Below, piece after piece: positions 1 through 64,000 of a stretch of DNA of 64,000 nt. The notes beneath the pieces were generated by a model, which saw nothing but the letters and a program-made list of their open reading frames with translations, did no database searches and had not been told where the DNA came from. The DNA is taken from positions 178,428 to 242,427 of the forward strand of contig JBBTTO010000003.1 of assembly GCA_038064195.1 (NCBI GenBank), read 5' to 3'. Source of the stretch: Patescibacteria group bacterium. Its GTDB lineage: Bacteria; Patescibacteriota; Microgenomatia; Levybacterales; UBA12049. The position numbers and the translations under genes are program-made. Each line of letters begins with the position of its first letter. Position 1 is the stretch's first letter.

Positions 1-726
1 GGCAAGGGTAGCATCGGTCGGACTGCTGGGTGCAGTATAGGAGATAGCTCCGACTGACGTAGGTGAGCCCCATGACGTACCATCACTGCTGGCACAGAAG
101 CTGAAGACGGTCTGGGCCGGGTTTTGTGAAGTAGCGACATAGCGACGAAGTAACATCCCGCCTGCGGTATCGATCTCAGTAAATGGCGTCTTGCGGAGAT
201 CCTGCATCGGCCCCTCAGGCACGCTTCCTTCAAAAATACAGCCGTTGCCTCCCATAGCTGCTTGATAAATTTTGATCTGATAATTACCTTTGGTCAATAT
301 ATAGTTATCAATAATGGCGGTGTGGGTCGTTGCGGGTGTCCAGGTCAGAGGGTATTGAATCGTATACGTATTGAATGAGACACCGTTCAATTTAGTACTG
401 GTGAACGTTGCCCAGTCGGCTTTGGTCTGAGCTGAGGGCGAGGAAGGAGCCGTGGTCGGAGTTGCGACTTCGACTGTCGGAGTAGGGATCTGAGCCGGGG
501 AGGGAGTCGGGATGGGGGCAGCTTGCTGAGCTTTCAGATACATAAAGCCGCCCAGAGCAGCGATAATGACTACTACTGCAACTATAACCAGTATCATCAT
601 TTTGCTTTTGGGAGACGGGGGCATGGGTGGTGCCGGAGGAACCGGCTGTGAGGGAGGTGGTGTAGCTTGCGCCGATTGTGGCGGAGTTACCACAGGCGGC
701 TGATTAGTAGGGGCTGCTGGATCCAT
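1..726 (-). CDS. Pro-rich, single-pass membrane-anchored hypothetical protein (3' end runs off the window)
   Basis: Open minus-strand frame from ATG (rc at 724-726) to the window edge with no stop. Translation begins MDPAAPTNQPP...PPAPPMPPSPKSKMMILVIVAVVVIIAALGG (Pro-rich N-terminus followed by a TM helix). It is a paralog of CDS 31641-32441. Confidence 0.5.
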   Translation of the reverse strand, partial: MDPAAPTNQPPVVTPPQSAQATPPPSQPVPPAPPMPPSPKSKMMILVIVAVVVIIAALGGFMYLKAQQAAPIPTPSPAQIPTPTVEVATPTTAPSSPSAQTKADWATFTSTKLNGVSFNTYTIQYPLTWTPATTHTAIIDNYILTKGNYQIKIYQAAMGGNGCIFEGSVPEGPMQDLRKTPFTEIDTAGGMLLRRYVATSQNPAQTVFSFCASSDGTSWGSPTSVGAISYTAPSSPTDATLA

Positions 727-775
727 AGATCCAGTATTTCAAGTCAGAAAGAATAAGTCAAGCTTATTCCAACTG

Positions 776-1039
776 TTATTTTCTCTCAACGGTGATGGAG
801 CACTCGGTGACGAGGGCGGCGATAGCGCCTATTGCTGCAAGCGCGGGTGCGATCAAAGCTCCAGCCACGCCGATAGTGAGTGGGAATTCGACGATAGTCT
901 TGCCTTTTTTATCTTTAATGGTAATTCGGCGGATATTGCCTTCGTGAAGTAATTCTTTTACTTTCTTTAATAATTCTTCACCACTGACTTTGAATGTTTC
1001 AGTTTTTGGTCCGGTTTTTTTAGTAGCCATTGATATCAC
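776..1039 (-). CDS. DUF4342-like small protein
   Basis: 87 aa. The pattern FKVSGEELLKKVKELLHEGNIRRITIKDKKGKTIVEFPLTIGV plus a C-terminal hydrophobic helix matches the DUF4342 layout from memory. Confidence 0.5.
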   Translation of the reverse strand: MISMATKKTGPKTETFKVSGEELLKKVKELLHEGNIRRITIKDKKGKTIVEFPLTIGVAGALIAPALAAIGAIAALVTECSITVERK

Positions 1040-1172
1040 CTCCTCTCAAGTATGTCATCCTGAACTTGATTCAGGATCTACTGAGATGCTGAAATAAATT
1101 CAGCATGACAAAGAATTGAATTATAAAATATAATAAATTTTTGTGATGTGAGAAAGATCACGTTGGGATGTC

Positions 1173-1200
1173 CTGGGAGCGCGCAGCTGCGCGCTCCCAG
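1173..1200. terminator. 28-bp perfect palindrome (ctgggagcgcgcagctgcgcgctcccag) downstream of the SDR gene
   Basis: Perfect inverted repeat read directly. It lies between two minus-strand genes. There is no clear U-tract, so it may be a factor-dependent terminator or a protein-binding site. Confidence 0.4.
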
Positions 1201-1226
1201 AAACGAATCCTCTAGCCAAGTTAAGG

Positions 1227-2000
1227 TTAGCCCATCCAGAGTCCACCGTTGACGTCGATCACAGCTCCAGTGATGAAGCTTGCGTCGTCAGACAGCAGGA
1301 ACGCGACCACTCCGGCTACTTCTTCTGGTGTTCCCATCCTTCCGAGGACGGTGCCATTGATGAAGAAGTCCTGCACTTCTTGAGGCAGAACGCCGGTCAT
1401 GTCGGTCTTGATGAAGCCTGGCGCCACCGCATTCACTGTGATCGGGCGTTTGAGGGAGCCGTACTCCCGGGCGAGCGCCCGAGTCAAGGTGATGAGACCG
1501 CCTTTCGCCGCGGCGTAGTTGGCCTGCATCTTTTGGCCGGTCCGTCCGACGATCGATGCGATGTTGACGACACGGCCAGAACGCTGGCTTGACATGATCG
1601 GTAGCGCGGCCTGCGAACAGAGGAAGGGACCGCGAAGGTTGGTGTTGATGACGTCGTCCCAGTTCTCGATCGGCATTTTGGCAGTGGGGCCGTCACGTGT
1701 GATGCCCGCGTTGTTGACGAGGGCGTCGATACGCTTGGCAAACTCCAGCGTATCGTCGATGAGACGTTTCGCGCCTTCCGACGTCGAGACATCTGCTTTG
1801 ACAAGATGGGGAATGCGTTCGCGGACTGCGCCGATTTCGAGCTTGGCGCTCTCGGCGACTGCGTCATCTCCGTGGTAGTTGACGATGAGCTCGTAACCGT
1901 CGGCGCTGAGGCGTTTGGCAATAGCCAAGCCAATTCCTTTTGTGCCTCCTGTTATGATGGCAACTTTTCCTTCTCCGGGTAACTTATTGTCGGTTCCCAT
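1227..2000 (-). CDS. SDR-family oxidoreductase, 3-oxoacyl-ACP reductase (FabG)-like
   Basis: Has the Rossmann TGGTKGIGLAIA motif, NNAG, and the catalytic S...YxxxK (NYAAAKGG). Markedly GC-rich relative to its flanks. Confidence 0.8.
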   Translation of the reverse strand: MGTDNKLPGEGKVAIITGGTKGIGLAIAKRLSADGYELIVNYHGDDAVAESAKLEIGAVRERIPHLVKADVSTSEGAKRLIDDTLEFAKRIDALVNNAGITRDGPTAKMPIENWDDVINTNLRGPFLCSQAALPIMSSQRSGRVVNIASIVGRTGQKMQANYAAAKGGLITLTRALAREYGSLKRPITVNAVAPGFIKTDMTGVLPQEVQDFFINGTVLGRMGTPEEVAGVVAFLLSDDASFITGAVIDVNGGLWMG

Positions 2001-2215
2001 GTCGTGGAGCTCCTTTCGAGCATGTTACTACGGAACGCCGGTGAGGCCGTCTAGTATTTCTAGACTGGCTCATGAGCGTTCCGTATTTGATGGGCTAAGT
2101 TATAAATGAGCTAGAGAATTAAAAGAACATTTGAACATCTGAAAACGCTTAAGTTTTCGTCTATTACAAACGCTTGAGGGAATTATACCTGAAGCTTATA
2201 ATATTTAGCAAAGAT

Positions 2216-3202
2216 CTAGCCGCGGATGATGAGGGAGAGGAGGTGGCGGGCGTAATTTTTCTTTGCATCAGTAATACGTACAACGACCATCCCGAGGTTT
2301 ATCTGTCCATAGATCACCAGTGCACCAAGGGGGGCAAGCATGATGGAGGGAAGTGCCAGTAAGTCCTCCTCACCATCAACGAACATGACCTGGGGGATGA
2401 TATTTTCGATGGCTTTTACTAAAAGCGGACCGAAGTCTTTGTTAATCGTGCCCGCGGGATTACTGATAGTGTAATCGGCTTGCGGAAAGTAAATATCGAG
2501 TTCTTTGGTATCCATAGGTTCCCGATGCGTCATTTTATCCAGAATTGAAAGAGTAACCGGGATGCCTGTCTTGCGGAGTGCAAGTGAGACGATATCGCCA
2601 ATAGTAATAATGGTAGTGTCATCGGTGATTTGTGCCTTGATCGTCTCAATATCGCGGGTGACTTCACCCACAGGCTGCTTGAGCATTTCACGGAGATTCT
2701 CAGGCAGAATATACTCAGGGCTGTCCACGAAAAATTTGAGATAGGAAGTCCCTTCCTGGTCTATGATTCCCTGGCGTATTCTCTCAGAGCTGACGGGCTC
2801 ACCGTCATCTGCTTTAACGAAAGGGACGACCACGATCTGCATTTCCGGAAGCTGACGATTTTTACGTTCGGTATTGATTTTCTTCGCGGTCTCTTCGGTG
2901 GCGGGACTGACGATGATCACATCGATACTCGGGTCAGTGAGTGTGGTGCCGTATTGATCTGTGATAGGAATGAGTGTAGTGCGGTCAAGAAGTTGATGAA
3001 TAGCCAGATAATTCTTCAGGGTCTGCTCACGGGTAGCGTAGTCCTCTATGACCTCAGCATAGTCTTTGTCCTGATACAATTCACTCTCGGCAATACCGAT
3101 CGTCACTCGTTCGGCACGCATGAAAGCATGGGCGAGAAGCATATGATGGCCCGGGTGGAGACGATCAAACGTCCCACCGATGATAGCATGTTGGGCAGGC
3201 AT
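2216..3202 (-). CDS. Fusion of archaeal/eukaryotic-type phosphopantetheine adenylyltransferase (N-terminal) with a DUF359-like domain (GTP-dependent dephospho-CoA kinase family; C-terminal)
   Basis: N-terminus GGTFDRLHPGHHMLL is the cytidylyltransferase H-x-G-H signature. The C-terminal half has ITIGDIV, VDGEEDLLALP and VIYGQ-N-GMVVV, which are reminiscent of DUF359. Confidence 0.55.
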   Translation of the reverse strand: MPAQHAIIGGTFDRLHPGHHMLLAHAFMRAERVTIGIAESELYQDKDYAEVIEDYATREQTLKNYLAIHQLLDRTTLIPITDQYGTTLTDPSIDVIIVSPATEETAKKINTERKNRQLPEMQIVVVPFVKADDGEPVSSERIRQGIIDQEGTSYLKFFVDSPEYILPENLREMLKQPVGEVTRDIETIKAQITDDTTIITIGDIVSLALRKTGIPVTLSILDKMTHREPMDTKELDIYFPQADYTISNPAGTINKDFGPLLVKAIENIIPQVMFVDGEEDLLALPSIMLAPLGALVIYGQINLGMVVVRITDAKKNYARHLLSLIIRG

Positions 3203-3322
3203 AAAGATATTGTAAAGAATTCAGAACCAATCGTCTACTCTGTTTGTTTGACTAACAGTGCCGACAAGCCTATAATACAGGCTTATTGTTCTTTAAAATA
3301 TTTTGGAAAGAGTAACTTCACA

Positions 3323-3357
3323 GTAAGTAGTACGTAGTTGGTAGTAAGTAGCAAGCC
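3323..3357. repeat. Degenerate tandem heptamer array (agtaagt agtacgt agttggt agtaagt agcaagc)
   Basis: Five contiguous 7-nt units read directly. It belongs to the same kind of array seen before other genes in this window. Confidence 0.6.
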
Positions 3358-3544
3358 ACATATGCGTGGATTTCATGCTTAGTATCTCGGTATTATTTGT
3401 TCTGAAGTCGCCTCTTTCCAATTCACATCATTTTTGGTAGGCGGCTTAGTGTTTGTATTTTTTATAAACAGTGAGCCGTCTATCACGTCTTGTGGTGACG
3501 TCGTCCCACCGGGAAACCGGTATATTTAAGCAGGAGGCCATGAT

Positions 3545-4249
3545 ATGGGAGAACCAACCGAACAAAAGGAAGAAGAAAAAGAGACCATTGCGCTGGGGAT
3601 TACGGCTCTTGGTCGTCTTGAGTACGCTGGAGACGCACTCCTCGCACGGGAGTTTTTTGAGAATGGTAGGATGCCCTTCGGGCTCCCATCAGTCGGCGAA
3701 GAGGCATCCGCCGTGTTGGCAACAACTGCCAACCTGGTAGCGCGATTGTTGTCTGAAGAGGCGTTGGTGGCAGAAGAGCTTGAGTCTCTTGGGCCGCCGC
3801 GTACTTTTCGCGGGACACCCCGGCTGACTCGGGGAGTCTACCTAGTCGCTCACCCGATCTTTATCAACATCCAAGAGCCTATTCTTAAAGATCTCGTCAA
3901 GGTACTACGGGATCTTCTGAGAAGGTTTCGGGTGATGGGGCCGCTACGAGTCGAGGTAGACGCGCTCGATCAGCTCACAGGAGTAGTCTACGCGGCTCAG
4001 GACGCCTGGGATGAGAAACGATTAACTCGTACTCTCAGGAGTAACTCTCCTCAAAGTCTGCTATCTCGATTGGAGGAACAGCCTGATCGGCCTCCGTCCA
4101 ACCGGCGAAGTGGTCTGGAACTGCGAGCCATTACCAGGATACTCCTGGACTACGAAAGGGTAGCCCCGGTTATTTTCGACACAATGTTTGGTGACGACGA
4201 AGAGATCAGTCCTGAGGGACCGGTGCTTGCCGAAGACGATTCGGAATGA
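3545..4249 (+). CDS. Hypothetical protein (acidic C-terminus)
   Basis: 234-aa ORF in a high-GC patch. No domain recognised. Confidence 0.4.
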   Translation: MGEPTEQKEEEKETIALGITALGRLEYAGDALLAREFFENGRMPFGLPSVGEEASAVLATTANLVARLLSEEALVAEELESLGPPRTFRGTPRLTRGVYLVAHPIFINIQEPILKDLVKVLRDLLRRFRVMGPLRVEVDALDQLTGVVYAAQDAWDEKRLTRTLRSNSPQSLLSRLEEQPDRPPSNRRSGLELRAITRILLDYERVAPVIFDTMFGDDEEISPEGPVLAEDDSE

Positions 4250-4353
4250 TGTGACCCGCTCGGCGGGTGAGGCGAGATGTGAGGGGTGAGGAGCGTAAGC
4301 TCCGAGCCCCTTTTTTCGTGCTTATGAATTGTGTTCAGAGGAGTCACCCCGCA

Positions 4354-4956
4354 TCACCTTGTAGGGCGGGGAGACACCTCTTCAAGCTTTAATTTTGGCC
4401 ATTTGGAAAGCCAGTTTTTCTCCTTTACTCTTCTTGTGAATAGCTCTGGATTATGGGCGTATTTTGTCGCGTAGTTTGGGATTTTTCGCAGTTTGAGTCC
4501 TACCAGATCCTCAATCCCATGTGGAGCACTTAAGATTAGTTTATTGTTTATCAAACTTACTCCGACACAAGTTGCAGTCTCGCTCCAGTCAGCCAGTGCT
4601 TCAGTTGAAGTTTTATATGGTTTGGTGTGGTGCGGGATGTGCATCCGGGCCTGGTTGGTCACCGACCATTCAGTATCGGGTATGAGTTGTTTTAATCTCT
4701 TCTGATAGCCATCCTCAACAGGAGTGCTATAGGTATACAGATTCTCAGGGAGAAAGTCAGAAAGGTCAAAATAGATGACATCAATATCAGGTAGAGGAGT
4801 TCGGGCTTGATAATTATGTAAAACATCCCAGACTTTACTCCTGACAAAGCCTGCGCCGATCCACCAGTCAGGCAAATTTAAGGTTTGGACTGCCTTCAAA
4901 ACTCCCATCATCCAGGGATCTTTTTCGATGAGTTTAAGCAGGGCTGATTCGTCCAC
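4354..4956 (-). CDS. Nucleotidyltransferase-family protein (PF06042-like)
   Basis: 200 aa. WWIGAGFVRSKVWDVLH...DIDVIYFD resembles the uncharacterised bacterial nucleotidyltransferase family. Confidence 0.45.
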   Translation of the reverse strand: MDESALLKLIEKDPWMMGVLKAVQTLNLPDWWIGAGFVRSKVWDVLHNYQARTPLPDIDVIYFDLSDFLPENLYTYSTPVEDGYQKRLKQLIPDTEWSVTNQARMHIPHHTKPYKTSTEALADWSETATCVGVSLINNKLILSAPHGIEDLVGLKLRKIPNYATKYAHNPELFTRRVKEKNWLSKWPKLKLEEVSPRPTR

Positions 4957-4971
4957 GGAGAAAGTATAACA

Positions 4972-5430
4972 TTATGGAGTTTTCTTTTTTCGAAGGAGAA
5001 CTAAAGAGAGGATAAAGACAGTCAGCATATTGATCTGACAAAGGACACAGACAGGACAGATGACATGGAGCTGAAAGAGTTCACGATAGGCGATGTAGAG
5101 ACAAAAGATGAGGCCGAAAGTGGCCATGCCCAGAAGTAATTTTGTCTTTTTGTATGTCGCGGCCAGAAAGATCACGATATAGCCGATGAGGCCGTAAATG
5201 GGTGTGGGAACACCTAATGTTTTGGCGACTTCGCCTTTAATGATGGCGTCGCAGTTGACCAGACTATTGATGGAGCACAAAGTACGAGTAGGTTGCTCCC
5301 ACTGTTCGTAGAGCAGGTAGAGGGCAAGGATTATACCGACGATCGCAAGTGCGCGGATGGTAAAGAAGATTTTGTCGACCATAGAATAATTATCAGGAGT
5401 TGGAGGAGAGCCGGCAGTGATTTGGATCAC
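4972..5430 (-). CDS. Vitamin K epoxide reductase (VKOR) family membrane protein
   Basis: Polytopic membrane protein with CSINSLVNC and a CPVC redox pair, as in VKOR. The true start may be the internal MVDK at about 5382. Confidence 0.65.
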   Translation of the reverse strand: MIQITAGSPPTPDNYSMVDKIFFTIRALAIVGIILALYLLYEQWEQPTRTLCSINSLVNCDAIIKGEVAKTLGVPTPIYGLIGYIVIFLAATYKKTKLLLGMATFGLIFCLYIAYRELFQLHVICPVCVLCQINMLTVFILSLVLLRKKKTP

Positions 5431-5794
5431 TCAGGTGTATAATAGTCATATGGAAGATCATGAATCAGAAGGAAGTTTGGGAAAAGGTCAGTCAAAACCG
5501 ACTATTGGCGATCTGACGTTGCAAAAAGCTATAGAGCTGGGTGAATACAGTCCTGATTTTTTAGGTCAGTTCCCGGAGTGGCATCAGCTTAGCCGGCATA
5601 TTCAGTTTGAGTATATCCGTACGGCTCTGGACAATCGTAATCGTCAACTCGTTAAGCAATGGGCCGAGATCGTCAATGTTTTGGATTTCAGTAAAAAACC
5701 GCATTTAAAAAATGCGTTAAGTAATATTGAAAATCAGCTTGAAGTTCTCAAACAAGATCGCGAAGATCTCTATGTGGAATATTCCGCCGCCTAA
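5417..5794 (+). CDS. Hypothetical protein
   Basis: 125-aa ORF with no recognised domain. The start is uncertain (alternative MEDHESEG). Confidence 0.3.
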   Translation: MIWITQVYNSHMEDHESEGSLGKGQSKPTIGDLTLQKAIELGEYSPDFLGQFPEWHQLSRHIQFEYIRTALDNRNRQLVKQWAEIVNVLDFSKKPHLKNALSNIENQLEVLKQDREDLYVEYSAA

Positions 5795-5888
5795 TTTTCA
5801 TAGAATGAGGAGAGGTGAAAGGCCCGGTCGCCTCAGCCAAAAGAGGCCAAGGCGAGGCCGGGTGCCTCTCGCGAAAAGATGTGGGGAA

Positions 5889-6341
5889 TTAGGACTGTGG
5901 TACGGTGACGACATCGATACTGGTCCCGAGATCTTGATGTGATCTGGTAAAGCGATAATCGTTAAATTCGAACCATCCCCCCGATGGGTTGTACCCGAAC
6001 GAACCGCTACCTTCCATCGTCTGACATCGCCAGAAATAGACGGCGAGATTGGGATTCCATGTGACGGTGACTTCATGGAATTGTTCCCAAGATCCACGTC
6101 GATAGTACAGCACCGTCATTGTGTCAGGGTCGGGGACCACGATGACTTCCCCATGGTTGGCTCGCTGGTAGATACGTGCACGCCCTGAGAGATTGACGGC
6201 ATATGTCGAAACAGAGGCCGTACGTTTTTTTGCCATGAGAGCCTCCAGTGCGTTGTTTCGTATTAACACCACCCAAAATAGATGGCGCTCTGAGTACCAA
6301 GACGGATACTCATAGGGCCATCTACTATATATTCCACACAT
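5889..6341 (-). CDS. Hypothetical protein
   Basis: 150-aa ORF that is GC-rich. An alternative start MAKKRT at 6236 is plausible. Confidence 0.3.
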   Translation of the reverse strand: MCGIYSRWPYEYPSWYSERHLFWVVLIRNNALEALMAKKRTASVSTYAVNLSGRARIYQRANHGEVIVVPDPDTMTVLYYRRGSWEQFHEVTVTWNPNLAVYFWRCQTMEGSGSFGYNPSGGWFEFNDYRFTRSHQDLGTSIDVVTVPQS

Positions 6342-6608
6342 TCTTAAAGAGCGAGAAGAAAAAAAGCTCCGCAGCAGTCAGAAAGCCAGAAATGACTTAG
6401 GACCATTGAGAAGCAGAGTTGTATTATAATCTTTTTGAAGCAAAAATAAAACTTATGGGACTGGTCAAGGTTAAATACTCATAGTAAATGGTCAATTGTT
6501 TGTGCTATAAACGAAAGTATACCCTTCTCGCTCAGTTTTGCAAACAATTTTAGCAAAGCTGAGCTCAGGGCATTATACAGAATTTGTAAACTTAAGCGTA
6601 AGGAGTAT

Positions 6609-7025
6609 ATGTTGCAGGGATTTAAGAAATTTATTTTACGGGGCAATGTCGTTGATCTGGCTGTCGGTATCGTCGTCGGAGCAGCTTTTAACAACACGAT
6701 CCAAGCATTTGTCAAAGGTGTGTTCACACCATTTCTCGGGATAGCCGGTGGAATCCCTGATTTTTCCAGTCTGACTTTCAAAGTTAATGGATCGGTATTT
6801 CTTTTTGGGGAGTTTTTTAACTCATTGCTCTCATTTCTCATCGTGGCCACAGTTATCTATTTTTTCGTCGTGGTGCCAGTGAACAAACTCAAAGATCTGG
6901 CGATGAGCGGGAAGAATGAAGACCCTTCAAGTAAGCATTGTCCTTTTTGTTACTCAGATATCCCTTTTAAGGCGACTCGTTGCCCCAACTGTACCTCCCA
7001 GCTCCGTGAAGAGAAAAAGAAATAA
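6609..7025 (+). CDS. mscL: Large-conductance mechanosensitive channel MscL with a C-terminal Cys4 zinc-ribbon extension
   Basis: N-terminus FKKFILRGNVVDLAVGIVVGAAF is the MscL signature. The C-terminus has CPFC-x13-CPNC. An AAGGAG RBS lies upstream. Confidence 0.85.
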   Translation: MLQGFKKFILRGNVVDLAVGIVVGAAFNNTIQAFVKGVFTPFLGIAGGIPDFSSLTFKVNGSVFLFGEFFNSLLSFLIVATVIYFFVVVPVNKLKDLAMSGKNEDPSSKHCPFCYSDIPFKATRCPNCTSQLREEKKK

Positions 7026-7034
7026 GATTTCTCT

Positions 7035-7058
7035 GTACTTTTGCGCCGCCAAAAGTAC
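7035..7058 (+). terminator. Hairpin gtacttttg-cgccgc-caaaagtac after mscL
   Basis: 9-bp perfect stem read directly, 10 nt after the stop. No strong U-tract follows. Confidence 0.4.
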
Positions 7059-7317
7059 CAAAAGCTCTCGCCCTAGTCTCCCTCAATGCAGAAAATTGTG
7101 ACTCATTCACTAAAAGTTTGTGCTATTGACTTGCAACTTTTACCTGAGGGTCGCTCATTCATCCCAATTTTCTAGGCTTTCGGCACGAGCGGGCGATCTG
7201 GGAGACGGCGTTTATATCTGTATGAATGGTAAGACTTTTAGTCCTGATGAGGCTGCGAAAAATGTTGGCGAAGGCAAATTTATTCTATCTTTGATGATTT
7301 ACAGTAAGTCATTGAGA

Positions 7318-7614
7318 TTAGGCAGGTAGGCCAAGATGGGCTTCGATGCGAGTAACTCTTTTTCGAGTTTTCATATTATCTTTATCGAGATAGTTAACCA
7401 CTTCTTTTATTTCATTTTTTAATTCCTTGTGGTTTTTGTTCATTCTGATTTCAAGATTTTTGACGCGATCCTTTACCACATCAATTTCATTCTGGAACGT
7501 CATCTTTATAAGAGTTAATTGTCCTCCTAAATCATCTCGTGTAGTTTGAGACTCAGTCTCTACTTCTTCGCGAACAACGTTGCGAATAAGATCTATATCG
7601 GATTTTGTTAGCAT
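7318..7614 (-). CDS. Hypothetical coiled-coil protein
   Basis: 98-aa ORF, charged and helical by composition. Confidence 0.35.
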   Translation of the reverse strand: MLTKSDIDLIRNVVREEVETESQTTRDDLGGQLTLIKMTFQNEIDVVKDRVKNLEIRMNKNHKELKNEIKEVVNYLDKDNMKTRKRVTRIEAHLGLPA

Positions 7615-7679
7615 GGTTTAACTATAAAGTTTGAAAAGTGCTTTTGCAAGATTATTAAAAAGAACAAAAGAGGTCAAAA

Positions 7680-7982
7680 CTATTTTCGTTTTTTACCCTT
7701 GCCCCGCTTTGGTCGAGTCGAAGTGGGCCATCTCCAGGAGGCTTTTTCGCCTCTGTGGTAGGAGATGAGGACGAGGATGGAGGTAAGGACTGCGGTGAGG
7801 AAGAAAAATATGACAGTTGAGACAGTTTGATTAAAGAGCGGATCTCGTAGTCTCTCTGAATAAATAAAAGCCAGTTTGATTTCCAGTATTAAATAGATAG
7901 CAAGCGTCAACCAGCCTTGCCAGGTGGCCGGATACCAACCGAAACTTATTTTTTTTGCTTTGGACCACTTTTTTTGTGCCAT
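7680..7982 (-). CDS. Small membrane protein with a basic C-terminal tail
   Basis: Two hydrophobic helices. Ends RPKRGKGKKRK. Confidence 0.4.
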   Translation of the reverse strand: MAQKKWSKAKKISFGWYPATWQGWLTLAIYLILEIKLAFIYSERLRDPLFNQTVSTVIFFFLTAVLTSILVLISYHRGEKASWRWPTSTRPKRGKGKKRK

Positions 7983-7994
7983 AACGTTAGTATA

Positions 7995-8025
7995 GCAGTT
8001 AGCAGTTAGCAGTTAGCAGTTAGCA
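7995..8025. repeat. Tandem heptamer (gcagtta) x4.4 immediately upstream of the CDF transporter promoter
   Basis: Read directly: agcagtt agcagtt agcagtt agcagtt agca. Confidence 0.9.
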
Positions 8026-8030
8026 TAGGG

Positions 8031-8036
8031 TATAAT
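8031..8036 (+). promoter_or_regulatory. -10 TATAAT box 6 nt upstream of a GTG start (leaderless-type promoter)
   Basis: tagggTATAATagtaacGTG. No room for an SD sequence. Confidence 0.5.
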
Positions 8037-8042
8037 AGTAAC

Positions 8043-9005
8043 GTGCACCACGACAAAGATTCGCGGCTGACTTCCAAACGCGTCATCCTCACATCATTCT
8101 CCATAGACATTCTCGATCTTGTGTCAAGTATCGTCGTGGCTTGGCTTTCAGGCAGTATTGTTATGTTCACCCAAGCCCTGGAGGGGTTTACTGACCTCGT
8201 CTCAAGTGGTTTACTCGTCTTTGGGTTGAAGAGATCACTGCGTAAAGCGGATAAAGATCATCCTTTCGGCTACGGACGGGAGATTTATTTCTGGACGCTT
8301 ATTTCAGCCCTTGTTATGCTCGGGAGCACGGCTGTATTGTCTCTTTACTTTGGCTATCAGCGCTTTATCCACCCGTATCATCTGTCAGATGTACCATATG
8401 CTCTCATAGTCTTAGTTGTAACTATTTTTACTAACGGTTACGGTTTTACTTTAAGCTATCGGCGTTTACTCAAGGGGAGATCGTTGCGTAATATAGCTAG
8501 GGTTTTTTATCGTTCGTCTCTTATTGAAATCAAGACAACTTTTATCCTGGATTTGATGGGGACTTGTGCCTCAGTTTTGGGTATTATCGCGATCGGTCTC
8601 TACGCGTTAACAGGAGATTCCCGGTATGACGGATTGGGAGCTATGACTATCGGTCTGGTACTGATCTTTTTTGGCTTTTTCCTGATTGCCGGGATACGGG
8701 ATCTCTTGGTCGGACGCAGTGCTGCTCCCCATGTTGAGCAAAAGATCAGAGAAGCTGCTCTTAATGTCCCTGAGGTTGAGGATGTGCTCGGGATTAAGAC
8801 TGTCCATGTAGGGTCTGAAAAATTACTGGTGGCACTTGATGTGCATATGCATAGTGATTTAAAGACGCGCGAACTTGAGATGTTGATGGATGAGATAAAG
8901 GCAGAAGTCCGTAAAGTTGTACCGAGTGTCAAATATATTCAGGTGGAGTTGGAGACGAGGGATAGAAAAGAGATTAGAGGTAAGGCTAAGTGGCACAGTG
9001 GGTAG
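8043..9005 (+). CDS. Cation diffusion facilitator (CDF) family metal efflux transporter
   Basis: 6 TM helices plus a C-terminal cytoplasmic domain. Resembles CzcD/ZitB-like transporters. Confidence 0.8.
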   Translation: MHHDKDSRLTSKRVILTSFSIDILDLVSSIVVAWLSGSIVMFTQALEGFTDLVSSGLLVFGLKRSLRKADKDHPFGYGREIYFWTLISALVMLGSTAVLSLYFGYQRFIHPYHLSDVPYALIVLVVTIFTNGYGFTLSYRRLLKGRSLRNIARVFYRSSLIEIKTTFILDLMGTCASVLGIIAIGLYALTGDSRYDGLGAMTIGLVLIFFGFFLIAGIRDLLVGRSAAPHVEQKIREAALNVPEVEDVLGIKTVHVGSEKLLVALDVHMHSDLKTRELEMLMDEIKAEVRKVVPSVKYIQVELETRDRKEIRGKAKWHSG

Positions 9006-9020
9006 GTTTTACTCCGATTT

Positions 9021-9347
9021 TCATGAGGGTTTTCTCTTCCAGGAAGCTACAAGAAAGCTCCCCAGCAAGTAAAAAAGCAGAAGTTGCCAGAAAATAATTG
9101 AGAGGAGTGTGGTTGAGAGAAAGATCGCGATCATATCACGCTGCGCACCGTTGATATCCAGCAAATAGCCACCGATTTTGCTGACTATCAATAAAATAGC
9201 TATTAATATCAGGGGCGTGAACATTACAGGGAAAAGGACCGGCCTACGGACAGTTTGTCTTATCTCTTTATAGGGGTGAAAGGTAAGCCCCAGGAGTGTC
9301 TTAGTCCAGATATAGCTGGCAAAAACGATAAAAGTTTTTTTCTTCAT
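9021..9347 (-). CDS. Membrane protein, third gene of the ECF sigma operon
   Basis: The start MKKKTFIV overlaps the upstream gene by ATGA. Three hydrophobic helices. Confidence 0.45.
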   Translation of the reverse strand: MKKKTFIVFASYIWTKTLLGLTFHPYKEIRQTVRRPVLFPVMFTPLILIAILLIVSKIGGYLLDINGAQRDMIAIFLSTTLLSIIFWQLLLFYLLGSFLVASWKRKPS

Positions 9348-9571
9348 AGATGATAAAAAACCTTGAGTACCAACTCCGTAAAGTTGTGGCCTAAAAGATT
9401 GCGAGCAATAAGTGTTATGAGCAAGGCAAGTGGTATCAGATACCGCCATGGATGGTCAGACAGCCAGGTCGTAACGAGTGCGAAAAGATGGGGAAGTGGC
9501 ATGTCTTCCAATAACTGATGCTGTTCTTTAGCACGTTCTTGCAATGATCGAATAAATTCACTCTCGTTCAT
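9344..9571 (-). CDS. Small single-TM protein, candidate anti-sigma factor
   Basis: 76 aa (MNESEFIRSLQER...). It sits immediately downstream of the ECF sigma gene. Its position and size fit anti-sigma factors. Confidence 0.45.
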   Translation of the reverse strand: MNESEFIRSLQERAKEQHQLLEDMPLPHLFALVTTWLSDHPWRYLIPLALLITLIARNLLGHNFTELVLKVFYHL

Positions 9572-10136
9572 AAGCTTTTTTAAAAGACTGCCGGGCTCTG
9601 AAAAGCAGCGATTCGGTTGCTTTGGGAGAGAGATCAAGCTGCAGCGCAATTTCTTTGATCGGGAGATCCTGTTCGTAGTGGAGCATGAGAATATGGCGGT
9701 ATTTTTCAGACAGAACATGATAGGCTTCTTCCATCCGGTCACGAATTTTATCTTTTTCCATCTGGAACTCGGGTTGATCAATTTCTCTGGCAAGAATATC
9801 CAGGAAAGGAAGTTGGGAGAGGACCAGTGATTTAACTTTCCTTTTGCGATAAAAGTCCACTATTTTGTGTTGAGCAATGCTATAGAGCCAGGAGGACAAG
9901 TTGGCATCTTCTTTGAGAGTAGGCAGGGCATCAATTGCTTCCATAAAGACTTCATTGACCAAGCCCTGGACGTCTTGGGGTGGGAGTTTGCGTGAGAGAA
10001 AACGGGCAATCCGGGGAGAAAATTGGTAGTAAAATTTAGTGACAGCCTGTTCATCACCCTCCAAAATAGCTTGGATTAGCTCTCTCATGGTCATATTATA
10101 CGCAAAAACGAATGATTTTGTCAGGTTTGACGACAT
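9558..10136 (-). CDS. ECF-subfamily RNA polymerase sigma-70 factor
   Basis: Region 2 (YYQFSPRIARFLSRKL, SWLYSIAQHKIVDFYRKRK) and region 4 HTH (LPIKEIALQLDLSPKATESLLFRAR). Confidence 0.8.
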   Translation of the reverse strand: MSSNLTKSFVFAYNMTMRELIQAILEGDEQAVTKFYYQFSPRIARFLSRKLPPQDVQGLVNEVFMEAIDALPTLKEDANLSSWLYSIAQHKIVDFYRKRKVKSLVLSQLPFLDILAREIDQPEFQMEKDKIRDRMEEAYHVLSEKYRHILMLHYEQDLPIKEIALQLDLSPKATESLLFRARQSFKKAYERE

Positions 10137-10154
10137 ATAAGTAGGAGAAAAAAA

Positions 10155-10349
10155 ATGATAGATCTTGAAAGACTGGTTTATGGCCCAATTGCTCTAAATA
10201 AAGATAATGTATCTGATCAAGAAGGTCGTGATCTGGATGAGGATGAAGGGATAGAGACCGGTGAGGGGCGTATATATATGGATTCCTCCCCACTACGGCC
10301 ACGTGAGGCGGCAGGATTTTATATGAGGAGGAAAGGATTATTAGATTAA
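10155..10349 (+). CDS. Possible small acidic protein
   Basis: 64-aa ORF filling the gap between the divergent sigma and idi genes. No support beyond ORF integrity. Confidence 0.25.
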   Translation: MIDLERLVYGPIALNKDNVSDQEGRDLDEDEGIETGEGRIYMDSSPLRPREAAGFYMRRKGLLD

Positions 10350-10352
10350 AAT

Positions 10353-10886
10353 ATGTTACCCAAGCAAATGCTGATGCTCGTTGATGAGCAGGATAATTTT
10401 TTAGGGGAGTATAAAGATATCACGACCTGCCATACCGGAAAGGGCGTGCATCATCGCGCTTTTATCGTCTTTCTTACTAATAAAAAAGGTGAAGCACTAC
10501 TGCAAAAGAGAAAACATGTCAGGTGGGATAATGTCTGGGATATTTCAGTGACGAGTCATACCCTCCATTTACCCGATCACGATGAGAGTTATCTTGAAGC
10601 AGCAACCAGAGCCTTAAAAGTTGAGATGGGTATTCCTGAGATACCGCTTAAGCGGACAGGAGAATTTAATTATTATGCTAAGCATGGTGAACAATGCGAA
10701 AATGAATTTGTGGCTATCTTTCAAGGCAACTATGACGGTCCGCTTACTCCCAATTCTGAGGTCGTTTATGAGTATCGATGGGTGAATCCGGAGCAGTTCT
10801 TTAGGGATATGCGTCACTCTCCTGATGACTATACTCCCTGGGCCAAACACGCGATGGCCACTCTTGAACGGAGGGAGCGGAGATGA
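10353..10886 (+). CDS. idi: Isopentenyl-diphosphate delta-isomerase, type 1 (Nudix fold)
   Basis: HRAFIVFLTNKKGEALLQKRKH...WDISVTSH plus a Nudix-like E-rich motif. First gene of the isoprenoid operon. Confidence 0.75.
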   Translation: MLPKQMLMLVDEQDNFLGEYKDITTCHTGKGVHHRAFIVFLTNKKGEALLQKRKHVRWDNVWDISVTSHTLHLPDHDESYLEAATRALKVEMGIPEIPLKRTGEFNYYAKHGEQCENEFVAIFQGNYDGPLTPNSEVVYEYRWVNPEQFFRDMRHSPDDYTPWAKHAMATLERRERR

Positions 10887-11959
10887 GTCAAATTCAGCAA
10901 GTAGTCAAACAAAATACTGACTATAATACTCATTTTAGTGATTATCTTACTGCTGCAGCTTCTGAAATAGATCGGGAGCTTGAAAGCACGCTGGTTGTTT
11001 GGGGCGATGAGGTAGCCGAGTCAAATCCAGCCCTCCTACCACTTTTTGAGGCATTTAGTCGGTCCTGTAAAGGTGGAAAAAGACTACGGGGAACGATGGT
11101 CAGACTGGGGTATGAGCTTGCAGGCGGGGATAGACCTGAGGCAATTCTTGCGCCAAGTGTGGCATTTGAGATCTTTCAGACTGCCATTCTTGCACACGAT
11201 GACATTATCGACAAAAGTCCTCTCAGACGAGGACAGCCCTCACTTTTTCAAGGCTTAGGAGGAGATCATTATGCTATCTCTCAGACTATCTCGCTTGGAG
11301 ATTTTGGTTTTTTCAAAAGTCTTGAGCTTCTTTTACAAAGTGACTTTCTCAATGAGTTAAAAAATAAAGCTGCAGTTTTTTTTAGCCAAAAAGTACTCAA
11401 GACTATAGAAGGTGAGATGATCGATGTCTATTTACCAACAACTACTGTCTACACACAGGAAGATATTCTTCGCTTAGCATCGCTCAAAACAGCTTCATAT
11501 ACATTTTCCGGGCCACTGGGTCTTGGGGCGCTCCTCGGGGGTGCCAATCAGGAACTCCTCACCCAACTTGAAAAATTCGGAATTAGTTTGGGTATAGCCT
11601 ATCAGCTGCATGATGATTACCTCGGAGTATTTGCTGATGAAAAGACACTGGGTAAATCCACCAGCTCAGATATCATGGAAGGTAAAGTTACCTTATTGTA
11701 TACTTACGCGCTTAAGCATGCAGCAGATGTTGAACGAGAAATTCTCCGTCGGCTTTACGGCAAAAATGATCTTACCTCTCAGGAGGCAGAGGTAGTGAGA
11801 GAGCTCTTCGTCAGTACCGGGGCAGTCTCTGCACTCCAGAAAAAAATGAATGCGTATATCGACCAGGCGCGTGAGGTAATCGATACGCTTACAGGTAACA
11901 GCTTACAAGCACAGCTTCTTTGGAGTATGACGTCGTATTTATTGGAGAGGGAAAAATAA
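10883..11959 (+). CDS. Polyprenyl diphosphate synthase (FPP/GGPP synthase family)
   Basis: Two Asp-rich motifs, LAHDDIID and YQLHDDYLG. Its start overlaps the idi stop. Confidence 0.8.
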   Translation: MSQIQQVVKQNTDYNTHFSDYLTAAASEIDRELESTLVVWGDEVAESNPALLPLFEAFSRSCKGGKRLRGTMVRLGYELAGGDRPEAILAPSVAFEIFQTAILAHDDIIDKSPLRRGQPSLFQGLGGDHYAISQTISLGDFGFFKSLELLLQSDFLNELKNKAAVFFSQKVLKTIEGEMIDVYLPTTTVYTQEDILRLASLKTASYTFSGPLGLGALLGGANQELLTQLEKFGISLGIAYQLHDDYLGVFADEKTLGKSTSSDIMEGKVTLLYTYALKHAADVEREILRRLYGKNDLTSQEAEVVRELFVSTGAVSALQKKMNAYIDQAREVIDTLTGNSLQAQLLWSMTSYLLEREK

Positions 11960-11960
11960 G

Positions 11961-12647
11961 ATGAAGTCACATGTCCCTCAATCTGTGGCCATAATTATGG
12001 ATGGGAACAGACGTTGGGCGAATAAACGTCATCTCCCACTTTTTGCCGGACACGAAAGGGGTGCACGTGTGATCGAACCGCTCGTTGATCATGCCATAAA
12101 GATCGGTATTTCGTATCTCACCTTTTGGGCATTCTCAACTGAGAACTGGAAGCGCTCAGAGGAAGAAGTGCAGACGTTGATGGATGTTTTTCGTAAAGCC
12201 CTCCATGATCCGATGATGAAGCGCCTGGACAGCAGTGGAGCACGGATCAAAGTGATTGGGGACATGACACCTTTCCCCTCAGATATTATTGAAAGAGTAG
12301 ATAAGCTTATCGAGAAAACCAAGGAGAATACCAAGCTGACGGTTAATTTCGCTTTAAATTATGGGGGGAGACAGGAGATCCTTCAGGCGGTGAATCGGTT
12401 GCTTAAGGAAAATAAAGGTGAGGTGACAGAGGAAATGTTTGCCGAGAAGTTATATACTGCCGGACAGCCTGATCCTGATTTAATAATCCGTACTGGTGGA
12501 GAGCAGCGCCTGAGTGGCTATCTGCCATGGCAGGGAGTCTACTCGGAGTTAGCCTTTGTTGATACCTATTGGCCTGATTTTAGTCCAGAGGTTTTTGATA
12601 CCGTACTTTCGGATTTTGCCTCCCGCCAGCGACGATTTGGGAAGTAA
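11961..12647 (+). CDS. uppS: Undecaprenyl-diphosphate synthase (cis-prenyltransferase)
   Basis: MDGNRRWA, ENWKR, IRTGGEQRLSGYLPWQ and ELAFVDTYWPDF are classic UppS motifs. Confidence 0.85.
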   Translation: MKSHVPQSVAIIMDGNRRWANKRHLPLFAGHERGARVIEPLVDHAIKIGISYLTFWAFSTENWKRSEEEVQTLMDVFRKALHDPMMKRLDSSGARIKVIGDMTPFPSDIIERVDKLIEKTKENTKLTVNFALNYGGRQEILQAVNRLLKENKGEVTEEMFAEKLYTAGQPDPDLIIRTGGEQRLSGYLPWQGVYSELAFVDTYWPDFSPEVFDTVLSDFASRQRRFGK

Positions 12648-12693
12648 ATAATTATTATGAGATTTCGCATAGGTATTTTGTTATACTGAGCTC

Positions 12694-13989
12694 ATGGGAG
12701 AGCAACCAGGTTATACTCCAGAGGAAGAAGCATCAATTACATCAGTTGAGATGCTAGCAGAAAGGCTTGGTTTTGAGCCGGAATCACCAGATAATCTTCC
12801 TTTTCCACTCGCGGGGACAATTGAAGGCGGCAAGTTTTTTTCCCGCCGTACTGTCCCAACCATGTTCCGTCTCACTCCTTCAGAAGAAAAAAAACCCGGC
12901 ACATTGCACTTCGTGTCGCGAACAGTGGTCGATAGTCAGACCGGACAGCCAGAGGAGCGTCTATCTGTATTTAGCCAGGAAGACCCAGCTTATAAAGCCA
13001 AGCCGGCCATCAATATCTCGGAAAAGAATCTCATGCTGCCATATGAATATAAACCAGAACCTCAGCCGATGACCTGGTTATCTCCTCGTAATATCTTTAT
13101 GCCCTTTCCAGCAAATGCTGATTATCAAGAAGTTTATGATAGGCTAAATCGGTGGCTCACTCCCTCTCGTCCTATGACTATTACTGTTGGAACAGAGGCT
13201 GTTAACGCACGAGTACGAGCTCTTAACTCTGAAGAGTATCTAGATGAAGCCTATGGCAATATAGATAAAGATTTATTTTTTGAGGATGAGACTACCGATT
13301 CCTTTGAAAAAGTAGTTGAAAAATTTACGGCAGCATTTCCTGAGAGTCTTGATGGGAAAGTTTCTCTGACCAAGGTACCTAAGCGGGGGGCACACGGCAT
13401 TATCTTGAAGGAGGGTAGTGGAGGCTTTACTCTTCAGGTAAGGGGAAAAGGAACGGTGGCAGTTTCACCTCTTTTCAGATCACAAAATCCCAATTTAGAC
13501 AGAGAATGGGATTTTTGGGAGGTAGAAGAAGCAATAGAGGTAACACAGATGAAGGAAAAGCCGCTTGAGATCAGTAATGGCCTTTTATCCCAAGCAGTAT
13601 CCTGGAACGAACAGGAAGATAGACCGTTTACCTTTCTTGACTTATTACGTGATCAGACAGGGAGAGAATTTGTTACTGACAAACGTCTTAAATCACTAAA
13701 AGGTCTAGGCGGACCGATGGTAAGAAGAGTACAGAAATTGACGTGGGAGGAATTTACCAAGCTGACTCAGGCACGGCTGGAAGCCTTAACTGATGATACT
13801 GTTGAGATAAGCGGTGTTGGGGTGCTATCGAGAGCCGATGCTCTTGCAGAAGTTACAAGCAATACGAAAGTCGGACGGAAAATTATGCGCAGGCAATTCA
13901 GGGAGATCGAAACTCAGCTCGCGCAAATACAGATGGAAGATTTTGCGATTTCTAAAGATATGCAGGCTGCTTTGAATATGCTTGCTTAA
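12694..13989 (+). CDS. Hypothetical cytoplasmic protein
   Basis: 431-aa ORF with no recognisable motif. Confidence 0.45.
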   Translation: MGEQPGYTPEEEASITSVEMLAERLGFEPESPDNLPFPLAGTIEGGKFFSRRTVPTMFRLTPSEEKKPGTLHFVSRTVVDSQTGQPEERLSVFSQEDPAYKAKPAINISEKNLMLPYEYKPEPQPMTWLSPRNIFMPFPANADYQEVYDRLNRWLTPSRPMTITVGTEAVNARVRALNSEEYLDEAYGNIDKDLFFEDETTDSFEKVVEKFTAAFPESLDGKVSLTKVPKRGAHGIILKEGSGGFTLQVRGKGTVAVSPLFRSQNPNLDREWDFWEVEEAIEVTQMKEKPLEISNGLLSQAVSWNEQEDRPFTFLDLLRDQTGREFVTDKRLKSLKGLGGPMVRRVQKLTWEEFTKLTQARLEALTDDTVEISGVGVLSRADALAEVTSNTKVGRKIMRRQFREIETQLAQIQMEDFAISKDMQAALNMLA

Positions 13990-13998
13990 CTTATTTGA

Positions 13999-14958
13999 CT
14001 ACTGCTGCAAGATGCGGGCTTTGAGGGAACGGGCAAAATTAATATACTCAGTCCAGTAAATTTCTGCCAGACTTCGTTCTTTACAGATTTCATTAAGCTG
14101 ATCCAGATCTGCTACTGTCGGAATGATATTTTCCGTTGACTGGGAGTACATGATAGCTTTGAGGTCATTGATATGATCCATGCCTCGGGCGTGTCCCAAC
14201 TCATGGGTCATTGTATGGATCAATTCGTCATGGGAGTTATTAAAATAAATTGAGATGGTGTTCGTGGCGCCATCATAGAGTCCCTCCTCAGGCTTGATAG
14301 ACAGTGATTGATTGAGAGCATCGATCGTGCTGTTAAGACTGCGGACCTGGGAGTTGTAATCTCTGGTTGACTGATTGAGCTCAGCAGCCATGGCATTAAG
14401 GGCTGAGGCCTCGGCCTGAAGCTCTGATTGTTGTTGTTTTAACCCCTGATACACATCAGGGGGCGCACCGCCCTGACTGTTCCATTTACGAATTTCTGCA
14501 TTGAGAGCAGCTGCTTTTTGGTCAAAAGCGGCTGAGCGTGTTTTGTACTCCTGGACTTTAGGATTGAGTGAGTTTTTATCCGTATCGACCTTCTGCTCAA
14601 GACTGTTGATCTGATTACTCAGAGCTGTGCGGGCATCATAGACGAGATTGATAGTGACACCTTTTCTTGTTGGCTCGAATTCAAAAATAGTCTTTTCCTG
14701 AGTCTGATTCCAAATGCCGGCGGCTTCTTTCAGATCAGCGATAGCTTCTTCACGGGTGAGATTGAAGCGATCATCAAGTGAACCGAGGTGGTAGCTGATA
14801 GGTGTATCACAGTATGAACCGGAGAGGAGGTAGCCGTTTGAAGTATGGAAGGCAAAAAGGAAAGCAGTGACACCGACGAGTGCAAAAAAGACAATAAACT
14901 TCTTCATAAAATGATTGTAAATAAAATGCATCGGGCGTGCAAGAAATTCGTTAGTCAT
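13999..14958 (-). CDS. Membrane-anchored metzincin (matrixin/M10-like) zinc metalloprotease with a coiled-coil stalk
   Basis: HELGHARGMDH is the HExxHxxGxxH zinc-binding motif. N-terminal TM anchor. The middle is Q/L/N-rich and coiled-coil-like. Confidence 0.65.
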   Translation of the reverse strand: MTNEFLARPMHFIYNHFMKKFIVFFALVGVTAFLFAFHTSNGYLLSGSYCDTPISYHLGSLDDRFNLTREEAIADLKEAAGIWNQTQEKTIFEFEPTRKGVTINLVYDARTALSNQINSLEQKVDTDKNSLNPKVQEYKTRSAAFDQKAAALNAEIRKWNSQGGAPPDVYQGLKQQQSELQAEASALNAMAAELNQSTRDYNSQVRSLNSTIDALNQSLSIKPEEGLYDGATNTISIYFNNSHDELIHTMTHELGHARGMDHINDLKAIMYSQSTENIIPTVADLDQLNEICKERSLAEIYWTEYINFARSLKARILQQ

Positions 14959-15081
14959 TTTCGTTTCAGCTTTCTTTCAGAATGCGCTATTATAGTAGAG
15001 AGATTGTTGCATGTGGAATTGCTAAATTGTTAGTAGTTCTCTATTCGGTCGCTCGCTGCGACCTCACTCGAACAATATATT

Positions 15082-15591
15082 ATGGATATCAAGAAAATTG
15101 TTCTAACAGTTGTGGTGGTTGGCAGTTTTGTGGCCTACAGTATCCATGAGCGAGAGGAAGCACAAGAAGCCGTAAATGTCGTCAGGACGTCTCAAGAGCA
15201 GGAAAGTCTCAATCCCCAATCATTTGTCACCCCGACTTCCGAGTCCGCGACCCAGCCACCTCAGAATTTTCAATCAGGCGGCATGATGAAGGGGCAGCAA
15301 ATGATGGGAATGTATAAAGACGGTACGTATATCGGCAGTACCGAGGATGTTTTTTACGGAGATATTCAGGTAAGGGCGACTATCCAGAGGGGGAGGATCG
15401 TAGACATAGAATTTCTCAATTACCCGGCTGATCGGGCTACATCAGTGCAAATTAATGAGGCGATGATGCCGATTCTCAGGCAGGAGGCCATCACGGCTCA
15501 GAGCGCTGATGTCGATATCGTCAGTGGGGCGACAGACTCGAGTAAGGGATTCAGAAGATCACTTGCCAATGCGCTGGCACAGGCACAATAA
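15082..15591 (+). CDS. Membrane-anchored FMN-binding domain protein (flavinylation substrate)
   Basis: N-terminal signal-anchor helix. The C-terminal domain has DIVSGATDSS, matching the Dxx(S/T)GAT flavinylation motif of FMN_bind domains. Confidence 0.7.
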   Translation: MDIKKIVLTVVVVGSFVAYSIHEREEAQEAVNVVRTSQEQESLNPQSFVTPTSESATQPPQNFQSGGMMKGQQMMGMYKDGTYIGSTEDVFYGDIQVRATIQRGRIVDIEFLNYPADRATSVQINEAMMPILRQEAITAQSADVDIVSGATDSSKGFRRSLANALAQAQ

Positions 15592-15606
15592 AAGAATTAA
15601 GAATTT

Positions 15607-15640
15607 GAAGTTAGAAGTCAGTAGTTAGCAGTTAGTTGTT
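15607..15640. repeat. Degenerate heptamer array (gaagtta gaagtca gtagtta gcagtta gttgtt) abutting the apbE ATG
   Basis: Read directly. Same g-agtta family as the array at 7995. Confidence 0.7.
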
Positions 15641-16420
15641 ATGAAAGTTACAAAGTTTATCATGGGGATGCCGATCATCGTTGAAGTAGTTGACCGGAGT
15701 GTTTTGAAAAAAGATTTAGAGGAAGTTTTTGCCTGGTTTCGTCGTGTTGACCGGCAGTTTAGTCCTTATAAAAAAACGAGCGAGGTCTCACGTTTGAATC
15801 GTAAAGAAATTACTTTTGCTCAAGCTTCAGCTGAGATGCGGGAGGTTTTGGTTTTGGCAGAGAAGGCCAAGCAGGAGACTCAGGGCTATTTTGATGTTAC
15901 AGCCCGCGGCTTTTTCGATCCTTCAGGGATTGTTAAGTCCTGGGCAATTGAGAAAGCCTCTCAATTATTACAAGAGAAAGGCTTAGCTCGCTTTTATATC
16001 AATGCCGGAGGAGATATCCAGGTCAGCGGGAGAAATGCACAGGACGCAGACTGGCTTGTCGGTATCCGTCATCCTTTTATACAGGATAAGATCGTCAAAA
16101 CAGTCAGAATACCTGGGGCGATTGCGACCTCGGGGACATATCTGCGCGGCGATCATATCTATGATCCACACCGGAAGGGGATCCTGAAACCAGCTTCCGC
16201 AAGGGACTACCTCTTGAGAGGGGCGCAGGATGACAACCTAGTCAGTCTGAGTGTTATTGCCGGGGATATTGTAACAGCAGACGTTCTGGCGACAGCCTCA
16301 TTTGCGATGGGGAGGAGCGGGATTATGTTTTTAGAAAAAACAGCAGATGTGGAGGGGTATATGATTGATAGGCAGGGAACGGCGACATACACAACTGGGT
16401 TTGAAAAATACGTTGTGTAA
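15641..16420 (+). CDS. apbE: FAD:protein FMN transferase (ApbE/Ftp family)
   Basis: The N-terminal FIMGMPIIVEV (MGT-type), the ARGFFDPSGIVKSWAIEKA region and the C-terminal TSGTY, GDHIYDP are ApbE hallmarks. No signal peptide or lipobox is present. Confidence 0.75.
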   Translation: MKVTKFIMGMPIIVEVVDRSVLKKDLEEVFAWFRRVDRQFSPYKKTSEVSRLNRKEITFAQASAEMREVLVLAEKAKQETQGYFDVTARGFFDPSGIVKSWAIEKASQLLQEKGLARFYINAGGDIQVSGRNAQDADWLVGIRHPFIQDKIVKTVRIPGAIATSGTYLRGDHIYDPHRKGILKPASARDYLLRGAQDDNLVSLSVIAGDIVTADVLATASFAMGRSGIMFLEKTADVEGYMIDRQGTATYTTGFEKYVV

Positions 16421-16480
16421 GTCTAGAAGACAGAATTAAGTATATTGTATACAGAATAAAAAGATAAAGAATAATCTTAC

Positions 16481-16508
16481 TTAATACTTAATACTTAATA
16501 CTTAATAC
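16481..16508. repeat. Tandem heptamer (ttaatac) x4 abutting the ATG of the membrane oxidoreductase gene
   Basis: Read directly: ttaatac ttaatac ttaatac ttaatac aaac ATG. Confidence 0.9.
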
Positions 16509-16512
16509 AAAC

Positions 16513-18033
16513 ATGCTTAATTTTATTGATTCATATCTCGATCGGATTACGATGTACAGGCTTGTCTTGTATTATCTGATCGTCTTGCTCGGAGCGGCTT
16601 TCCTATTGAGTCTCTTAGGCATTCTCAACTATAATCCACTCGGGATTTTATTTAACAGTATTTTTCTGGTCGTTATCTGTTATATCACCAATAGAGTTTT
16701 TGCCTCAGTTTTTAAGGCTCCGACCAACGTCGAGTCTGTCTATATTACATCTCTCATTCTCGCCTGTATCATCACGCCTTTTAAGAGTCTGCAGGATTTG
16801 CCGATGCTCGGCTTTGCGGCTGTGTTGGCAGTCTCATCCAAATATATCTTGGCCATCAAGAAAAAACATATTTTCAATCCCGTGGCGATTGCTGTCGTCC
16901 TGACGGCTTTCGGCTTTGGGGTCTCAGCGAGCTGGTGGATCGGGAACGCCTGGATGACGCCTTTTATCGTACTTGGCGGACTACTCGTCATGCGTAAAAC
17001 GAGACGCGAGCATATGGTCTTCATGTTTTGGGCAGTTGCGTTGGCTGTGATTTCCATTTTTACCCTTATTGATGGTAACTCATATGTCTTGATGCTTGAT
17101 CAGGTCTTCCTCCATTCGTCATTTTTCTTTTTTGCTTTTCTCATGTTCACCGAGCCGCTCACGACTCCGCCGACACGAAGTCTGCAGCTGATGTATGCGG
17201 TCCTCATCGGTCTCCTTTTCCCGCCTCAAGTTCATCTGGGAAGCTGGTATACCACGCCTGAGCTGGCACTTGTCATCGGCAATGTTTTTGCCTATCTGAT
17301 CAGCCCTCGGCAAAAGTTCGTCATGCTTCTCTCAGAAAAATTGCAAATCGCCCCTGATATCATGGATTTTGTTTTCAAGCCTCCTGAACGCCTCCGCTAT
17401 TCAGCAGGTCAGTACTTCGAATGGACTTTTCAACACCCCCAGACCGACAGCCGGGGGAACAGGCGCTATTTTACACTTGCATCAAGTCCGACAGAAGATA
17501 CACTTCGGATCGGGGTCAAATTTTATGAAGGCGGCAGCAGTTACAAAAAATCACTGCAAAAAATGGATGAGAAAGTACCGATTGTTGCTGCACAGCTGGC
17601 AGGAGAGTTCATTTTGCCTAATGATAAGACAAAAAAACTGGTTTTTGTGGCAGGAGGTATCGGAGTGACCCCTTTTAGGAGTATGCTCAAATATCTTATC
17701 GATACGAAAGAAAAGCGGGATATTATCGTCCTTTTCTCCAATAAATATGAGTCGGATATTGTCTATAAAGATATTTTGGATCAGGCAGAACGTGAACTCG
17801 GGATCAGAACTGTTTACACACTGACCGATACTGATAAAATTTCACCGACTTGGACAGGGGAGAAAGGAAGAATTTCCTCTGAGATCATCCAGAAAAATAT
17901 TCCTGACTGGAGAGAACGATTTTTTTATCTTTCGGGTCCGCATGCGATGGTCGTGGGTTTTGAGACGACGCTCAGGCAAATGGGACTGCCGGCATCACTT
18001 ATTAAAAAGGATTTCTTTCCGGGATTTGTATAA
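16513..18033 (+). CDS. Polytopic membrane domain (about 270 aa) fused to a C-terminal ferredoxin-NADP reductase-like FAD/NAD(P)-binding oxidoreductase domain
   Basis: About 6-7 hydrophobic helices at the N-terminus. The C-terminus has RYFTLASSP (RxYS FAD motif) and GGIGVTPF (NAD(P) motif). No Cys cluster, so no Fe-S centre. Confidence 0.65.
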   Translation: MLNFIDSYLDRITMYRLVLYYLIVLLGAAFLLSLLGILNYNPLGILFNSIFLVVICYITNRVFASVFKAPTNVESVYITSLILACIITPFKSLQDLPMLGFAAVLAVSSKYILAIKKKHIFNPVAIAVVLTAFGFGVSASWWIGNAWMTPFIVLGGLLVMRKTRREHMVFMFWAVALAVISIFTLIDGNSYVLMLDQVFLHSSFFFFAFLMFTEPLTTPPTRSLQLMYAVLIGLLFPPQVHLGSWYTTPELALVIGNVFAYLISPRQKFVMLLSEKLQIAPDIMDFVFKPPERLRYSAGQYFEWTFQHPQTDSRGNRRYFTLASSPTEDTLRIGVKFYEGGSSYKKSLQKMDEKVPIVAAQLAGEFILPNDKTKKLVFVAGGIGVTPFRSMLKYLIDTKEKRDIIVLFSNKYESDIVYKDILDQAERELGIRTVYTLTDTDKISPTWTGEKGRISSEIIQKNIPDWRERFFYLSGPHAMVVGFETTLRQMGLPASLIKKDFFPGFV

Positions 18034-18207
18034 TAATTTTTCTCTTGACCCCTCTCCTAATAGGAGAGGGTGGTACCGCTTGCGGAGGGTGAGGTTTAGG
18101 TTGCCTCTTTGCAATTTCTAAACAAATATGGTTTAGTGGGGGAATAATCTTGGGAGGCTTGCCCTCCGAAGCCTGACCTCATAGGGTTAATGCAAATTAA
18201 AGTGAGG

Positions 18208-18259
18208 AACGAAACCCGCCTTCGCTAAAGCTATGGCGGGCGAAGGGGGGTGATAGATA
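18208..18259 (+). promoter_or_regulatory. Conserved 5' leader RNA motif, copy A (aacgaaacccgcc-loop-ggcgggcgaagggggg) in front of the cupredoxin gene
   Basis: Near-identical core to 44279-44349. The stem cccgcc/ggcggg encloses a variable loop and the SD-like GGGGGG follows. Confidence 0.5.
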
Positions 18260-18721
18260 ATGAATAGTAAAATTCTTATAGCTGCTGTTGTACTCCTGGT
18301 AGTACTTGGTACAGGAGTGTATCTTTTGACAAAGAATTCGACCACGACTGCACCTGTCCCTGTTGCGACTCCTACACCGACAACTGCGGCTATCGAGGAG
18401 ACTCCGACAGCAGCACCGTCGGAGGCGATGACAAAGACATCAGGAACAGTCAAAGAGATCACCGTGACCGGTTCATCTTTCAAATTTGTCCCGGCTACGA
18501 TTTCTGTGAAAAAGGGGGACACGGTCAAAGTCACCTTTGTGAACTCGGGCGGCTCGCATAACTTTGTAATTGACGAATTCAGTGTCTCAACCAAGGTTAT
18601 TGCCAGTGGGCAGTCAGAGACTGTCAGTTTTGTGGCTGATAAAGTAGGAACGTATGAATACTACTGCACTGTGGGTAACCACAGGCAAAAGGGTATGGTG
18701 GGCAAACTCATAGTGCAATAA
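18260..18721 (+). CDS. Cupredoxin-fold (type-1 blue copper) protein, membrane-anchored
   Basis: N-terminal TM anchor and a Thr/Pro-rich linker. His in GGSHNF and C-x4-H-x4-M (YYCTVGNHRQKGM) are azurin/plastocyanin-like copper ligands. Confidence 0.65.
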   Translation: MNSKILIAAVVLLVVLGTGVYLLTKNSTTTAPVPVATPTPTTAAIEETPTAAPSEAMTKTSGTVKEITVTGSSFKFVPATISVKKGDTVKVTFVNSGGSHNFVIDEFSVSTKVIASGQSETVSFVADKVGTYEYYCTVGNHRQKGMVGKLIVQ

Positions 18722-18739
18722 GGTTTTTCCTATGAGATA

Positions 18740-18785
18740 AGGAGGCCCCGAGTCTGACTCGTGACCTCCTTACTTGTTTCTTACG
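18740..18785 (+). terminator. Rho-independent terminator after the cupredoxin gene
   Basis: Hairpin aggaggccccgagtc...gactcgtgacctcct followed by tacttgtttctt. Confidence 0.55.
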
Positions 18786-18820
18786 AAATTTCTCTCCAGT
18801 GTATGCTATCATCCGTCTGA

Positions 18821-19336
18821 ATGAATCGGATCTTTCTGATCGGCGGCTTGGGCGTCATCGCTATTGCCGCTGTCAGTGGATTTTTCCTCTCCCGTCCTGA
18901 CTCCGATACCACATCAACCGCAACCCAGTCATCCGCCGGTCCAACTCGTGCACCATCACCGACAACTACATCGGTACCAGAGATGAGTTTTCAGGATCTC
19001 CTCAGCTTGGGAGGAGATCATAAATGTACCTGGTCGGGAACGACTGGGGGGCAGACTATGGATGGGGTCGTCTACCTATCAGGACGTAAAGTGCATAGTG
19101 AGGCACATACGACTGTCCCGACACTCGGGGCGATGACAGCCTATGCTGTGGGGGATGGGACTACGATGACGATCTGGACGAGTATCGCACCAGCGCAAAA
19201 AACAACCATGCCCTATACGCAGATGGGAGCTCCGTCAAGTACGGATAAGCAGGCTTTCAATGCTTTCGCCCAGAAATATGCTTATCACTGCAGTGATTGG
19301 ACTGTAGATCCTACTCTGTTTGTGATCCCTAGATAG
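18821..19336 (+). CDS. Membrane-anchored secreted hypothetical protein
   Basis: Signal-anchor helix followed by a Thr/Ser/Pro-rich linker. Confidence 0.45.
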   Translation: MNRIFLIGGLGVIAIAAVSGFFLSRPDSDTTSTATQSSAGPTRAPSPTTTSVPEMSFQDLLSLGGDHKCTWSGTTGGQTMDGVVYLSGRKVHSEAHTTVPTLGAMTAYAVGDGTTMTIWTSIAPAQKTTMPYTQMGAPSSTDKQAFNAFAQKYAYHCSDWTVDPTLFVIPR

Positions 19337-19366
19337 CCTTGACGCGTTTGGTATAATATATCCAGT

Positions 19367-19939
19367 ATGGTAAGCAAGAGTCCTGAAGGTGATCTTCTTC
19401 CTCATCATGGAGCCTCTAAAGTTGACCTCTCCCAGTTTCGTAGGCTTGATGTGCAACGTATAGGACCGGGTGAAGCATTGCTTCTTTATAATTCCGATGT
19501 GCCTGAAGCCGAGGAGGCTGTTATGGATGTGGGCGCAGATGAGAGGCCCGTAATAGGAGAAATCTCCCCCCAGACAAGACAGATAGTAAAAGATTTGATA
19601 ACCGGGCACGGGGAAGCGATACGGCATGCGACCTCAGGCGAAGGACCGGATGATTTTGGTACTGAGAGAAGTGGGCGGGAAGCCCTTCATGCGGCTATAA
19701 CTGGGTTGAGAGGAGATCGTGCGGGTAGAGGTGCATTCGGGAATATGGTAAAAGAGATCGTTGCAAGTAATGCCACTAAGGGTGTGTACGACCCTCCGGA
19801 CGACTCACTCGCATTTGCAAATGCCATACAAAGGTATGTCCAAGATCAAGCGGATAGGTTTTATGATGAATACGGAGTGCGTTATGATACTAAGCCGATA
19901 CCAATTCGCGGCCAAAATAGAGTTTCTGATGTAGCCTAA
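19367..19939 (+). CDS. Hypothetical protein (GC-rich island)
   Basis: 190-aa ORF with no domain recognised. Confidence 0.35.
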   Translation: MVSKSPEGDLLPHHGASKVDLSQFRRLDVQRIGPGEALLLYNSDVPEAEEAVMDVGADERPVIGEISPQTRQIVKDLITGHGEAIRHATSGEGPDDFGTERSGREALHAAITGLRGDRAGRGAFGNMVKEIVASNATKGVYDPPDDSLAFANAIQRYVQDQADRFYDEYGVRYDTKPIPIRGQNRVSDVA

Positions 19940-20004
19940 AAATGAAAACGGGTTTGGCGGACAGGAATACCCGCCGCCAAACCCGGATACTTTCTCTCCA
20001 ACGT

Positions 20005-20385
20005 TCAGTCGGTGGTCGTCGCCTGGATAATGCCGGGCAGTCTCGCCAGATCCAGGTTTTGTCCCACCGGGTAGATTACGGCTACGCCAATGTAAGGGAG
20101 AGCAAATTCGATCGTCCCGTCGTATTTGACGGAGTAGGGCTGCGTTCCCTGCACGCTACATGACTTATTGTCGGTCTGTGGCGCTCGCCAGTTGGCTTCG
20201 GCGACCTCATCCCGGACAGCGATCTTATGACAAGTGAACTTGACCAGGTGACGATCAAGCGTGATTTGCTTGAGCGGCCCTCGGAAGCACTCGCCACCTT
20301 CAAAGACAGCGATATCTCGCCCGATGAGATCCCTTCTCGTAGCGAGAGCGGAGCAATAGCCTCTGCTGGAACTGCTCATACCCAC
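20005..20385 (-). CDS. Hypothetical protein (GC-rich island)
   Basis: 126-aa ORF. Confidence 0.3.
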   Translation of the reverse strand: MGMSSSSRGYCSALATRRDLIGRDIAVFEGGECFRGPLKQITLDRHLVKFTCHKIAVRDEVAEANWRAPQTDNKSCSVQGTQPYSVKYDGTIEFALPYIGVAVIYPVGQNLDLARLPGIIQATTTD

Positions 20386-20542
20386 CTCCTGTTAGTTAGA
20401 AACAAAAAGTTGAATGCTTTGTAAGTTGCATCCGACAACGTGTGCCGGGGCACCTTTTTCAGCACGCGCAGTATAGCAGAGTAAAGCTTTAGCTAGCAAA
20501 TATGGTCAACATCTTTTACACCGGTTTTGTTAACGCGCGTGG

Positions 20543-20548
20543 TAGAAT
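20543..20548 (+). promoter_or_regulatory. Extended -10 (tggTAGAAT) 6 nt upstream of the GTG start of the DUF2207 gene (leaderless)
   Basis: gcgTGgTAGAATacagtaGTG. Confidence 0.45.
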
Positions 20549-20554
20549 ACAGTA

Positions 20555-22240
20555 GTGAATAGGTTTTTGACATTTTTTATTTTTAGTTTTGTCACTTTTC
20601 TCCTCTTTCTCCCCGTGAAAGTCTCTGCACAGGAAGCTATTAATTCCTTTGATGTCTCCATGACTGCAGAGAAAAACGGAGATCTTAAGGTATCGGAAAA
20701 GATCGCATATAGCTTTGGTAGTTCGTACAGGCACGGCATTTATCGCTATATTCCACTCGTTTCACGAGTAGGTGATCTATATCGAGTAATCGACATCAAA
20801 TTTACCGGAATTCTCCGCGACGGGAAGAAAGAACAGTATTCCATAAATAGCAGTGGGGAGGAGATAAAAGTAAAGATAGGGGATGCCGACAAGACCATAT
20901 CCGGTCCGCATCTCTATGAGATCGATTACATCGTGCGAAATGGTATCGGGAGTAACTACGCGGATCATGACGAGATCTACTGGAACGTGACAGGGAATGA
21001 GTGGGGAGCACCTATCGAGGCTGCTTCGCTTTCTCTTGCCACAGATTTTGGTGTACCGGTTGGACGGACCATTTGTTTTACGGGACTGATAGGCTCAAAA
21101 GAAAGTAATTGTGAAGTGACCAATACGAATGGATCAGTAAAAGTCGCAACAGCTATCTCTCTTCCTCAGTCGCAAGGATTGACCTTTGTCTCGAAATTTC
21201 CGGTCGGGACTTTCCCTAAAAGTACCCTGCAAAAATCCATGCCTACCGACCCGGATGTCAAAGTATTTTTGATTATTGTAGGCATAGCATTTGTACTCCT
21301 CAATTTTATCCTCGCGCCATTCCTGCTCTCCTGGTATCTAAAAAAGCGCAATAAAACCAGATTTGGTCCGCCTACGGTGAATTTTGATCTGCCGGAGTCT
21401 TTTAATGGGGAGCGTATCAGTCCCTCAGAAGCGGGGACGATCGATAACACTAAGCTTGAGAAAGAAGATGTCGTGGCGACTATTTTTGATCTGGCGATCA
21501 GAAAATATCTCAAGATCGAAGGCACAATCAAAAAGACCAAATTTGGTTTGGGTGAGAGCCAAGACTTTACCCTCACCCGACTTGAGCCCCTCCAAAGGCG
21601 GGCAGGCCACTCATATGCCGAGCCACTCAATCAGTTTGAGAGTTATCTTATGGACAAGCTGTTTAAAGGTGAGAAGACCGCGACGTTAAAAACGGCCAAG
21701 CTGACCTATACGACTTTTTCAGATCTTGAGACCAAGAACTTCGCGTCATTGATCGGCCGCAATTTTTATAGCAAAAATCCCAAAACACAAAAATCATTCA
21801 GTCTGGTTTTTGGCCTCATGGCACTTTTTTCAGGATCGATCATCCTTGGCCCGGTGCTGTTGTATTTATCACGCAAATTAAATGGACGGACGACTCAAGG
21901 GGATGAGATGGATTGGAAGTTAGACGGGCTAAAGATTTTTCTCAAAGCGACCAAGAGATACGATGTCTGGCAGACCAAGAACTTTGTTTTCCTCGAGTCT
22001 ATGATCCCGTACGCGATGGCACTTGGGGTGATTGAGGATTACATGAAAGAGTTGAAGTTACTTAAGCCCAATTATAGTCCGAGTTGGTACAGCGGGCGGG
22101 GGAATTTCTATATGATGTATCCGCTTTTCAACTCAACAGCAAGCAGTAACGTCACGACCAGTGCCCCATCTTCCTCCAGTGGGTTCTCCGGTGGCTCCTC
22201 AGGTGGAGGAGGGGGAGGTGGCGGCGGCGGGTCTTGGTAG
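20555..22240 (+). CDS. DUF2207-family membrane protein with a Gly-rich C-terminal tail
   Basis: Signal peptide, large extracytoplasmic domain, TM helices, and a C-terminus ending GGSSGGGGGGGGGGSW. Confidence 0.7.
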   Translation: MNRFLTFFIFSFVTFLLFLPVKVSAQEAINSFDVSMTAEKNGDLKVSEKIAYSFGSSYRHGIYRYIPLVSRVGDLYRVIDIKFTGILRDGKKEQYSINSSGEEIKVKIGDADKTISGPHLYEIDYIVRNGIGSNYADHDEIYWNVTGNEWGAPIEAASLSLATDFGVPVGRTICFTGLIGSKESNCEVTNTNGSVKVATAISLPQSQGLTFVSKFPVGTFPKSTLQKSMPTDPDVKVFLIIVGIAFVLLNFILAPFLLSWYLKKRNKTRFGPPTVNFDLPESFNGERISPSEAGTIDNTKLEKEDVVATIFDLAIRKYLKIEGTIKKTKFGLGESQDFTLTRLEPLQRRAGHSYAEPLNQFESYLMDKLFKGEKTATLKTAKLTYTTFSDLETKNFASLIGRNFYSKNPKTQKSFSLVFGLMALFSGSIILGPVLLYLSRKLNGRTTQGDEMDWKLDGLKIFLKATKRYDVWQTKNFVFLESMIPYAMALGVIEDYMKELKLLKPNYSPSWYSGRGNFYMMYPLFNSTASSNVTTSAPSSSSGFSGGSSGGGGGGGGGGSW

Positions 22241-22440
22241 TTTTTTTCTTTTATTTTTCTTGGGGGTCGGTAGTAACTTTGAATCTTTTATCTTCGAACC
22301 TTTTATTTTTTTAGATCGATCTTGAATAAAGGTTACAGGACCATAAAAATTATTTTCAACTTTTTGTGAGTTGTGGGGTTCAAAATGAAGAAAATTTGAG
22401 AAATCTGCCCCTATTTTAAAAAGACTTTCAACGAGCTGGT

Positions 22441-22839
22441 TCATATTTTAAGTTCAATAATATAGAGTCTTCCTACTCCTGGAACGTTTTCCTGAGTCCA
22501 TTCGTATCTTCCATTGTGTTTTTTAGGATCGATATCATGTGCCTTTAAAAAACTGGTAGCTGAGACCGTTGCGTTGAACTTTTCTTTGGTAATTTTAAAG
22601 GTTGCTTTATCTTTATTATTAGTAGGCAAAATTCCTATTGCTCGTTTAGCTTTATCAAAAAATAAAATCACATAGTCATATTTTAAGATATCAGTAATTT
22701 TGCAAAATTTGGCTGAAAAGGCTATTGCGTAGTGCTGAGTAATAGAGATTTCTGCAGCTCCCGGAGTAAAGTCTTTCTCAAACTTAGTAAAGTTATAACT
22801 CATACTTCCCATAGTACCATTATATTTTCCCGTTGTCAA
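22441..22839 (-). CDS. Hypothetical protein carried on the approx 640-bp inserted segment
   Basis: 132-aa ORF. It is AT-rich and on the opposite strand to DUF2207. Confidence 0.4.
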   Translation of the reverse strand: MTTGKYNGTMGSMSYNFTKFEKDFTPGAAEISITQHYAIAFSAKFCKITDILKYDYVILFFDKAKRAIGILPTNNKDKATFKITKEKFNATVSATSFLKAHDIDPKKHNGRYEWTQENVPGVGRLYIIELKI

Positions 22840-22880
22840 TCTCCGTGTTTACCATTATCTCCATCAGTCTTTGCGGTAGT

Positions 22881-22921
22881 TCCTCAGGTGGAGGAGGCGG
22901 AGGTGGCGGAGGGTCTTGGTA
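22881..22921 (+). repeat. Direct repeat copy 2 of the DUF2207 3' end (in-frame relic ...GSSSGGGGGGGGGSW-stop without a start codon)
   Basis: tcctcaggtggaggaggcggaggtggcggagggtcttggtaa compared with copy 1 at 22196-22240 is about 38/41 identical. Confidence 0.8.
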
Positions 22922-23002
22922 ACCCCAGCTTCCCAATTCCTTCTCTCCAAGTAAAAAGAGAGTCGCGTTCTCTAGGTAATGGAATAGTGGTATAATGACC
23001 TC

Positions 23003-23236
23003 ATGCTAGAGAAAGAATATAAATATTATAAAGACAATCAAAAGGATTTCCTGAGTAAGTATAAAGGGAAAGTTTTAGTCATAAAAGAAGAAAAGCTTAT
23101 TGGTGTCTATGACGATGAAGCAGTTGCATATGATGCAACGGTATCTGTTCATCCACTGGGAACGTTTCTTATTCAAAGATGTGTGCCTGATAATGAAACT
23201 GTGCAATCATTCCACTCAAGAGTGATCTTTTCATGA
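23003..23236 (+). CDS. DUF5678-like small protein
   Basis: 77 aa. KGKVLVIKEEKLIGVYDDEAVAYDAT...GTFLIQRCVPDNE fits my memory of DUF5678. Confidence 0.45.
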   Translation: MLEKEYKYYKDNQKDFLSKYKGKVLVIKEEKLIGVYDDEAVAYDATVSVHPLGTFLIQRCVPDNETVQSFHSRVIFS

Positions 23237-23242
23237 AAAATA

Positions 23243-23827
23243 ATGCAAGACTTTCAAGCTTTTACTGTAAAGTATTCTGGTAGAACTAATGTACTTCAAA
23301 GCGAGGTAGCTATTTCAGCCGCGTTTGATCCCACTATAGTAGTCAAAGTGAATAGACCTCAATCCGTTAAAGCAATGGCGATTTGGGATACCGGTGCTAG
23401 CTGTAGTGTGATCTCAAAAAACTTAGCACAGAAAATTGGCCTTGTTCCTTCGGGGAAAACTACAATTACTGGAGTGAATCATACTACTTTGGAGAATACA
23501 TATCTCGTTAATGTATACCTACCAAACAATGTTTGTGCAGGATATATAAGAATCGCAGAAGTCCCTGCGTTATCAGGTGGTGCTGACGTCTTAATTGGAA
23601 TGGATATTATTGGTGAGGGAGACTTTTCGCTGTACTTAGAAAATGGGTGTAGCGTTATGAGTTATAGATTACCGAGTATTGGAGGAACGGATTATGTGGT
23701 TTTAGCAGGGAACATCAATAACCAGCAAGCTTTGCGTCAAAAAATTATGAACGAAAAATCAAATCTTTCTCGAATGAATAGGGCAAAGGCTATGCACAAA
23801 AGAAGGTCAAAGAAAAAGAAGAATTAA
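23243..23827 (+). CDS. Retropepsin-like (clan AA) aspartic protease with a basic C-terminal tail
   Basis: IWDTGAS (DTGA catalytic motif) and LIGMDII flap/dimer motif. The tail is KAMHKRRSKKKKN. Confidence 0.7.
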   Translation: MQDFQAFTVKYSGRTNVLQSEVAISAAFDPTIVVKVNRPQSVKAMAIWDTGASCSVISKNLAQKIGLVPSGKTTITGVNHTTLENTYLVNVYLPNNVCAGYIRIAEVPALSGGADVLIGMDIIGEGDFSLYLENGCSVMSYRLPSIGGTDYVVLAGNINNQQALRQKIMNEKSNLSRMNRAKAMHKRRSKKKKN

Positions 23828-23882
23828 TTAAACCTTTGATCAGTGGGCTCGTTATTCTAATCATAATCTTCGGATAAGGAAA

Positions 23883-24662
23883 CTATTTTAACAATGAAGC
23901 TTCTTCGTAGGTGTTAGGGATAATATTTTTCTCTATTGAATATACCGCAACTAATATTGAGTCATAAGTCTGAGTACTTTCATCATACCCTTGAGGATAT
24001 TGTTCTAATTGCTCTCCAAATAAATTATTAATTTCGTTAATTATAGTTGCTCTTTCTTTTTTTGAAAGAAGATAAGGAATTTCTCCAGTAGGGTTATCAG
24101 ATTTTGGATAATCATAATAGAGAGAGGCAATTTGGGGTGCCGATATAAAAATTGTTTTGAACCCACTATCTCTATCAGTGTTGTGCTTAGCAACCGCATA
24201 ACTTAAATTTTCTTCATAATTCGGGTCGTTATAGTCAATCTTTCGCAAATAGGCAATAAAATCATTATTTGCTTTTATGACCTTATTTGCTCCTAGAGTC
24301 ATACCTTCAGCACTGAGAGAAATTACTTGATTGGGGTCGTTAACATACTTCTGAACAGAAGAATTTCCATCTTTCATATAATCATTCTGTTTTAATAGAG
24401 TCGTAATTGCTTGAGTAAGAACGTCTTGGTCTTGGTGCGTATTTGTATTTTGACCAGCTAATTCATAGTAAGATAAGGCATTTAGTATATCCAACGAGGC
24501 CTCAACCTTATTTTGGGCAGACTTTACAATTCCGATTGTTGGAGTCATGACTTGAGATCCTTCATAAACTGTCTTAGTAGAATTATTTTGATTAAAATAA
24601 TATAACCCTCCAAGAACTAAAAGGATAATAATAAGCCAAGATTTATTAGTATTGTTTTTCAT
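23883..24662 (-). CDS. Membrane-anchored secreted hypothetical protein
   Basis: N-terminal TM helix. AT-rich. Confidence 0.45.
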   Translation of the reverse strand: MKNNTNKSWLIIILLVLGGLYYFNQNNSTKTVYEGSQVMTPTIGIVKSAQNKVEASLDILNALSYYELAGQNTNTHQDQDVLTQAITTLLKQNDYMKDGNSSVQKYVNDPNQVISLSAEGMTLGANKVIKANNDFIAYLRKIDYNDPNYEENLSYAVAKHNTDRDSGFKTIFISAPQIASLYYDYPKSDNPTGEIPYLLSKKERATIINEINNLFGEQLEQYPQGYDESTQTYDSILVAVYSIEKNIIPNTYEEASLLK

Positions 24663-24683
24663 TTGTTATAGTTTACTTCAAGT

Positions 24684-25130
24684 TTATAACCACTGGCTGA
24701 CACCGCCATGATGAGAGCATGTTCCACGCCTACTCTGACTAAAACTATATGTCCCGTCTCCACAGATAGCTGTTGCTCCTGCAGGTACAGAATTTGAGTA
24801 GGCAGGTGAGTGGACTTCATTTCCAGCACTATTTGTATAGTAATTATCATTACTTAGCCCTGATTGTGTTGTAGCTGCTGGGATTGGCGTAGGTGTACTA
24901 GTTGGAGCGACATAGATTTTTTTAGGTGTCGGTGTTGCGGTTGGAAAAGGAGTTGGAGTGTTGGTAGGAAGTGGGGTAGGAGTAACGATTTCTTGGACGG
25001 CTGTAGGTACAGAGGTAACGACAGTATTTAAGCCTTTTACTTCGCTTTGAGAAGGTTGACCATATGAAGATAAACCTCCAATGACGAGAATCCCTACCAC
25101 AGCCGCAATAGTAATTCCTTTAGTACTCAT
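24684..25130 (-). CDS. Secreted Thr/Pro-rich protein with a C-terminal DUF3761 domain
   Basis: The C-terminus CGDGTYSFSQSRRGTCSHHGGV matches the DUF3761 C...C-S-x-H-G-G-V signature. Confidence 0.55.
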   Translation of the reverse strand: MSTKGITIAAVVGILVIGGLSSYGQPSQSEVKGLNTVVTSVPTAVQEIVTPTPLPTNTPTPFPTATPTPKKIYVAPTSTPTPIPAATTQSGLSNDNYYTNSAGNEVHSPAYSNSVPAGATAICGDGTYSFSQSRRGTCSHHGGVSQWL

Positions 25131-25203
25131 TTATAGCCGGGCAGTTATCAGACTATACTCCTATAGTATTAAATTGTCAAGAAACTATAAGGTAGTGGTA
25201 TAA

Positions 25204-25908
25204 TTGCGACGAATGAAAATACAAGACGATATTATTTCTTACAGAGAGATGTGTGATATCGAAAATGTTCAAACCCTTCAAAGAGGTATGAATTATCGAT
25301 TAAACAGAGATTATTCAGTGATTCTCCTCTCTCAAAGAACTAATGCTCCATATCAAGACAAGATTCATGAAGACGGCATCTCTATTGAATATGAGGGTCA
25401 TGATATATCGAGAAAAGGCTATGATCATAATCCTAAAGCGTATGATCAGGAGTCAAGACTCCCATCTGGAAGATTAACTCAAAATGGGTTATTTCTTCAA
25501 GCGGCTGAAGAATATAAGCGTGGTCAACGAAAGCCAGAGTTAATAAAAGCCTATGAAAAAATTATGGATGGGGTTTGGTCATTAAAAGGCTTTTTTGAGT
25601 TAGTGGATTATAAAATAGAACATGATGGGGCTAGAAATACTTTTCATTTTATTTTAAGACTGACAAATGACCAGTCAGTGAGAAATATTGAAAAAATTGA
25701 TGTGGCTCACACTCGACTTATTCCGTCGCAGGTTAAAAAAGAAGTCTGGAAAAGAGATGGGGGTAAGTGTGTGATTTGTGAAAGTCGTAATAATTTACAT
25801 TTTGACCATGAACTCCCGTTTTCAAAAGGTGGGACAAGTCTAACCTCAAAAAATGTTCAACTTCTTTGTATGAAACATAATCTAGAAAAGTCTGCGAAGA
25901 TAGAGTGA
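25204..25908 (+). CDS. HNH endonuclease with an N-terminal SRA-like (putative modified-cytosine reader) domain
   Basis: C-terminus GGKCVICESRNNLHFDHELPFSKGG...CMKHN is an HNH motif. N-terminus DYSVILLSQRTNAPYQDKIHEDGISIEYEGHD resembles the SRA core. A TTG or internal ATG start follows directly after TATAAT. Confidence 0.55.
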   Translation: MRRMKIQDDIISYREMCDIENVQTLQRGMNYRLNRDYSVILLSQRTNAPYQDKIHEDGISIEYEGHDISRKGYDHNPKAYDQESRLPSGRLTQNGLFLQAAEEYKRGQRKPELIKAYEKIMDGVWSLKGFFELVDYKIEHDGARNTFHFILRLTNDQSVRNIEKIDVAHTRLIPSQVKKEVWKRDGGKCVICESRNNLHFDHELPFSKGGTSLTSKNVQLLCMKHNLEKSAKIE

Positions 25909-26007
25909 TTTTTGTACCTACCGCGAAGCAGTTAAAAAAGTGGAGCTCTAAATACCCAACTCTTCCATATTGCTTTTTGATTTTTGGGGATTTATACTAA
26001 TTCTTAG

Positions 26008-26433
26008 ATGAACTATCAGGTAAATTTACTCGCTGTTGTGATCGCCACTGTCCTGCAGTTTGCGGTCGGTGCAGTCTGGTACACTTTTATCTTCGGCAAA
26101 TTGTGGGGCGATATTCACGGCTTTCACAAACTGCCTAAAGAGACTCAGGACAAAATGAAGAAAGACATCACGCCGTATTACGCCCTCCAGTTATTCGTCA
26201 CCATCCTGGCCACTATTGTCCTTTCGATCCTGATCACCAATCTTCCTCAGTCCAACCCCTATGTCGTAGCCTTCCTCGTCTGGCTCGGCTTTACCGTCCC
26301 GGCACAGGCAAGCGCCATCATCTTCGGCAATGATGACAAAAAATGGCTGGTCAAAAAACTCTCAGTCCAGGCCGGTGCGGCACTCGCGTGCCTGGAAGTC
26401 GCAGCCCTCGTCCTCTCCATGTTCTCCCGCTAA
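26008..26433 (+). CDS. DUF1761-like membrane protein
   Basis: 4 TM helices. LLAVVIATVLQFAVGAVWY. Confidence 0.45.
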   Translation: MNYQVNLLAVVIATVLQFAVGAVWYTFIFGKLWGDIHGFHKLPKETQDKMKKDITPYYALQLFVTILATIVLSILITNLPQSNPYVVAFLVWLGFTVPAQASAIIFGNDDKKWLVKKLSVQAGAALACLEVAALVLSMFSR

Positions 26434-26598
26434 ATTAACTGTCTCATAGTATATATTTATTGGTCAAAATATGCTACAATATAGTTTCTGTGAATGCAGG
26501 GGAGGGAGGAATTCTTCCTTGCGCGTTTTCAGAAATCGCCGGGGGGCGATACGGATCTTTAACTTTCGAACGGATTTACCAAAAAGGAGTACAACGTC

Positions 26599-27147
26599 AT
26601 GCGCCGGATTTTCGCAATCTTCGCGTTGACACTCGGGCTCACGCTCGGGTTCGCCTACAGCGGCCCGGTTTCGGCCGCAAGTAGCTCAGTCTGCAAGATC
26701 CCCAACGGGGGTGATGCAGACAACAACGGCATCGGTGACGCCGGCGTCCGGGTCGTCTGCAACTACACCTCGGTGTACGCTTACGACAGCAGCGACGCCT
26801 ACTACTGGGACCTCGGCGACGGACGAATTTACACGTCTGCCGGGATCACCACGATCGACGACCTCGACCAGGACACGCTTTCGGTGTGTGACTACCAAGT
26901 CCACACCAAAGGCTCCTTCAATAACGACCCGTACCAGGACACCGGCGTGATCAGCAACATGATCAGGTGCTCTGGCTTTGGCGGCAACGCGACCTTCAAC
27001 TACCAAATCGTCCATTCGGATGATCCCCGTTACACGGGCAATCCCGACTGGGCGATCTGGGGCGACTGGGAGTACCACGTCCTGACCGAGTCAGGAAGTG
27101 GGAACGTCGTCCAGACGATCGTCGCGCATCTCAATCGCCCTGTCTAG
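26599..27147 (+). CDS. Secreted hypothetical protein, very GC-rich
   Basis: Signal peptide MRRIFAIFALTLGLTLGFAYSGPVSAAS. GGAGGAG-like RBS. Confidence 0.5.
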   Translation: MRRIFAIFALTLGLTLGFAYSGPVSAASSSVCKIPNGGDADNNGIGDAGVRVVCNYTSVYAYDSSDAYYWDLGDGRIYTSAGITTIDDLDQDTLSVCDYQVHTKGSFNNDPYQDTGVISNMIRCSGFGGNATFNYQIVHSDDPRYTGNPDWAIWGDWEYHVLTESGSGNVVQTIVAHLNRPV

Positions 27148-27179
27148 CTCGAACAAATCCGTTCCGCCCCCCAACCAAT

Positions 27180-27206
27180 GCCCGCCCCGAGTCATTCGGG
27201 GCGGGC
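27180..27206 (+). terminator. GC-rich hairpin gcccgccccga-gtcat-tcggggcgggc after the secreted protein gene
   Basis: 11-bp perfect stem read directly. Weak U-tract. Confidence 0.5.
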
Positions 27207-27270
27207 AACCGTACACTTGATTCGTCTCCAGTTGAATTATAGGCTCCACTAGGTATATAATCCTCTCACT

Positions 27271-27609
27271 ATGGTTGAATATCACGGTCCGAGTACAGAG
27301 CACGATAGGTATCAATCCAAATTTGTAAGAGTCGGTACGAGGCTCTACGTGACTGAACCCGGTGACACAAAGACACAACATTCAGAGTTGGCGGAGCAGG
27401 ACGGGTTCGTTGAGGAGTTGATCTCTTTGCGGGAGAACGACCCTTCGGCTGTCGACGCGGGTCAGATCGGGGTATCAAAGGACCCCGAGCAAATTTTGGT
27501 TATGGGTTTTTCCGGTACCCTGGATTTACCCCAAGGCGATGAAGCAAGACCCAGGACTATTGAGACTTTTCAGGAACAGACTCCGACTCACTCGGTCTCC
27601 GGCTTCTAA
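27271..27609 (+). CDS. Hypothetical protein
   Basis: 112-aa ORF. TATAAT at 27256-27261 lies 9 nt upstream of the ATG. Confidence 0.35.
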   Translation: MVEYHGPSTEHDRYQSKFVRVGTRLYVTEPGDTKTQHSELAEQDGFVEELISLRENDPSAVDAGQIGVSKDPEQILVMGFSGTLDLPQGDEARPRTIETFQEQTPTHSVSGF

Positions 27610-27656
27610 AGTATTTTCCTCCTTATTTTTAGTCTTTTGAGATATATAATCCGCCT

Positions 27657-28076
27657 TTGTACTTGCTGCTTCTTGTTTCCTGCTATACTCATAGAGTGAA
27701 AGATCTCCATCAGACCTACCACATCAAAGCGCCAGTCGCGAAAGTCTGGGACGCGCTCGTCAATCCCAAAGTCATTGAGAAATGGAGCGGGAGCAGGGCT
27801 GTCATGGATGCCAATGTCGGCAGCAAATTCAGTCTCTGGGATGGGGATATCAAGGGTACCAATATCAAAGTTGTGGCTGAACGCGAACTCGCTCAGGACT
27901 GGTTTGGCGGTAAGTGGGACGAGTCATCTCAGGTTGTTTTCCTCTTGTCAGAAAAAGATGGGGTGACGACTGTAGAACTCAAGCAAGAAAATATCCCGGA
28001 TAGCGAAGCAGCCGATATCGCGGATGGCTGGAAATCCTACTACATAGGTCCTCTGACTGATCTCCTCGAAGAATAA
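27657..28076 (+). CDS. SRPBCC/AHSA1 (activator of Hsp90 ATPase-like, Bet v1 fold) family protein
   Basis: IKAPVAKVWDALVNPKVIEKW is the typical AHSA1-domain N-terminus. Confidence 0.55.
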   Translation: MYLLLLVSCYTHRVKDLHQTYHIKAPVAKVWDALVNPKVIEKWSGSRAVMDANVGSKFSLWDGDIKGTNIKVVAERELAQDWFGGKWDESSQVVFLLSEKDGVTTVELKQENIPDSEAADIADGWKSYYIGPLTDLLEE

Positions 28077-28110
28077 ATGCGTAACTCGTACTGATTTAAC
28101 CATCTTTTGA

Positions 28111-28156
28111 CTGACAAAACAGCCTATTTGTTAGCTCTTTGTCAGGTATTTTGTTC
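28111..28156 (+). terminator. Hairpin ctgacaaa...tttgtcag plus T-run after the SRPBCC gene
   Basis: 8-bp stem with a nested inner stem, followed by gtattttgtt. Confidence 0.45.
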
Positions 28157-28347
28157 GTCAATGTTTTATCCTACATATGGAGTTACCCTATTATCTGAAT
28201 ATTATCCTATAATATGGTATAATTCCTGATATTACAGGAACGGCGTGACAGTTTTTTGCAGTTATGTTCGTGCCTGTTTTATTTTTTCCTGCCTGTCGGC
28301 AGGCAAGTCGTACATTGATATCGAACTAGAATACGCACAGGCTCGCC

Positions 28348-28737
28348 GTGTTTACTACACGTAAGCAGGGCGAGCCTGTGCAATCGTGCCTGAGCTCGAG
28401 TAAAATCAGGGGGAGATCCGTGGCCAGTTTTAATCAAGTTCGCAAAGTCGTATCTCTTCAGTCGCTTAGGGCAGGGCCCGTCTCTACGCCGAAGCCGGTT
28501 TCACACCCGTGCGGTGTTATGGAGGATCTTCCTCAGGACTTCAAATATCTTTTGATCTGGGTCGTTTCTGGGCCGATTGGGTGCCCTGACAGGTTTAGGG
28601 TCTACGCCAATCACGGCGACGATGACTTCCTGTTGCTCGGTCAGCTAAACGCTACAAAATGCTCGGAAATTCATGCCGAGCTCGTTACTCATTTCGGCCA
28701 AAAGCTGGCTGATGAGACCAGCATTCCGGCATTCTAG
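28348..28737 (+). CDS. Hypothetical protein (GTG start; doubtful)
   Basis: GC-rich ORF. The 5' end overlaps strong hairpins, so the real start may be the internal MEDLPQ. Confidence 0.25.
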   Translation: MFTTRKQGEPVQSCLSSSKIRGRSVASFNQVRKVVSLQSLRAGPVSTPKPVSHPCGVMEDLPQDFKYLLIWVVSGPIGCPDRFRVYANHGDDDFLLLGQLNATKCSEIHAELVTHFGQKLADETSIPAF

Positions 28738-28757
28738 TTCACGATTCACGTGTGATT

Positions 28758-28791
28758 GAGGCGGCCCGAAGTACATCGGGCCGCCTTTTTC
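28758..28791 (+). terminator. Classic rho-independent terminator (gaggcggccc-loop-gggccgcctc + TTTTT)
   Basis: Read directly. Confidence 0.7.
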
Positions 28792-28816
28792 GTATCCGCT
28801 TGACAGCCAAGCGGGA

Positions 28817-29371
28817 TTGTTGCTTAATAATGATATGCCAAAAGCAGGTGTTCGAAAAATTAAAAGGACTCCGACACTTTTCATGGTCATCATCGTCGGG
28901 CTGATCCTGCTCATCCTTGCAGTGTCTGCTAAGTATCTCACTGCCAAAAAAATCATGCTCTCATATAACAACCTTGCGACCCGTCAGGCTGCCCAATCTA
29001 CCGCCGAGCAGGCCAAAATCATCGCCACGACTATTACCACTCAGCCATCTATCACATCACCTCTTTATTTAGCTCCTGCGCAGCTAGAAGCGCATATCAT
29101 CCTGCTCAGTAAGCAGCTGGAGCGCGACATCGTTATCATAGATACAGAGCGTACCATCCTGGCAGATACTGTCCCTGCCAATGTCGGGAGTAAGTACACG
29201 GAGGATGACAACAAAGCTATCGATCAGACCCTACAGCAGGGGAGATTCGGAACTTTTGTTGAGAACAGCCGCGACTATCCAAAAGGTCTGGCAGAAGTCG
29301 TCATTCCGCTTCTCGATACTAAAAATCAGACCGTCGGAGCAGTTATCCTCTCCCTCAACCACACCCAATAA
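28817..29371 (+). CDS. Membrane-anchored extracytoplasmic sensor-like (Cache/PDC-like) domain protein without an output domain
   Basis: One TM helix followed by an approx 140-aa mixed alpha/beta domain. Confidence 0.35.
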   Translation: MLLNNDMPKAGVRKIKRTPTLFMVIIVGLILLILAVSAKYLTAKKIMLSYNNLATRQAAQSTAEQAKIIATTITTQPSITSPLYLAPAQLEAHIILLSKQLERDIVIIDTERTILADTVPANVGSKYTEDDNKAIDQTLQQGRFGTFVENSRDYPKGLAEVVIPLLDTKNQTVGAVILSLNHTQ

Positions 29372-29391
29372 CTCAGCCATAAACCTATAGT

Positions 29392-29420
29392 TTGCTATAG
29401 TATCAGTTTTTCGCTATAAT
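29392..29420 (+). promoter_or_regulatory. Sigma70-type promoter (TTGCTA-17-TATAAT) of paralog 1
   Basis: Read directly. GAAGGAA RBS downstream. Confidence 0.55.
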
Positions 29421-29467
29421 TGATCCTAATCTACCGATTCGTTCGTTCTTCGTAGAAGGAAATTTCC

Positions 29468-29917
29468 ATGGCACGTTCACCGAGAAGTGTGTTAACATCC
29501 GAGTATCTCATTCAACCTCGGCATTTCGACACACTTAAGCATTCCGTGGGCGCTACGGGCGTCGACCCGGATGAAGAGCCGTTTGCTCGGGCCATCATCA
29601 ATTTTTGTCAAGATCGTGGCGAGAGTTGGGGGCCTTTCACTCAAGAAGAGGTGGAGGCCTACCTCGTGGAGATCGAGGAAAAGCCATTAGACATCTATAG
29701 GGTCATGAAAAAGTGGGCGAGTCGTTGGCTCGTCTACGTGATCGATGAGCGCGAAGTGACGGTCCAGGATCCCCGCACAGGGAAAGACAAGAAGGTCATG
29801 AAAGCGACGTACATCTTGCGTCATTTGTTCGTGGCAGGTTGCTTTTCGTCAGCTGGGATTCGTCACTATCAGTCGATAGATCCTGAAGCACCCCAGGGCG
29901 GGGCGCCTCAGACGTAA
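29468..29917 (+). CDS. Hypothetical protein, paralog 1 (ends EAPQGGAPQT)
   Basis: 149 aa. Homologous to CDS 30096-30476. Confidence 0.5.
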   Translation: MARSPRSVLTSEYLIQPRHFDTLKHSVGATGVDPDEEPFARAIINFCQDRGESWGPFTQEEVEAYLVEIEEKPLDIYRVMKKWASRWLVYVIDEREVTVQDPRTGKDKKVMKATYILRHLFVAGCFSSAGIRHYQSIDPEAPQGGAPQT

Positions 29918-29936
29918 CCAACCGCTGCACATGCGC

Positions 29937-29998
29937 AGAGGAGAAGCACGTCGGGGCGTCCCTGACAACACCTGAGGTGCTTCTTCTCTTTTTCTTCC
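29937..29998 (+). terminator. Long-stem terminator (agaggagaagcac...gtgcttcttctct + TTTTTCTT)
   Basis: Read directly. Conserved with 30499-30560. Confidence 0.6.
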
Positions 29999-30021
29999 AG
30001 AACTCAACCTTATCCCATAGT

Positions 30022-30050
30022 TTGATTTAGTTTTTCCACTTTGCTATAAT
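30022..30050 (+). promoter_or_regulatory. Extended -10 promoter (TTGATT-17-TGcTATAAT) of paralog 2
   Basis: Read directly. Confidence 0.55.
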
Positions 30051-30095
30051 TTCCTTACTACCGTTTGGTGTAGGGACTTTCAAGAAGGAAGGGCA

Positions 30096-30476
30096 ATGAT
30101 CGTCAGGATGGTTGAGGCTCAGGTTGACCGTTATACGGTACAGCCAAGCCAGATCGATTCGCGTCGACACTTTTTTGGCGTATTCGGAAGTATTGAGTTG
30201 GCTCTCACGGCCACAATGATACTGAAGGTCTGCCAGAAAAAAAACAGGTGGACTTGGCTATCTCGAGATGAAATCCTCGAGCATGCCGGACAGAGGTTCG
30301 AGCACTACTCCCTGATGTTGGAGGAGATGATCGAGCTCGAGATGCTTATTCGCGACGAGCTGGGCAAGTACCACGTCACCAACGCCTTTGTGCGTGCGTG
30401 TTACTTCTCTCAAAACATCCCACTCTACAACTACGTAGTCACTGAAGCACCCCGAGGTGGGGCTACACCCGCATAG
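30096..30476 (+). CDS. Hypothetical protein, paralog 2 (ends EAPRGGATPA)
   Basis: 126 aa. Confidence 0.5.
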   Translation: MIVRMVEAQVDRYTVQPSQIDSRRHFFGVFGSIELALTATMILKVCQKKNRWTWLSRDEILEHAGQRFEHYSLMLEEMIELEMLIRDELGKYHVTNAFVRACYFSQNIPLYNYVVTEAPRGGATPA

Positions 30477-30498
30477 AGCGAGCTTTCTGTATAAGCAC

Positions 30499-30560
30499 AG
30501 AGAAGAGAAGCATGTCGGGGTCGGCCCGCAACATCTTGAGGTGCTTCTTCTCGTTTAATC
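30499..30560 (+). terminator. Long-stem terminator paralogous to 29937-29998
   Basis: gagaagagaagca...tgcttcttctcg followed by tttaat. Confidence 0.55.
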
Positions 30561-30641
30561 CATATTGGAATTATTTATATTCTCGAAAACTTCGTACTTT
30601 TTTGGATTGACAGACTTTAATTGAATTGCCATAGTAGAGAC

Positions 30642-30833
30642 ATGGCTAAGAAGAAAACGAAAATAACAAAGAAAGTTGCACATCACTCAGCTCATCGTCA
30701 CTTCCGTCCGAGTTATAAGGCTCATCCTGCCTGGCATCTAACCAGTAGCGCATTGGTACTCATCCTCTTGGGTATTATTATTTTTTGCCTGATCGCGTAT
30801 TACTCAAGTCTTTCGACCGTCCAGCCTTATTAA
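30642..30833 (+). CDS. Small His/Lys-rich single-TM protein
   Basis: MAKKKTKITKKVAHHSAHRHFRPSYKAHPAWH followed by a TM helix. Confidence 0.4.
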   Translation: MAKKKTKITKKVAHHSAHRHFRPSYKAHPAWHLTSSALVLILLGIIIFCLIAYYSSLSTVQPY

Positions 30834-30892
30834 TCAGTCTGTCCACGAAATTTACTCCGTTTTCTGAGCAAGTTCAGGTATAATAGATATCT

Positions 30893-31603
30893 ATGGATGA
30901 ACTAATTTTCTTAGACACCGAGACGACCGGGAACGACTTGCTGGCTGACCGCCTATTCCAGGTCTGCTACAAACATAACGGTAAGATGACGTCAGAATAT
31001 TTTAAGCCTCCTGTGCCGATCAGTGTTAAATCCCAAAGCATCACCCATGTGACCAACAAAATGGTGGCGGACAAACCCGCCTTCAAAGACAGTCAGATGA
31101 AGAAAGATTTGCATGAATTACTCAAAACGCATGTGATGGTGGCACACAATGCCGTCTTTGATATCGCCATGCTCGTCCATGAAGAGGTGAGTGTGCCCAG
31201 ATTTATCTGTACCCTCAAAATTGCCCGCTATTTGGATAAAAACGGTGTCATCCCTGAATACAATTTGCAGTACCTGCGGTACTACTTGGAGCTGGATGTG
31301 GAGGCACAGGCCCATGAAGCAGAAGATGATGTCAAAGTCGTTGAGGCACTTTTTAAGAGGCAATACGCCAAAATGCTCGAGCTCCATGGTGATCATGCGA
31401 AAGTCGTTGAGGAGATGATCAAAATCTCACTTGAACCGAGTCTGTTCACGCTTTTCCCCTTCGGCAAGCACAAAGGGCGTAAAATTGAAGAGGTCATCAT
31501 CAGTGATCGGCCATATGTGGAGTGGCTGCTTGAGCAAAAAATGCAAAACCCCGATGATCTGGACTGGATTTATACGCTCAAATTCCACCTTAAAACGCTC
31601 TGA
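30893..31603 (+). CDS. DEDD-family (DnaQ-like) 3'-5' exonuclease with a C-terminal DUF3820-like domain
   Basis: Exo I FLDTETTG, Exo II VAHNAVFDIAML. The C-terminus FGKHKGRKIEEVIISDRPYVEWL fits the DUF3820 motif. Confidence 0.7.
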   Translation: MDELIFLDTETTGNDLLADRLFQVCYKHNGKMTSEYFKPPVPISVKSQSITHVTNKMVADKPAFKDSQMKKDLHELLKTHVMVAHNAVFDIAMLVHEEVSVPRFICTLKIARYLDKNGVIPEYNLQYLRYYLELDVEAQAHEAEDDVKVVEALFKRQYAKMLELHGDHAKVVEEMIKISLEPSLFTLFPFGKHKGRKIEEVIISDRPYVEWLLEQKMQNPDDLDWIYTLKFHLKTL

Positions 31604-31640
31604 AATTGCTTTTCGGCAGAGTTTGGTCGATAATAATACC

Positions 31641-32441
31641 ATGGATCCGCAGCCACAGCCAGTACCACCGCCTCCACCTGTTGTCCCACCGCCAAGTCCT
31701 ATGCCCATGCGTAAAAGCCCACCGCTGATGATGATAGTTGGTGCAGTTATTCTTTTACTTATCGTCGCAGGTGGGGCGTATTTTCTCGGACTTCGTACTG
31801 GTTCAAAATCTGATTTGACCATAACTCCTGAGAGGAATGAAGCACAACCCCAAGCTCAGATTACGCAAGAACCAACTCCGACAATTGTTGTAGATGAAAC
31901 GGCTAACTGGAAAACATATACTTCTGTCTATGAAGGAGCGAGTTTTAAATATCCAGCTGATTGGGTCATCAAGACAACTACCAATCAATATTTGGAAGGA
32001 GAACAAGTAACACTTACTTCTCCTACAGGTGTTAAAGTCTATTTTCTGCCTTACGTAACAGGACTTGGTGGAGGATGTGATGCTGCTGATTGTCCGGTCG
32101 TCAAAACATCCCTGGTCAAACCATTGATGAGTACAGGGAGTGAAGTGCAGTTGTATCTGACTGAAAGTAGTTATCAGGGGATCAAAAGGATAGGGATTGT
32201 GAGCTTAATGGATAACAACCAATACATAACTATCCCAGTTGTCGGAGAGAAAAAAGGTTTTCCATATTATTTGATATTCCAAAATCATAAAGGTGATCAG
32301 GCAGGTTTTTATATGGAGTTAGGGAGTTTTAACAATCCGTATCCGCAGGCAAATCTTAAGGATATGGATGATGCGACGTTTTTTGCACTTCCTGATATCG
32401 CACGTTCTGTTCAGATCATTTCTTCACTCAAATATCAGTAA
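31641..32441 (+). CDS. Pro-rich membrane-anchored hypothetical protein (paralog of the partial gene at 1-726)
   Basis: MDPQPQPVPPPPPVVPPPSP followed by a TM helix and an extracytoplasmic domain with GGGCDAADCP. The ORF-track version from 31431 overlaps the exonuclease and is probably too long. Confidence 0.5.
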   Translation: MDPQPQPVPPPPPVVPPPSPMPMRKSPPLMMIVGAVILLLIVAGGAYFLGLRTGSKSDLTITPERNEAQPQAQITQEPTPTIVVDETANWKTYTSVYEGASFKYPADWVIKTTTNQYLEGEQVTLTSPTGVKVYFLPYVTGLGGGCDAADCPVVKTSLVKPLMSTGSEVQLYLTESSYQGIKRIGIVSLMDNNQYITIPVVGEKKGFPYYLIFQNHKGDQAGFYMELGSFNNPYPQANLKDMDDATFFALPDIARSVQIISSLKYQ

Positions 32442-32479
32442 TTTTTGCTTCTTTTTCTCCTCAAGCGTATAATTCCGGT

Positions 32480-33127
32480 ATGGATCAAACCGTTCAGATC
32501 AAAGTTGATGGCTTTTTCCGCAAATACAAAAAGCATAGCTATAAAAAAGGTGAAATGCTTATCCGTGCTGATGATGAGCCGCAGGGGACGATGTATCTGA
32601 CCAGGGGACGGGTAAAAGCATATTCCATCTCCCGCAAGGGTGAGGAAGTAATCGTCAATATTTTTAAGGAAGGTTCATTTTTCCCGATGTCATGGGCCGT
32701 CACTGACAGCCCCAATACGTATTTTTATGAGGCGTTGACAGAAGTTGAGTTATGGCGTGCTCCCAAAAATGACGTTGTTGTTTTCCTCCGAACTGAGCCG
32801 GATGTGCTTTTTGATCTTCTCAGGCGGGTTTTTATCGGTGTAGACGGCATCTTGCAGCGGATGAGTTATCTCATGGGTGAGGATGCGTATACACGTTTGA
32901 TCGCTGAACTTGTGATAACTGCCAAAAGATTCGGAGAAAAGACAGAAGAGGGAGCGGTAGAGTTAAAAATTTCAGAAAAAGATTTAGCCGCTCAGACAGG
33001 TCTTACGCGTGAGACGGTGAGTCGGGAGATAAAAAAGCTCAAGGATAAAAATCTGATAACTTTGCGTCGGGATGTGGTCCTGATACAAAGTCTTTCATAC
33101 CTTGAAAATGAGCTGGTGGAGGATTAA
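32480..33127 (+). CDS. Crp/Fnr-family transcriptional regulator
   Basis: cNMP-binding beta-barrel plus a C-terminal HTH (EKDLAAQTGLTRETVSREIKKL). Confidence 0.75.
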   Translation: MDQTVQIKVDGFFRKYKKHSYKKGEMLIRADDEPQGTMYLTRGRVKAYSISRKGEEVIVNIFKEGSFFPMSWAVTDSPNTYFYEALTEVELWRAPKNDVVVFLRTEPDVLFDLLRRVFIGVDGILQRMSYLMGEDAYTRLIAELVITAKRFGEKTEEGAVELKISEKDLAAQTGLTRETVSREIKKLKDKNLITLRRDVVLIQSLSYLENELVED

Positions 33128-33474
33128 AGTGTCCTTGTGATGAGTTCGGTGGTTGGGATAATCCGGTTGCGTTTTTTTTCACCAGTCGGTAAGCCTGTCG
33201 GGAGAAGATATCCCTGCCAGGTTCCATTTCCCGTATGTAACTCCAAATGGAGGAGGTCTGTCAAATCCGGTTCGTCCTCTACCTCATAAAGCCGGTAATT
33301 GCCCATAGACAGTATCGCGTCTGTCTTGTAGGGATTATGTGTTGTCACCAGTATCTCACCTATCTCCCCGGCGTTGATCCAGGCATATGAGCGATCCTCA
33401 TCAAGGGTGAGGATTTTGGTCTGTTTTTTGGTCTCAAGTAAGCGATATCTTCCCTGCGCATTTGTTGTGATCAT
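33124..33474 (-). CDS. Hypothetical protein
   Basis: 116-aa ORF downstream of the bactofilin-repeat gene. Its stop overlaps the convergent Crp gene by 4 nt. Confidence 0.4.
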   Translation of the reverse strand: MITTNAQGRYRLLETKKQTKILTLDEDRSYAWINAGEIGEILVTTHNPYKTDAILSMGNYRLYEVEDEPDLTDLLHLELHTGNGTWQGYLLPTGLPTGEKKRNRIIPTTELITRTL

Positions 33475-33483
33475 TGTCTCTCC

Positions 33484-34707
33484 TTAAATAATTTTTTTAC
33501 TGCGAAGCGTGTGGTAGTAATTTTTCTTTGTGAAGAGTATTGCTCCCAGACCGATACTGTAGGCCAGCACTGCCATAATGAGGTTAAGCGGGGTGATGTA
33601 GGAGAGCAGTTCGTAGACCAGGGCACCGGTTAGTAGGCCCAAAAGCATGCCTGCCTCTTTAGAGACGAGCCGTACCAGTCTCTGGCCAAAGGCTATGACT
33701 ATCAGAATTTTTGCCATATAGAGAGCGATCAGATAGGCCGCAAAGATCACGAGGGATAAGGGGATACCGATAACGGTTATAAAGATCAGGATGAGAATGA
33801 CCGGCATGACGATGAGGGTTACGAGTCCCAGCCCCAGGTTGGCCCACAGTCGAGAAAAGATTGTTTCTCCCAGCGTCTTAGTATAAACAGGCAGCAATTT
33901 GATCAGCAGAAAACCTACGATGACTGTTGAAATAAAGCTGATGATCTTGATCCAGGTCAGAATCGCTAGGACACCGAAAGCTGTCTTTTTGCCGGTATCC
34001 TGAGCCCTGGCCTGCCGGGGAGTTGTCTGATGATAGATAGTCTTACCTGCTACCTGTGCTCCTGATTCTATGGTGGCCTTATTACTGCCTGTGTAGGTCA
34101 GATTGCCGGCAATTTTAGTCTGGGGCATGAGGATCAGATCGCCGACAAATCCGGTGACATCTCCGCCGACTGTATTATTGAGTGTCAGCGTACCGGCAGC
34201 GAAATTGATATCGCGACCAACAGGTGCGTTAAGGACGATTTGTCCGCCGACCAGCGTCACGCTGCCTGCGATTTCGGCACTACCTCCGATATCGACATTA
34301 CCACCAACCACCGTGAGATTTCGGTCAATTTTCCCTGTGACGCTGATATTTCCTCCTGCTACTCTTACATCCTGTGTCACATCTCCGCTTATTGCGAGAG
34401 TCCCGCCTGCAGCCAGGATATCACCATTTACTTTGCCTTTGATCGTGACATTACCTCCGGCTGAGTAAAGATCTCCGTTGATAGTCCCCAGTACCAGCAC
34501 TGTATTACCTGCGGCAAAATAGTCATGATTGATAGTACGGGAAGGCGGAATAATAATCGTCACCGGTTTTTCGGTTTGAGAAGAAGCCTGGCTATTGGTC
34601 TTGCCAAAAAAACCTACTAATCCGATAAAGCCAAGAACCAGCAGCAAGGTTATTACCATTCTTTTTGTCATAAAAACAACTTTACGTAATAAAGAGTTTT
34701 CAGACAA
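33484..34707 (-). CDS. Membrane protein with bactofilin-like (DUF583) beta-helical repeats and a C-terminal multi-TM domain
   Basis: Repeats GGNVTIKGKVNGDILAAGGTLAISGDVTQDVRVAGGNISVTG. N-terminal TM helix and at least 4 C-terminal TM helices. Confidence 0.6.
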   Translation of the reverse strand: MSENSLLRKVVFMTKRMVITLLLVLGFIGLVGFFGKTNSQASSQTEKPVTIIIPPSRTINHDYFAAGNTVLVLGTINGDLYSAGGNVTIKGKVNGDILAAGGTLAISGDVTQDVRVAGGNISVTGKIDRNLTVVGGNVDIGGSAEIAGSVTLVGGQIVLNAPVGRDINFAAGTLTLNNTVGGDVTGFVGDLILMPQTKIAGNLTYTGSNKATIESGAQVAGKTIYHQTTPRQARAQDTGKKTAFGVLAILTWIKIISFISTVIVGFLLIKLLPVYTKTLGETIFSRLWANLGLGLVTLIVMPVILILIFITVIGIPLSLVIFAAYLIALYMAKILIVIAFGQRLVRLVSKEAGMLLGLLTGALVYELLSYITPLNLIMAVLAYSIGLGAILFTKKNYYHTLRSKKII

Positions 34708-34907
34708 TGATCTATATCACAAAGAAAAAGTGATACGTATCATTTATTAAAAGGATCTTTGTTTGTATTATGACTTTCGGATAATGAAAATATTATGAAA
34801 AGAATTATCTCGCTGATTTATAAAGTTATACGCTATTTGCGAAAGGAGGAAATGCTTCTCGCGCGGTTTTATACAGCGCCGATCATTTAAAGAGAGGAGG
34901 TGAAACT

Positions 34908-35234
34908 ATGTACTACTTAACAGGGTTAACAGGTTTATTATTACTCTTTGCTCCATTTGTTCTTGGCTATACAGACAACGCGGCAGCCTTTTGGACAAGT
35001 CTTATCGTCGGAGTAGGAGTTATCCTCGTCTCAACAGTTGAGGGAGTGGTCACAAAGCCGGGTAAATGGGAATATTGGGTAGCCGGGATTATGGGACTGG
35101 TTGCATTGCTTGCTCCATTTATTTTCGGTTTTAGTTCCATAACGGGGGCTTTTTGGGCATCTATTCTTGCGGGAGTAGTGCTTATGTTTGTTTCAGGGAT
35201 TGAAGTGTACTCAAATGATTATCGCAATGTGTGA
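34908..35234 (+). CDS. SPW-repeat membrane protein
   Basis: Two repeats each ending in a W-containing motif (KWEYWVAGIMGLVALLAPFIFGFS). Confidence 0.55.
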   Translation: MYYLTGLTGLLLLFAPFVLGYTDNAAAFWTSLIVGVGVILVSTVEGVVTKPGKWEYWVAGIMGLVALLAPFIFGFSSITGAFWASILAGVVLMFVSGIEVYSNDYRNV

Positions 35235-35317
35235 GTACATCAGAGTCAGCCGGACGGGAGCGTGATAGCTCGTGAGGCAGATCAACTCCCGTCTCGGAAC
35301 TCGAAAATTAAAAAACT

Positions 35318-35695
35318 ATGTTTACAGGCAATATCAAACATTTGGCAAAAGAAAATACTAATTTTCGTCAGGTAATCTATACCGGGCCACACGCGCAGCT
35401 TGTTTTGATGAGTTTGAGACCGGGTGAGGAAATCGGCGAGGAAACACATCCGACAACAGATCAGGTATTGTTCTTTGTCGCAGGCGATGAGGAGGTCGAG
35501 GCAATTATCAACGATACCCCTTTTTGGGTAGAAGAACACGGGGTGGTTTTCGTTCCTGCAGGCATTAAGCATAATATTATCAACAAAGGTTCTGATGCTC
35601 TTAAGCTCTATACAGTCTACGCACCGCCTGCGCATAAAGACGGGACTATCCATCAGACCAAAAAAGATGCTGCCAAGGAGGAGCCGTATGAATGA
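35318..35695 (+). CDS. Cupin-domain protein
   Basis: GEEIGEETHPTTDQVLFFVAGD...VFVPAGIKHNIIN is a two-His cupin motif pair. Confidence 0.65.
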   Translation: MFTGNIKHLAKENTNFRQVIYTGPHAQLVLMSLRPGEEIGEETHPTTDQVLFFVAGDEEVEAIINDTPFWVEEHGVVFVPAGIKHNIINKGSDALKLYTVYAPPAHKDGTIHQTKKDAAKEEPYE

Positions 35696-36380
35696 GACTG
35701 ACAGATTCTTCAGTAGTCGTGTCCAGGCAGGACGTATGCTGGCCCGTGAGCTGGGCTATGTTAAAGGATCAGATTGCATAGTTTATGCCCTTCCGCGAGG
35801 CGGAGTGGTCACTGCAGTTGAAATTGCCACATATCTCCGTTCTCCCCTCGAACTCTTACTGACACGTAAAATAGTTCATCCTCTGTCTCCTGAATATGCT
35901 CAGGCAGCAATATCTGAAAAAGGCTACCTGGTAAGTAGTAAGATCAGCAGGGAACAAATGCTTGAGGGTTGGTTTGAAGAGGCAATCCAAAAACAAATTG
36001 CGGAAATAGCCCGTCGCCGCTTGATGTATTCAGCCGGCAAAAAGAGAATGCGAGCTACAGGAAAGACAGCCATCATTGTCGATGACGGAGTGGCGACAGG
36101 TCTCACACTCAGGGCGGGAATTCTTGAGATTAGAGATGAAGATCCCCTCAAGCTTATCGTCGCGGTTCCTGTAATTCCCGAAAGTACTGCAGAGCTGATA
36201 AAAAATTCAGTCGATGATCTGGTAGCTCTTTCCATCCCTTCAGATCAGGACTATTTAGGAGCTGTGGGATCATACTATGAAGACTTTCATGAGATAAGTG
36301 ACAGAGAAGTGATAAAGATACTTGAGGACTTTGCTTATAGCAGTAAGGAGTACTCTTCTTTTGAAAGGAGAGCGCTATGA
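35688..36380 (+). CDS. Phosphoribosyltransferase-family protein (COG1926-like)
   Basis: FSSRVQAGRMLARELGY, ALPRGGVVTAVEIA and IIVDDGVATGLT are the PRPP-binding motif. The ATG overlaps the cupin stop. The ORF-track start at 35595 is probably too far upstream. Confidence 0.65.
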   Translation: MNETDRFFSSRVQAGRMLARELGYVKGSDCIVYALPRGGVVTAVEIATYLRSPLELLLTRKIVHPLSPEYAQAAISEKGYLVSSKISREQMLEGWFEEAIQKQIAEIARRRLMYSAGKKRMRATGKTAIIVDDGVATGLTLRAGILEIRDEDPLKLIVAVPVIPESTAELIKNSVDDLVALSIPSDQDYLGAVGSYYEDFHEISDREVIKILEDFAYSSKEYSSFERRAL

Positions 36381-36832
36381 ATATCGGAAGAGCTATAATG
36401 GATTTAGATGTTCAGTCCGGTGGAGGTGTGTCCAAGCGACCTCACTACTACGGTGATACGATCCGTAAGTTATTTTTTGCCTCAGCTTTCTTAATGCTTT
36501 TCTTTATGCCTTTTTTTACTGAGTATATCCCTGTCACTGTTCGTCAGGGACTCTTGGTTGTTCTTGCTGTGAGTATTTTCTCAGGATTAACCAACCCTAC
36601 ACTTTTTTGGATAGCTGTGATGGATCTGCTCATCTCAATCGGGGGAGTTTTTATTTTTGGTTACTATGCAGCGGATTCATATCTTCGTTATTCTATAAAC
36701 GATTTTTATTTTTGGATAAATCAAATTTTATCGGTCTTATTTTTGGCGAGCCTTTATTTTAGTATTAAGACCGTCCGGGGGTTTCTTGTTGGGCATAAAG
36801 TTTCAAAGCCTCCTGAGAATAGTAGTGCCTAA
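36377..36832 (+). CDS. Integral membrane hypothetical protein
   Basis: 4 TM helices. Confidence 0.4.
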   Translation: MNIGRAIMDLDVQSGGGVSKRPHYYGDTIRKLFFASAFLMLFFMPFFTEYIPVTVRQGLLVVLAVSIFSGLTNPTLFWIAVMDLLISIGGVFIFGYYAADSYLRYSINDFYFWINQILSVLFLASLYFSIKTVRGFLVGHKVSKPPENSSA

Positions 36833-37440
36833 TTACAGGCATTATCCGCCCAGAGGCCGATCCTGGCAGCAATCGCTGCTTTTTCTGCCTTTTTATATTC
36901 TGCTTGATATTTGTACGGCATCGCATAGGTATACTCATGTGCCATTCCTTCCTCAAGTGCCCCGAGGCCATAGTCATCAGATCCGTTGATAAAGACGTAT
37001 CTTAATAATCGTCCGTATTTATCTTTATCACTCTGTGTCGGATCAGACTCGAGGAAGACATATTTCCCCAAAAGTAATTCTTTGGCACGGTCTGAGGCGG
37101 CTTTACCCATACATTGAACGGGCTTACGCGGATCGACAGTCTCGGGAGTGTCAATTCCGATGACTCGGATTGTCTGGTTTTTCCCGTTGAGTATCACATG
37201 CAGCGTATCACCATCGACGACCTTAGTGACTTTTATTAGTCCGTTTTGCTCCTGGATACTTGTCGGGGTCGCGACTGTCCTCACGCCTTCGACAGCGGAT
37301 TGATGAGGGACAAGTGACGTGTAGGCTTTTTCACCGGCTATGAGGAAAATGATGATAAGAAGAGAGATGACAGCACGCCGTAGCTTACGATTCATGATCA
37401 TCCCGAGTATACCTTTGGGCGGAGCGGTTTTCAATCCCAT
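36829..37440 (-). CDS. Secreted thermonuclease (staphylococcal nuclease, SNase-like)
   Basis: VVDGDTLHVILNGKNQTIRVIGIDTPE, YGRLLRYV and EGMAHEY are SNase catalytic motifs. N-terminal TM anchor. Confidence 0.75.
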   Translation of the reverse strand: MGLKTAPPKGILGMIMNRKLRRAVISLLIIIFLIAGEKAYTSLVPHQSAVEGVRTVATPTSIQEQNGLIKVTKVVDGDTLHVILNGKNQTIRVIGIDTPETVDPRKPVQCMGKAASDRAKELLLGKYVFLESDPTQSDKDKYGRLLRYVFINGSDDYGLGALEEGMAHEYTYAMPYKYQAEYKKAEKAAIAARIGLWADNACN

Positions 37441-37466
37441 TTCTTTCTGCTAGAGTATATTTCACT

Positions 37467-37513
37467 CAGAGAACAGAGAACAGAGAACAGAGAACAGAGA
37501 ACAGAGAACAGAG
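37467..37513. repeat. Tandem heptamer (cagagaa) x6.7 upstream of the nuclease gene (read ttctctg on its strand)
   Basis: Read directly. Confidence 0.95.
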
Positions 37514-37526
37514 TTCGTGTTAGTCT

Positions 37527-37580
37527 TGTTTACTGTTTACTGTTTACTGTTTACTGTTTACTGTTTACTGTTTACTGTCA
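37527..37580. repeat. Tandem heptamer (tgtttac) x7.7 immediately upstream of the helicase ATG
   Basis: Read directly. Confidence 0.95.
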
Positions 37581-37587
37581 TTAACTT

Positions 37588-38904
37588 ATGACCCAAGCTG
37601 AAGCACTCGATATTCTCAAATTAGGCCACAATGCTTTTCTCACCGGGCCGGCAGGCTCAGGTAAGACCTACCTCCTCAATCAATTTATCAAATATCTCCG
37701 CCTTAACAATGTCAGTGTCGGAATTACTGCCTCGACAGGCATCGCTGCCACTCATATGGGTGGCACGACTATCCATAGTTGGTCGGGGATGGGGATCCGG
37801 GACGAGATGGATGAGCGGGCGATAGCAGATCTCCTCAAGAGACAGTATCTCAGAAAGCATTTTTTAAAGACCAAAGTCCTCATAATTGACGAGATCTCGA
37901 TGCTGCATGCTTTTCAACTCGATTTGGTGCACAGTATCTGTCGGGCTTTTAAAAAAATCGAGTACCCCTTCGGCGGAATGCAGGTCGTGATGTGCGGAGA
38001 TTTTTTTCAACTCCCGCCTGTCTCCAAAGCAGATGGTGAGTCCAGATTTGTCACCGACTCGACGATCTGGAACGAGATGAAGCTGCGCATTTGCTATCTT
38101 GATGAGCAGTACCGTCAGAGTGATCGGGCATTCCTGCGAGTTCTCAATGATATCAGGAGTGGGGATGTCAATGAAGACACAGTCGAAGTCTTATCCGAGC
38201 GGCTCAACAAAGAGCCGGAGGGATATACCCGTCCGACCCGTCTTTTTACGCACAACGCGGATGTAGACGTGGTGAACAAGACCCATTTAGATGCACTTGT
38301 GGGAGAAGCACATGAATATCGCATGATAGGGCGTGGCAATCCTAACCTGGTTGAAGTTCTGCGTAAGACCTGTCTGGCGCCTGAGAAGCTCATTCTCAAA
38401 AAAGGTGCACAGGTAATGTTTGTTAAAAATAATTATGAAGTGGGGTACGTCAACGGCACACTAGGTGAGGTCATCGGCTTTGATAAGGTCGATGCGCCTA
38501 TCGTCCGGACTTTTGACGGGGCCGAAATCGCTGTCAGTCAGATGAGTTGGGAAGTGAAAGAGGAAAACACTGAGTTGGCAGCCATCAGCCAGGTACCGCT
38601 TAGACTTGCCTGGGCGATTACTGTCCATAAGTCTCAAGGTATGTCACTGGATGCTGCGGAGGTTGACCTTTCACGTTCGTTTGTCCCGGGGCAGGGGTAT
38701 GTAGCGTTATCTCGACTCAGAGGCCTCAAGGGTCTAAAGCTTATGGGGATGAATCAGATGGCTTTGACGGTGAATTCTGATGTGGCGGAAATGGATAGGG
38801 AGTTTCGCCGTCTCTCAGATGAAGCAGTGCTGGATTTGCAAAAATTAGATTTACAGACCAAAGAGCAAAAGCAAAAAGACTACCTGCATTACTTGCAAAG
38901 ATGA
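37588..38904 (+). CDS. SF1B ATP-dependent DNA helicase, PIF1/RecD-like
   Basis: Walker A GPAGSGKTYLL, IIDEISM, GDFFQLPPV, QYRQSD and TVHKSQGMSLD. Confidence 0.7.
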   Translation: MTQAEALDILKLGHNAFLTGPAGSGKTYLLNQFIKYLRLNNVSVGITASTGIAATHMGGTTIHSWSGMGIRDEMDERAIADLLKRQYLRKHFLKTKVLIIDEISMLHAFQLDLVHSICRAFKKIEYPFGGMQVVMCGDFFQLPPVSKADGESRFVTDSTIWNEMKLRICYLDEQYRQSDRAFLRVLNDIRSGDVNEDTVEVLSERLNKEPEGYTRPTRLFTHNADVDVVNKTHLDALVGEAHEYRMIGRGNPNLVEVLRKTCLAPEKLILKKGAQVMFVKNNYEVGYVNGTLGEVIGFDKVDAPIVRTFDGAEIAVSQMSWEVKEENTELAAISQVPLRLAWAITVHKSQGMSLDAAEVDLSRSFVPGQGYVALSRLRGLKGLKLMGMNQMALTVNSDVAEMDREFRRLSDEAVLDLQKLDLQTKEQKQKDYLHYLQR

Positions 38905-38953
38905 GGTTAAGTGAGTATTTACAATTAAATATACATAATATAGTATACGGCAA

Positions 38954-39937
38954 ATGACCGGAAAGAAGAGCTTAGCTAAATCAGAAAACAAATCTATTTC
39001 TCTCCAGGAGTTTAAATCCCTCTTTTATCATCTTAATGCAAAGCCCGACTCTTCAATAAAAATCTTTAAAGAGTCGAGGAGAGTCCATAAGGAAGACCTG
39101 ATCGAACTAAATGAGAAAGTTGGCGAGAAGCTTAGCAACAATAACATAGTTGGGAGTTTTACCACCATTAAAGTCGCATTATCAGATAAGAGAATCATTG
39201 ATATTGCTACTTGGGAAGAGTTTCTTGAGCATATGTGGGACTATTCTTCGTATGTAACACATATTGATATCCAGTGGGATTTTAATATTGTTTTGCCTAG
39301 ATATAAATTACCACAGAGACATACTTTGAAGCTGAGAATAGGCTCTACAGTGAAACCAGGTGAGGCCCTGCAAATCCTTTTATCGACTGAAAGCGATATT
39401 GACGCAGAAGAATTAAGGGCTAAGGTAGTATGTAAAATTGATTATATTAATCCTGTTGTCTCTACAGAATTGCTCAATCTAGTAGAAGAATGGTATCTGG
39501 GATTGGAAAAAATCAGTGACCAAAATAAAGTTGTAGGTTTTTTTGTAAAACATGATGATGCGTTTACTCATGGATTTGAGTTGCTCTTCGATATCGGTGG
39601 AGTGCTGGTTGGGTATTCACTTGTTAGGGTAATTTTATATTTCAAACTATATTCTTCAGGCGAGAGTATTAGGGATATAGCTTTCTCCTTAGGGGTAATG
39701 TGGATAATTGTATACGCCTTTGGATACATTGGGAGGATGGTCTCCCGCAGAATTATAAAAAGCATTTCCAGCTTAAGAGATTATTCAATGTTTGAGATCA
39801 CAAAGGGAGACAAGAATAGGAATAAAGAGCTCAGTCGTAAAAATAATAAAGTAGTTAAGGAGATATTGATTGAATTTGGAGTTAGCGCATTTATCGATTT
39901 GTTACTCACAAGCTACCATATCTTCTTTAGGTCTTAA
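38954..39937 (+). CDS. Hypothetical protein with a C-terminal membrane domain
   Basis: 327-aa ORF. AT-rich. Confidence 0.4.
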   Translation: MTGKKSLAKSENKSISLQEFKSLFYHLNAKPDSSIKIFKESRRVHKEDLIELNEKVGEKLSNNNIVGSFTTIKVALSDKRIIDIATWEEFLEHMWDYSSYVTHIDIQWDFNIVLPRYKLPQRHTLKLRIGSTVKPGEALQILLSTESDIDAEELRAKVVCKIDYINPVVSTELLNLVEEWYLGLEKISDQNKVVGFFVKHDDAFTHGFELLFDIGGVLVGYSLVRVILYFKLYSSGESIRDIAFSLGVMWIIVYAFGYIGRMVSRRIIKSISSLRDYSMFEITKGDKNRNKELSRKNNKVVKEILIEFGVSAFIDLLLTSYHIFFRS

Positions 39938-39980
39938 CCTGTTTTTGATATTAATCACACATAACAGTATAATTACAGCT

Positions 39981-40934
39981 ATGAAATATCAAATTTTGTT
40001 GTATTACAAATATGTGGCCGTATCTGATGCTGAGGCAGTTCGTAAGGAGCAGCGGGAGTTGTGTGAAAGATTAAACCTCAAAGGGCGAATTATCGTAGCC
40101 ACTGAGGGAATTAATGGTACGCTTGAAGGTTTGGTATCCGACACGGAGGCCTATATTCACGCGATGGAGGAGTCTGGATACTTCAAAGGTATTAATTACA
40201 AAAAAAGCCAGGGAACGGGGCAGGCTTTCCCTAAGCTGTCCGTGAAAATAAGACCTGAGGTCGTCACCACAGGGGTTTCTGGTTTGGATCCTACTCAAAC
40301 AACCGGTAAGTACCTGTCCGCTGATGAGTTGCATGTGTGGTATGAAGAAGGCAAAGAATTTTATGTCGTTGATATGCGTAATGACTATGAGTACGCTTCA
40401 GGCCACTTTGAGGGATTTGTCCCCTCGGGTCTTGCCAATTTCCATGATCTCAAACAGGTACTTCCCAAGATCCAACATCTAAAATCTAAAACCATTGTCA
40501 CCGTCTGTACCGGTGGGATTAGATGCGAAAAAGCCTCAGGTTTCTTACTCCAAAACGGCTTCAGTGATGTCTATCAATTAAAAGACGGTATCCAGACCTA
40601 TATGGAGGCATACCCCAATGAGCACTTTAAAGGCAAGTTATATGTTTTCGATAATAGATTAACCCTAGGGTTTAACGTTAACGATTCCAAACATGAGATA
40701 GTGGGGAAGTGTGATCACTGCAGTAAGTCCTGTGACAGCTACGTCAACTGTGCCTATAACGAATGCCACAGGCACTATATAAGCTGCTCAGAGTGTTTGG
40801 ACAAAGAGACAGGCTATGCTTTTTGCAATCAGGAATGTAAAGAGAATTATTTCAAAATCACCATTCACCACCGCGCTCAGCGCGGTTTGCACCCAGCTGA
40901 GCTGGGCCACAAGCGCGTCATTCCGGCGTTATGA
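39981..40934 (+). CDS. trhO: tRNA uridine(34) hydroxylase TrhO (rhodanese-domain, UPF0176/YceA family)
   Basis: MKYQILLYYKYV...GRIIVATEGINGTLEG, rhodanese CTGGIRCEKA, C-terminal Cys cluster. The longer ORF-track start at 39870 lacks homology. Confidence 0.75.
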   Translation: MKYQILLYYKYVAVSDAEAVRKEQRELCERLNLKGRIIVATEGINGTLEGLVSDTEAYIHAMEESGYFKGINYKKSQGTGQAFPKLSVKIRPEVVTTGVSGLDPTQTTGKYLSADELHVWYEEGKEFYVVDMRNDYEYASGHFEGFVPSGLANFHDLKQVLPKIQHLKSKTIVTVCTGGIRCEKASGFLLQNGFSDVYQLKDGIQTYMEAYPNEHFKGKLYVFDNRLTLGFNVNDSKHEIVGKCDHCSKSCDSYVNCAYNECHRHYISCSECLDKETGYAFCNQECKENYFKITIHHRAQRGLHPAELGHKRVIPAL

Positions 40935-40943
40935 GGAGTTTGA

Positions 40944-41264
40944 TTGTCAGGTTTTCTTACAAAAGTGTGGTATACTATGGCTATGAAACTCGCCTCTCCA
41001 ACTCCCAAATGCTTTCAATGCGGTTCAATCCTGATCCAGATCAGCAAGATCGAGTCACACCCTGAAGGGTCGCTTTTCCCGCAAACGACCTCGATTTTTC
41101 GTTGTTCTAACGTCGAGTGCCAGGCTCAAAAGGACAAAGATGAGGCAAAGCGTATGAAGCTTCAGGAAGAGAAAAACGAAGCAGACAAAAATCGTGCCTC
41201 CCAACGGCAAAAACGCAGCGTGAAAGGAGCCTCAGAGATACTTGCAAAGCACTCTAATATTTGA
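40944..41264 (+). CDS. Small zinc-ribbon protein
   Basis: CFQCGS...CSNVEC followed by a Lys/Glu-rich tail. Confidence 0.4.
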   Translation: MSGFLTKVWYTMAMKLASPTPKCFQCGSILIQISKIESHPEGSLFPQTTSIFRCSNVECQAQKDKDEAKRMKLQEEKNEADKNRASQRQKRSVKGASEILAKHSNI

Positions 41265-41283
41265 CCCCGATAGCTATCGGGGT
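41264..41283 (+). terminator. Palindromic hairpin accccgata-gc-tatcggggt immediately after the zinc-ribbon gene
   Basis: 9-bp stem read directly. Its 3' end merges into the TTGACT of the next promoter. Confidence 0.45.
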
Positions 41284-41311
41284 TGACTATAGGTTAAATA
41301 TGTGCTATACT
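41283..41311 (+). promoter_or_regulatory. Consensus-like sigma70 promoter TTGACT-17-TGcTATACT with a long 5' UTR before the DEAD-box helicase
   Basis: Read directly. Confidence 0.6.
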
Positions 41312-41462
41312 ACACGCATGCAGATGGTACTGTCACGCCTCTGCTTATAAAGTTTAATTAGGTTTAGATAAAGATACCCTACTATTTATTTTTACTTCAG
41401 TATCTCCTAACTATTTACTCCACATTTAAGCAGAAGCGCGACAGTTTCATTAACATTTTTTT

Positions 41463-42692
41463 ATGCACCGTCACTACGCCAATTCCCGCTCTAATCGACA
41501 AGAATTCACCCGTCAGGCCCGCTCTCAGGGGCAGCCGGGTGGTAATTTTCGTGGCAATAGGGGACAACGCCCCGGGCGCGGCCAGCCCAAGCCACTTGAC
41601 GAACGTCTCTTTATCAATAAGGCTCAAGCTGTCGAAGTTGAGCAGGAGCCGGTAACGACAGTCAAATTTACTGATTTTCGCATTTCTGATAAATTAAAAC
41701 GCAATATCGCAGATCACGGCTATAGTACGCCGACTCCTATTCAGGAGCAGACTATCCCGCATTTACTTGAAGGTCGGGACGTCATAGGTATTGCCAACAC
41801 CGGTACCGGTAAAACAGCCGCATTTCTGATCCCATTGGTTGAAAAAATGACTCAGGATCGCAATCAGCGTGCGCTTATCATGACGCCTACCCGAGAGCTG
41901 GCGATGCAGATCTCAGATGAGCTGCGTATTTTTACAAAGGGCATGGAGATTGAGCACGTTTTGTGTATCGGAGGAGCCAACCTCCAGCGTCAGGAGAAAA
42001 AGCTCCATCATAATCCGCATTTTGTCATCGGAACACCAGGCAGGCTTAAAGATTTGATCAAACGTAAAACATTGAATTTGAATCTCTTTCAAAATATCGT
42101 ACTGGATGAGGTCGATCGCATGGTCGATATCGGTTTTATCCGGGATATCCAGTATGTTGTCTCGTTACTTCCCAAAATTCGTCAGTCACTATTCTTTTCA
42201 GCCACCATTGCTGATAAGGAGCGTGCTATTTTGAATACGTTTGTAACTGATCCTATTTCCGTATCGGTTAAAAAACGTGAGACAAGTGCCAATATCGATC
42301 AGGATATCGTGCGCGTCCGGCAAGGTGAGCAGAAAATTGATGTCTTACATAACTTACTGGCGACAGAAGGTTTTGATAAAGTTCTTGTCTTTGGTCGAAC
42401 CAAGTGGGGGATCGAGAAGCTGACACGAGCGTTGATTGATCGTGGCTTTCGCGCGGCTGCTATTCATGGTAATAAATCCCAGGGTCAGCGTCAGCGTGCT
42501 TTGGAGCAGTTTAAGACTAATCAGCTTCAGGTCTTACTCGCAACCGATGTAGCTTCACGAGGACTGGATATTGAGAATGTCTCACATGTCATCAATTTTG
42601 ACGCGCCTGCTTCATATGAGGACTATGTCCATCGTATCGGCCGTACCGGACGCGCGGACCGTCGTGGTGTCGCTTTGACATTTGTTAATTAA
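41463..42692 (+). CDS. DEAD-box ATP-dependent RNA helicase with an N-terminal Arg/Gly-rich extension
   Basis: Q-motif, ANTGTGKT, PTRELA, DEVD, SAT and HRIGRTGRA. Confidence 0.85.
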   Translation: MHRHYANSRSNRQEFTRQARSQGQPGGNFRGNRGQRPGRGQPKPLDERLFINKAQAVEVEQEPVTTVKFTDFRISDKLKRNIADHGYSTPTPIQEQTIPHLLEGRDVIGIANTGTGKTAAFLIPLVEKMTQDRNQRALIMTPTRELAMQISDELRIFTKGMEIEHVLCIGGANLQRQEKKLHHNPHFVIGTPGRLKDLIKRKTLNLNLFQNIVLDEVDRMVDIGFIRDIQYVVSLLPKIRQSLFFSATIADKERAILNTFVTDPISVSVKKRETSANIDQDIVRVRQGEQKIDVLHNLLATEGFDKVLVFGRTKWGIEKLTRALIDRGFRAAAIHGNKSQGQRQRALEQFKTNQLQVLLATDVASRGLDIENVSHVINFDAPASYEDYVHRIGRTGRADRRGVALTFVN

Positions 42693-42728
42693 TTTTATCC
42701 TCAAAGATATAAGGTATAATTATTTTTT

Positions 42729-43865
42729 ATGGTGGATATACCTGTCGAGCCTATACCTATAGCCACACTCCCTCCTGACGATCCTAAGAAAAGATCACGA
42801 GTTATTTTGCTGTCTGTTGTTGTGGTTTTGCTTGGCATATTTTTACTGTTGTTCCGTTTTATCCCCTTACAACCTTCATCATCTCCCTCTCTTTTGAGTA
42901 AAACTGTTTCCTCTCCGACGCCTTTTCCTTTTGTGGAGATGACTATCCCATATCTGCGGGCGAGATCGTATACAAGTAGCTTGGGACAGAGAGAGCTTTA
43001 CTCACAAGGGAGTAGTTATACTTCATACTTGAGTAGTTATACCTCTGATGGTTTGAAGGTGAATGGTTTGTTAACCATACCAACTGGTAAGCCAGAGGAT
43101 TATGGTTGGCCCGCCAGCAACGCTTTGCGTAGCAATGCGGGCTGGCCGGCTATTGTCTTTATCCACGGCTACCTCTCGCCGACTCTTTACGTTACAACTG
43201 AACGCTACAACGACTATGTTGACTATTTGGCCCGGAACGGATTTGTCGTTTTTAAGATCGATCTGCGGGGTCATGGGGAGTCGGAAGGGCAAGCAGGGGG
43301 AGGGTATTTCGGCTCTGACTATGTCGTTGATGCACTTAACGCCAGAGCGGCTTTGCAGTCAGCGGATTTCGTCAATAAAGATAAAGTCGGTCTGTGGGGG
43401 CATAGTATGGCCGGCAATATCGTCATGAGATCTTTAGCCGTCAAGCCTGAGATCCCGGCAGCGGTGATCTGGGCGGGAGCAGTCTATTCATATACCGATC
43501 AGCGTAAATACGGGATCAATGATCAGAGTTACCGTCCGTCCGGGACTCCCACGCAACAAAATAGACGTCGAAGTGACCTCTTCCAAAAAGTCGGCAGTCC
43601 GAGCGCGACAAGTCCCTTCTGGCGTGAGGTGGCACCGACCAACTATCTAGCGGATCTCAAAGGTGCAATCGAGGTCCATCACGCACTGGATGATACTGTC
43701 GTCAATATCGGTTATAGCCGTGATCTTGTGACATTACTTGATCAAACAACCGTTCCGCATGAGTTTTATACCTATCCCTCAGGCGGGCACAACCTTGAGG
43801 GAGCGAGCTTTACACTCGCCATGCAACGGACAGTCGAGTTCTTCAAGAAATATCTTTCTCCATAA
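42729..43865 (+). CDS. Membrane-anchored alpha/beta-hydrolase (S9/dienelactone hydrolase-like)
   Basis: GHSMAGN nucleophile elbow. N-terminal TM helix. Confidence 0.6.
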   Translation: MVDIPVEPIPIATLPPDDPKKRSRVILLSVVVVLLGIFLLLFRFIPLQPSSSPSLLSKTVSSPTPFPFVEMTIPYLRARSYTSSLGQRELYSQGSSYTSYLSSYTSDGLKVNGLLTIPTGKPEDYGWPASNALRSNAGWPAIVFIHGYLSPTLYVTTERYNDYVDYLARNGFVVFKIDLRGHGESEGQAGGGYFGSDYVVDALNARAALQSADFVNKDKVGLWGHSMAGNIVMRSLAVKPEIPAAVIWAGAVYSYTDQRKYGINDQSYRPSGTPTQQNRRRSDLFQKVGSPSATSPFWREVAPTNYLADLKGAIEVHHALDDTVVNIGYSRDLVTLLDQTTVPHEFYTYPSGGHNLEGASFTLAMQRTVEFFKKYLSP

Positions 43866-43936
43866 AGATTTTTCCTTACCTGTCTCTTACGTCTTTGTGA
43901 TCTTTAGCAGATTACTTATTGGTACAATGCAGCTCT

Positions 43937-44065
43937 ATGGCAGAAGTTAAATATACCTGTACACCCTGCGGAACTGACTTCAATGATCTGGAGTCACTTA
44001 ACCAGCATCAGTCTACACAGCACGCGACCAAAACTGAAGTTACTGTTGAAGGTGAAAGAAAGTAA
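43937..44065 (+). CDS. 42-aa peptide with a canonical C2H2 zinc-finger spacing (C-x2-C-x12-H-x4-H)
   Basis: MAEVKYTCTPCGTDFNDLESLNQHQSTQHATKTEVTVEGERK. TGgTACAAT extended -10 lies about 12 nt upstream. Not in the ORF track because it is under 60 aa. Confidence 0.4.
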   Translation: MAEVKYTCTPCGTDFNDLESLNQHQSTQHATKTEVTVEGERK

Positions 44066-44278
44066 CTGACTACTGACAACTAATATCTAATTACATACTA
44101 TATCTCTTGACGCGCTCATCTATATGTGAGTAGAGTAATAGTAATGCCCGTTCACTTGGGCTTTGGTATAGCCCGCAGACAGATTAATGTTTCCGGCAGG
44201 GATTTCACTGTAACTCCTCATCGAGGAGGGGGACTCCTTTTTCTTCAAAATTTTTTCCGACGAAACATACATATTACA

Positions 44279-44349
44279 AAACGAAACCCGCTTTCGTTAA
44301 CCCCGATTGAATTGGGGTTAAAACTACGGCGGGCAAAGGAGGTGAGAAT
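44279..44349 (+). promoter_or_regulatory. Conserved 5' leader RNA motif, copy B, in front of the DUF378 gene
   Basis: aacgaaacccgct-[hairpin ccccgattgaattgggg]-acggcgggcaaaggagg. Same core as 18208-18259. Confidence 0.5.
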
Positions 44350-44544
44350 ATGAAATCATTATTTATGGTAGCTACATGGCTTCTTGTTGTTGGCGGGTTG
44401 CTTTGGGGATATATGGGCGTAACTAATACCGATCTCCTTACTAACACTGTTGGCACGGGAGTTGCTGATATAGTTGAAGTCTTAGTCGGACTTTCAGCTG
44501 TTTGGGTCGGATACGTCATGCTTACCGGTAAGAAAATGAAGTAA
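44350..44544 (+). CDS. DUF378-family small membrane protein
   Basis: LLVVGGLLWGYMGVTNTDLL matches the DUF378 LNWGLVG-type motif. 2 TM helices. Confidence 0.55.
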   Translation: MKSLFMVATWLLVVGGLLWGYMGVTNTDLLTNTVGTGVADIVEVLVGLSAVWVGYVMLTGKKMK

Positions 44545-44604
44545 GTCGTGAGCCTGAACTTATAGTTTCCTCCTGAATTCCGCTTCGCGGGATGAAGGCG
44601 GATG

Positions 44605-44637
44605 AAAATCCTGCTTCTTGTAAGCAGGATTTTTTAT
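44605..44637 (+). terminator. Rho-independent terminator (aaatcctgctt-cttgt-aagcaggattt + TTTTT)
   Basis: Read directly. Confidence 0.75.
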
Positions 44638-44695
44638 TTACTGATTACTGGTCTCTGTTTTTTTGTTATTAATATGTGTTAGGATAGGGCAGTCT

Positions 44696-45352
44696 ATGCC
44701 CGAAAGCCTCAAAATAACTGTTGTCCGTTCACGTAGACGCAGTTTGTCTCTTCACATTGAATCCGACGGTACTGTCGAGGTTAGAGCGCCATTTTTTGCC
44801 CTGCAGCGTCATATCGATCAGTTCGTCAGGGAACATCGAGACTGGATTGATAAACATGTCCATAAAATACACATCGCCACCTCTTTAAAAGCTGATAATG
44901 AATATCTTTTTTTGGGCCAACGTCTCAAAGTGACTCCGGGTAACTATACAGAGATCAGGGTTGAGGGAGAGCATCTTTTTTTTCCTCAGTCACTCCTTTT
45001 TCGTAAGGAGAAAGAGATTGATCAGTGGTACCAACGGGAAGCGCGCAGACTTATCACAGCGCAGGTAGAGAAGTATAGTCAACAGATGGGGACTGAGTAC
45101 CGAGGTCTCACTTTTTCAGACACGACCTCACAGTGGGGAAGATGCAGCCATGATAATAGACTCCAGTTCAGCTGGCGACTCATCATGGCGCCCGTGCTCG
45201 TCCTCAACTACGTAGTCATCCATGAGTTGGCACATACTATGGAAAAAAATCACTCCAGAGCTTTTTGGTCAAAAGTCCGGCAATTCACCCCGTCATACAG
45301 ACAGCAAATGAAGTGGCTGAAAGACCACGGTCGCACCCTGCATAATGTTTAA
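44696..45352 (+). CDS. YgjP-like (DUF45) M48-family zinc metallopeptidase
   Basis: HELAHTMEKNHS is an HExxH motif and the start MPESLKITVVRSRRRSL is typical of the family. Confidence 0.7.
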   Translation: MPESLKITVVRSRRRSLSLHIESDGTVEVRAPFFALQRHIDQFVREHRDWIDKHVHKIHIATSLKADNEYLFLGQRLKVTPGNYTEIRVEGEHLFFPQSLLFRKEKEIDQWYQREARRLITAQVEKYSQQMGTEYRGLTFSDTTSQWGRCSHDNRLQFSWRLIMAPVLVLNYVVIHELAHTMEKNHSRAFWSKVRQFTPSYRQQMKWLKDHGRTLHNV

Positions 45353-45539
45353 GTTTAAATCCTAAATTCGAAGCACGAAATTCTAAACAAATTCGAATTA
45401 CCAAATCCCAAAACTTTCAGACCTTTGGATTAAAATTTTGATATTATTTAGGATTTAGATATTGGGATTTAGGATTTTGTTTAAGACTATATCTCTTGCG
45501 GTGATAATTCAGGTCTTGATAGAATAATAATTCGTTCTT

Positions 45540-46724
45540 ATGTTACGTCAGAATCGCAATTTGCTCATCATCGCCCTCATCGCAGTCGTTAATATGCTTG
45601 GCTACGGCATCATCATCCCGATCCTTTTTGCCTATTCACTCAAATTCGGCTTGAATGCTTTCCAGAACGGGCTGCTTTTTGCCGTCTTTTCAATCTGTCA
45701 ATTTATCTCAACCCCGATCATCGGTAGGCTGTCTGACAAATACGGTCGTAGACCTCTTCTTTTGATTTCGATTGTCGGTACAGCTTTGTCTTTTTTTATG
45801 ATGGCTTTTGCACCGAGTGCGATTTTCCTTTTTCTGGCGCGGGGACTTGACGGTCTGACAGCCGGGAATATCCCGGTGGCGTTTGCTGTCATTTCAGACT
45901 CTACCAAAGTGGAAGAGCGTGCCAAAGCCTTTGGCCTCATCGGGGCAGCCTTTAGCTTCGGATTTGTTTTCGGGCCGGCAATCTCCGGCCTCACTGCTGG
46001 CTACAGTCTCGCAATTCCCTTTATCATTGCCGGTGTGATCACGGTGATCGCGGCTGTCCTCACCGCACTTTTTCTGCCTGAGACCAATCAGCATATGGGG
46101 GAAGTGAAGAAGGAAAAATTATTTGATCTTCCCAAACTTTGGCATACACTTTTTGATCCCAATGTCGGAGTGACATTTATCATCACCCTAATTTTTTTCC
46201 TCGCATTTGCCTGTGCGATTCTGTATGGCTTCCAGCCTTTCACCATGGAGATTCTCAAGATCAGTCCCGCGCAAAACGCGCTCCTGTTCACGCTTTTCGG
46301 TATTGTCGGACTCATCTCCCAAACTTTCCTGGTGCAATTTTTCACCAAGCGACTCGGTGCGAAAAAAGCCTTTTCTATCTCTATTCTTCTGACAGCTGTC
46401 TCATTTCTCATCATGTTTTTCTCCAAAACGCTAGGGATTTTCATTGCCGGATCTCTTATCCTGGGCCTTTTCAATAGTATCGTTCAGACTTTGATCCCGA
46501 CCATCCTCTCACAAGAGACCGATGCCAAATCTCAGGGCTCAATCATGGGACTGAATGCCTCATATCAAAGTATCGGGATGATTTTCGGGCCGATCTTAGG
46601 TGGAGTAGTGGCTACAATTTCAATTCCATCACCATTTCTCGTCGGAGCGATCTTAATAATGGTTTGTTACTGGCTTTCCTTTAAGGTCCTTAGACCAGGT
46701 GTTGCTAAAGAGTCCGCTTTTTAA
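45540..46724 (+). CDS. MFS transporter (drug/H+ antiporter-like)
   Basis: 12 TM helices and motif A GRLSDKYGRRPLL. Confidence 0.8.
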   Translation: MLRQNRNLLIIALIAVVNMLGYGIIIPILFAYSLKFGLNAFQNGLLFAVFSICQFISTPIIGRLSDKYGRRPLLLISIVGTALSFFMMAFAPSAIFLFLARGLDGLTAGNIPVAFAVISDSTKVEERAKAFGLIGAAFSFGFVFGPAISGLTAGYSLAIPFIIAGVITVIAAVLTALFLPETNQHMGEVKKEKLFDLPKLWHTLFDPNVGVTFIITLIFFLAFACAILYGFQPFTMEILKISPAQNALLFTLFGIVGLISQTFLVQFFTKRLGAKKAFSISILLTAVSFLIMFFSKTLGIFIAGSLILGLFNSIVQTLIPTILSQETDAKSQGSIMGLNASYQSIGMIFGPILGGVVATISIPSPFLVGAILIMVCYWLSFKVLRPGVAKESAF

Positions 46725-46725
46725 G

Positions 46726-47121
46726 CTATTTTCCTTCATGGAGAACTTCGGGGAGCTCACGATCTTTGGGAATAAACTTGATGGAGAGAGAGTTCACACA
46801 GTGTCTGGTATCTTTATCAGTCATATGTTCGCCCTTAAAGACATGACCTAAATGGCCACTACAGTTGGCACAAAGTATCTCAGTCCGTCTGCCGTCAGCA
46901 TCTGTTTTCCTGACGACTGCGCCTTCGAAATGGTCATCAAAAGCCGGCCAGCCACACTGAGCGTCAAATTTGGTCTTAGCAGAATAGAGAGGATTGTTAC
47001 ATCTGCGGCAGATATACGTCCCGTCTTTGTAAAAATTGTCATATTCACCGCTGAAAGGCGCTTCAGTCCCTTTGCCCATGATGACGTGTGATTCTTCAGT
47101 TGTGAGGTCGTTATATGCCAT
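46726..47121 (-). CDS. msrB: Peptide-methionine (R)-S-oxide reductase MsrB
   Basis: CGWPAF, two CxxC zinc pairs, HLGHVF. The -10 TGcTATACT lies 6 nt upstream of the ATG. Confidence 0.85.
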   Translation of the reverse strand: MAYNDLTTEESHVIMGKGTEAPFSGEYDNFYKDGTYICRRCNNPLYSAKTKFDAQCGWPAFDDHFEGAVVRKTDADGRRTEILCANCSGHLGHVFKGEHMTDKDTRHCVNSLSIKFIPKDRELPEVLHEGK

Positions 47122-47243
47122 GCTGAAAGTATAGCATTGTCAGTCGTCACTCGTATTCCCTCCATAGTTAAAGTTTTAGTAGTACCGTCTGTTGAGGCAA
47201 TCAAAAATCCATATTTCTATCATTGAATAAGCCTGTAATGTCA

Positions 47244-47263
47244 ACCCCGATCAGATCGGGGGT
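47244..47263 (-). terminator. Palindromic hairpin accccgat-cag-atcgggggt, related to the element at 41264
   Basis: Read directly. Flanked by gTCAA/gTCAA. Confidence 0.4.
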
Positions 47264-47290
47264 CAATGATAATATAAGTGATCTATCTGT

Positions 47291-47860
47291 TTATTGATTA
47301 ATCGGTTGGGGAGAGAGGCTCCAGAGGTCAACCTGGGTACTATCAGTGTCCTTGGCGCAAACGGTGATGGATTGTGTTGATTTGTTCATTAGATCCTGAA
47401 AGGTAACTGAGGCAGTCGGGGAGATATTATAGGTGGTGGTGAGTGTGGACTGTTCGGTGCTGCCGCTGCATTGAGGGCCGCTCTGGAAATGGATTTGAGA
47501 ATAGACTGTCTGACTCGGGGTGAGTAAAAAAGTAGCTTGACCCTTCTTTCCCATACGTTTTGTCGTCAAGTTGCGGGCAGATGACAGGACATTAACGAAA
47601 TTGCTCCCGATGATATCACATTTTCCGGTTGAAGTATTTTGTATTGAAAGTATGCCGTAGATATTTCCAGCTGCCCCCTCAAGTTCGATCAGTGCTTTAA
47701 GGTTTGCGGGCTGACAAAAAGAAGAATCTTCATGGGGGGTAGAAACTGCTTTAGAAGGTGTAGGAAGCCCACTTCGTATATGTAACTCAGGTCCGTAGAA
47801 GAGATATATACCGCCTCCCAGTAAGACAAGAGCCACAAGAGCGAAAACTGCCTTTTTCAT
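47291..47860 (-). CDS. Membrane-anchored secreted hypothetical protein
   Basis: 189 aa with an N-terminal TM helix. Confidence 0.45.
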   Translation of the reverse strand: MKKAVFALVALVLLGGGIYLFYGPELHIRSGLPTPSKAVSTPHEDSSFCQPANLKALIELEGAAGNIYGILSIQNTSTGKCDIIGSNFVNVLSSARNLTTKRMGKKGQATFLLTPSQTVYSQIHFQSGPQCSGSTEQSTLTTTYNISPTASVTFQDLMNKSTQSITVCAKDTDSTQVDLWSLSPQPINQ

Positions 47861-47902
47861 AAGGGTATTGTACTTCCAAAGTCTATAGAGTGCAAAGACC
47901 TT

Positions 47903-48853
47903 TTAAATGAAAAGTCCCTTTTTGAGTTCCGTCATTGAGAATTCAACTTCAAATGTCGTTCGATCACCGACGTTCACATACAGCGATAAGATATCGGGAT
48001 AATTTTTTTTGATTACACCCCCGCATGAATAGACTACCCGTCTGGTGTCCGGATGGAGCTCCTCGACTAGTGGCAATCCCGCCTCGTCCAAAAAGTCGTC
48101 CGGAGTGAGGATAGGCTCCTTTTTTACAATTACTTCAAAAGAATTGCCTTTTCGGATTAATTTCGCTCTGCCGATACTATAAACATACTTCTCTTTTCCT
48201 TTGATAGTGTGCAGTGATATCCCATGAATAATAAAAAGTGCTTCATTTGGTGTCAACCAGATAGGTGGCATAGTTGTTCCAATCCGCCACTTCGCCCAAG
48301 GAAGATCTGTGGGAAAGGAGATATCATCTATTTTTTCGGCAATTTGCGAATGAAGCGAAAAGACTAAGAGCTTGTGGTAGTATGCCTCTACTTCGGGGCG
48401 AAAGAGATAGGTATTTTTATCAATAGGAGTCAGGTTCTTGCCGGGTCCGAAAGAATCAACGACAAGAAAAGGGGGGAGCTCTTTTTTCCACGAACTATGA
48501 GAGTCAATTTTGACAATTGCCGGAAAAGGGATAGGATGTCCTTTCCTGTCGCGAAAAACAGCCGTGAGTCCGATAATAAGATTTTCATTTGCGAGTTCCA
48601 AAGCTCTGGGATCTTCCAGATTGATACCCTCATGAATAGGTTGCCATATAACTTTATCATGGAGTATCCTCCCGTCCTTCGCTACTTCGAAAAGTTTGAG
48701 AATACCGGTGTCAGGTTCTCCGTTATCTCCTGCATTGGTGACTTCACGACCGATGAAAAAGAGTGAATCTTCGCCTGCTTTTTGCCAAACTGCTACATTA
48801 AAACGAGCAAGAGTAATATTTGGGAAAATGTCTTTGATTTGATGAACTTTCAT
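47903..48853 (-). CDS. Hypothetical protein, possibly a beta-propeller glycosidase/phosphorylase-like protein (GH130/DUF377-like)
   Basis: 316 aa. The FIIHGIS segment and size are weakly reminiscent of GH130. Confidence 0.3.
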   Translation of the reverse strand: MKVHQIKDIFPNITLARFNVAVWQKAGEDSLFFIGREVTNAGDNGEPDTGILKLFEVAKDGRILHDKVIWQPIHEGINLEDPRALELANENLIIGLTAVFRDRKGHPIPFPAIVKIDSHSSWKKELPPFLVVDSFGPGKNLTPIDKNTYLFRPEVEAYYHKLLVFSLHSQIAEKIDDISFPTDLPWAKWRIGTTMPPIWLTPNEALFIIHGISLHTIKGKEKYVYSIGRAKLIRKGNSFEVIVKKEPILTPDDFLDEAGLPLVEELHPDTRRVVYSCGGVIKKNYPDILSLYVNVGDRTTFEVEFSMTELKKGLFI

Positions 48854-50859
48854 TAATTGAGATCGGTGACCATGTAACTTGCCATAAGATATGAGACGAG
48901 AGATTCCGCTCCCTGATTACGATTGACTCGATCAGGATGGAGTCCGTCATAACAGCCACCACTCTCCCTGTCATAAAGAGCTACTTTGAGACTGTTATTT
49001 CCTAAGAACCAACTGAAGCATTTTTTGGCTAAAGTCTTATATTCTTCATTACCAGTGTAGTGATATGTAGTTGTGAGTGCAAGGATCATTGAGGCCGGGT
49101 CCTCAGGCTGTTGATCATAATAACTGCGTTCACCATTGTTTTTGTACCAGGCTGCATGACCGATAGGCATGTACGTTGCTCCGAATGTTTGACTAATCAA
49201 AAATCTAAGTGATGCAAGGGCACTTTTTTCATAGGTTTTATTCTTCAACAAATCACCAGCAATCAGCAAACTCTCCGGAAGGAGTGCGTTACTATAGTTA
49301 AGATGATTTTCAAACCAATGCCAATCATCAATCGAGTTCTGAGCAAAGGCTGTCATTAAATCTTCAGCATAGGAGGCAATACGTTGTAGCAGTTCATCTT
49401 TTTTCTCATTCAGAAGAGGAACAACAAGAGCATATGCTTTGATAGCAAAAGCTTTGGAGCGAAGATGATGGAGTGGTTGATGTAATGAAAAGTATTTGCA
49501 AAACATCCTGCTTGCATCTGCACGAATATTTTCGCTAAGTTTTTTATTTGTCATAATTTCACTTAATGCCCACATTGCTCTCGTCTGGCAATCTTCGATA
49601 TCCTCTGTCTTATTTTGCTCTGTCGGTCTTTTTTCTTTAAAACTGAGGTAGTTCATAAATGAACCGTCAGTTTTTTGACATCTTTTGATAAAGGTAAGGT
49701 AGAGTTGAATAAGCCTCGCCACATCAGGAGTTGGGGAGCGTTGGTAAAGCCAGCTGCAAACAATAAGTGCCCGGGCATTATCATCGAGGGTGTAGCCGAA
49801 ATCTTTGTCGGGGATACTTAATTTGGCAAATTGGAATAAGCCTGTACCATCGGTCATGTTCACTAAATGATCCAGTTTAAGAACCGGGACAATCATCCGA
49901 CCAAGAAGGGAAAGATAATCTCCGGCCACCGTATTCCAAAGCATAGGGCGAGTTGTGGTGTACGCATTTTGATGCATTCTGACAAGTCTTTTCCTATCCC
50001 CAAGGAGATCAAGCAGAGCCGTGGTGATAGCTTGCGAACTCTTAATCGGGACTAATCGTCCATTTGCCTCAGTTACCAGTTCTTTTGCCTGAGTAAATTC
50101 GGTGCTGACGACTGCGCGGCCGGTCCCGAGGGCATAGGACAAAGTCCCACTGACTGATTGATTCGGGTTGGTTGAAGTAGAGATATAAATATCGGTGGCT
50201 TTTAAAAATTCAAAAAGATCCGGCAGGCCGAAATATTGATCATAGAAGCGGACATGCTCCTCTAAGCCAAGCTTGGTGATCAATTTAGCCAGTTCGATGC
50301 GGTATTTCTCGCCCTCCTGACGTCTAATGACAGGATGTGTCTCGCCCAGGATAAGATAAAGAGCTTGTGGGTATTTTTTGATGACCTCAGGTAATGCATG
50401 GAGAACATATTCGATCCCTTTCCCGCGACTGAGGAGTCCGAAGGTGCTGAAGACAAAATGATCTTCAAGTTCTAATTTTTCTTTGTATTTTTTTGAAGCC
50501 GAAAAACTGATAGGGTGAATACCATGCGGGATCATAAATACTTTACCTCGTGATGCAGGATAAAGGTTCTCGATGATCTTTTTTGAATTGCCAGTCAGGA
50601 CGACGACTGTTGAAGCCAGTTGAATAATCCTGTCGGTAACTGCCCACATTTTAGGACTCGGGACAGGGAGGACTGTATGGAGAGTTACAAGCATAGGTTT
50701 GGTACAGTTCTCCATAAATGAGAGGAGAATTTCACCTTCGCGACCACCGAATATGCCGTATTCATGTTGGATGATGACACCCGTGATGTCGTTGTCAGCA
50801 TTTATATCTGATGCCAGATCAAGATGATCTTTCTTACTATTTTGGTCGATTTCCCACAT
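48853..50859 (-). CDS. Two-domain enzyme: N-terminal GT4 glycosyltransferase fused to a C-terminal alpha/alpha-barrel glycoside-hydrolase-like domain (GH63/GDE-like)
   Basis: N-terminal half: GT-B fold with ...STSTNPNQSVSGTLSYALGTGRAVVSTEF (GT4 E-x7-E region). The approx 400-aa C-terminal half is helical and Trp/Tyr-rich, resembling an (alpha/alpha)6 toroid. Confidence 0.5.
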   Translation of the reverse strand: MWEIDQNSKKDHLDLASDINADNDITGVIIQHEYGIFGGREGEILLSFMENCTKPMLVTLHTVLPVPSPKMWAVTDRIIQLASTVVVLTGNSKKIIENLYPASRGKVFMIPHGIHPISFSASKKYKEKLELEDHFVFSTFGLLSRGKGIEYVLHALPEVIKKYPQALYLILGETHPVIRRQEGEKYRIELAKLITKLGLEEHVRFYDQYFGLPDLFEFLKATDIYISTSTNPNQSVSGTLSYALGTGRAVVSTEFTQAKELVTEANGRLVPIKSSQAITTALLDLLGDRKRLVRMHQNAYTTTRPMLWNTVAGDYLSLLGRMIVPVLKLDHLVNMTDGTGLFQFAKLSIPDKDFGYTLDDNARALIVCSWLYQRSPTPDVARLIQLYLTFIKRCQKTDGSFMNYLSFKEKRPTEQNKTEDIEDCQTRAMWALSEIMTNKKLSENIRADASRMFCKYFSLHQPLHHLRSKAFAIKAYALVVPLLNEKKDELLQRIASYAEDLMTAFAQNSIDDWHWFENHLNYSNALLPESLLIAGDLLKNKTYEKSALASLRFLISQTFGATYMPIGHAAWYKNNGERSYYDQQPEDPASMILALTTTYHYTGNEEYKTLAKKCFSWFLGNNSLKVALYDRESGGCYDGLHPDRVNRNQGAESLVSYLMASYMVTDLN

Positions 50860-51126
50860 GACTTCCGGTGGGTATTTATAGGTATCAAGGGGGGAGAGAT
50901 TGAGAGCTGCGACTTGGCATTCGACCAGGGGACCGAGGAAATTTTGACTGGATTTGAGTAAGTCCTGAGTAAAGGTGGCTATGCCGCATTCCCGTGGAGG
51001 ATAGGTACTGAGAAAAACAATGGTTGGTCGAGCTTCTGAGATAGTCTCTATTATACTCCTTTAGCCACAAAATAGCTTGCGCAACCTGTAAATACATGTC
51101 TTATAATATTCTTACACAGTTATTGT

Positions 51127-51504
51127 TTGCAATCTCTACAAGTAGTGTCTATGATAATGGCAATGGCAACACTCATTATTACTTTTTTAATAGGATTAAT
51201 TATTGCTTATTTTGCCACACAAAATACCGGGCCGGTGACACTTCATTTCTTTACTTATTCATTTCCCGGGATTCCTACCTATTTTGTTGTAGTGGGTGCT
51301 TTATTAGTAGGATTATTTCTATCCTGGATCATCAGCGCAGTAAATAATATTTCGACAGGTTTTGCCATGCGGGGGAAAGAGAGCAAAATTAAAGATTATA
51401 AAAAAGAGAATGCAGATCTGATGAAGAGAATTCATCAATTAGAACTCGAGAACACCAAGCTTATGGCTGAGACCGACTCTCCTCCTGATGACAAGTCTCT
51501 GTGA
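51127..51504 (+). CDS. LapA-like (DUF1049) inner-membrane protein with a C-terminal coiled coil
   Basis: Two TM helices (MAMATLIITFLIGLIIAYFATQN...). The likely start is an internal Met at about 51154. Confidence 0.5.
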   Translation: MQSLQVVSMIMAMATLIITFLIGLIIAYFATQNTGPVTLHFFTYSFPGIPTYFVVVGALLVGLFLSWIISAVNNISTGFAMRGKESKIKDYKKENADLMKRIHQLELENTKLMAETDSPPDDKSL

Positions 51505-51971
51505 AAAGTTTACTCGCTAAAATCTGGCGTCTTCTGGCTCTTCCCAAGGGTATTCAACTCTCCATCATGCGCATCTTTCAGGATCAATTCCTGATCGGTG
51601 TGACGGGAATTATCTACAATGACAAAAAAGAGATATTGCTTTTCAAACATACGTATCGTCAGACCCGATGGAGTCTGCCCGGGGGGTATATCAAGTCTAA
51701 AGAGCATCCTTTTGAGGCCTTAGAACGAGAAATTGAAGAAGAATCAGGACTTGTCGTTAGTAGTGAGGAGCAGCTCAAGATCAGGACAGATCGGGAGTCA
51801 TCCCGACTGGACGTAACAGTGATAGGTAAGTTTATCGGTGGGGAATTTACGCCGACACATGAAGTATCAGACTATGGATTTTTCACTTTTGAAAATCTCC
51901 CGCTTATTTCTCAAAAACAGCTCTTATTGATACAGTCTACACTTCGTGCATTGATGCCTGAAAATCGTTGA
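51501..51971 (+). CDS. NUDIX hydrolase
   Basis: Nudix box GGYIKSKEHPFEALEREIEEESGL. Confidence 0.8.
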   Translation: MKSLLAKIWRLLALPKGIQLSIMRIFQDQFLIGVTGIIYNDKKEILLFKHTYRQTRWSLPGGYIKSKEHPFEALEREIEEESGLVVSSEEQLKIRTDRESSRLDVTVIGKFIGGEFTPTHEVSDYGFFTFENLPLISQKQLLLIQSTLRALMPENR

Positions 51972-51995
51972 TATACCCCCTAAAACTCCGGTGAT

Positions 51996-52472
51996 TTGGA
52001 TCACAGCCATTATCAAGGAATAGATATATTCTCAGAAAGAATGAAGTATAAGACATACCTCGTACTCCTTGTCGATCGGGAACATGCACAAATATTCCTA
52101 CTGCTTAACGGCGCCGTTGGGCAGATGAAAGAACTTAAGGATGACTATGTACGCAAGACAGTCAAGCATGTGGGTGGTGTGAGGGACGCAAGGGATAAAG
52201 TATCTCGTCGTATTGAGTTGCAACTTACGAGACATTTAACCAACGCTGGGGAGCAGGCCGGTCTTTTTGCAGAGCAGAACGGAATTGATGCGTTAGTTAT
52301 CGGTACTCATAAGCCACTATTTGGGAAAATAAAAAAGAATCTCCCTGATTCATTGAGGAAAAAACTTATGATCGAATTCGTAACCGAACTCAAGGGACCA
52401 TTTGGTGATATTCTTAAAAAGGTGGAAAAAGAAATACGGAATTTTGAGGAGGTGAAAATAGATGAAAAATAA
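51996..52472 (+). CDS. Hypothetical protein
   Basis: 158-aa ORF. Alternative start MKYKTYLVLL at about 52044. Confidence 0.4.
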   Translation: MDHSHYQGIDIFSERMKYKTYLVLLVDREHAQIFLLLNGAVGQMKELKDDYVRKTVKHVGGVRDARDKVSRRIELQLTRHLTNAGEQAGLFAEQNGIDALVIGTHKPLFGKIKKNLPDSLRKKLMIEFVTELKGPFGDILKKVEKEIRNFEEVKIDEK

Positions 52473-52632
52473 TGCAGGGAGTGGCGCAATCTATGGTATC
52501 GGAGTCCTGGGCGCACTGGTCTATTTTCTCCAACACGCAACCTCTTTTCTGGGAGGGGTAATCGGGATTTTTGAAGCGATTTTCTGGCCGGGAGTTGTTC
52601 TCTATAAGGTATTGGAGATGTTAAAAATGTAG
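52462..52632 (+). CDS. 56-aa small membrane protein (below ORF-track threshold)
   Basis: MKNNAGSGAIYGIGVLGALVYFLQHATSFLGGVIGIFEAIFWPGVVLYKVLEMLKM has two hydrophobic helices. Its ATG overlaps the upstream stop (gATGaaaaaTAA). Confidence 0.4.
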   Translation: MKNNAGSGAIYGIGVLGALVYFLQHATSFLGGVIGIFEAIFWPGVVLYKVLEMLKM

Positions 52633-52735
52633 AGAGAAAGCTATGGACAGACTGCTAAAGAATGTCCAGTAGTGATCCCGCTTTCCCGGAGAAAAAAATA
52701 GGGGAAATAGTATCTCAAAAGGCTCTATTTAAAAA

Positions 52736-53200
52736 ATGAAGTATTCCGTTCTTATTTTCTCAATCTTATTTTGCCTTGGGGCCGGGGCGATAGGGTCATT
52801 TTTTACGTTCTCTGCTATCCCCACGTGGTATATATATCTGGACAAACCGGCTTTTTCTCCGCCAAACTGGATTTTCGGACCTGTCTGGACAACGCTTTAT
52901 ATTTTGATGGGAATTTCCCTCTATCTGGTTCTCATGTCAGAGAATAAAAAAAGAAAAAAAGCCGTCAGGATTTTTATGCTGCAATTAATGCTGAATATAG
53001 CCTGGTCTATTTTCTTTTTTGGATTTAAAAATGCGACTCTGGGATTTGTGGATATTATTTTACTGCTTTTGACTATCATTTTGACTGCCAAAGTCTTTTA
53101 TCATATCTCAAAACCGGCAAGTTATTTACTCATCCCTTATATAGCGTGGGTAAGCTTTGCTGCTGTTTTGAATTTCTCCATTATAGTTCTCAACAGGTGA
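52736..53200 (+). CDS. tspO: TspO/MBR (tryptophan-rich sensory protein) family
   Basis: FSPPNWIFGPVWTTLYILMGISLYLV and 5 TM helices. Confidence 0.8.
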   Translation: MKYSVLIFSILFCLGAGAIGSFFTFSAIPTWYIYLDKPAFSPPNWIFGPVWTTLYILMGISLYLVLMSENKKRKKAVRIFMLQLMLNIAWSIFFFGFKNATLGFVDIILLLLTIILTAKVFYHISKPASYLLIPYIAWVSFAAVLNFSIIVLNR

Positions 53201-53379
53201 ATCTCGGCTGTTTAAAAGAAAGTACCAATGAAAGCAGGTTTTATCAGTTTTTAGCACGACGCGCGATAACGATAAAGCGCTTAATATCAGCAAAGCCGGA
53301 ACATGTATAGAGAATCAATGTTTCCTCCTCATTTGTCTGATTAAAGATATCGACCTGATCTGAGGAGACCTCAGTTATC

Positions 53380-54642
53380 TTATCTAAAGCCCAATCTCTG
53401 AACCGGCTTCCAGTGATTGATGTCTTTCCCAAGGCTGGATCGTAAGGCGGGAAGATTTATCAATGACTTAAGAAGTGCCGTGTATTCGACATAGCTTAAA
53501 ACGTAGAAAAGGAAATACATAACAGGAGCAAGCATGATATAGCGGATTTTATTTTTAAAACTGAGTGATTCTTCAGTTAGGATATTCAGTATTAAGTAAC
53601 CCGATATAACAAGAAAGGCTGATAAAAAAGTGAAGACGTCATGAACTTTAATAAGTAAAAAAAGAATATATAAGACAAAAAAAGGTTCGAGCAAGAACGC
53701 GAGATCGCTGAATATCGCGTAGGGAAGGTAAATCCAGGTGAGAGGTTTGGTAAATCTTTTATCTGTTGTAAAAAACATCGATTTATTTTTGAGGAATGTC
53801 TGGCATCGACCCCATTTCCAGCGGTATCGCTGCCTGATAAGGTCTTTAATCGAAACAACACCTTGAGTATAGGCGATAACGTCAGAGGCATACACAACTC
53901 TGGTATTTTTATTCCCGTTTTTAAGGAGCTTCATCGTCAGATCGATATCTTCAGTTACGGTATTTCCGTCATAATAACCGACTTGATCAAGGATTTCTTT
54001 TCTGAAGACAGACCCTATGCCGCCGATAATATATTCGATATTAAAGACTGTCTGAGCTCTTTTCATCCGGTAACAGACTATATATTCAAATCTTTGAATG
54101 AGGTTAAGGACTCCTTTATCTCTTTCAATTTTTACATTTGAAGCAATCGCTGCTACCTGAGGATTTTCAAAGTATTTGACAATATTTTGAAGAGCATTTT
54201 TATCCAGATAGGAATCAGCATCAAGACACATCACAAGTTCTCCTGTTGAGAAATTTTTCATGCCATTATTAAGTGCGGCTGCTTTTCCTGATCTTTTTTG
54301 ACTGACTACCGTTACATAGTTATTTTTAGTAAAGCCTGAAGAAGTAAGTATGGCGAGGGTTTCATCTGTTGAGCCATCATCCACGACGATAATTTCGGTT
54401 TTATCGAGCGGATAGTTATTTCCCAGCACAGATGTCACAGAATGAAGAATGCTGGGTGCCTCATTATGAGCGGGGATGACGACACTTATTTTGGGGTAGT
54501 TTTTTATCGTATGATTTTTATACCGGAGATGGTGGAGAAATGAATAAATATCCGAGCCGATTAAAAATAACGACATTCTTATGAGGTTAATGATGCCGAA
54601 AAATATGATAAGGAAGGTGATAATCTGAAGAAAAAAGAGCAT
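53380..54642 (-). CDS. Family-2 glycosyltransferase, processive synthase type (PgaC/IcaA/cellulose-synthase-like)
   Basis: PAHNEAPS, DDGSTDET, CLDADS (DxD) and QRYRWKWG (QxxRW). Integrated TM helices. Confidence 0.8.
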   Translation of the reverse strand: MLFFLQIITFLIIFFGIINLIRMSLFLIGSDIYSFLHHLRYKNHTIKNYPKISVVIPAHNEAPSILHSVTSVLGNNYPLDKTEIIVVDDGSTDETLAILTSSGFTKNNYVTVVSQKRSGKAAALNNGMKNFSTGELVMCLDADSYLDKNALQNIVKYFENPQVAAIASNVKIERDKGVLNLIQRFEYIVCYRMKRAQTVFNIEYIIGGIGSVFRKEILDQVGYYDGNTVTEDIDLTMKLLKNGNKNTRVVYASDVIAYTQGVVSIKDLIRQRYRWKWGRCQTFLKNKSMFFTTDKRFTKPLTWIYLPYAIFSDLAFLLEPFFVLYILFLLIKVHDVFTFLSAFLVISGYLILNILTEESLSFKNKIRYIMLAPVMYFLFYVLSYVEYTALLKSLINLPALRSSLGKDINHWKPVQRLGFR

Positions 54643-54645
54643 ATA

Positions 54646-54813
54646 TTAACGAAGCAGGAGTTTTAAAATACGCGTTCCGAGAGCAATAGAGATAACTGAT
54701 GCCCCGCAAAGTATAGAAAGAACAAAAAGAAAATGATAGAGCATTTCCCCTCTGGCCAATGATATGCCGAGTGCTGAAAGTGACGATAAACCTAAAATTG
54801 AAGTTCCGATCAT
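54646..54813 (-). CDS. 55-aa small membrane protein immediately upstream of the GT2 gene (below ORF-track threshold)
   Basis: MIGTSILGLSSLSALGISLARGEMLYHFLFVLSILCGASVISIALGTRILKLLLR. Its stop lies 4 nt before the GT2 ATG. Confidence 0.3.
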   Translation of the reverse strand: MIGTSILGLSSLSALGISLARGEMLYHFLFVLSILCGASVISIALGTRILKLLLR

Positions 54814-55065
54814 AATTGTTCAGGGGATTGTATACTAATAAGATCCTATAGTCAACTCCGACTTGCGTTTCGTCTAAAGCTTCGGCCAGCCTCGCCGTCC
54901 ACCTCGGATCAACCGAGTCGAGACGGGAGTCTAGGCGGGCAAGGCGAGTTGAATCGAAGTCAAAGATACTTTTTAGGGCTCAATATCAGGGTGTGATAGA
55001 AATCACATACGGGAATTTATCTTAAGCATAAGATATCCATTATGGGAGGATTGGGGATTGAAGGT

Positions 55066-55326
55066 ATGACTCACCAGCAAAGAGTCGCTCACAGAATAAA
55101 AATTGCCAAGGGGCATCTGGAAACTGTTCTTAAAATGGTTGAGGGGGAGAGATATTGTATTGATGTTATTAACCAGTCGAGAGCAGTGCAAAATGCTTTA
55201 AAAGAGATTGATTATCTTCTTTTAGAAAACCATCTTCAAACCTGCGTGGTAGATCTTGTTCATAAAGGGAAAGCAAAACAGTCAGTTGAGGAAATAATGA
55301 GACTTTTCAAAAGTAACGATAAATAA
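55066..55326 (+). CDS. csoR: CsoR/RcnR-family metal-sensing transcriptional repressor (copper-sensing CsoR-like)
   Basis: HLETVLKMVEGERYCIDVINQSRAVQNALKEIDYLLLENHLQTCV has the conserved Cys and His/Cys ligands in CsoR-like positions. Confidence 0.75.
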   Translation: MTHQQRVAHRIKIAKGHLETVLKMVEGERYCIDVINQSRAVQNALKEIDYLLLENHLQTCVVDLVHKGKAKQSVEEIMRLFKSNDK

Positions 55327-55327
55327 T

Positions 55328-55864
55328 ATGGCAGATAAAAAATTCATTATCATAGTTGCAATAATCACCTTAGTTATCATGCTTGGTGGTATTGCTTTGG
55401 TTAATAGTTCTTCGTCAACTCCTCAAATTTTGAGCTCAGAAAACGCCCGCCTGCAATTGTCTTCGCAAAGCGATGGCGGGCAGGCAAAAGCGGAAACAGT
55501 AGAACCAACAAGCTATGATTGGGGAAACATTTCGTATAGTGGTACTAAGGCAACAAAGACATTTGCTATCAGGAATACGGGAAGTGATCCTCTCAAGCTC
55601 TTTAATGTTAAAACCTCTTGTCATTGTACGAAAGCGCATGTAACAATTGATGGGAAAGACAGCCCAGATTTTGGAATGAGTGGTATTTCCAGCTGGGCAG
55701 GAGAAGTCCCCGTCGGTAAAGAAGCAAAAGTAACTGTTATTTTTGATCAAGCATTTCATGGCCCACAAGGTATTGGTCCCATTACCCGTTTTGTTTCCAT
55801 AGAAACAAATGATAGAGGTACTCCGAAGATTACATTTACGCTTACAGGAACCGTTGTAAAATGA
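55328..55864 (+). CDS. DUF1573-domain secreted protein
   Basis: TM anchor. FAIRNTGSDPLKLFNVKTSCHCT is the DUF1573 (TSC-x-CT) signature. Confidence 0.65.
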   Translation: MADKKFIIIVAIITLVIMLGGIALVNSSSSTPQILSSENARLQLSSQSDGGQAKAETVEPTSYDWGNISYSGTKATKTFAIRNTGSDPLKLFNVKTSCHCTKAHVTIDGKDSPDFGMSGISSWAGEVPVGKEAKVTVIFDQAFHGPQGIGPITRFVSIETNDRGTPKITFTLTGTVVK

Positions 55865-56817
55865 AAAAAAATGATGAATATATCGAATTAAAAATACCTC
55901 AGATTATCTTCAGAACAATTCCGTTATGGCTAGTGATACTCCTTGTCATTAATTCATCAATGCTTGTTGGATTTACCGAGTACTATTTCATGAAAAAAAT
56001 TTTTAACGATACTGTTGTTGAACTTTCTAAAAAAACAAAATCATCTGAAGAATTGTTTCAGGTAGTAAAACAGCAAGTAATTCCACAAAAAGGATTCACT
56101 CTCGGCGTTGTATGGCATGATATCGGCAAGCAGTTACTCGACTCAGGGGTTATTGATCAACAAAAGTATGACGAACTTTTTGTTAATGACCCTCAAGAGG
56201 AAGAAGCGATGAAGTATTTGACCAGTTCTTCAAAAGACCACATGAAAATTGATGAAAGAAACTCGCGTTTTATGGTGAATACACTTTGGGCTATTGGTTT
56301 GGTGAATAAAAACAGACTTTTAGACGAGGGAGACATGAAAGTAGAAGGAGAGGGGAATCCTATGAAATTCAGCTCAACAGGCGGATGGAATTTAGGCGCA
56401 AAACCGACCAGAGAGCTGTATTCTTCGACTCCGCTTATTAGTCTTTCTTTTCAGCAAGCAGAGCTTGTTAAAAAGATTGCTCAAAATGTGTATCGTCCCT
56501 GCTGTAACAATCCGACATCATTTCCTGATTGTAATCACGGCATGGCAGCACTTGGTTATATTGAGCTCGCTGTCAGCCAGGGTCTTTCAGAAAGAGAAAT
56601 CTATAAAGACGTTCTTGCGCTCAATTCGTTTTGGTTTCCACAAACATATCTAGAGCAGGCAATATATTTCCAAAAGCAAGCTAAGGCATGGGGCAGTATC
56701 GATGCGAAAGTCGCCTTATCAAAAAAATACTCCTCAGCCCAGGGAGCACAAATAGTCAGTCAGTCCATACAAGACGTACCTGGTTTGCAAGCGCCCGGGG
56801 GAGGATGCGCAGCCTAA
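55861..56817 (+). CDS. Membrane-anchored hypothetical protein with a Cys/His cluster (YRPCCNNPTSFPDCNHGM)
   Basis: N-terminal TM helix. Candidate metal-binding site. Confidence 0.45.
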   Translation: MKKNDEYIELKIPQIIFRTIPLWLVILLVINSSMLVGFTEYYFMKKIFNDTVVELSKKTKSSEELFQVVKQQVIPQKGFTLGVVWHDIGKQLLDSGVIDQQKYDELFVNDPQEEEAMKYLTSSSKDHMKIDERNSRFMVNTLWAIGLVNKNRLLDEGDMKVEGEGNPMKFSSTGGWNLGAKPTRELYSSTPLISLSFQQAELVKKIAQNVYRPCCNNPTSFPDCNHGMAALGYIELAVSQGLSEREIYKDVLALNSFWFPQTYLEQAIYFQKQAKAWGSIDAKVALSKKYSSAQGAQIVSQSIQDVPGLQAPGGGCAA

Positions 56818-56818
56818 T

Positions 56819-57652
56819 ATGGAATCAATACTTTTACAAACATCACTTATTGCCGCTTTTGTCGCAGGTATCGTAGCATTGTTTGCCCCTTGTTGCATTT
56901 CATTTTTACTACCGGCGTACCTCGGTAACGTCTTTAAAGAGAAAGAAAAAGTAGTATTGATGACGCTCATTTTTGGTGCCGGTATTTTTGCGGTTATGAT
57001 GCCCGCCGTTCTGGGTGTTGCAGCGTTATCTAAGTTTTTATTTGAATATCATGACAGTATTTATTATCTTGGCGGGTTTGTCATGATACTTTCGGCAGTC
57101 ATAACTTTTTTAGGGCTGAAATTTCCAATGCCCCAATTACCAGGCGGTGATACACGAAAAACTGATCCTTTGTCTGTATTTACCCTCGGTATATTTTCAG
57201 GTATTACCAGCGCGTGTTGCGCGCCGGTTCTCATCGGTATATTGGCATTGACATTTTTATCTCCTAACTTTTTTGGGGCCTTAGCAATAGGTGGTATGTA
57301 TGTTTTGGGAATGGTCATGCCACTTTTATTTATTGCCGTATTTCTTTCGGGAAAGATGACAAAGTTCATGTTTTTGAGAAAGAAAGTATTCAGTTTTCAA
57401 TTTTTAGGTAAAGAACGTACGGTGATTGTTAGTAATTTAATTGCAAGTATCATTTTTTTCCTCACAGGTATTTTAATAATCTATCTTAAATCTATCGGCA
57501 GGCTTGGTATGGAAGACACAGAAGGATTTACGAAGATGATCACCAATGCGAGCGGTTATGTTAATCAATTTGCGGGAGGGAACATGTTGCTTAACCTGAT
57601 ATTTGTAGCAGCTCTTATTTTTGTTCTTTATAAGATTGCAAAAAAGGTATAA
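56819..57652 (+). CDS. DsbD/CcdA-like polytopic membrane protein with two intramembrane Cys-Cys dyads
   Basis: About 8 TM helices. FAPCCISFLLP and SACCAPVL sit at the positions of the CcdA redox cysteines but are doubled. Confidence 0.5.
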   Translation: MESILLQTSLIAAFVAGIVALFAPCCISFLLPAYLGNVFKEKEKVVLMTLIFGAGIFAVMMPAVLGVAALSKFLFEYHDSIYYLGGFVMILSAVITFLGLKFPMPQLPGGDTRKTDPLSVFTLGIFSGITSACCAPVLIGILALTFLSPNFFGALAIGGMYVLGMVMPLLFIAVFLSGKMTKFMFLRKKVFSFQFLGKERTVIVSNLIASIIFFLTGILIIYLKSIGRLGMEDTEGFTKMITNASGYVNQFAGGNMLLNLIFVAALIFVLYKIAKKV

Positions 57653-57686
57653 GCTGAATATATATAAGAGTAAAGAGGTGAGTAGT

Positions 57687-58325
57687 ATGAAAAGAGACCC
57701 GTTAGTATATGGAATAGTTAGTTTTCTTATCGGAGGTGTCATCGTGTGGTTCTTGGCAACGACAGCAGTGAACAATAACCAGTATGGCATGATGCAGATG
57801 ATGGGATTGCGCGGGGGATATCAGAGTATGATCGGTAGCTCAAGCACGATTGATGCTCACTTTATCGAGCAAATGATTCCTCATCACGAAGACGCAATAA
57901 CTATGGCAAAGCTGGCCCTTACAAAAGCAAAACGGACAGAAGTAAAAGAGTTAGCTCAAAATATTATTGACTCACAAGGGAAGGAAATAGACCGGATGAA
58001 AAGTTGGTATAAAGACTGGTATGGAAAAGAAGTACCTTCCGGGGTAAATGTGATGGGTAGACATGGGATGATGGGCAGTAATGGGATGCACATGGGAGTG
58101 ATGGGAGATGAAACTGATTTATCAAGGCTTGAACAAGCAAAGGATTTTGATCGAGCGTTTGTTGAAGAAATGATTCCGCATCATCAAATGGCCGTCATGA
58201 TGGCAAGTATGCTGAAAGATGGAACACAGCGTCCGGAAATGGAGAAACTTGCTAATGATATTATTACTGCCCAAACGAATGAAATAGACCAGATGAGGGG
58301 TTGGTTGCAAAATTGGGAGATATAA
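57687..58325 (+). CDS. DUF305-domain protein (two HH-containing repeats), membrane-anchored
   Basis: FIEQMIPHHEDAITMA and FVEEMIPHHQMAVMMA are the duplicated DUF305 motif. AAAGAGGTGA RBS. The ORF-track start at 57621 is too long. Confidence 0.7.
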   Translation: MKRDPLVYGIVSFLIGGVIVWFLATTAVNNNQYGMMQMMGLRGGYQSMIGSSSTIDAHFIEQMIPHHEDAITMAKLALTKAKRTEVKELAQNIIDSQGKEIDRMKSWYKDWYGKEVPSGVNVMGRHGMMGSNGMHMGVMGDETDLSRLEQAKDFDRAFVEEMIPHHQMAVMMASMLKDGTQRPEMEKLANDIITAQTNEIDQMRGWLQNWEI

Positions 58326-58329
58326 GGAG

Positions 58330-58602
58330 GTGAGGAATATGTTGAACGCAAAAGCATTTGCGAATGCAAGTACTCTTGTACTTCTCGCAGTATATGTAGT
58401 TTGTCGAGTCGTATCACTGGTAGCGCCTGACTTTCTTTTTAGTATTGCTAAAAGCTGGTTTCATACAATTAGTGTTGACAGCTTAAGGGGAATAAGTCCA
58501 ATGGATTTGGGGACATTTTTATTCGGAGGGATAGCCTTAGCTGTTTTAGTTTGGGTGACAACCTACGCGACAATTACTCTCTATAACCGTTGGGCAAAAT
58601 AA
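58330..58602 (+). CDS. Small membrane protein
   Basis: 90 aa, 2-3 TM helices. Last gene of the CsoR cluster. Confidence 0.4.
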   Translation: MRNMLNAKAFANASTLVLLAVYVVCRVVSLVAPDFLFSIAKSWFHTISVDSLRGISPMDLGTFLFGGIALAVLVWVTTYATITLYNRWAK

Positions 58603-58659
58603 GGGGAGCTTATTATCTGATCTGAGTCAGAAAGTAGACACACTATCAGGTTAGTGTTG

Positions 58660-59433
58660 CTAGTGCTTATCCATCTGAGAAAATCTTTTGAAGAGTTTTA
58701 TAATTACTGCTGTTCCAATAAGACCAATTCCCAGTAAAAAGAGCAGGTAATACGCAGGAGTTAATACTTCAGCTACCTGTACTGTTATTTCATGAGGAAG
58801 AATTGGGATTGGCCCGCCCCTTCCTTGTGCATCAATGGAAGGTTTTGTGGTTCTGATAAGTAGTAAAAATATCATAGGAAGAGTGCTCACTAATAGCAAT
58901 ACAACAGCCGGACTGATCAATTTACCATAGCGATAGCTAAAATAAATCAAGCCGGCCATACATAAAGTAAGCGGAATGAAACTTAGTAAAAATAGGGTAA
59001 AAATAGTGGAATGCAGACTCTCATTGATAAAGGCAAGAATTCCCGCCTGTTTTTTTGTTTGTTCATCAGTTCGTTGATAATAAAACGGCTCAACCACCTG
59101 TCTGAAGATTTTCAACCTAATCTCTCTGGGAGAAAGTTTTTCAAGATCTGATTTTGTTATCGTGATATTCTTGTCAGGCAGGGGATGTAACACGTTTTGT
59201 CCGGATAACTCGAGTTTTTGCTTTACCTCCTCAATACCTTTAGAGTCGTCAAGTCCTTCAGGACTAAATTGAGTTGCGACGACTGCAGTTGCCAGTGGTA
59301 TAGCGATTTGTGCGCTGGTCAGGGTAGAGAGAGTAGAGAGACTGATAGTGAGTGAGAGGAGTAATGTCGTCAGAATCCCGAAAATCCATTTGAGATCGAC
59401 ATGCCAGTATGGTCTGACTTTTTCTTTTATCAT
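58660..59433 (-). CDS. Integral membrane hypothetical protein
   Basis: 257 aa, about 6 TM helices. Confidence 0.45.
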   Translation of the reverse strand: MIKEKVRPYWHVDLKWIFGILTTLLLSLTISLSTLSTLTSAQIAIPLATAVVATQFSPEGLDDSKGIEEVKQKLELSGQNVLHPLPDKNITITKSDLEKLSPREIRLKIFRQVVEPFYYQRTDEQTKKQAGILAFINESLHSTIFTLFLLSFIPLTLCMAGLIYFSYRYGKLISPAVVLLLVSTLPMIFLLLIRTTKPSIDAQGRGGPIPILPHEITVQVAEVLTPAYYLLFLLGIGLIGTAVIIKLFKRFSQMDKH

Positions 59434-59547
59434 AGTTCAGTTCTAGTATTACATGTTACAGAATACTCAGCAAGATCATAGTCTGTTTTCGTGTTCTTTT
59501 GGGGATATTCCTTGACAGAAGTAGCCCCGATTTTGTTAAATTGATGT

Positions 59548-60858
59548 ATGCCCGGAAAGAAAGCAAGAAAAACTAGTGTAAAAAGATCCCGTGCCACTCG
59601 TACTTCTCAGGTAAAAATTGTCGTTATATTTTTACTACTCCTTGGAATTGCTTTAATTGCCAGATCAGTAATGCTCCATGAGAACTACAAGGTACTTGGA
59701 GCTTCAACGCTTCTCGCCAGAGGCGGGGATGACTCCGGTAGTGGTGATGGTGGGGGAGGTAGTAACTCAGGAAGCGCCTCTTCGGGCAGTTCTGATTCTG
59801 GAAGCAGTGGTACCTCAGGCAGTACCGGTGGTAGCAATGGATCAGGGAATACCTCAGGCGGCTCCGGATCCGGTGGGAGTGATTCATCAGGATCCAGTAC
59901 TTCAAGTGGTGGATCAAGTAGCATCAGTGTCTCAGATAATACAAGGGTAATATGTACTGGACCTGATGGAAAGAAATTCGAAACAAAACGTAAAGATTGT
60001 GAAGAATTAAATAAAGCATGGAATAAACCTGTCAGCTTTACCGTGCTTCCTAATAAATCTAAATCACAACCTGTAAAAACAGAAACACGTACTCGATCTG
60101 TAGCACCATCTGTTAATCCTTCAATCAGTGAAACACCAGAAGTGGAAAATGAAGATGATGATTCAGGCGTCGAGACGAAAACAGAATCCAATGGAAACGA
60201 AGAAAGAACTGAAGTCAGGCTTTCTGAAACCGAAAGAATTCGAACAAGAATAAAAGACGGCAGAACCCGTATCGATATTACATCTGGTGGAATCAAAACA
60301 CGTTTGGAGGTCAGAGATGATCGGGTAGTCATAAAAGCTGAGCAGGAAGATGGTACAGAAGTTGAGTTAGAAGATGATGCCTTGTTAAAGATTGATGATA
60401 GGTTGGCAAAAAACAGTATCAAAATAGCAACAGCCGGAGCGGAGAAGTTCTTAGTCCAAAAAGGAGCTACAGCAGCTATCACAGATTTTCCTGTCTCAGT
60501 TGATCTTGCAACGAATACTGTCTTTGTGGATACGCCGAATGGAGAAAAATCCCTGACGGTACTTCCTGAACAGGCAATTCAAAACCTCATCGCAGCAAAT
60601 GTTGTGAATAGAATCGGAGGAGAAGCACTGGTTAACGAAGCAACAAATAATAATCTAACGTCTGTAAGCCAGTTAATTACTCTTGGTGAGAAAAACGGAA
60701 TACCTATCTATGAAATAACCGGAGTTTCAGATCAGAAACTACTTGGATTTATCCCAGTCGTAATTGAAAAAGAAGTTGTTGTTTCAGCTGAGACGGGGAA
60801 CGCTCTTTCTATCAATGAGTCCTTAGGTGCAAGAATTCTTGACGCAATTTCCTTCTAA
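59548..60858 (+). CDS. Secreted protein with a long Gly/Ser low-complexity linker
   Basis: TM anchor, an approx 90-aa G/S/D-rich stretch, then a structured C-terminal domain. Confidence 0.5.
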   Translation: MPGKKARKTSVKRSRATRTSQVKIVVIFLLLLGIALIARSVMLHENYKVLGASTLLARGGDDSGSGDGGGGSNSGSASSGSSDSGSSGTSGSTGGSNGSGNTSGGSGSGGSDSSGSSTSSGGSSSISVSDNTRVICTGPDGKKFETKRKDCEELNKAWNKPVSFTVLPNKSKSQPVKTETRTRSVAPSVNPSISETPEVENEDDDSGVETKTESNGNEERTEVRLSETERIRTRIKDGRTRIDITSGGIKTRLEVRDDRVVIKAEQEDGTEVELEDDALLKIDDRLAKNSIKIATAGAEKFLVQKGATAAITDFPVSVDLATNTVFVDTPNGEKSLTVLPEQAIQNLIAANVVNRIGGEALVNEATNNNLTSVSQLITLGEKNGIPIYEITGVSDQKLLGFIPVVIEKEVVVSAETGNALSINESLGARILDAISF

Positions 60859-60861
60859 TTT

Positions 60862-61344
60862 ATGAAAAAGGCTGAGGTAATGTTATCGCTGCTAAGAATT
60901 GCCATGGGAGTTCTTTTCACGTGGGCTTTTTTTGATAAAGTTTTCGGACTCGGATTTGCCACGACTTCTGCTAGGGCGTGGATTCATGGCGGATCTCCGA
61001 CTTCCGGATTTCTAAAATTTACTGATGGAACATTCTCACCCATCTTCCAGTTTCTTTCAGGAATTCAAATTATTGACTGGTTATTTATGCTGGGGTTGTT
61101 AGGGATTGGACTGGCGATGCTGTCAGGAATCGGATTACGTATCGCGGGATATGCGGGTGCTGTCTTTGGCGTTTTACTTTATTTGTCAGTCTTTCCACCC
61201 CAAAATAATCCGGTCATTGATGAACATCTTATTTATTCCTTAATTTTTCTCGTATTCTCAACAGGTGAGGTTGGACGTCGGTATAGTCTCTATTTATGGT
61301 GGAGTAAGCAGGCTTTGGTTAAAAAGTATTCATTTCTTCAATAA
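60862..61344 (+). CDS. DoxX-family membrane protein
   Basis: LRIAMGVLFTWAFFDKVFGLG and 4 TM helices. Confidence 0.5.
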   Translation: MKKAEVMLSLLRIAMGVLFTWAFFDKVFGLGFATTSARAWIHGGSPTSGFLKFTDGTFSPIFQFLSGIQIIDWLFMLGLLGIGLAMLSGIGLRIAGYAGAVFGVLLYLSVFPPQNNPVIDEHLIYSLIFLVFSTGEVGRRYSLYLWWSKQALVKKYSFLQ

Positions 61345-61380
61345 TTTTCATTTCAGATATTCACTCTAATGATCCACGAT

Positions 61381-61611
61381 TTACGTTTTAGTTTGTGTTA
61401 TTTCAAATTGCTTATTTTTAGATTTGTGTCCTGATAGCAAGGTGACAGCTCCCTTTTTAACGTGAAAGTGTCTGGCTAATGCCTCTAAGACTGCCTTATT
61501 TGCTTTATCTTCAAGAGGAGGTTCACTGACGTAGACATGAAGATTTTCTAAGAGGTCTATCTCTACTCGTGGCTTCTTTGAATTAGGATGGGTAATGACT
61601 GAAGTTCTCAC
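61381..61611 (-). CDS. DUF167 (YggU/UPF0235) family protein
   Basis: PLEDKANKAVLEALARHFHVKKGAVTLLSGHKSKNKQFEI matches the GKAN...SG.TSR.K family pattern. Confidence 0.6.
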   Translation of the reverse strand: MRTSVITHPNSKKPRVEIDLLENLHVYVSEPPLEDKANKAVLEALARHFHVKKGAVTLLSGHKSKNKQFEITQTKT

Positions 61612-61661
61612 ACTGAAATTATTATAACGGATTTACCTTCCACTTTTGCTAGAATGAAAGT

Positions 61662-61817
61662 ATGGGAAAAATAAATAAAGAGTGGCACGAAGCCAACAAA
61701 ATGTCTAAGAACCCAACCCTTGAGCAAAGAATTAAGTGGCATACTGAACACCAAAAGAATTGCCAGTGTTGGCCAATACCTTTAAAACTTCTTGAGGAGA
61801 TAAAAAAGCAAAAATAA
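61662..61817 (+). CDS. 51-aa hypothetical small protein (below ORF-track threshold)
   Basis: MGKINKEWHEANKMSKNPTLEQRIKWHTEHQKNCQCWPIPLKLLEEIKKQK. TGcTAGAAT lies just upstream. Confidence 0.3.
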   Translation: MGKINKEWHEANKMSKNPTLEQRIKWHTEHQKNCQCWPIPLKLLEEIKKQK

Positions 61818-61850
61818 GCAAAACTTTTCTTCGAATAAGGCTGCAGGTTC

Positions 61851-61859
61851 TGCTATAAT
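61851..61859 (+). promoter_or_regulatory. Extended -10 TGcTATAAT 6 nt upstream of the ychF ATG (leaderless)
   Basis: Read directly. Confidence 0.5.
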
Positions 61860-61865
61860 CTCAGG

Positions 61866-62963
61866 ATGAATCTATCTGTAGGAATTGTTGGATTGCCAAA
61901 TGTGGGGAAGTCCACGCTTTTTAATGCGCTTTTGAAGAAACAGCAGGCTTTGGCTGCCAATTATCCTTTCGCCACCATTGAGCCCAATGTCGGGATAGTC
62001 CCTGTGCCTGATAATCGTTTGACCCAACTTGCAGAGATTACAAAAGAAGAGGAAAAAATGGCAAGTCTGCCTCCTATTAAGCCAGCCACCGTGGAATTTG
62101 TAGATATTGCCGGTCTCGTGAAGGGAGCTTCAGAAGGTGCGGGACTGGGAAATAAATTCTTAAGTCACATCCGTGAGGTGAGTGTTATCGCACACGTCGT
62201 GAGGGCATTTGAGGATGCCGATGTGATCCGTGAGGGCAGTACGACACCGGATGAGGATTATAAAACAATCCAGACAGAATTAATTCTGGCAGATCTCCAG
62301 ACGCTGGAGAAAATCCGTGACAATCGTAAGATGGAGCCGATCAAACATACAGTCGCGATCAAATTAATGGCAGCGCTTAATAATGGTACACGGGCATTTG
62401 ATGTTTCGTTATCTGATGAGGAACGAGAAGCCACTCGGGACATGTTTTTACTGACGAATAAACCGGAGGTCATCGTCCTCAATGTCACCGAAGCAGAATA
62501 TAATGAATCCACAATTCTGGAGAGGATTTCTTCTTATGCCAAGGTTTTATCACTTCCTGAAGACCGCTTTGTCGTGATCTGTGCCAAGATTGAGTCAGAA
62601 CTTGCAGGGCTTGATGAAGTGGATCAACAAGTTTATCTCGCCGAATTAGGAGTAGGATCGTCAGGTTTGGAAAGATTGATTAAAAAGACCTACGAAAGAT
62701 TAGGTTTGATTTCCTTCTTAACAGCCGGGGAGAAGGAAGTCAGGGCTTGGACTGTAAGAAAAGGTAGTACTGCGCCTGTGGCAGCAGGGGAGATCCATAC
62801 TGACTTTATCAAAAAGTTTATTAAAGCCGAAGTAATTAGTTTTGACGATTATATTTCAGCGGGAGGCCGTAAAAAGGCGAGGGAAATAGGGAAAGCGCGC
62901 CTAGAAGGCAAAGACTACATAGTTGCTGATGGAGATGTAATAGAATTTAAAATCGGAAGCTAA
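61866..62963 (+). CDS. ychF: Redox-regulated ribosome-binding ATPase YchF (Obg-family)
   Basis: [17 protein letters not shown] and the C-terminal TGS domain. Confidence 0.9.
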
Positions 62964-63035
62964 AGCTAAATTCCAAAGGACAAAAAACAAATAAAAAAAA
63001 CAAATAGCAAGCATCAAATAAATATCAATGATCAA

Positions 63036-63395
63036 TTACCTGGCGTTTTTTAATATTGAAGAAAAAATCTTTATTAACTCGGTAGATTCAGCGATTAACG
63101 ACTGTCTTGTTTGACGGTAAGCTTCTGTTGATTCGGCCAAATCAAGCCATAATCTACTTTCTTTTGCTACTTTTCTACAAATTTTGATTTTCATTTCAAA
63201 GTCTTTTTTACCTAACGACTCATTAGCTTCAATATAATTTGCTGCAACAGAACCAGATGATCGTACTAGTTGTTTTGCATATTCAATGTTTGAGATTGAC
63301 TTTGGAAGAGTTTTCAAGTAATCTCTAACGTTCGTTGCATATAGTGAGGTTCTTTCCTCAAGATCGTAAATTTTTCTATCTGAAGATTGATTCAT
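63036..63395 (-). CDS. Four-helix-bundle protein (TIGR02436 family)
   Basis: SSGSVAANYIEANESLGKKDFEMKIKICRKVAKESRLWLDLA. Confidence 0.6.
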   Translation of the reverse strand: MNQSSDRKIYDLEERTSLYATNVRDYLKTLPKSISNIEYAKQLVRSSGSVAANYIEANESLGKKDFEMKIKICRKVAKESRLWLDLAESTEAYRQTRQSLIAESTELIKIFSSILKNAR

Positions 63396-63518
63396 TTGAA
63401 TTTATTTGTAATTTGATGCTTAGAGTTTGATATTTATAATACTATTCTACATTTATGTAGAAGTTTATTGCTACTTGCTAAAAGAGCCTCGAATTTGCTA
63501 TCATTACAGCTACGATCT

Positions 63519-63797
63519 ATGAGATTATATGATTTAGTTTTGGTTCTTAAGACATCACTTACTGAGGCGCAACGCACTAAAGTTGTCGATCAGGTAAAGA
63601 GTTGGCTTGGTGATGTCAAAGTCGTGAATGTTGATGACTGGGGTCAAAAGCCTCTCGCATATCCGATCAAAAAGGAAGCGGCAGGAGTCTATGTCAAGTT
63701 CAATTTAGAGACTGAGAAGACAATTCCTAATGATTTTGAAACAAGAGTTTTTAGAGCTGACGGTGTCCTACGACACCTATTGCTTAGAACTAAGTAA
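63519..63797 (+). CDS. rpsF: 30S ribosomal protein S6
   Basis: MRLYDLVLVL...DDWGQKPLAYPIKK. The ATG is internal to the longer TTG-initiated ORF in the track. Confidence 0.8.
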   Translation: MRLYDLVLVLKTSLTEAQRTKVVDQVKSWLGDVKVVNVDDWGQKPLAYPIKKEAAGVYVKFNLETEKTIPNDFETRVFRADGVLRHLLLRTK

Positions 63798-63904
63798 ACT
63801 CGAAGCACGAATTTCGAAGCTCGAAACAAATATAAAATAATAAATACAAAATAGTTTCGGATTTCGATATTCGGATTTGGAATTTCTTTCCGAAGGAAAG
63901 TGAT

Positions 63905-64000
63905 ATGGCACGAAGCTTGAATCGGGTTCAGTTGATCGGTAATCTCACACGAGATCCGGAATTGCGTTACACTCCGCAGGGAACTGCAGTTTGTACTATC
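63905..64000 (+). CDS. ssb: Single-stranded DNA-binding protein (5' end only; continues past the window)
   Basis: [32 protein letters not shown] is the canonical SSB N-terminus. This gives rpsF-ssb synteny. Confidence 0.8.

Follow-up and report, generated by a model that had tools for sequence, protein, structure and literature searches.

Lambdoid phage 21 and e14 integrate in the 3′ end of icd and carry a replacement end. The locus described here resembles theirs in its duplicated gene end, with one functional copy and one relic, and in a similarity that ends at the stop codon; however, those elements bring their own integrase and span tens of kilobases, whereas the present insert is integrase-free and 0.64 kb long. 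dif/pdif modules and IMEX elements are small recombinase-less modules moved by the host enzymes XerC/D. They are comparable to our locus in holding one or two genes, no recombinase and short repeated sites, and, if the mechanism proposed below applies, in depending on host enzymes. In contrast, their sites are dif-like 28-bp XerC/D sites and not copies of a neighbouring gene end, and no dif-like site was seen by eye at the insert. CRISPR integration duplicates the whole repeat of about 30 bp. Casposons insert at a defined site beside a conserved gene 3′ end (tRNA-Pro in A. boonei) and duplicate the target (PMC5137440). The terminal inverted repeats, Cas1 integrase and fixed 15-bp duplication of the casposon and CRISPR systems are all missing from our locus. 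CIMEs (cis-mobilizable elements) and microCIMEs are decayed remnants of ICEs and IMEs that have kept their att sites and occupy the 3′ ends of rpmG, rpsI, fda and rplL in streptococci (PMC7563491), and one-ended recombination with displaced 3′ ends has been described for Rhs and T6SS loci (PMC5361080).

The locus lies in a 64-kb window, the whole stretch of patescibacterial DNA analysed, and comprises the following features.

20555..22240, plus strand: DUF2207 membrane-protein gene, 561 aa, the insertion target (Pfam PF09972, DUF2207, and PF20990, DUF2207_C)
22196..22240, plus strand: copy 1, the working DUF2207 3′ end (SSGGGGGGGGGGSW, TAG), 45 nt, last 14 codons plus TAG
22199..22444, minus strand: ORF81, a small basic ORF of 81 aa; an overlap of 4 nt (ATGA) couples it to ORF132
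22241..22880, no strand: insert between copy 1 and copy 2, 640 bp, GC 0.33
22441..22839, minus strand: ORF132 (called 123 aa, ATG at 22812), of a large unnamed family of ~125-aa proteins
22811..22839, minus strand: promoter-like site, TTGACA-17 nt-TACTAT, 10/12 consensus matches, TG before the second hexamer
22881..22922, plus strand: copy 2, non-coding gene-end relic (..GSSSGGGGGGGGGSW, TAA), 42 nt, one Gly codon short
22923..26007, no strand: low-GC variable flank past the relic, GC 0.365
23003-23827: ORF77, retropepsin-like aspartyl protease, in the low-GC flank
Within 22923..26007: a 259-aa ORF and a DUF3761 gene, in the low-GC flank
25204-25908: HNH endonuclease, in the low-GC flank

The DUF2207 gene is intact despite the insertion, and its GC (0.46) is the host value (0.46). 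Its protein ends in the tail APSSSSGFSGGSSGGGGGGGGGGSW, which is invariant across the orthologues examined: it is identical in 15 of 15 orthologue proteins inspected (66–100% identity) and in the tails of about 40 loci, among which the Gly codons vary while the encoded tail stays constant. The first-pass annotation had taken copy 1 to be the actual end of this gene, and copy 1 does supply the last 14 codons and TAG of a Pfam-supported gene. Copy 2, called a relic that runs in frame to a stop, reads ..LCGSSSGGGGGGGGGSW-TAA in frame, with the gene body absent upstream; only its end needed moving, from 22921 to 22922. The copies are identical at 39 of 42 aligned bases and differ, from copy 1 to copy 2, by GGG>GGC, GGC>GGA, TAG>TAA and one missing GGC codon; they start 685 nt apart. 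A pattern of their 29-nt core occurs exactly twice in the window and in none of 100 shuffles, and the best ungapped 27-nt window between them matches at 26 of 27 positions against a shuffle maximum of 18 (n=1000). Together with its presence in four assemblies, this establishes the reported duplication as real. Support is marginal (4–14 of 2000 shuffles) for a longer repeat of about 70 nt, in which 22852-22880 would correspond to 22167-22195. Fold z-scores gave no indication of structured RNA in either copy, no terminator-like site was found at copies 1 and 2, and neither a tRNA nor a tmRNA that could serve as target occurs in the 64-kb window. A possible third tiny copy of the gene end (22264..22273, plus strand; GGGTCGGTAG compared with GGGTCTTGGTAG) lies 24 nt past the real stop; it was found post hoc (6 of 2000 shuffles) and carries low weight.

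Three other assemblies (L001-L003) match the duplication region at 100% identity; L011, a frameshift-rich assembly that is probably long-read, is 99.9% identical and spans both junctions. The 1.1-kb region is identical in one co-assembly from ENA and in two single-run assemblies from Logan, and the same arrangement is deposited at NCBI (MEK7605780.1, MEK7605781.1). Assemblers can be misled by low-complexity G-rich sequence such as this tail, but since four independent assemblies carry both copies, one of them across both junctions and with a matching NCBI deposit, a chimeric join at the G-rich tract has a negligible probability, which disposes of the assembly artefact named in advance as a possible refutation. 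In the comparison with related genomes proposed at the same time, only one gene end was present in each of about 40 orthologues (45–79% identity), among them the closest syntenic relative (L172/L173, 79% aa), in which the tail is directly followed by unrelated genes. A second copy was found only in this population and in L042 (about 40 orthologue tails, 110 loci scanned), so an old shared duplication is rejected. A second tail match in L035/L125 proved to be a chance match inside another gene (purD by sequence). A clean empty site, which would read from the DUF2207 body through a single tail directly into ..TGGTAACCCCAGCTTCCCAATTCC, was not retrieved, nor was a circular form; the flanks after copy 1 and copy 2 are unalignable to any relative's flank. 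No breakpoint is visible along DUF2207 relative to its relatives, and import of the 3′ part of the gene was rejected on that ground.

The insert had been described as AT-rich DNA with one opposite-strand ORF of 132 aa. Its low GC (0.33) is confirmed, although low GC continues past copy 2 to ~26007, and the lone ORF gives way to two overlapping minus-strand ORFs, ORF132 (ORF123 as called) and ORF81. They form a compact operon, convergent to DUF2207, in which a promoter-like site is followed by the gene for a 123-aa protein and then by a small basic ORF. The putative promoter, recognised by its match to consensus, would lie directly upstream of the ORF132 start; a similarly placed TTGACA-17-TATATT was read by eye in L009, and a leaderless ORF132 start at 22803 is possible. 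The 3′ end of ORF81 runs antisense through copy 1. ORF81 is homologous to 51–59-aa partners elsewhere, with the motif F[HY]GPVTF (57% identity to the L009 counterpart by tblastn), and in P0004 homologues of the small ORF and ORF132 are fused in frame. At the DNA level only positions 22322-22826 can be aligned to the cassette in L004, L009 and L005; homology is thus restricted to the coding part, the 3′ termini differ between cassette copies, and the insert ends show no inverted repeat.

ORF132 has seven close homologues and belongs to a large, low-GC family of patchy distribution (649 clusters at 50% identity, E≤0.001), none of 70 members of which matched Pfam. The cassette proteins had no PADLOC match, and in PHROGs only a weak one of ORF132 to phrog_18159 (unknown function, E 0.044). 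An AF2 model of ORF132 reached pLDDT 92 (an earlier one from seven sequences, pLDDT 45, was unusable), and the predicted fold resembles uncharacterised phage proteins (BFVD E 3.7e-5, TM 0.61). Weak resemblances were to AbrB in a profile search against PDB (E 0.1) and, for the model in Foldseek, to MraZ (TM 0.40, E ~2). No relatives of the cassette were found in viral contigs. The absence of a recombinase reported earlier holds: no integrase or transposase family was matched by ORF132 or ORF81, nor by any of 40 tested window ORFs.

Past the relic, low GC persists until host-like composition resumes at a DUF1761 gene (26008). No integrase was found in this low-GC flank (22923..26007). Each close relative has a different flank 3′ of DUF2207, frequently with restriction-modification genes in it; a partial test of the relatives' downstream genes likewise returned no integrase (0/10 tested).

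A search for the 132-aa ORF at other loci had been recommended, and it located the same operon next to ftsZ in other Patescibacteria (L004, L009, L174, L175), beside a class II aminoacyl-tRNA synthetase gene in L005, where no relic of the gene end was found, and in one further context, again overlapping a host gene end. The small ORF adjoins the host stop codon or overlaps it in four or more contexts. At 0.29–0.33, the GC of the cassette is below the 0.39–0.46 of every host; this and the presence of the operon at other loci mark the cassette as foreign and portable. At the ftsZ loci it is convergent to ftsZ and the end of the small ORF abuts or overlaps the ftsZ stop; in L174 the overlap is as that of ORF81 at DUF2207. 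On the upstream side of the cassette promoter stands a relic of the last ~10 ftsZ codons (..PAFLRQRN-stop); L009, L175 and L004 share its position, and it has decayed to differing extents among them. It matches the gene end at 23–24 of 27 ungapped positions (0/1000 shuffles), and in L004 at 19 of 27 (4/1000 shuffles). The real ftsZ end in L009 is CGC AAT TAG, whereas both relics read AGG AAC/T TAA; in this genome a gene-free 52-nt insert has displaced the ftsZ end once more. The duplication measures about 45 nt at DUF2207 and about 30 nt at ftsZ. With the same cassette beside ftsZ and a duplicated ftsZ end, gene ends are recurring landing sites, and no recombinase is visible. The single-ended orthologues, the foreign GC, the operon at other loci and the ftsZ footprint thus uphold the idea that an insertion at a gene 3′ end restored that end.

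Similar relics accompany other cargo. In L042 a relic of the DUF2207 end is associated with a Ham1 gene, and relics were also detected, with host genes identified from their sequences, of a penicillin-binding-protein-like gene end in L157 (38/38 nt), an alanine-dehydrogenase-like gene end in the alphaproteobacterium L083 and a metK-like gene end in L024. Among 1393 genes, duplicated 3′ ends outnumbered internal control segments by 4 to 1 at a score ≥42 and by 3 to 0 at a score ≥50, and repeat length differs between events (~27–66 nt). The copies in L157 end WFNQ-stop and WFNL-stop, those in L083 PDWLS-stop and PDWLG-stop (Leu TTG and CTT, respectively). These copies, like those in L009, look like two alleles of one gene end that both close the frame. 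Such a pattern is predicted where the arriving DNA supplies a gene end of its own, and is not predicted from staggered-cut fill-in; incoming DNA with its own version of the gene end therefore fits better than a plain target-site duplication. As relics also stand beside ordinary genes such as Ham1 in L042, the footprint is not specific to the ORF132 cassette. The cargo is convergent to the host gene in five of six cases. A match in L140 was set aside as a different phenomenon, a REP-like palindrome beside an IS200/RAYT-type transposase-like ORF (read from sequence).

We tentatively favour a reading in which the repeat records an insertion that restored the end of the gene, most likely made by the host's own recombination at this conserved end and not by an integrase that the element encodes. 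We propose the following hypothetical sequence of events, in which (i) incoming DNA carried the cassette next to a copy of the conserved gene end and recombined with the chromosome via this short homology; (ii) recombination proceeded either by a single (Campbell-type) crossover of a circularised fragment or by one-ended homologous recombination with an illegitimate second join (homology-facilitated illegitimate recombination, HFIR); (iii) the resident gene end was pushed downstream, as both routes would entail; (iv) the two-gene cassette of ~0.64 kb thereby entered at the DUF2207 stop codon, leaving the last 14 codons on both sides, with copy 1 keeping the gene intact and copy 2, probably the former resident end, left as a displaced relic followed by the older downstream flank. 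Since the flank differs in every close relative, the conserved anchor gene adjoins a non-homologous flank, and this is the setting in which one-ended recombination is the available route; anchor, non-homologous flank and a relic directly past the insert, as HFIR with 3′-end displacement predicts, are all present. The Rhs, CDI and T6SS effector loci share the one-sided conserved anchor, the arrival of a new 3′ end with extra genes and the fate of the resident 3′ end as a downstream orphan, and dispense with a dedicated recombinase (PMC5361080). They differ in that their displaced ends are long variable toxin domains and the protein is changed, whereas the DUF2207 piece displaced here, just 42 nt long, codes for the identical invariant tail and leaves the protein as it was; moreover, a donor arrangement was not found here. 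Neither a donor lineage with the cassette beside DUF2207, in the other genomes compared, nor a recombination tract was detected, and without such a donor the cassette's first arrival at this gene continues to require an illegitimate event; a conspecific donor would escape detection. Copy 1 agrees with the closest relative L172 at nearly every position. Both copies share the ending GGGTCTTGGTA, found in no other listed orthologue tail, and the synonymous states GGG TCT before TGG, likewise not seen in the other listed tails; because of these shared states a purely intragenomic duplication fits the DUF2207 case equally well. The same polarity and tight packing at two genes would be a coincidence under generic recombination and natural for a dedicated mobile element.

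In one rival reading, which we regard as unlikely, an integrase encoded elsewhere moves the cassette in trans by site-specific recombination. The cassette would be a CIME-like satellite, a remnant of or parasite on an integrative element that recognises the DUF2207 end, and copies 1 and 2 would be attL and attR. The direct repeats do overlap and restore a gene 3′ end, and they stop at the stop codon as expected of an element-borne replacement end; in the analogous cases the two copies use different codons and each closes the frame, and the variable flank of DUF2207 is a hot spot with many accessory and restriction-modification genes. As in CIMEs, att-like repeats are kept while recombination and transfer genes are absent, the element is small, and a variable region lies beside the target gene. 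Both cargo-bearing CIMEs without a recombinase and gene-free microCIMEs are documented (PMC7563491), and the 52-nt ftsZ insert of L009 resembles the latter. However, CIMEs descend from integrase-bearing ICEs or IMEs with the same att sites and move by accretion, and no such element was found here: no integrase was detected in the insert, the low-GC flank, the 40 window ORFs or, in the partial test, the downstream genes of close relatives, and no third repeat or att copy was found in the window, including where the low-GC region ends. Elements that have decayed in streptococci lie furthest from the target gene, whereas the cassette here is adjacent to it (PMC7563491). Finally, one cassette sits at two unrelated targets, ftsZ and DUF2207, which this explanation could accommodate only with two integrase specificities or a swap of att segments. 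A site-specific integrative element in the usual sense is likewise represented by its direct repeats but by no element-encoded tyrosine or serine integrase, and with neither integrase, third att copy nor terminal repeats found, the miniature integrative element of the tRNA-targeting kind suggested by the first-pass annotation remains unproven. An integron is not indicated either, the repeats being direct G-rich coding sequence with no significant fold, unlike the imperfect palindrome of an attC site, and no integrase having been found.

The cassette could alternatively be a new autonomous mobile element of ~0.6 kb with no known recombinase fold, in which ORF132 (a putative barrel fold, probably DNA-binding) and the small basic ORF would drive insertion at the stop-codon region of convergent genes, duplicating the last 10–15 codons (30–45 bp) and so regenerating the gene end. 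Target-specific duplications at two different genes with identical polarity, a cassette that fills the space between the repeats, the small ORF meeting the host stop codon in at least four contexts and the large, patchy, low-GC family all speak for it, as do the states that the copies share here, as a true target duplication would, and that the other listed tails lack. We nevertheless consider it improbable: no catalytic family was recognised in Pfam, PHROG or PADLOC, the nearest predicted folds being uncharacterised phage proteins and, at TM 0.40, MraZ; there are no terminal inverted repeats or conserved termini; the duplications are unequal in length (~45 and ~30 nt); the L005 copy lacks a relic; and similar relics flank ordinary genes such as Ham1 in L042. 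The fixed, frame-independent and identical duplication of a DNA transposon is not observed either. Local duplication without mobility, with the cassette arriving independently between the copies, is very improbable. The G-rich, low-complexity tail is slippage-prone, copy 2 lacks one Gly codon and the common ending of the copies is absent from the other listed orthologue tails, all of which would suit (GGN)n slippage or unequal exchange, or else a tandem DUF2207 paralogue deleted down to its last 14 codons. Yet slippage, raised earlier as an alternative, leaves the 640-bp foreign operon between the copies unexplained, no further sequence derived from DUF2207 precedes the relic, no tandem paralogue occurs in the relatives examined, and the gene ends at ftsZ and in L157, L083 and L024 are non-repetitive and still bear the same footprint.

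Bacteria of the candidate phyla radiation (CPR) have tiny genomes in which few mobile elements can be recognised, and little is understood of how they acquire accessory genes. The DUF2207 locus, its ftsZ parallel and the four further cases suggest one route of gene gain in CPR, in which the conserved last codons of housekeeping genes serve as portable landing pads and a short displaced copy of the gene end is the scar. As such scars are easily searched for, the dating and counting of gene gains in uncultivated lineages could be based on them. Should the cassette turn out to be self-mobile, it would constitute a minimal mobile element of a new type, and a large unnamed protein family would acquire a function.

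The DUF2207 gene of the window (Pfam DUF2207 and DUF2207_C) has a working 3' end and, behind a 640-bp insert, a displaced second end, arranged as follows:

20555-22240, + strand: DUF2207 gene
22196-22240: copy 1, the working gene end, TCC TCA GGT GGA GGA GGG GGA GGT GGC GGC GGC GGG TCT TGG TAG
22241-22880: insert
22881-22922: copy 2, the relic, TCC TCA GGT GGA GGA GGC GGA GGT GGC GGA GGG TCT TGG TAA
22839-22811, - strand: promoter-like TTGACA-17-TACTAT upstream of ORF132
22441-22839, - strand: ORF132; gene callers place the start at 22812 (ATG; 123 aa)
22444-22199, - strand: 81-aa basic ORF, in ATGA overlap with ORF132
22923-26007: low-GC flank with ORF77, a retropepsin-like protease, a 259-aa ORF, a DUF3761 gene and an HNH endonuclease

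Three substitutions and one absent GGC codon separate the two copies, and their stop codons are unlike (TAG in copy 1, TAA in copy 2). In an ungapped 27-nt comparison they match at 26 positions (shuffle maximum 18, n = 1000), and the 29-nt repeat core has exactly two occurrences in the window (0 in 100 shuffles), which contains neither a third copy nor a tRNA gene. An ENA co-assembly (1.08-Mb contig, Hainich groundwater) and two Logan single-run assemblies carry the 1.1-kb region without any difference, and a separate frameshift-laden assembly, probably from long reads, has it at 99.9% identity. Because several assemblies and the shuffle tests agree, the duplication is real and not an assembly join, which confirms the repeat described by the first-pass annotation and removes its concern about artefactual junctions. 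The genome belongs to the Patescibacteria and is Levybacteria-like; the corresponding proteins at NCBI are MEK7605780.1 and MEK7605781.1. Just within the insert ends, 22264-22273 and 22865-22880 look like the gene's final 12 nt with TAG-T (GGGTCGGTAG, and GTCTT-TGC-GGTAGT); the first was matched in 6 of 2000 shuffles, and these short sequences may be traces left by earlier events or may have arisen by chance.

The 25-residue C-terminal tail APSSSSGFSGGSSGGGGGGGGGGSW (22166-22240) is identical in 15 orthologous proteins inspected (66-100% identity) and unchanged in about 40 locus tails, down to an overall identity of about 45%. Its invariance, though the Gly codons vary, implies strong protein-level constraint on the Gly10-Ser-Trp end. 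The ending GGGTCTTGGTA is common to copies 1 and 2 and absent from every other listed tail, so both copies come from the window's own lineage or from one very close to it. Among relatives that share the upstream gene order, the closest (comparison loci L172/L173; 79% amino acid and 76% nucleotide identity) carries neither relic nor cassette, and its tail leads directly into unrelated genes. Searching all fetched loci by regular expression and 110 DUF2207 loci by local alignment revealed a second tail only in the window's population and in locus L042; a match in L035/L125 was rejected as a chance match within another gene. An old duplication shared by all relatives, the alternative raised earlier, can therefore be dismissed, as the relatives have single tails. 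No clean empty site was found among the relatives compared, because the DNA 3' of DUF2207 differs in every one of them.

This downstream DNA is of low GC, differs from one close relative to the next, and includes the HNH endonuclease in the window, an HsdR-like gene in L013, type III methylase and Res genes in L014, an EcoRI-type methylase in L098 and an N6/N4 methylase in L172. Given this variability and the restriction-modification genes, the region downstream of DUF2207 is a hot spot of variable accessory or defence genes with a conserved gene as its anchor. The insert has a GC content of 0.33 versus 0.46 in the DUF2207 gene, in line with the AT-rich DNA first described; however, low GC is not limited to the space between the copies but extends past copy 2 to about 26007, and host-like composition resumes at a DUF1761 gene. 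In L025 a DUF1761 gene directly follows DUF2207, which hints that it is the ancestral neighbour. Traces of DUF3761 also occur downstream of DUF2207 elsewhere, as 62 nt matching the gene's 3' end (L172:13310-13371 versus window 24680-24741) and as an intact gene of 73% identity 2 kb downstream (L012:3827-4288), so the low-GC flank may in part be older than the cassette. At 23003-23827, a 77-aa ORF is followed after 7 nt by the 194-aa retropepsin-like aspartyl protease (Pfam gag-asp_proteas and Asp_protease_2; weak PADLOC matches to candidate system PDC-M08B), and the two may form an accessory module. The motif TAGTGGTATAAT lies at 22986-22999 and 25193-25206, 6-8 nt 5' of the ATGs of ORF77 and the HNH gene; its placement suggests extended -10 promoters yielding leaderless mRNAs, and the promoter-like site of ORF132 implies a leaderless start there as well.

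The 132-aa ORF reported in the insert is present but not alone: it forms a compact minus-strand operon with the 81-aa ORF, whose final 14 codons are the antisense reading of copy 1. ORF132 has close homologues at 58-77% identity and belongs to an unnamed family of 649 clusters (50% identity, E ≤ 0.001), always accompanied by a small basic partner, either with a 4-nt overlap or as an in-frame fusion (protein P0004); the window partner is 57% identical to that in L009. Operon GC is below that of the host in every context (0.29-0.33 versus 0.39-0.46). The ORF132 model (AF2, 70 family members) is confident (pLDDT 92) and has no significant PDB neighbour (best TM 0.40, MraZ, B3 domain), but resembles several uncharacterised phage proteins (BFVD E 3.7e-5, TM 0.61). 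ORF132 matches no Pfam or PADLOC family; PHROGs gave one weak match to a function-unknown family (E 0.044), and the family profile reached AbrB regulators at E 0.1 only. ORF132 probably binds nucleic acid as a small barrel-fold protein with a phage-like origin, and nothing suggests catalysis.

The cassette and its flanking gene-end repeat recur at ftsZ, where the cassette is convergent to the gene and the small-ORF stop abuts or overlaps the ftsZ stop (L004, L009/L010, L174, L175). Cassette and duplicated ftsZ end lie at:

L009:3228-4045
L004:4246-4986
L175:312-366
L174:540-594

A relic of the last ~10 ftsZ codons lies upstream of the cassette promoter, reading GTCCCCGCATTTCTCCGACAGAGGAACTAA (..VPAFLRQRN-stop) in L009 and occupying the same position, progressively decayed, in L175 and L004. 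The L009 relic matches its own ftsZ end at 23 of 27 ungapped positions and that of L004 at 24 of 27 (each 0/1000 shuffles), and the decayed L004 relic still matches at 19 of 27 (4/1000). L009 has three ftsZ ends: the working one, a relic abutting the small-ORF stop and the relic upstream of the cassette. Between the first two, a 52-nt gene-free insert (relic plus hairpin) displaced the ftsZ end a second time and resembles a microCIME, the gene-free form of a cis-mobilizable element (CIME). Thus one cassette occurs at two conserved genes, DUF2207 and ftsZ, convergent both times, and at both it takes up all of the stretch from the real gene end to its relic. In P0284, a homologue at 52% identity, the architecture is repeated, with a 4-nt overlap with the host gene end; beside a class II aminoacyl-tRNA synthetase gene (L005), a cassette copy has no detected relic.

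The footprint extends beyond this cassette to other cargo. For 1393 genes of the fetched loci, the terminal 45 nt were compared with the 1.5 kb that follows, with internal segments as controls, giving 4 duplicated 3' ends versus 1 control at score ≥ 42 and 3 versus 0 at ≥ 50. L042, from a distant genome (DUF2207 38% identical), provides a second and independent example at DUF2207; its relic matches at 23 of 27 nt (0/1000 shuffles), and its insert shows no compositional or GC anomaly. In the other three, with host genes read off the sequences without family search, a single inserted ORF stands beside each relic:

L042:9932-12200: DUF2207 end at 11572; convergent Ham1-family gene 11596-12147, - strand; relic GGGGGGSW-TAA 12174-12200
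L157:163-2600: penicillin-binding-protein-like; perfect 38 nt (38/38); 102-aa ORF, convergent
L083:2517-4737 (alphaproteobacterium): alanine-dehydrogenase-like; 57/66 nt; 299-aa ORF, convergent
L024:13754-15592: metK-like; 26/29 nt; 207-aa ORF, co-directional

A match in L140 (2917-2948) was set aside as a 32-nt REP-like palindrome at a gene end, unrelated to gene-end relics; it recurs inside or beside an ORF that, read off its sequence without family search, resembles an IS200/RAYT-type transposase.

In every case similarity ends no further than 9 nt from the stop codon, and in several both copies stay in frame to the stop with unlike codons. L157 reads WFNQ-TGA versus WFNL-TAG right after its 38 perfectly matching bases, L083 PDWLS-TAA versus PDWLG-TGA (Leu TTG versus CTT), and in L009 the working ftsZ end closes with CGC AAT TAG but the two relics, like the working end of L004, with AGG AAC/T TAA. 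Such pairs look like two alleles of one gene end. They are expected if incoming DNA brings its own end, as an element-borne att mimic or a donor allele; a filled-in staggered cut would not be expected to give them. Repeat length also varies, at about 27-66 nt depending on the event, neither terminal inverted repeats nor conserved termini of the cassette were found, and the insert, the low-GC flank and 40 window ORFs contain no integrase or transposase family match; all three agree with an incoming gene end. In the window, the copies, stops aside, share states absent from the other listed tails, and no recombination breakpoint is visible along DUF2207; a same-species donor could not be told apart from intragenomic duplication here.

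The central idea of the first-pass annotation, foreign DNA at a gene 3' end that was regenerated, is supported by the recurrence at ftsZ, the low GC and the single-ended relatives; the evidence does not establish that it is a miniature integrative element, given the lack of an integrase match. We tentatively read the arrangement as a recombination scar that the host's own functions left at a strongly conserved gene end, in which one-ended homologous or Campbell-type recombination would have acted at the DUF2207 end, much as has been proposed for displaced 3' ends at Rhs and T6SS loci (PMC5361080). A CIME-like satellite, a decayed remnant keeping the att sites of an unseen integrase (PMC7563491), seems unlikely; the att-mimic origin of allele-like pairs and the microCIME-like insert in L009 would suit it, and no integrase match accompanies it in the window. 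A self-mobile cassette is more doubtful still: the repeated association with gene ends would fit, set beside variable repeats, the lack of conserved termini and an ORF132 with no sign of catalysis. The observation least well explained by the generic recombination model is that one cassette occurs at two genes in the same polarity, and this recurrence is the reason for continued interest in it.

Follow-up and report, generated by a model that had tools for sequence, protein, structure and literature searches.

Perfect Heptanucleotide Arrays in the Divergent SNase-PIF1 Spacer of a Patescibacteria Group Bacterium and Their Counterparts across the Lineage

Two perfect heptanucleotide arrays separate the divergently transcribed genes for a staphylococcal-nuclease-like protein (SNase) and a PIF1-family helicase in a Patescibacteria group bacterium. 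They are probably young microsatellites expanded in place by slipped-strand mispairing, and one instance of a trait of the clade, in which intergenic DNA, often just upstream of start codons, would repeatedly spawn perfect 7-nt arrays that gain and lose entire units, exchange one unit sequence for another and decay. The seeds may have been single heptamers in an ancestral SNase-PIF1 spacer of ca. 75 bp. Array 1, upstream of a self-contained SNase promoter, would be expected to have little effect on SNase, and both arrays would lie in the upstream promoter region of PIF1, or in a leader of ca. 120 nt if transcription were to start at the TATATT hexamer at 37456-37461. A change in their length would then mean graded tuning of PIF1 at most, not on/off switching via -35/-10 spacing, and may be near neutral. 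The slippage mechanism, the position of the PIF1 promoter and the effect on expression are what we infer; the main value of the locus lies in the lineage-wide pattern to which it belongs.

The SNase-PIF1 Intergenic Region

The features of the spacer, together with the other heptamer arrays of the window, i.e. of the whole stretch of 64,000 nucleotides analysed, are compiled in Table 1.

Table 1. Genes, promoter-like sites and heptamer arrays in the window (positions counted from its first nucleotide).
Feature	Position	Strand	Basis and remarks
(AGTAAGT)x4.9, degenerate sister array in divergent spacer	3322..3355	.	TRF
(TAGCAGT)x4.7, perfect sister array; fills 60-bp divergent spacer	7993..8025	.	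TRF, exact scan
(AGTTAGT)x4.7, degenerate sister array filling the FMN_bind-ApbE junction	15609..15641	.	TRF
(TACTTAA)x4.4, perfect sister array; 4 nt before the NAD_binding reductase gene start	16478..16508	.	TRF, exact scan
SNase (staphylococcal-nuclease-like), 190 aa	36829..37401	-	Pfam PF00565, E=8e-20; 190-aa call on public long contigs
SNase core promoter-like site TTGAAA-17-TATACT	37406..37434	-	promoter scan, 10/12 matches
Second, nearly palindromic AGAGTATATT motif (AGTATA motif), just left of array 1	37452..37461	.	direct reading
Array 1, (CAGAGAA)x6.7, perfect; (TTCTCTG)n on minus	37467..37513	.	TRF and exact-period scan
13-nt non-repeat spacer TTCGTGTTAGTCT between the arrays	37514..37526	.	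direct reading
Array 2, (TGTTTAC)x7.4, perfect; PIF1 ATG 9 nt further	37527..37578	.	TRF and exact-period scan
PIF1-family helicase, 438 aa	37588..38904	+	Pfam PF05970, E=1e-38; N-terminus MTQxEAL conserved
Degenerate heptamer array AACTGAC TACTGAC AACTAAT ATCTAAT	44064..44095	.	BLAST alignments

Both arrays consist of a head-to-tail 7-nt unit in a long perfect tract (6.7 and 7.4 copies), with 100% match and zero indels according to TRF, and the exact-period scan is concordant. The initial annotation, which had described two tandem heptamer arrays with CAGAGAA x6.7 in the lead, was borne out by both programs; for the second array, given there as 7.7 copies ending at 37580, the array itself stands, with copy number and end corrected to 7.4 and 37578. 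A run of at least 40 lag-7 matches is out of the reach of chance in 64 kb; the arrays are hence not fortuitous, and since the same repeat-flank junctions terminate independent Logan assemblies of at least four sequencing runs, they are not an artefact of one assembly either. All of the Logan contigs begin or stop exactly 30 nt within an array, as k-mer collapse at perfect repeats predicts, and the sole full-length copy compared is the public source contig, to which the window is identical here (Hainich groundwater, 0.1 µm fraction, 1,075,823 bp, ~64x coverage). The non-repeat spacer TTCGTGTTAGTCT between the arrays bears a by-eye likeness to a GTGTTGCAAT block in the spacers of relatives, the placement of which is ambiguous in the MAFFT alignment A2.

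The two flanking genes had been named as a thermonuclease and a PIF1-like helicase in divergent orientation, and Pfam agrees on both. For the helicase, residues M1 and Q3 are invariant in alignment A1, which bears on its start codon, and for SNase the start was set at 37401 (or 37395) from public gene calls on long contigs and from the N-termini of homologues, reading MIMNRKLRR in the window and MRKLRR in relatives. The SNase reading frame assumed before, with a start at 37440, was over-long, and the gap between the genes therefore amounts to 186 bp instead of 147 bp; repeat sequence makes up 99 bp of it (53%), and not nearly all of it as had been stated. The statement that each array abuts a gene start holds for array 2, which ends 9 bp from the PIF1 ATG, and fails for array 1, which is separated from the SNase start codon by 65 bp that contain the SNase promoter.

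This promoter-like site, TTGAAA-17-TATACT, was the sole sigma-70-like promoter that the scan returned between 37300 and 37700. It falls inside the over-long SNase reading frame and is located wholly between array 1 and SNase, such that array 1 lies some 30-80 bp upstream of its -35 box. With the -10 box only 4 nt from the ATG at 37401, the geometry is leaderless or near-leaderless. About one gene in three in the window has a TATAAT/TATACT-like box 5-9 nt ahead of the start codon, which suggests that the mRNAs of these genes have little or no leader, and because such start-proximal boxes are frequent, the geometry of the SNase promoter fits the genome.

For PIF1, two readings of the upstream sequence can be considered. 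The nearly palindromic AGAGTATATT motif gives a minus-strand TATACT and a plus-strand TATATT (37456-37461); the latter is a candidate -10 box of PIF1, by analogy with the single palindromic AGTATACT, which is the only evident -10 box of the relatives, ca. 50 nt upstream of PIF1 in a spacer of 65-95 bp. Were PIF1 transcribed from TATATT, both arrays would fall within its ~120-nt leader. The hexamer was not picked up by the promoter scan, and it has no -35 box. Alternatively, array 2 itself could provide the promoter. By direct inspection each unit carries the hexamers TTTACT and TACTGT (TAnnnT) in the spacing TTTACT-N17-TACTGT; the last unit could give a weak -10 box (TACTGT 9 nt, or TGTCAT at the junction 6 nt, before the ATG), and the array a -35 box TTTACT at a 17-bp spacer. 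Such an array-internal sigma-70 promoter, TTTACT-17-TACTGT, matches at 7/12 positions, is under the threshold of the scan, and was kept as a possibility only. As every unit of array 2 has identical hexamers, copy number would leave the proximal promoter unchanged if the array acted in this manner.

Other kinds of elements were also considered for this region. A replication origin with iterons was rejected, given that the cumulative GC skew rises almost monotonically, interrupted only by a small dip at 26-32 kb, and does not switch at 37.5 kb. No tRNA genes were found in the window, and across the arrays there are only open reading frames of 20-37 aa.

Heptamer Arrays in the Window and in Related Genomes

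In the exact-period scan of the 64-kb window (period 4-15, at least three copies), four of the five perfect tandem repeats were heptamers, namely arrays 1 and 2 and those at 7993-8025 and 16478-16508. A lag scan, set to 85% match over three copies, gave five arrays at lag 7, compared with 0-2 at lags 5, 6 and 8-12. An excess of period 7 is thus present, with four perfect and at least four degenerate arrays in 64 kb of the 1.08-Mb genome, the degenerate ones including further period-7 arrays at 45446 and 63799-63886 (TRF), which belong to palindromic elements. All heptamer arrays in the window are intergenic, most of them just upstream of start codons, and they occupy operon-internal junctions of FMN_bind, ApbE and reductase as well as the region upstream of a cation-efflux gene. 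The array at 7993-8025 sits between two -10 boxes of the leaderless type, TATACT+6 nt+ATG and TATAAT+6 nt+GTG. In the related contig L089, the ApbE/reductase junction, which houses the array at 16478-16508 in the window, measures 0 bp, and the FMN_bind-ApbE junction, array-filled in the window, measures 4 bp. This scatter over unrelated sites suggests a general mutational trait rather than targeted contingency loci.

A single unit, or a few fixed ones, throughout the genome is absent: at least seven different units were counted, some of which recur across loci and genomes. CAGAGAA returns at a non-orthologous site in relative L087 (17776-17805), AGTTAGT/ACTAACT occurs at 15609-15641 in the window and, as reverse complement, at the non-orthologous positions 110-155 of L089, and CAACTGA-type units recur in L095, in L087 and at 44064 in the window. 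Among ten random units, ca. 0.05-0.1 coincidences would be expected (our estimate, with ~1,170 rotation/strand classes). In this small sample, the recurrence hints at a sequence preference in the birth of arrays, at selection, or at movement of arrays.

Close relatives carry arrays of their own. L087 has (AACAGAG)n at its contig end and a 14-mer array, L089 has (TTGGTCG)6 and (CTAACTA)6.6 back to back, and L095, the closest relative found (90% PIF1 identity), is a Logan contig that starts inside a perfect (CAACTGA)n. Distant Patescibacteria, on the other hand, hold only one perfect heptamer array in 511 kb round the PIF1 genes of 80 genomes (≤71% identity); this background set came from a GTDB genome scan with the PIF1 alignment, which saturated on universal helicase motifs, the species of the window not being among the returns. 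The heptamer-array trait is thus lineage-specific.

Arrays of this type differ in length or sequence at the same intergenic site between close relatives. Over 21,317 nt, L089 (JGI) and L090 (ENA) differ only in (TTGGTCG), present in 6 and 4 copies, respectively; as the two may be assemblies of overlapping read sets, this is heterogeneity and not necessarily a difference between samples. The array at 44064-44095 aligns with its orthologue in L087 (BLAST) with two gaps of exactly 7 nt, L087 being two units longer, and at the PIF1 site itself TGTTTAC in the window stands against CAACTGA in L095. Indels of 7-nt units thus occur in the lineage, and the public contigs of 1,075,823 and 1,075,913 bp for this genome imply indels somewhere in it. 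By extension from the other arrays of the lineage, those at the SNase-PIF1 locus are probably length-variable and very probably hypermutable.

History of the Spacer

Relatives whose PIF1 is 77-85% identical retain SNase and PIF1 in divergent orientation, in some cases with a gene inserted. No arrays were found in the SNase-PIF1 spacers of these relatives or of the JGI relatives, which measure 65-95 bp, and among the eight loci returned by a metagenome scan with SNase none had arrays at the spacer, with the same-species contig L109 stopping short of it. The spacer of the window, less a block of 112 bp comprising the arrays, comes to 74 bp. Alignment A2 pairs the unit TGTTTAC with a lone TTGTTAC of the relatives, beyond which the junction with the ATG is likewise related, and this points to an expansion of array 2 in place from a single heptamer. 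That both arrays are perfect is as recent expansion predicts.

In L095, the perfect (CAACTGA)n ends at the homologous PIF1 junction, reading ...ACTGAC TATTGACTT ATG as compared with ...ACTGT CATTAACTT ATG in the window, and the ATT(A/G)ACTT-ATG junction is conserved between the two. Judged from these sequences, an array at the PIF1 site predates the split of window and L095 and appears to have been re-homogenised to another unit in one of them, while being absent in the next-closest relatives. The sequence of the site is accordingly not conserved in relatives with the same genes (no arrays at 77-85% identity, a different unit at 90%). A shared site, a different unit and absence in the next relatives are what would be expected of a microsatellite that arose in place and cycles rapidly. 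Several observations speak against this explanation: no difference in copy number was seen at the locus in the one full-length copy compared, the recurrence of units is not predicted by slippage from purely random seeds, and arrays at junctions that measure 0-4 bp in relatives need more than the expansion of existing spacer.

Alternative Readings

The initial annotation had seen in the arrays a classic phase-variation architecture, in which each unit gained or lost shifts promoter geometry by 7 bp. What stands of this is that perfect repeats of this type change by whole 7-nt units in the lineage (L089/L090, 44064 and L087, the unit in L095); the geometric part does not hold. The -35 and -10 boxes of SNase lie wholly between array 1 and the gene, and unit changes therefore cannot alter their spacing; a tract between these boxes, or one that would alter the geometry of the core promoter, is absent for SNase. 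Array 2 keeps its periodicity as far as the PIF1 start, so that gain or loss of units leaves the proximal ~50 bp unchanged, and the sequence places no external -35/-10 pair on either side of it; its periodicity would hold the gene-proximal sequence constant to within 9 nt of the ATG. A classical contingency locus, where gain and loss of 7-bp units alter divergent promoter geometry and act as a heritable and reversible on/off switch for SNase and/or PIF1, is unlikely on these grounds, and the more so as similar arrays are found at unrelated sites, housekeeping and operon-internal junctions among them, and relatives with the same gene pair have none. In its favor are the perfection of the tracts, the unit-wise instability found in the lineage, the location in a divergent promoter region, and the precedent of hmw1A, whose upstream heptamer repeat was shown by experiment to be an element of phase variation (PMC12721329); we infer, in addition, that a secreted nuclease is a plausible variable trait in a nucleotide-scavenging epibiont. 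A related reading starts from TATATT at 37456-37461 and supposes that the two arrays, within the ~120-nt leader of PIF1, pair into a long imperfect hairpin (6 bp and one mismatch per unit) which controls mRNA processing, stability or translation, with repeat number setting the length of the hairpin, as in hmw. The units are complementary at 5/7 positions (GAACAGA and the reverse complement AAACAGT), or 6/7 if G.U is counted on the plus strand, which is the sense strand of PIF1; the predicted minimum free energy is -47 kcal/mol (z=-3.1) for the plus and -46.6 kcal/mol (z=-4.4) for the minus strand, the back-to-back pair of L089 is predicted to fold as well (-42.6 kcal/mol, z=-6.5), and a small stem GUCAU...AUGAC may form over the start codon. 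The position of the sole evident -10 box of relatives, the palindromic AGTATACT, at ca. 50 nt upstream of PIF1 suggests that the PIF1 mRNA has a leader, and precedents exist in the 5'-UTR heptamer hairpin of hmw, which is cut by RNase III (PMC12721329), in hairpins of cyanobacterial STRR sequences (PMC2670836) and in the inverted pairs of Xanthomonas (PMC4692102). Nevertheless, 5/7 complementarity occurs in 9% of heptamer pairs drawn at random, folding as good as in the window and in L089 is achieved by 15% and 12% of random array pairs, respectively, and among 288 pairs of the lineage's own units the pair of the window ranks 41 and that of L089 36. Furthermore, the better-pairing strand of L089 is antisense to both flanking genes, the arms in L090 are unequal (4 and 6.6 copies), the candidate promoter was missed by the scan and has no -35, and there were zero Rfam matches at the gathering threshold anywhere in the window. 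As the complementarity between the arrays is, by these folding comparisons, no better than chance, the hairpin is to be regarded as a possibility and not as a finding, and such a role for it as distinctly improbable.

The recurrence of units has been considered in terms of recognition as well. A repeat-recognising regulator had been proposed from the outset, and the arrays might serve as binding sites for such a protein, or for a single-strand binder in heptamer register, e.g., a cold-shock-domain protein; the units seem to form a small set that turns up again at unrelated loci, ACT or AGT is present in seven of nine units, and one CspB molecule per heptamer was raised as a possibility for TAACTGA repeats (PMC4679880). 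However, the units differ among the arrays of one genome, the unit at the PIF1 site differs between relatives that are 90% identical, other relatives are without arrays, no candidate binder was identified, and the sample of units is small and partly non-independent. With a different unit in each array and none conserved across relatives, the proposal is very unlikely to be correct. An equally slight chance is given to the idea that the 112-bp block is an inserted mobile palindromic element of the MITE/REP kind with heptamer arms, young and related to the degenerate elements found at 45350-45490 and 63790-63895. The size of the block equals the excess over the spacers of relatives, a dispersed palindromic element with heptamer-like arms is common to the window and L087 (one copy sits in-frame inside the L087 PIF1 gene), and in L095 a Y1 transposase gene adjoins PIF1. 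Yet the degenerate elements do have dispersed copies, unlike the array 1-loop-array 2 block: BLAST of 37440-37590 against the window and the relatives matches only the bare CAGAGAA array in L087, with no common flanks or loop. Moreover, the array 2 unit and the ATG junction align with the ancestral spacer, L095 has another unit at the same junction, and no target-site duplication is evident. Somewhat less remote, and still improbable, is a genome-wide heptamer system beyond random slippage, in which gene starts would time and again be seeded with arrays from a small repertoire of units (ACTGnnn-like, CAGAGAA, AGTTAGT), in some cases as an inverted pair, and these arrays would be either transcribed into length-variable leader hairpins, as in the case of hmw and RNase III, or read by a protein in heptamer register. 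If true, such a system would provide heritable, reversible tuning of many genes, PIF1 included, in an ultra-small host-dependent bacterium, and would mark the first description of a contingency system based on repeats in the Candidate Phyla Radiation.

Relation to Known Heptamer Repeats

In work going back to 2007, heptamer repeats were described as over-represented in bacteria, intergenic and variable in length between close relatives, with polymerase slippage proposed, according to passages in PMC4692102 and PMC4679880, both citing Mrazek 2007. In Xanthomonas, 70-75 inverted adjacent pairs of heptamer arrays are found per genome (Rehm et al. 2015, PMC4692102). The (GGGAATC)n repeats of Xanthomonas and (GGGGA[C/T]T)n of Nostoc resemble the arrays described here in their 7-nt unit, in their mostly intergenic location and large number per genome, in the variation of length and sequence between close genomes, and in the frequency of adjacent arrays in opposite orientation; their function is unknown, and polymerase slippage was proposed as their origin (PMC4692102). 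They are built, however, from essentially one G-rich, quadruplex-prone unit, whereas each array in the present genome has its own A/T-rich unit devoid of G-tracts, the pair at the SNase-PIF1 locus is only 5/7 complementary, and the host is a member of the Patescibacteria with a ~1-Mb genome.

Cyanobacterial STRR (short tandemly repeated repetitive) sequences and the TAACTGA repeats of Beggiatoaceae, cyanobacteria and Bacteroidetes are likewise intergenic 7-bp tandems, often upstream of start codons or within operons, for which hairpin potential was noted, with no demonstrated function (PMC2670836, PMC4679880); cyanobacterial STRR heptamers may sit between the genes of an operon and form hairpins (PMC2670836). 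The unit CAACTGA of L095 is one base off TAACTGA. While the STRR and TAACTGA repeats use few fixed units genome-wide, usually in 2-6 copies, the present arrays comprise many units in up to 7.4 perfect copies, with rapid turnover of the unit at one site. Among the STRR units are CCCCAGT, TTGGTCA and CAACAGT, and their resemblance to units in the present genomes was not used as evidence.

Among heptamer tandem repeats, only hmw of H. influenzae is understood mechanistically. There, the perfect (ATCTTTC)n repeat lies immediately upstream of hmw1A and hmw2A, the change in copy number is the variable, and in the 5'-UTR the repeat and a complementary arm form a long hairpin with imperfect pairing (PMC12721329, PMC8262952), something the arrays at the SNase-PIF1 locus could likewise do if transcribed. 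The two cases differ in several points: hmw has at least 11 repeats and a non-repeat, G-rich partner arm, in contrast to two arrays which pair no better than chance, and its transcription start, RNase III cleavage and graded expression are experimental, in a surface adhesin of a host-adapted pathogen, as opposed to a nuclease and a helicase. A comparison can also be drawn with the classical case of a promoter switch. In hifA/hifB of H. influenzae, a TA repeat is located between the -35 and -10 boxes of overlapping divergent promoters, and changes in unit number alter the length of the spacer. The location of a repeat in a divergent intergenic region is shared, but array 1 lies clear of the SNase hexamers, and array 2 would bring along periodic -35/-10-like hexamers of its own, leaving the spacing unaffected by copy number.

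In the literature searched, neither simple sequence repeats nor phase variation was linked to Patescibacteria. The locus is an ordinary example of the STRR/Xanthomonas/hmw kind of heptanucleotide repeat, probably born by slippage and new to Patescibacteria, and not evidence for a promoter switch; the match to this class follows from the agreement in unit length, location, multiplicity and variability, the many A/T-rich units and the phylum of the host being the points of difference. If the arrays vary in length, they would provide strain-resolving markers for CPR populations and a natural test of expression tuning by heptamer repeats outside pathogens. In a ~1-Mb genome in which non-coding DNA is scarce, arrays that double a spacer or open operon junctions stand out.

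Heptamer units and copy number

Identical heptamer units were found at non-orthologous sites of different genomes, namely in the window and on contigs of its relatives (L087, L089 and L095), and most of the units contain ACT or AGT; this exceeds what would be predicted from random seeding. A difference in copy number came from the two assemblies of one relative, L089 (JGI) and L090 (ENA), where the sole difference over the 21.3 kb compared is the number of (TTGGTCG) copies, 6 vs 4. The spacer past the Peptidase_M10 gene at this site is filled by two different heptamer arrays, again adjoining each other, like (CAGAGAA)x6.7 and (TGTTTAC)x7.4 between the divergent SNase and PIF1-family helicase genes of the window.

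In the FMN_bind-ApbE-NAD_binding reductase gene cluster of the window, the junctions are taken up by heptamer arrays, whereas the respective L089 equivalents measure 4 bp and 0 bp (overlapping), so the arrays opened operon-internal junctions in the window. A short run, TTTACTG ATTACTG GTCTCTG, lies at 44637-44662, 3' of a terminator-like hairpin, and brings together the (TGTTTAC) array unit and a near copy of the reverse complement of the (CAGAGAA) unit; the corresponding region of L087 holds an (AACAGAG)n array.

Coordinates of repeats, promoter-like boxes and associated features
Feature	Window	Relatives
Heptamer arrays at gene-cluster junctions	15592-15640; 16421-16512	L089 1616-1621; 2343
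Shared unit, CAGAGAA, non-orthologous loci	37467	L087 17776
Shared unit, AGTTAGT/ACTAACT, non-orthologous loci	15609	L089 110
Shared unit, CAACTGA-type, non-orthologous loci	44064	L095 1-29; L087 17145
Back-to-back heptamer arrays		L089 36-155; L090 50-155
Divergent spacer (60 bp), 100-aa ORF/cation-efflux gene	7983-8042	
Start-proximal boxes, examples	8031-8045; 19350-19369; 30875-30895; 42712-42731; 61850-61868	
Dispersed palindromic element	45350-45490; 63790-63895	L087 2381-2440; 10439-10560
Divergent gene pair, low-GC stretch	24684-25130 (minus); 25204-25908 (plus)	

Start-proximal promoter boxes

Across the window, about one third of the genes carry a TATAAT- or TATACT-like box 5-9 nt 5' of the start codon, often preceded by GG, and these genes are without a Shine-Dalgarno sequence; GGAGG-type sites are clear at other genes. 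The -10-like box so close to the start codon, together with the absent Shine-Dalgarno sequence, suggests that leaderless mRNAs are widespread in this Patescibacteria genome. In the divergent spacer upstream of the cation-efflux gene, two outward-facing -10 boxes each lie 6 nt from their own start codon, and a (TAGCAGT)x4.7 array occupies all of the space between them; therefore both -35 regions would fall within the repeat.

Palindromic element and the PIF1 neighbourhood

A dispersed palindromic element of ≈ 100-140 bp, whose arms are degenerate heptamer-like repeats (CGAAnnn/CTAAATC), is present in the window and in L087, where the PIF1 gene carries one copy in-frame. This copy adds 31 aa (469 vs 438 aa), with the ORF intact and the Pfam domain hits kept. 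Rickettsia palindromic elements are inserted into coding genes, and the present element resembles them in being found within a gene.

The SNase-PIF1 neighbourhood is rearrangement-prone; in L087, insertions of a Maf gene and of a 142-aa ORF separate the two genes, and in L095, the relative at 90% identity, the genes 3' of PIF1 have given way to a HicB-like antitoxin and to a Y1 transposase of the IS200/IS605 type (1384-2270). At the PIF1 start itself, MFE structures predict a small stem, GUCAU-UAACUU-AUGAC (37576-37591), in which the start codon is paired with the end of the (TGTTTAC) array and the junction.

Elsewhere in the window, the stretch 22000-26000 is low in GC (0.36-0.38 vs ≈ 0.45 outside it) and may be an acquired island; the spacer of its divergent gene pair has TTGACA/TATAGT-type boxes on both strands.

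Follow-up and report, generated by a model that had tools for sequence, protein, structure and literature searches.

Six open reading frames (g1 to g6) lie between positions 55066 and 58602 of the 64-kb window, by which we mean the whole stretch of DNA analysed, taken from a groundwater Patescibacteria genome. All are on the plus strand (Table 1), and the junctions between g1, g2, g3 and g4 are 1-nt gaps or 4-nt overlaps, as expected from an earlier description of the locus as six tightly packed genes.

Table 1. Genes and putative control sites of the six-gene operon, with positions counted from the first letter of the window
Feature	Position	Strand	Assignment
TGTGAtagaaaTCACA	54992-55007	+	perfect CRP-type palindrome; only match in 64 kb
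ATATCCATTATGGGAGGAT	55033-55051	+	degenerate putative CsoR operator; aligned with relatives' sites
g1	55066-55326, or from 55042	+	CsoR; PF02583, 78 bits
g2	55328-55864	+	DUF1573; PF07610, 50 bits
g3	55861-56817	+	318 aa; without Pfam or NCBIfam match
g4	56819-57652	+	277 aa; CcdA homologue by profile against 5VKV
g5	57687-58325	+	DUF305; PF03713, 164 bits; NCBIfam CopM, 123 bits
g6	58339-58602, alternative GTG start 58330	+	DUF5676; PF18926, 58 bits

The first gene encodes 86 residues if translation starts at MTHQQ (55066) and 94 from the ATG at 55042; gene callers also take this upstream ATG, and the orthologue in the related locus L087 is called from MTHQQ. The protein has the DUF156/Trns_repr_metal fold (78 bits against a cutoff of 22.8) and its best match in the PDB is M. 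tuberculosis CsoR (2HH7, 6.6e-15), with the YC...H-x3-C residues falling on Tyr35, Cys36, His61 and Cys65 of that structure (rYCidv against aYCvdv, nHlqtC against nHletC). Its best solved relatives are the Cu(I)-CsoRs 2HH7, 4M1P and 3AAI; FrmR and RcnR score far lower and the CstR-type 7MQ1 gives a weaker match (5e-7). His3 lies off the 'W' position of RcnR/InrS by our own count of the register and is not kept in orthologues. By its Cys/His/Cys ligand set g1 is a copper-type CsoR, for which Cu(I) sensing is predicted, and its relatives together with the conserved Cys36/His61/Cys65 and Tyr35 place it in the copper branch rather than with RcnR or FrmR.

The sequence-only reading had envisaged a CsoR operator upstream of g1, and this is clearest in the relatives. 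In about 35 related loci ATATCCCC-N3-5-GGGGGATAT stands just 5' of CsoR. Over the related loci we counted 44 sites, against 3 in shuffled sequence. The conserved box directly precedes g1, g2 or the ATPase in related loci and often stands between a TTGACA -35 element and the -10. The window's own ATATCCATTATGGGAGGAT shares this position and matches column for column the sites in L087 (ATATCCCCAATGGGAGGAT), L088 (ATATCCCCCATGGGGGGAC) and L004 (CTATCCCCATGGGGAGGAT), but it is degenerate and, taken alone, ranks only 42nd by score in the 64-kb window and is not significant by itself. It overlaps a putative -10 hexamer, TAAGAT (55029-55034), and the upstream ATG of g1. Further upstream, the palindrome TGTGAtagaaaTCACA, of which 0.07 matches are expected in 64 kb, keeps its position ahead of CsoR in L010, L087, L088 and L089. 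It is a possible activator site, which would be centred at about -41.5 from the putative transcription start.

The g2 product is membrane-anchored and Ig-like (PF07610, cutoff 26.1 bits; PF22544 Ig-like, 34 bits). Its TSCHCT sequence is an instance of S-C-x-C-T, which 72 of the 73 orthologues retain and which includes the C-x-C motif of the DUF1573 family; in selenoprotein members of that family the motif takes a U-G-C form (PMC9312934). A recurrent association of DUF1573 with copper had been claimed and holds within these loci, although we found no backing for it in the literature.

For g3 no sequence match was found in Pfam, NCBIfam or the PDB, and its relatives fall into 490 representative clusters at E<=1e-3. 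From its N terminus the protein has a TM anchor, then some 230 residues of alpha-rich globular domain and finally a flexible Gly-rich tail at the C terminus. The globular domain carries R-P-C-C-x-N-x5-D-C-N-H-G-M (residues 213-228 are PCCNNPTSFPDCNHGM) and the tail ends ...GGC-A-A; R212, P213, C214, C215, N217, D223, C224, N225, H226, G227 and C316 are invariant. An AF2 model was obtained with pLDDT 82.9 and pTM 0.78, the Gly-rich tail with its invariant Cys being of low confidence, and a Foldseek search of the PDB with this model gave no match below E = 1. As no structural analogue of the fold was found, the case for g3 as a Cu(I) binder is built on motif chemistry. We take g3 to represent a new family with, as judged from the model, a new fold, and infer a role as a Cu(I)/thiol protein. 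An N-terminal membrane extension with GCPxCG is present in g3 proteins of 14 of 149 representative clusters, these being 14 of the 31 whose proteins reach at least 420 aa. One homologue, P0247, has an N-terminal rhodanese domain.

The g4 protein has one Cys-Cys pair in TM1 (FAPCC) and another in TM4 (SACCAP). A profile of g4 homologues matches Thermus CcdA (5VKV) with E = 1.3e-7 and sets the first Cys of each pair on the CcdA redox Cys of TM1 and TM4, which agrees with the earlier view that both redox positions are doubled. On this profile evidence g4 is homologous to CcdA: jackhmmer started from g4 recruits canonical DsbD_TM proteins, and some orthologues are named CcdA by NCBI. It has nevertheless diverged so far that no match to Pfam DsbD_TM (PF02683) or DsbD_2 (PF13386) is seen even at E<=10, and where CcdA and DsbD have one redox Cys per repeat, g4 has Cys-Cys at each position. 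These pairs are invariant in all of the approximately 58 g4 orthologues of the loci, whereas in the canonical CcdA paralogues of these loci the Cys stays single. The AF2 model of g4 is poor (pLDDT 56.7). Where g4 is missing, DsbD_TM or other Cys-motif membrane proteins adjoin g3, and in some loci a canonical single-Cys DsbD_TM protein (PF02683) takes its place.

The last two genes also encode membrane proteins. The g5 product is anchored by an N-terminal TM helix, has two MIPHH motifs within duplicated His/Met helices, and passes the model (NF049983, cutoff 90 bits) for CopM, a copper-binding resistance protein (PMC4335983). It is present in the close relatives L087 and L089. The g6 product has two TM segments, the first with a conserved Cys, and contains SW(F/M)H as a motif; it matches PF18926 above its cutoff of 27.6 bits over all 82 positions of the model (1-82).

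At least 589 species-level genomes contain a relative of g3, from which we compared 80 species-level loci. The module recurs in various forms in all 80, so the arrangement is far beyond chance, and gene order is kept in other genomes. DUF1573 accompanies g3 in 61/80 loci, g4 in 59/80, CsoR in 40/80 and DUF5676 in 30/80, the last typically between g4 and a P1B ATPase. DUF305/CopM is found in only 3/80, which makes it an accessory of a sub-clade and not part of the core to which it had been assigned. In 60/80 loci a P1B ATPase of the Cu(I) type, bearing CPC and MxxSS as well as an N-terminal CxxC, is encoded no more than about 4 kb away; none was found in the 64-kb window itself. Cu(I) ATPases, CopM, DUF411 and SHOCT/Met-rich genes dominate the related neighbourhoods, where DsbA, VKOR, redoxin and thioredoxin also recur; in L089 a rhodanese gene lies downstream of the module.

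Collectively, the P1B ATPase and the canonical CsoR boxes ahead of the module tie the locus to copper more strongly than the sequence-only reading could tell. Two of its supports were not borne out. For the transporter of the CDF type described as nearby, the sole CDF-like ORF found is at 8043-9005, 46 kb off and recognised by eye from an HPFGYGR motif; and the cupredoxin leader has no cupredoxin to go with it among the ORFs scanned at 31-61 kb.

We propose, with moderate confidence, a model where the operon is a CsoR-repressed copper-stress unit that provides a thiol-based Cu(I) handling module at the envelope of a Gram-positive-like, wall-less-periplasm host. The cysteine-rich membrane proteins g3 and g4 probably protect the cell surface from copper. 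Binding of cytoplasmic Cu(I) to Cys31, His56 and Cys60 of CsoR (numbered from the 55066 start) would take the repressor off the box that overlaps the promoter and permit transcription of g1 to g6. The CcdA-fold g4 would pass reducing equivalents, presumably from thioredoxin, from the cytoplasm to the outside, where g2, g3 and g5 are predicted to reside. Since g2 is Ig-like with an invariant CxC, as in the Ig-fold thiol oxidoreductases DsbD-alpha and ScsB-alpha (PMC10907172), it may be the counterpart of this domain, g2 and g4 together making up a 'split DsbD'. The client would be the membrane-anchored g3, in which both CC...C-x-H-x-M and the Cys of a swinging C-terminal tail would be held reduced; reduced g3 could then pick up Cu(I) at the surface of the membrane, such as the ions pumped out by the P1B ATPase that most relatives encode beside the module, or could reverse copper-catalysed disulfides. 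CopM (g5) would be an added Met/His copper sponge. The direction of electron or metal flow and the g4 to g2 to g3 pairing are, like Cu(I) binding by g2 and g3, what we infer. Unlike Scs and Dsb systems, the operon encodes no thioredoxin-fold partner.

The doubled cysteines of g4 go beyond a simple disulfide relay, and a tetrathiolate metal site fits them at least as well. They raise the tentative alternative, a metal relay as the sequence-only reading had suggested, that g4 is a permease for Cu(I) or another thiophilic metal, its four TM thiols forming a transient tetrathiolate site moved by the elevator motion of CcdA. The metal would be passed, in one direction or the other, between g4 and both the g2 CxC and, in g3, CC...C-H-M and the tail Cys, much as MerP hands Hg(II) to MerT/MerF. 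The presence of CC/CC in every g4 orthologue next to single-Cys canonical paralogues would suit such a role, as would a divergence large enough to miss Pfam DsbD_TM. Vicinal TM cysteines are a hallmark of the Hg(II) transporters MerF, MerT and MerE (PMC5500634, PMC5715351), although this resemblance is one of motif, without homology, and DsbD proteins are members of the LysE superfamily, otherwise largely metal-ion exporters such as CadD, NicO and MntP (PMC4608589). Against metal transport, a dedicated Cu(I) ATPase accompanies g4 rather than being replaced by it, and for a passive Cu(I) permease induced by excess copper one would have to assume some unexplained driving force or direction. The electron-transfer CcdA/DsbD_TM that stands in for g4 beside g3 in some loci supports a conduit for reducing equivalents at least as well as a metal relay through the CC pairs. 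It is doubtful, though conceivable, that g4 with its four-thiol membrane site is the first Cu(I) translocator of the DsbD/CcdA fold and that g3, with a swinging C-terminal Cys arm, is an anchored Cu(I) chaperone of new fold, both forming with DUF1573 a hitherto unrecognised, CPR-wide and CopA-partnered pathway of copper trafficking.

Two further readings keep the proteins and change their purpose. That g2, g3, g4 and CopM feed Cu(I) to an extracytoplasmic copper enzyme, in copper acquisition or cuproprotein maturation, we consider improbable: a CsoR derepressed by Cu(I) and linked to an efflux-type CopA is the signature of a response to excess, and no cuproenzyme gene lies near the locus in the window or among the recurrent neighbours. 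In its favour we count a DsbD-like gene that presumably stands beside copper uptake genes in B. subtilis. Moreover, Cys/His/Met chaperones of the Sco, PCuAC and CueP types metallate enzymes, CueP doing so for SodC (PMC10907172). It is highly improbable that the operon is a copper-independent module for persulfide or general thiol stress under a CstR-like sensor. Persulfide sensing, by CstR, does occur in the CsoR family, which also has the Thermus Sox regulator TTHA1953 as a member (PMC10318464), and rhodanese occurs both within P0247 and 3' of the module in L089; but the His of the C-H-C Cu(I) triad is present in g1, which matches Cu-CsoRs better than 7MQ1, the operator of the related loci is a canonical G/C-tract CsoR box, and the genes that dominate the neighbourhoods are those of copper handling listed above.

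Patescibacteria (CPR) are surface-attached episymbionts with tiny genomes and few accessory functions. That at least 589 species-level genomes of this kind retain the module, usually with a copper pump, therefore implies that copper/thiol damage at the envelope is a major selective pressure. The module holds two protein types without a described function, the g3 family and the doubled-Cys variant of CcdA, and gives DUF1573, DUF5676 and DUF305 a concrete, testable copper context. Should g4 carry metal, an electron-transfer fold would have been re-purposed for metal transport; should it carry electrons, the coupling of copper to disulfide homeostasis known from Scs would reach organisms without a periplasm.

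With the CsoR cop operons (M. tuberculosis cso, B. subtilis copZA, Geobacillus and Thermus) the locus shares a C-H-C CsoR, a pseudo-palindromic G/C-tract operator over the promoter (canonical in relatives, degenerate and putative here) and, in the gene string of most relatives, a CopA-type P1B ATPase. It differs in that we saw no cytoplasmic chaperone of the CopZ type and, in this window, no adjacent ATPase, and in that four or five of its products, all membrane-anchored or extracytoplasmic, make up a Cys/His/Met cargo; among them, g3 and the CC-bearing g4 have no described counterpart. The homology of g4 with T. thermophilus CcdA and DsbD beta runs over TM1-TM5 with the Pro-Cys positions aligned, whereas its vicinal Cys-Cys pairs, about 90 additional C-terminal residues, scores below the Pfam thresholds and a context of copper rather than cytochrome c maturation set it apart. 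MerT, MerF and MerE likewise place vicinal Cys-Cys in TM helices for a thiophilic metal and have extracytoplasmic Cys-motif partners, but they have 2-3 TM helices against six or more in the CcdA-like g4, and the regulator here is a copper sensor; no MerR/MerA context and no Mer match in Pfam or NCBIfam was found for the six proteins. CopM of Synechocystis shares the duplicated His/Met helices of g5, which differs in its N-terminal TM anchor, in its predicted control by CsoR instead of CopRS and in its confinement to one sub-clade of the module.

The module can be likened to the copper-induced Scs system with CueP (ScsB-ScsC-ScsD of Salmonella, Proteus and Caulobacter; PMC10907172). There a DsbD-family membrane reductase with an Ig-fold Cys domain supplies the envelope, resembling g4 and g2, and CueP, a client that contains Cys and binds Cu(I), cooperates with the CopA/GolT exporters, as g3 might with its neighbouring ATPase. 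The Ig-like CxC protein and the TM protein are separate here, whereas ScsB has fused domains, among them an Ig-like alpha and a thioredoxin-like gamma; the operon lacks the thioredoxin-fold ScsC and ScsD, has CC/CC in place of single cysteines and has CsoR as its regulator rather than CueR/CpxR, and g3 is unrelated to CueP in sequence, with no fold match found. We hence regard the likeness to Scs as one of functional analogy and not of family membership.

The six plus-strand open reading frames (ORFs) of the operon, g1 to g6, lie with almost no intergenic space between them. The window matches part of a 1.08-Mb contig from Hainich groundwater exactly, and homologues place the organism among the Patescibacteria, near Candidatus Levybacteria. 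In Pfam and NCBIfam searches g1 belongs to the metal-sensitive repressor family PF02583, g2 to DUF1573 with an Ig-like HYDIN/VesB domain, g5 to DUF305, with an NCBIfam CopM score that exceeds the cutoff, and g6 to DUF5676, for which a literature search found no publication. The same searches gave no match for g3, and none for g4 even at E<=10.

The closest solved structures to g1 are Cu(I)-CsoRs, namely those of M. tuberculosis (2HH7, E = 6.6e-15), Geobacillus (4M1P) and Thermus (3AAI), and Tyr35-Cys36 and His61-x3-Cys65 are kept in the alignment to them. The other branches give weaker matches (InrS 5e-8, CstR-type 7MQ1 5e-7, FrmR 3e-3), and among the NCBIfam models RicR gives 52 bits, FrmR 24 and RcnR 19. 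Hence g1 is a copper-branch regulator rather than a member of the RcnR or FrmR branches. A literature search found no publication on CsoR in CPR bacteria.

A textbook CsoR box stands immediately 5' of the CsoR gene in around 35 of the 40 related loci with CsoR in the module (for example ATATCCCCTATGGGGGGATAT and TATACCCCATGGGGGTATA), often between a TTGACA -35 element and the -10. A half-site scan found 44 CsoR-type sites in 828 kb of loci as against 3 in shuffled sequence; among the half-site matches, 20 lie upstream of g1, 5 upstream of g2 and 5 at the ATPase. The box in the window is degenerate and by itself not significant, ranking 42nd in the window by half-site score, and its case therefore rests on orthologous alignment, where it matches the boxes of its closest relatives column for column. 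It spans the ATG at 55042, and the g1 orthologue in the related locus L087 is called from MTHQQ; together these point to 55066, the start taken in an earlier sequence-only reading of the locus, as the probable true start of g1. The inverted repeat upstream overlaps the putative -10 hexamer, and a similar element is present in the related locus L009.

Further upstream is a perfect CRP-consensus palindrome, the sole instance in 64 kb (0.07 expected), which is kept at equal spacing from the CsoR box in four related loci (L010, L087, L088 and L089). Given the putative -10, its centre falls at about -41.5, a class II geometry. The window also carries a Crp/Fnr-family regulator gene, and in 6 of the 80 loci the module has Crp-like genes beside it. 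Taken together, these observations suggest that the operon is under a Crp-type activator as well as the CsoR repressor. Within the divergent intergenic region 5' of the operon, some 140 nt are GC-rich. This stretch was dropped as a feature; on neither strand does it fold significantly (z = -1.6 and -1.8), it has no Rfam match, it recurs nowhere else in the window or the loci, and it is absent from orthologous regions.

Positions in the window of the operon, its junctions, upstream elements and other ORFs discussed
Feature	Position	Strand	Sequence or spacing
VKOR-like ORF	4972-5430	-	
CDF-transporter-like ORF	8043-9005	+	
Crp/Fnr-family regulator gene	32480-33127		
GC-rich stretch (dropped)	54835-54975		
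CRP-consensus palindrome	54992-55007		TGTGAtagaaaTCACA
Inverted repeat	55018-55035		TATCTTA/TAAGATA
Putative -10	55029-55034		
CsoR box	55033-55051		ATATCCATTATGGGAGGAT
Six-ORF operon	55042/55066-58602	+	
g1/g2 junction	g1 end 55326, g2 start 55328	+	
g2/g3 junction		+	4-nt overlap
g3/g4 junction	g3 end 56817, g4 start 56819	+	
g4/g5 gap		+	34 nt
g5/g6 gap		+	4-13 nt
436-aa protein	59548-60858	+	
DoxX-like ORF	60862-61344	+	

The g3 family comprises 3148 homologues in a 90%-clustered database and 490 representative clusters at 50% identity, and at least 589 GTDB species genomes have a relative. Nearly all carriers are Patescibacteria (Microgenomates, WWE3, Parcubacteria and Peribacteria). The labels Chloroflexi, Anaerolineales or Micrarchaeota appear on a few records, and the 'uncultured Gammaproteobacteria' labels on several loci are probably submission artefacts. 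We fetched 80 loci and used a jackhmmer survey to count the neighbours up to 3.5 kb from g3: DUF1573 (g2) was present in 61, the CC-doubled CcdA homologue (g4) in 59, CsoR (g1) in 40, DUF5676 (g6) in 30 and DUF305 (g5) in 3, the last being limited to the window's sub-clade (L087 and L089). The most frequent order is g1-g2-g3-g4(-g6). The gene order is thus conserved, so that neither of the two findings that would have told against the sequence-only reading, a non-copper regulator and an unconserved gene order, was obtained.

Clustering of the remaining neighbours revealed a heavy-metal P1B ATPase in 60/80 loci, mostly on the same strand right after g6. Among the 49 ATPase ORFs that reach 550 aa, 29 contain CPC, 42 MxxSS and 46 an N-terminal CxxC, the set that marks Cu(I) pumps (P1B-1) in P1B classification. 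Also found near g3 were DsbA-like proteins (16 loci), SHOCT/Met-rich proteins (14), VKOR (9), DoxX (8), pairs of two-component genes (8 and 7), CGCC-bearing DUF411/CopG-like proteins (6) and BlaI/BlaR (5), and redoxin and thioredoxin recur there as well. In CsoR-less loci (L033, L034, L088 and others) BlaI/BlaR-type pairs (Penicillinase_R plus Peptidase_M56), DUF3105 and DUF302 genes recur beside g3, which may be an alternative, CopY-like regulatory arrangement.

There is no P1B ATPase in the window's 64 kb, and a search across it for this ATPase, DsbA, DUF411 and similar proteins turned up only a VKOR-like ORF, which phmmer matches at 7e-8 to those VKORs that flank the module in 9 loci. An ORF 2.2 kb downstream of g6 is weakly similar to DoxX (Pfam E = 0.016). 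In the 436-aa protein an N-terminal anchor is followed by an extended low-complexity region rich in Gly and Ser, and the C-terminus is weakly PepSY-like (E = 0.019); this protein is kept beside the locus only in the identical Hainich contig. A CDF transporter and a cupredoxin had been placed nearby, but neither was found when the 30 ORFs scanned from 31 to 61 kb were compared with Pfam; the CDF meant is probably a CDF-like ORF 46 kb from the locus, judged so by eye only from an HPFGYGRE motif, six hydrophobic segments and a C-terminal domain.

A profile of 34 g4 homologues matches Thermus thermophilus CcdA (5VKV) across TM1-TM5 (E = 1.3e-7), and the two redox cysteines of CcdA align with the leading Cys of FAPCC and that of SACCAP. 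The initial description of g4, DsbD/CcdA-like and doubled at both redox Cys, is thus right, and the other motifs quoted with it (TSCHCT, PCCNNPTSFPDCNHGM and two copies of MIPHH) were all found. The AF2 model of g4 (pLDDT 56.7) is too poor for a fold search, so the homology rests on the 5VKV match. CC/CC occurs in every g4 orthologue of the loci, the canonical CcdA paralogues of the same loci having single Cys, and g4 falls outside the Pfam DsbD models and the one-Cys-per-repeat rule. Where g4 is missing, g3 adjoins a canonical DsbD_TM protein (L046, L070 and L079) or, in about ten loci, a small 'HCPLC' membrane protein that seems to serve as another Cys-bearing partner in the membrane. The latter protein, about 156 aa long with HCPLC as an N-terminal motif and without a Pfam family, is encoded between DUF1573 and g3 in L038, L039, L047, L058, L061 (3790-4260), L066-L068, L078 and L080. 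The constant theme of the loci is g3 together with a cysteine-bearing membrane partner and a copper pump.

The g3 model (AF2, pLDDT 82.9, pTM 0.78) has an N-terminal TM helix, a mainly helical domain modelled with confidence and a low-confidence Gly-rich tail. Foldseek gave no PDB analogue, and g3 is outside any described family or fold. Across 36 sequences with identity down to 29%, W143, G146, L195, R212, P213, C214, C215, N217, D223, C224, N225, H226, G227 and the tail Cys316 are invariant, and the RPCCxN...DCNHGM motif and a ...GGxC-x-x C-terminus are near-universal in 149 representatives. Of these, 31 have at least 420 aa, and 14 of the 31 contain G-C-P-x-C-G within the first 260 residues. 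In four examples inspected by eye (the homologues P0253, P0264, P0276 and P0287) this lies in a hydrophobic segment of an N-terminal multi-TM domain that no Pfam family matches; P0326 is a fusion of this kind too, and the five proteins are about 480-550 aa long. Stand-alone ORFs homologous to the domain (the 'AACCAHH' membrane family) occur in about 10 loci, such as L082:7658-8203 and L023:5168-5602. Another homologue, P0247 (406 aa), begins with an extracytoplasmic rhodanese domain (PF00581, 1.7e-11) that precedes the g3 domain, which hints at sulfur or thiol chemistry. The N-terminal anchors, and the positive-inside pattern seen in P0247 and other homologues, lead us to infer that the domains of g2, g3 and g5 are outside the membrane.

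The reading we favour, at about even chances, is that copper induces the operon as an envelope module for thiols and Cu(I), analogous to Salmonella Scs/CueP, every functional step of this being inference. In such a module g4 would be a TM conduit and g2 an Ig-like CxC shuttle, the two forming a split DsbD; g3 would be the client, binding Cu(I) or repairing thiols by way of a Cys tail that swings, and CopM (g5) an added sponge (cf. PMC4335983). The main rival, possible but less likely to our mind, is the metal relay proposed at the outset, in which a Cu(I) site made up of g4's four membrane thiols would be moved across the membrane. The g4 CC pairs are invariant, MerF and MerT use vicinal Cys pairs to carry Hg(II) (PMC5500634), and the LysE-superfamily relatives of the DsbD family are mostly metal exporters (PMC4608589); however, the occurrence of g4 together with CopA, and its replacement by canonical CcdA in some loci, favour an electron conduit. 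The C-H-C triad, canonical operator and CopA linkage make a role in cuproprotein maturation improbable and one in persulfide stress very improbable, although sulfur regulators exist within the CsoR family (PMC10318464).

Literature searches found no publication on the module and no paper connecting DUF1573 with copper function. The regulatory logic is the same as that of CsoR cop operons. Envelope thiols of Salmonella are maintained, in the Scs/CueP system, by a reductase of the DsbD family whose Cys domain has an Ig fold and which works together with CueP, a Cu(I) chaperone that contains Cys, and with the CopA/GolT pumps (PMC10907172). The module resembles Scs in its envelope logic but is not a member of that system, since it is without thioredoxin-fold proteins. 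With g4 off the Pfam DsbD models and g3 outside any known family, what is new here is therefore a pair of uncharacterised component families, widespread in CPR bacteria, built on known regulatory and envelope logic.
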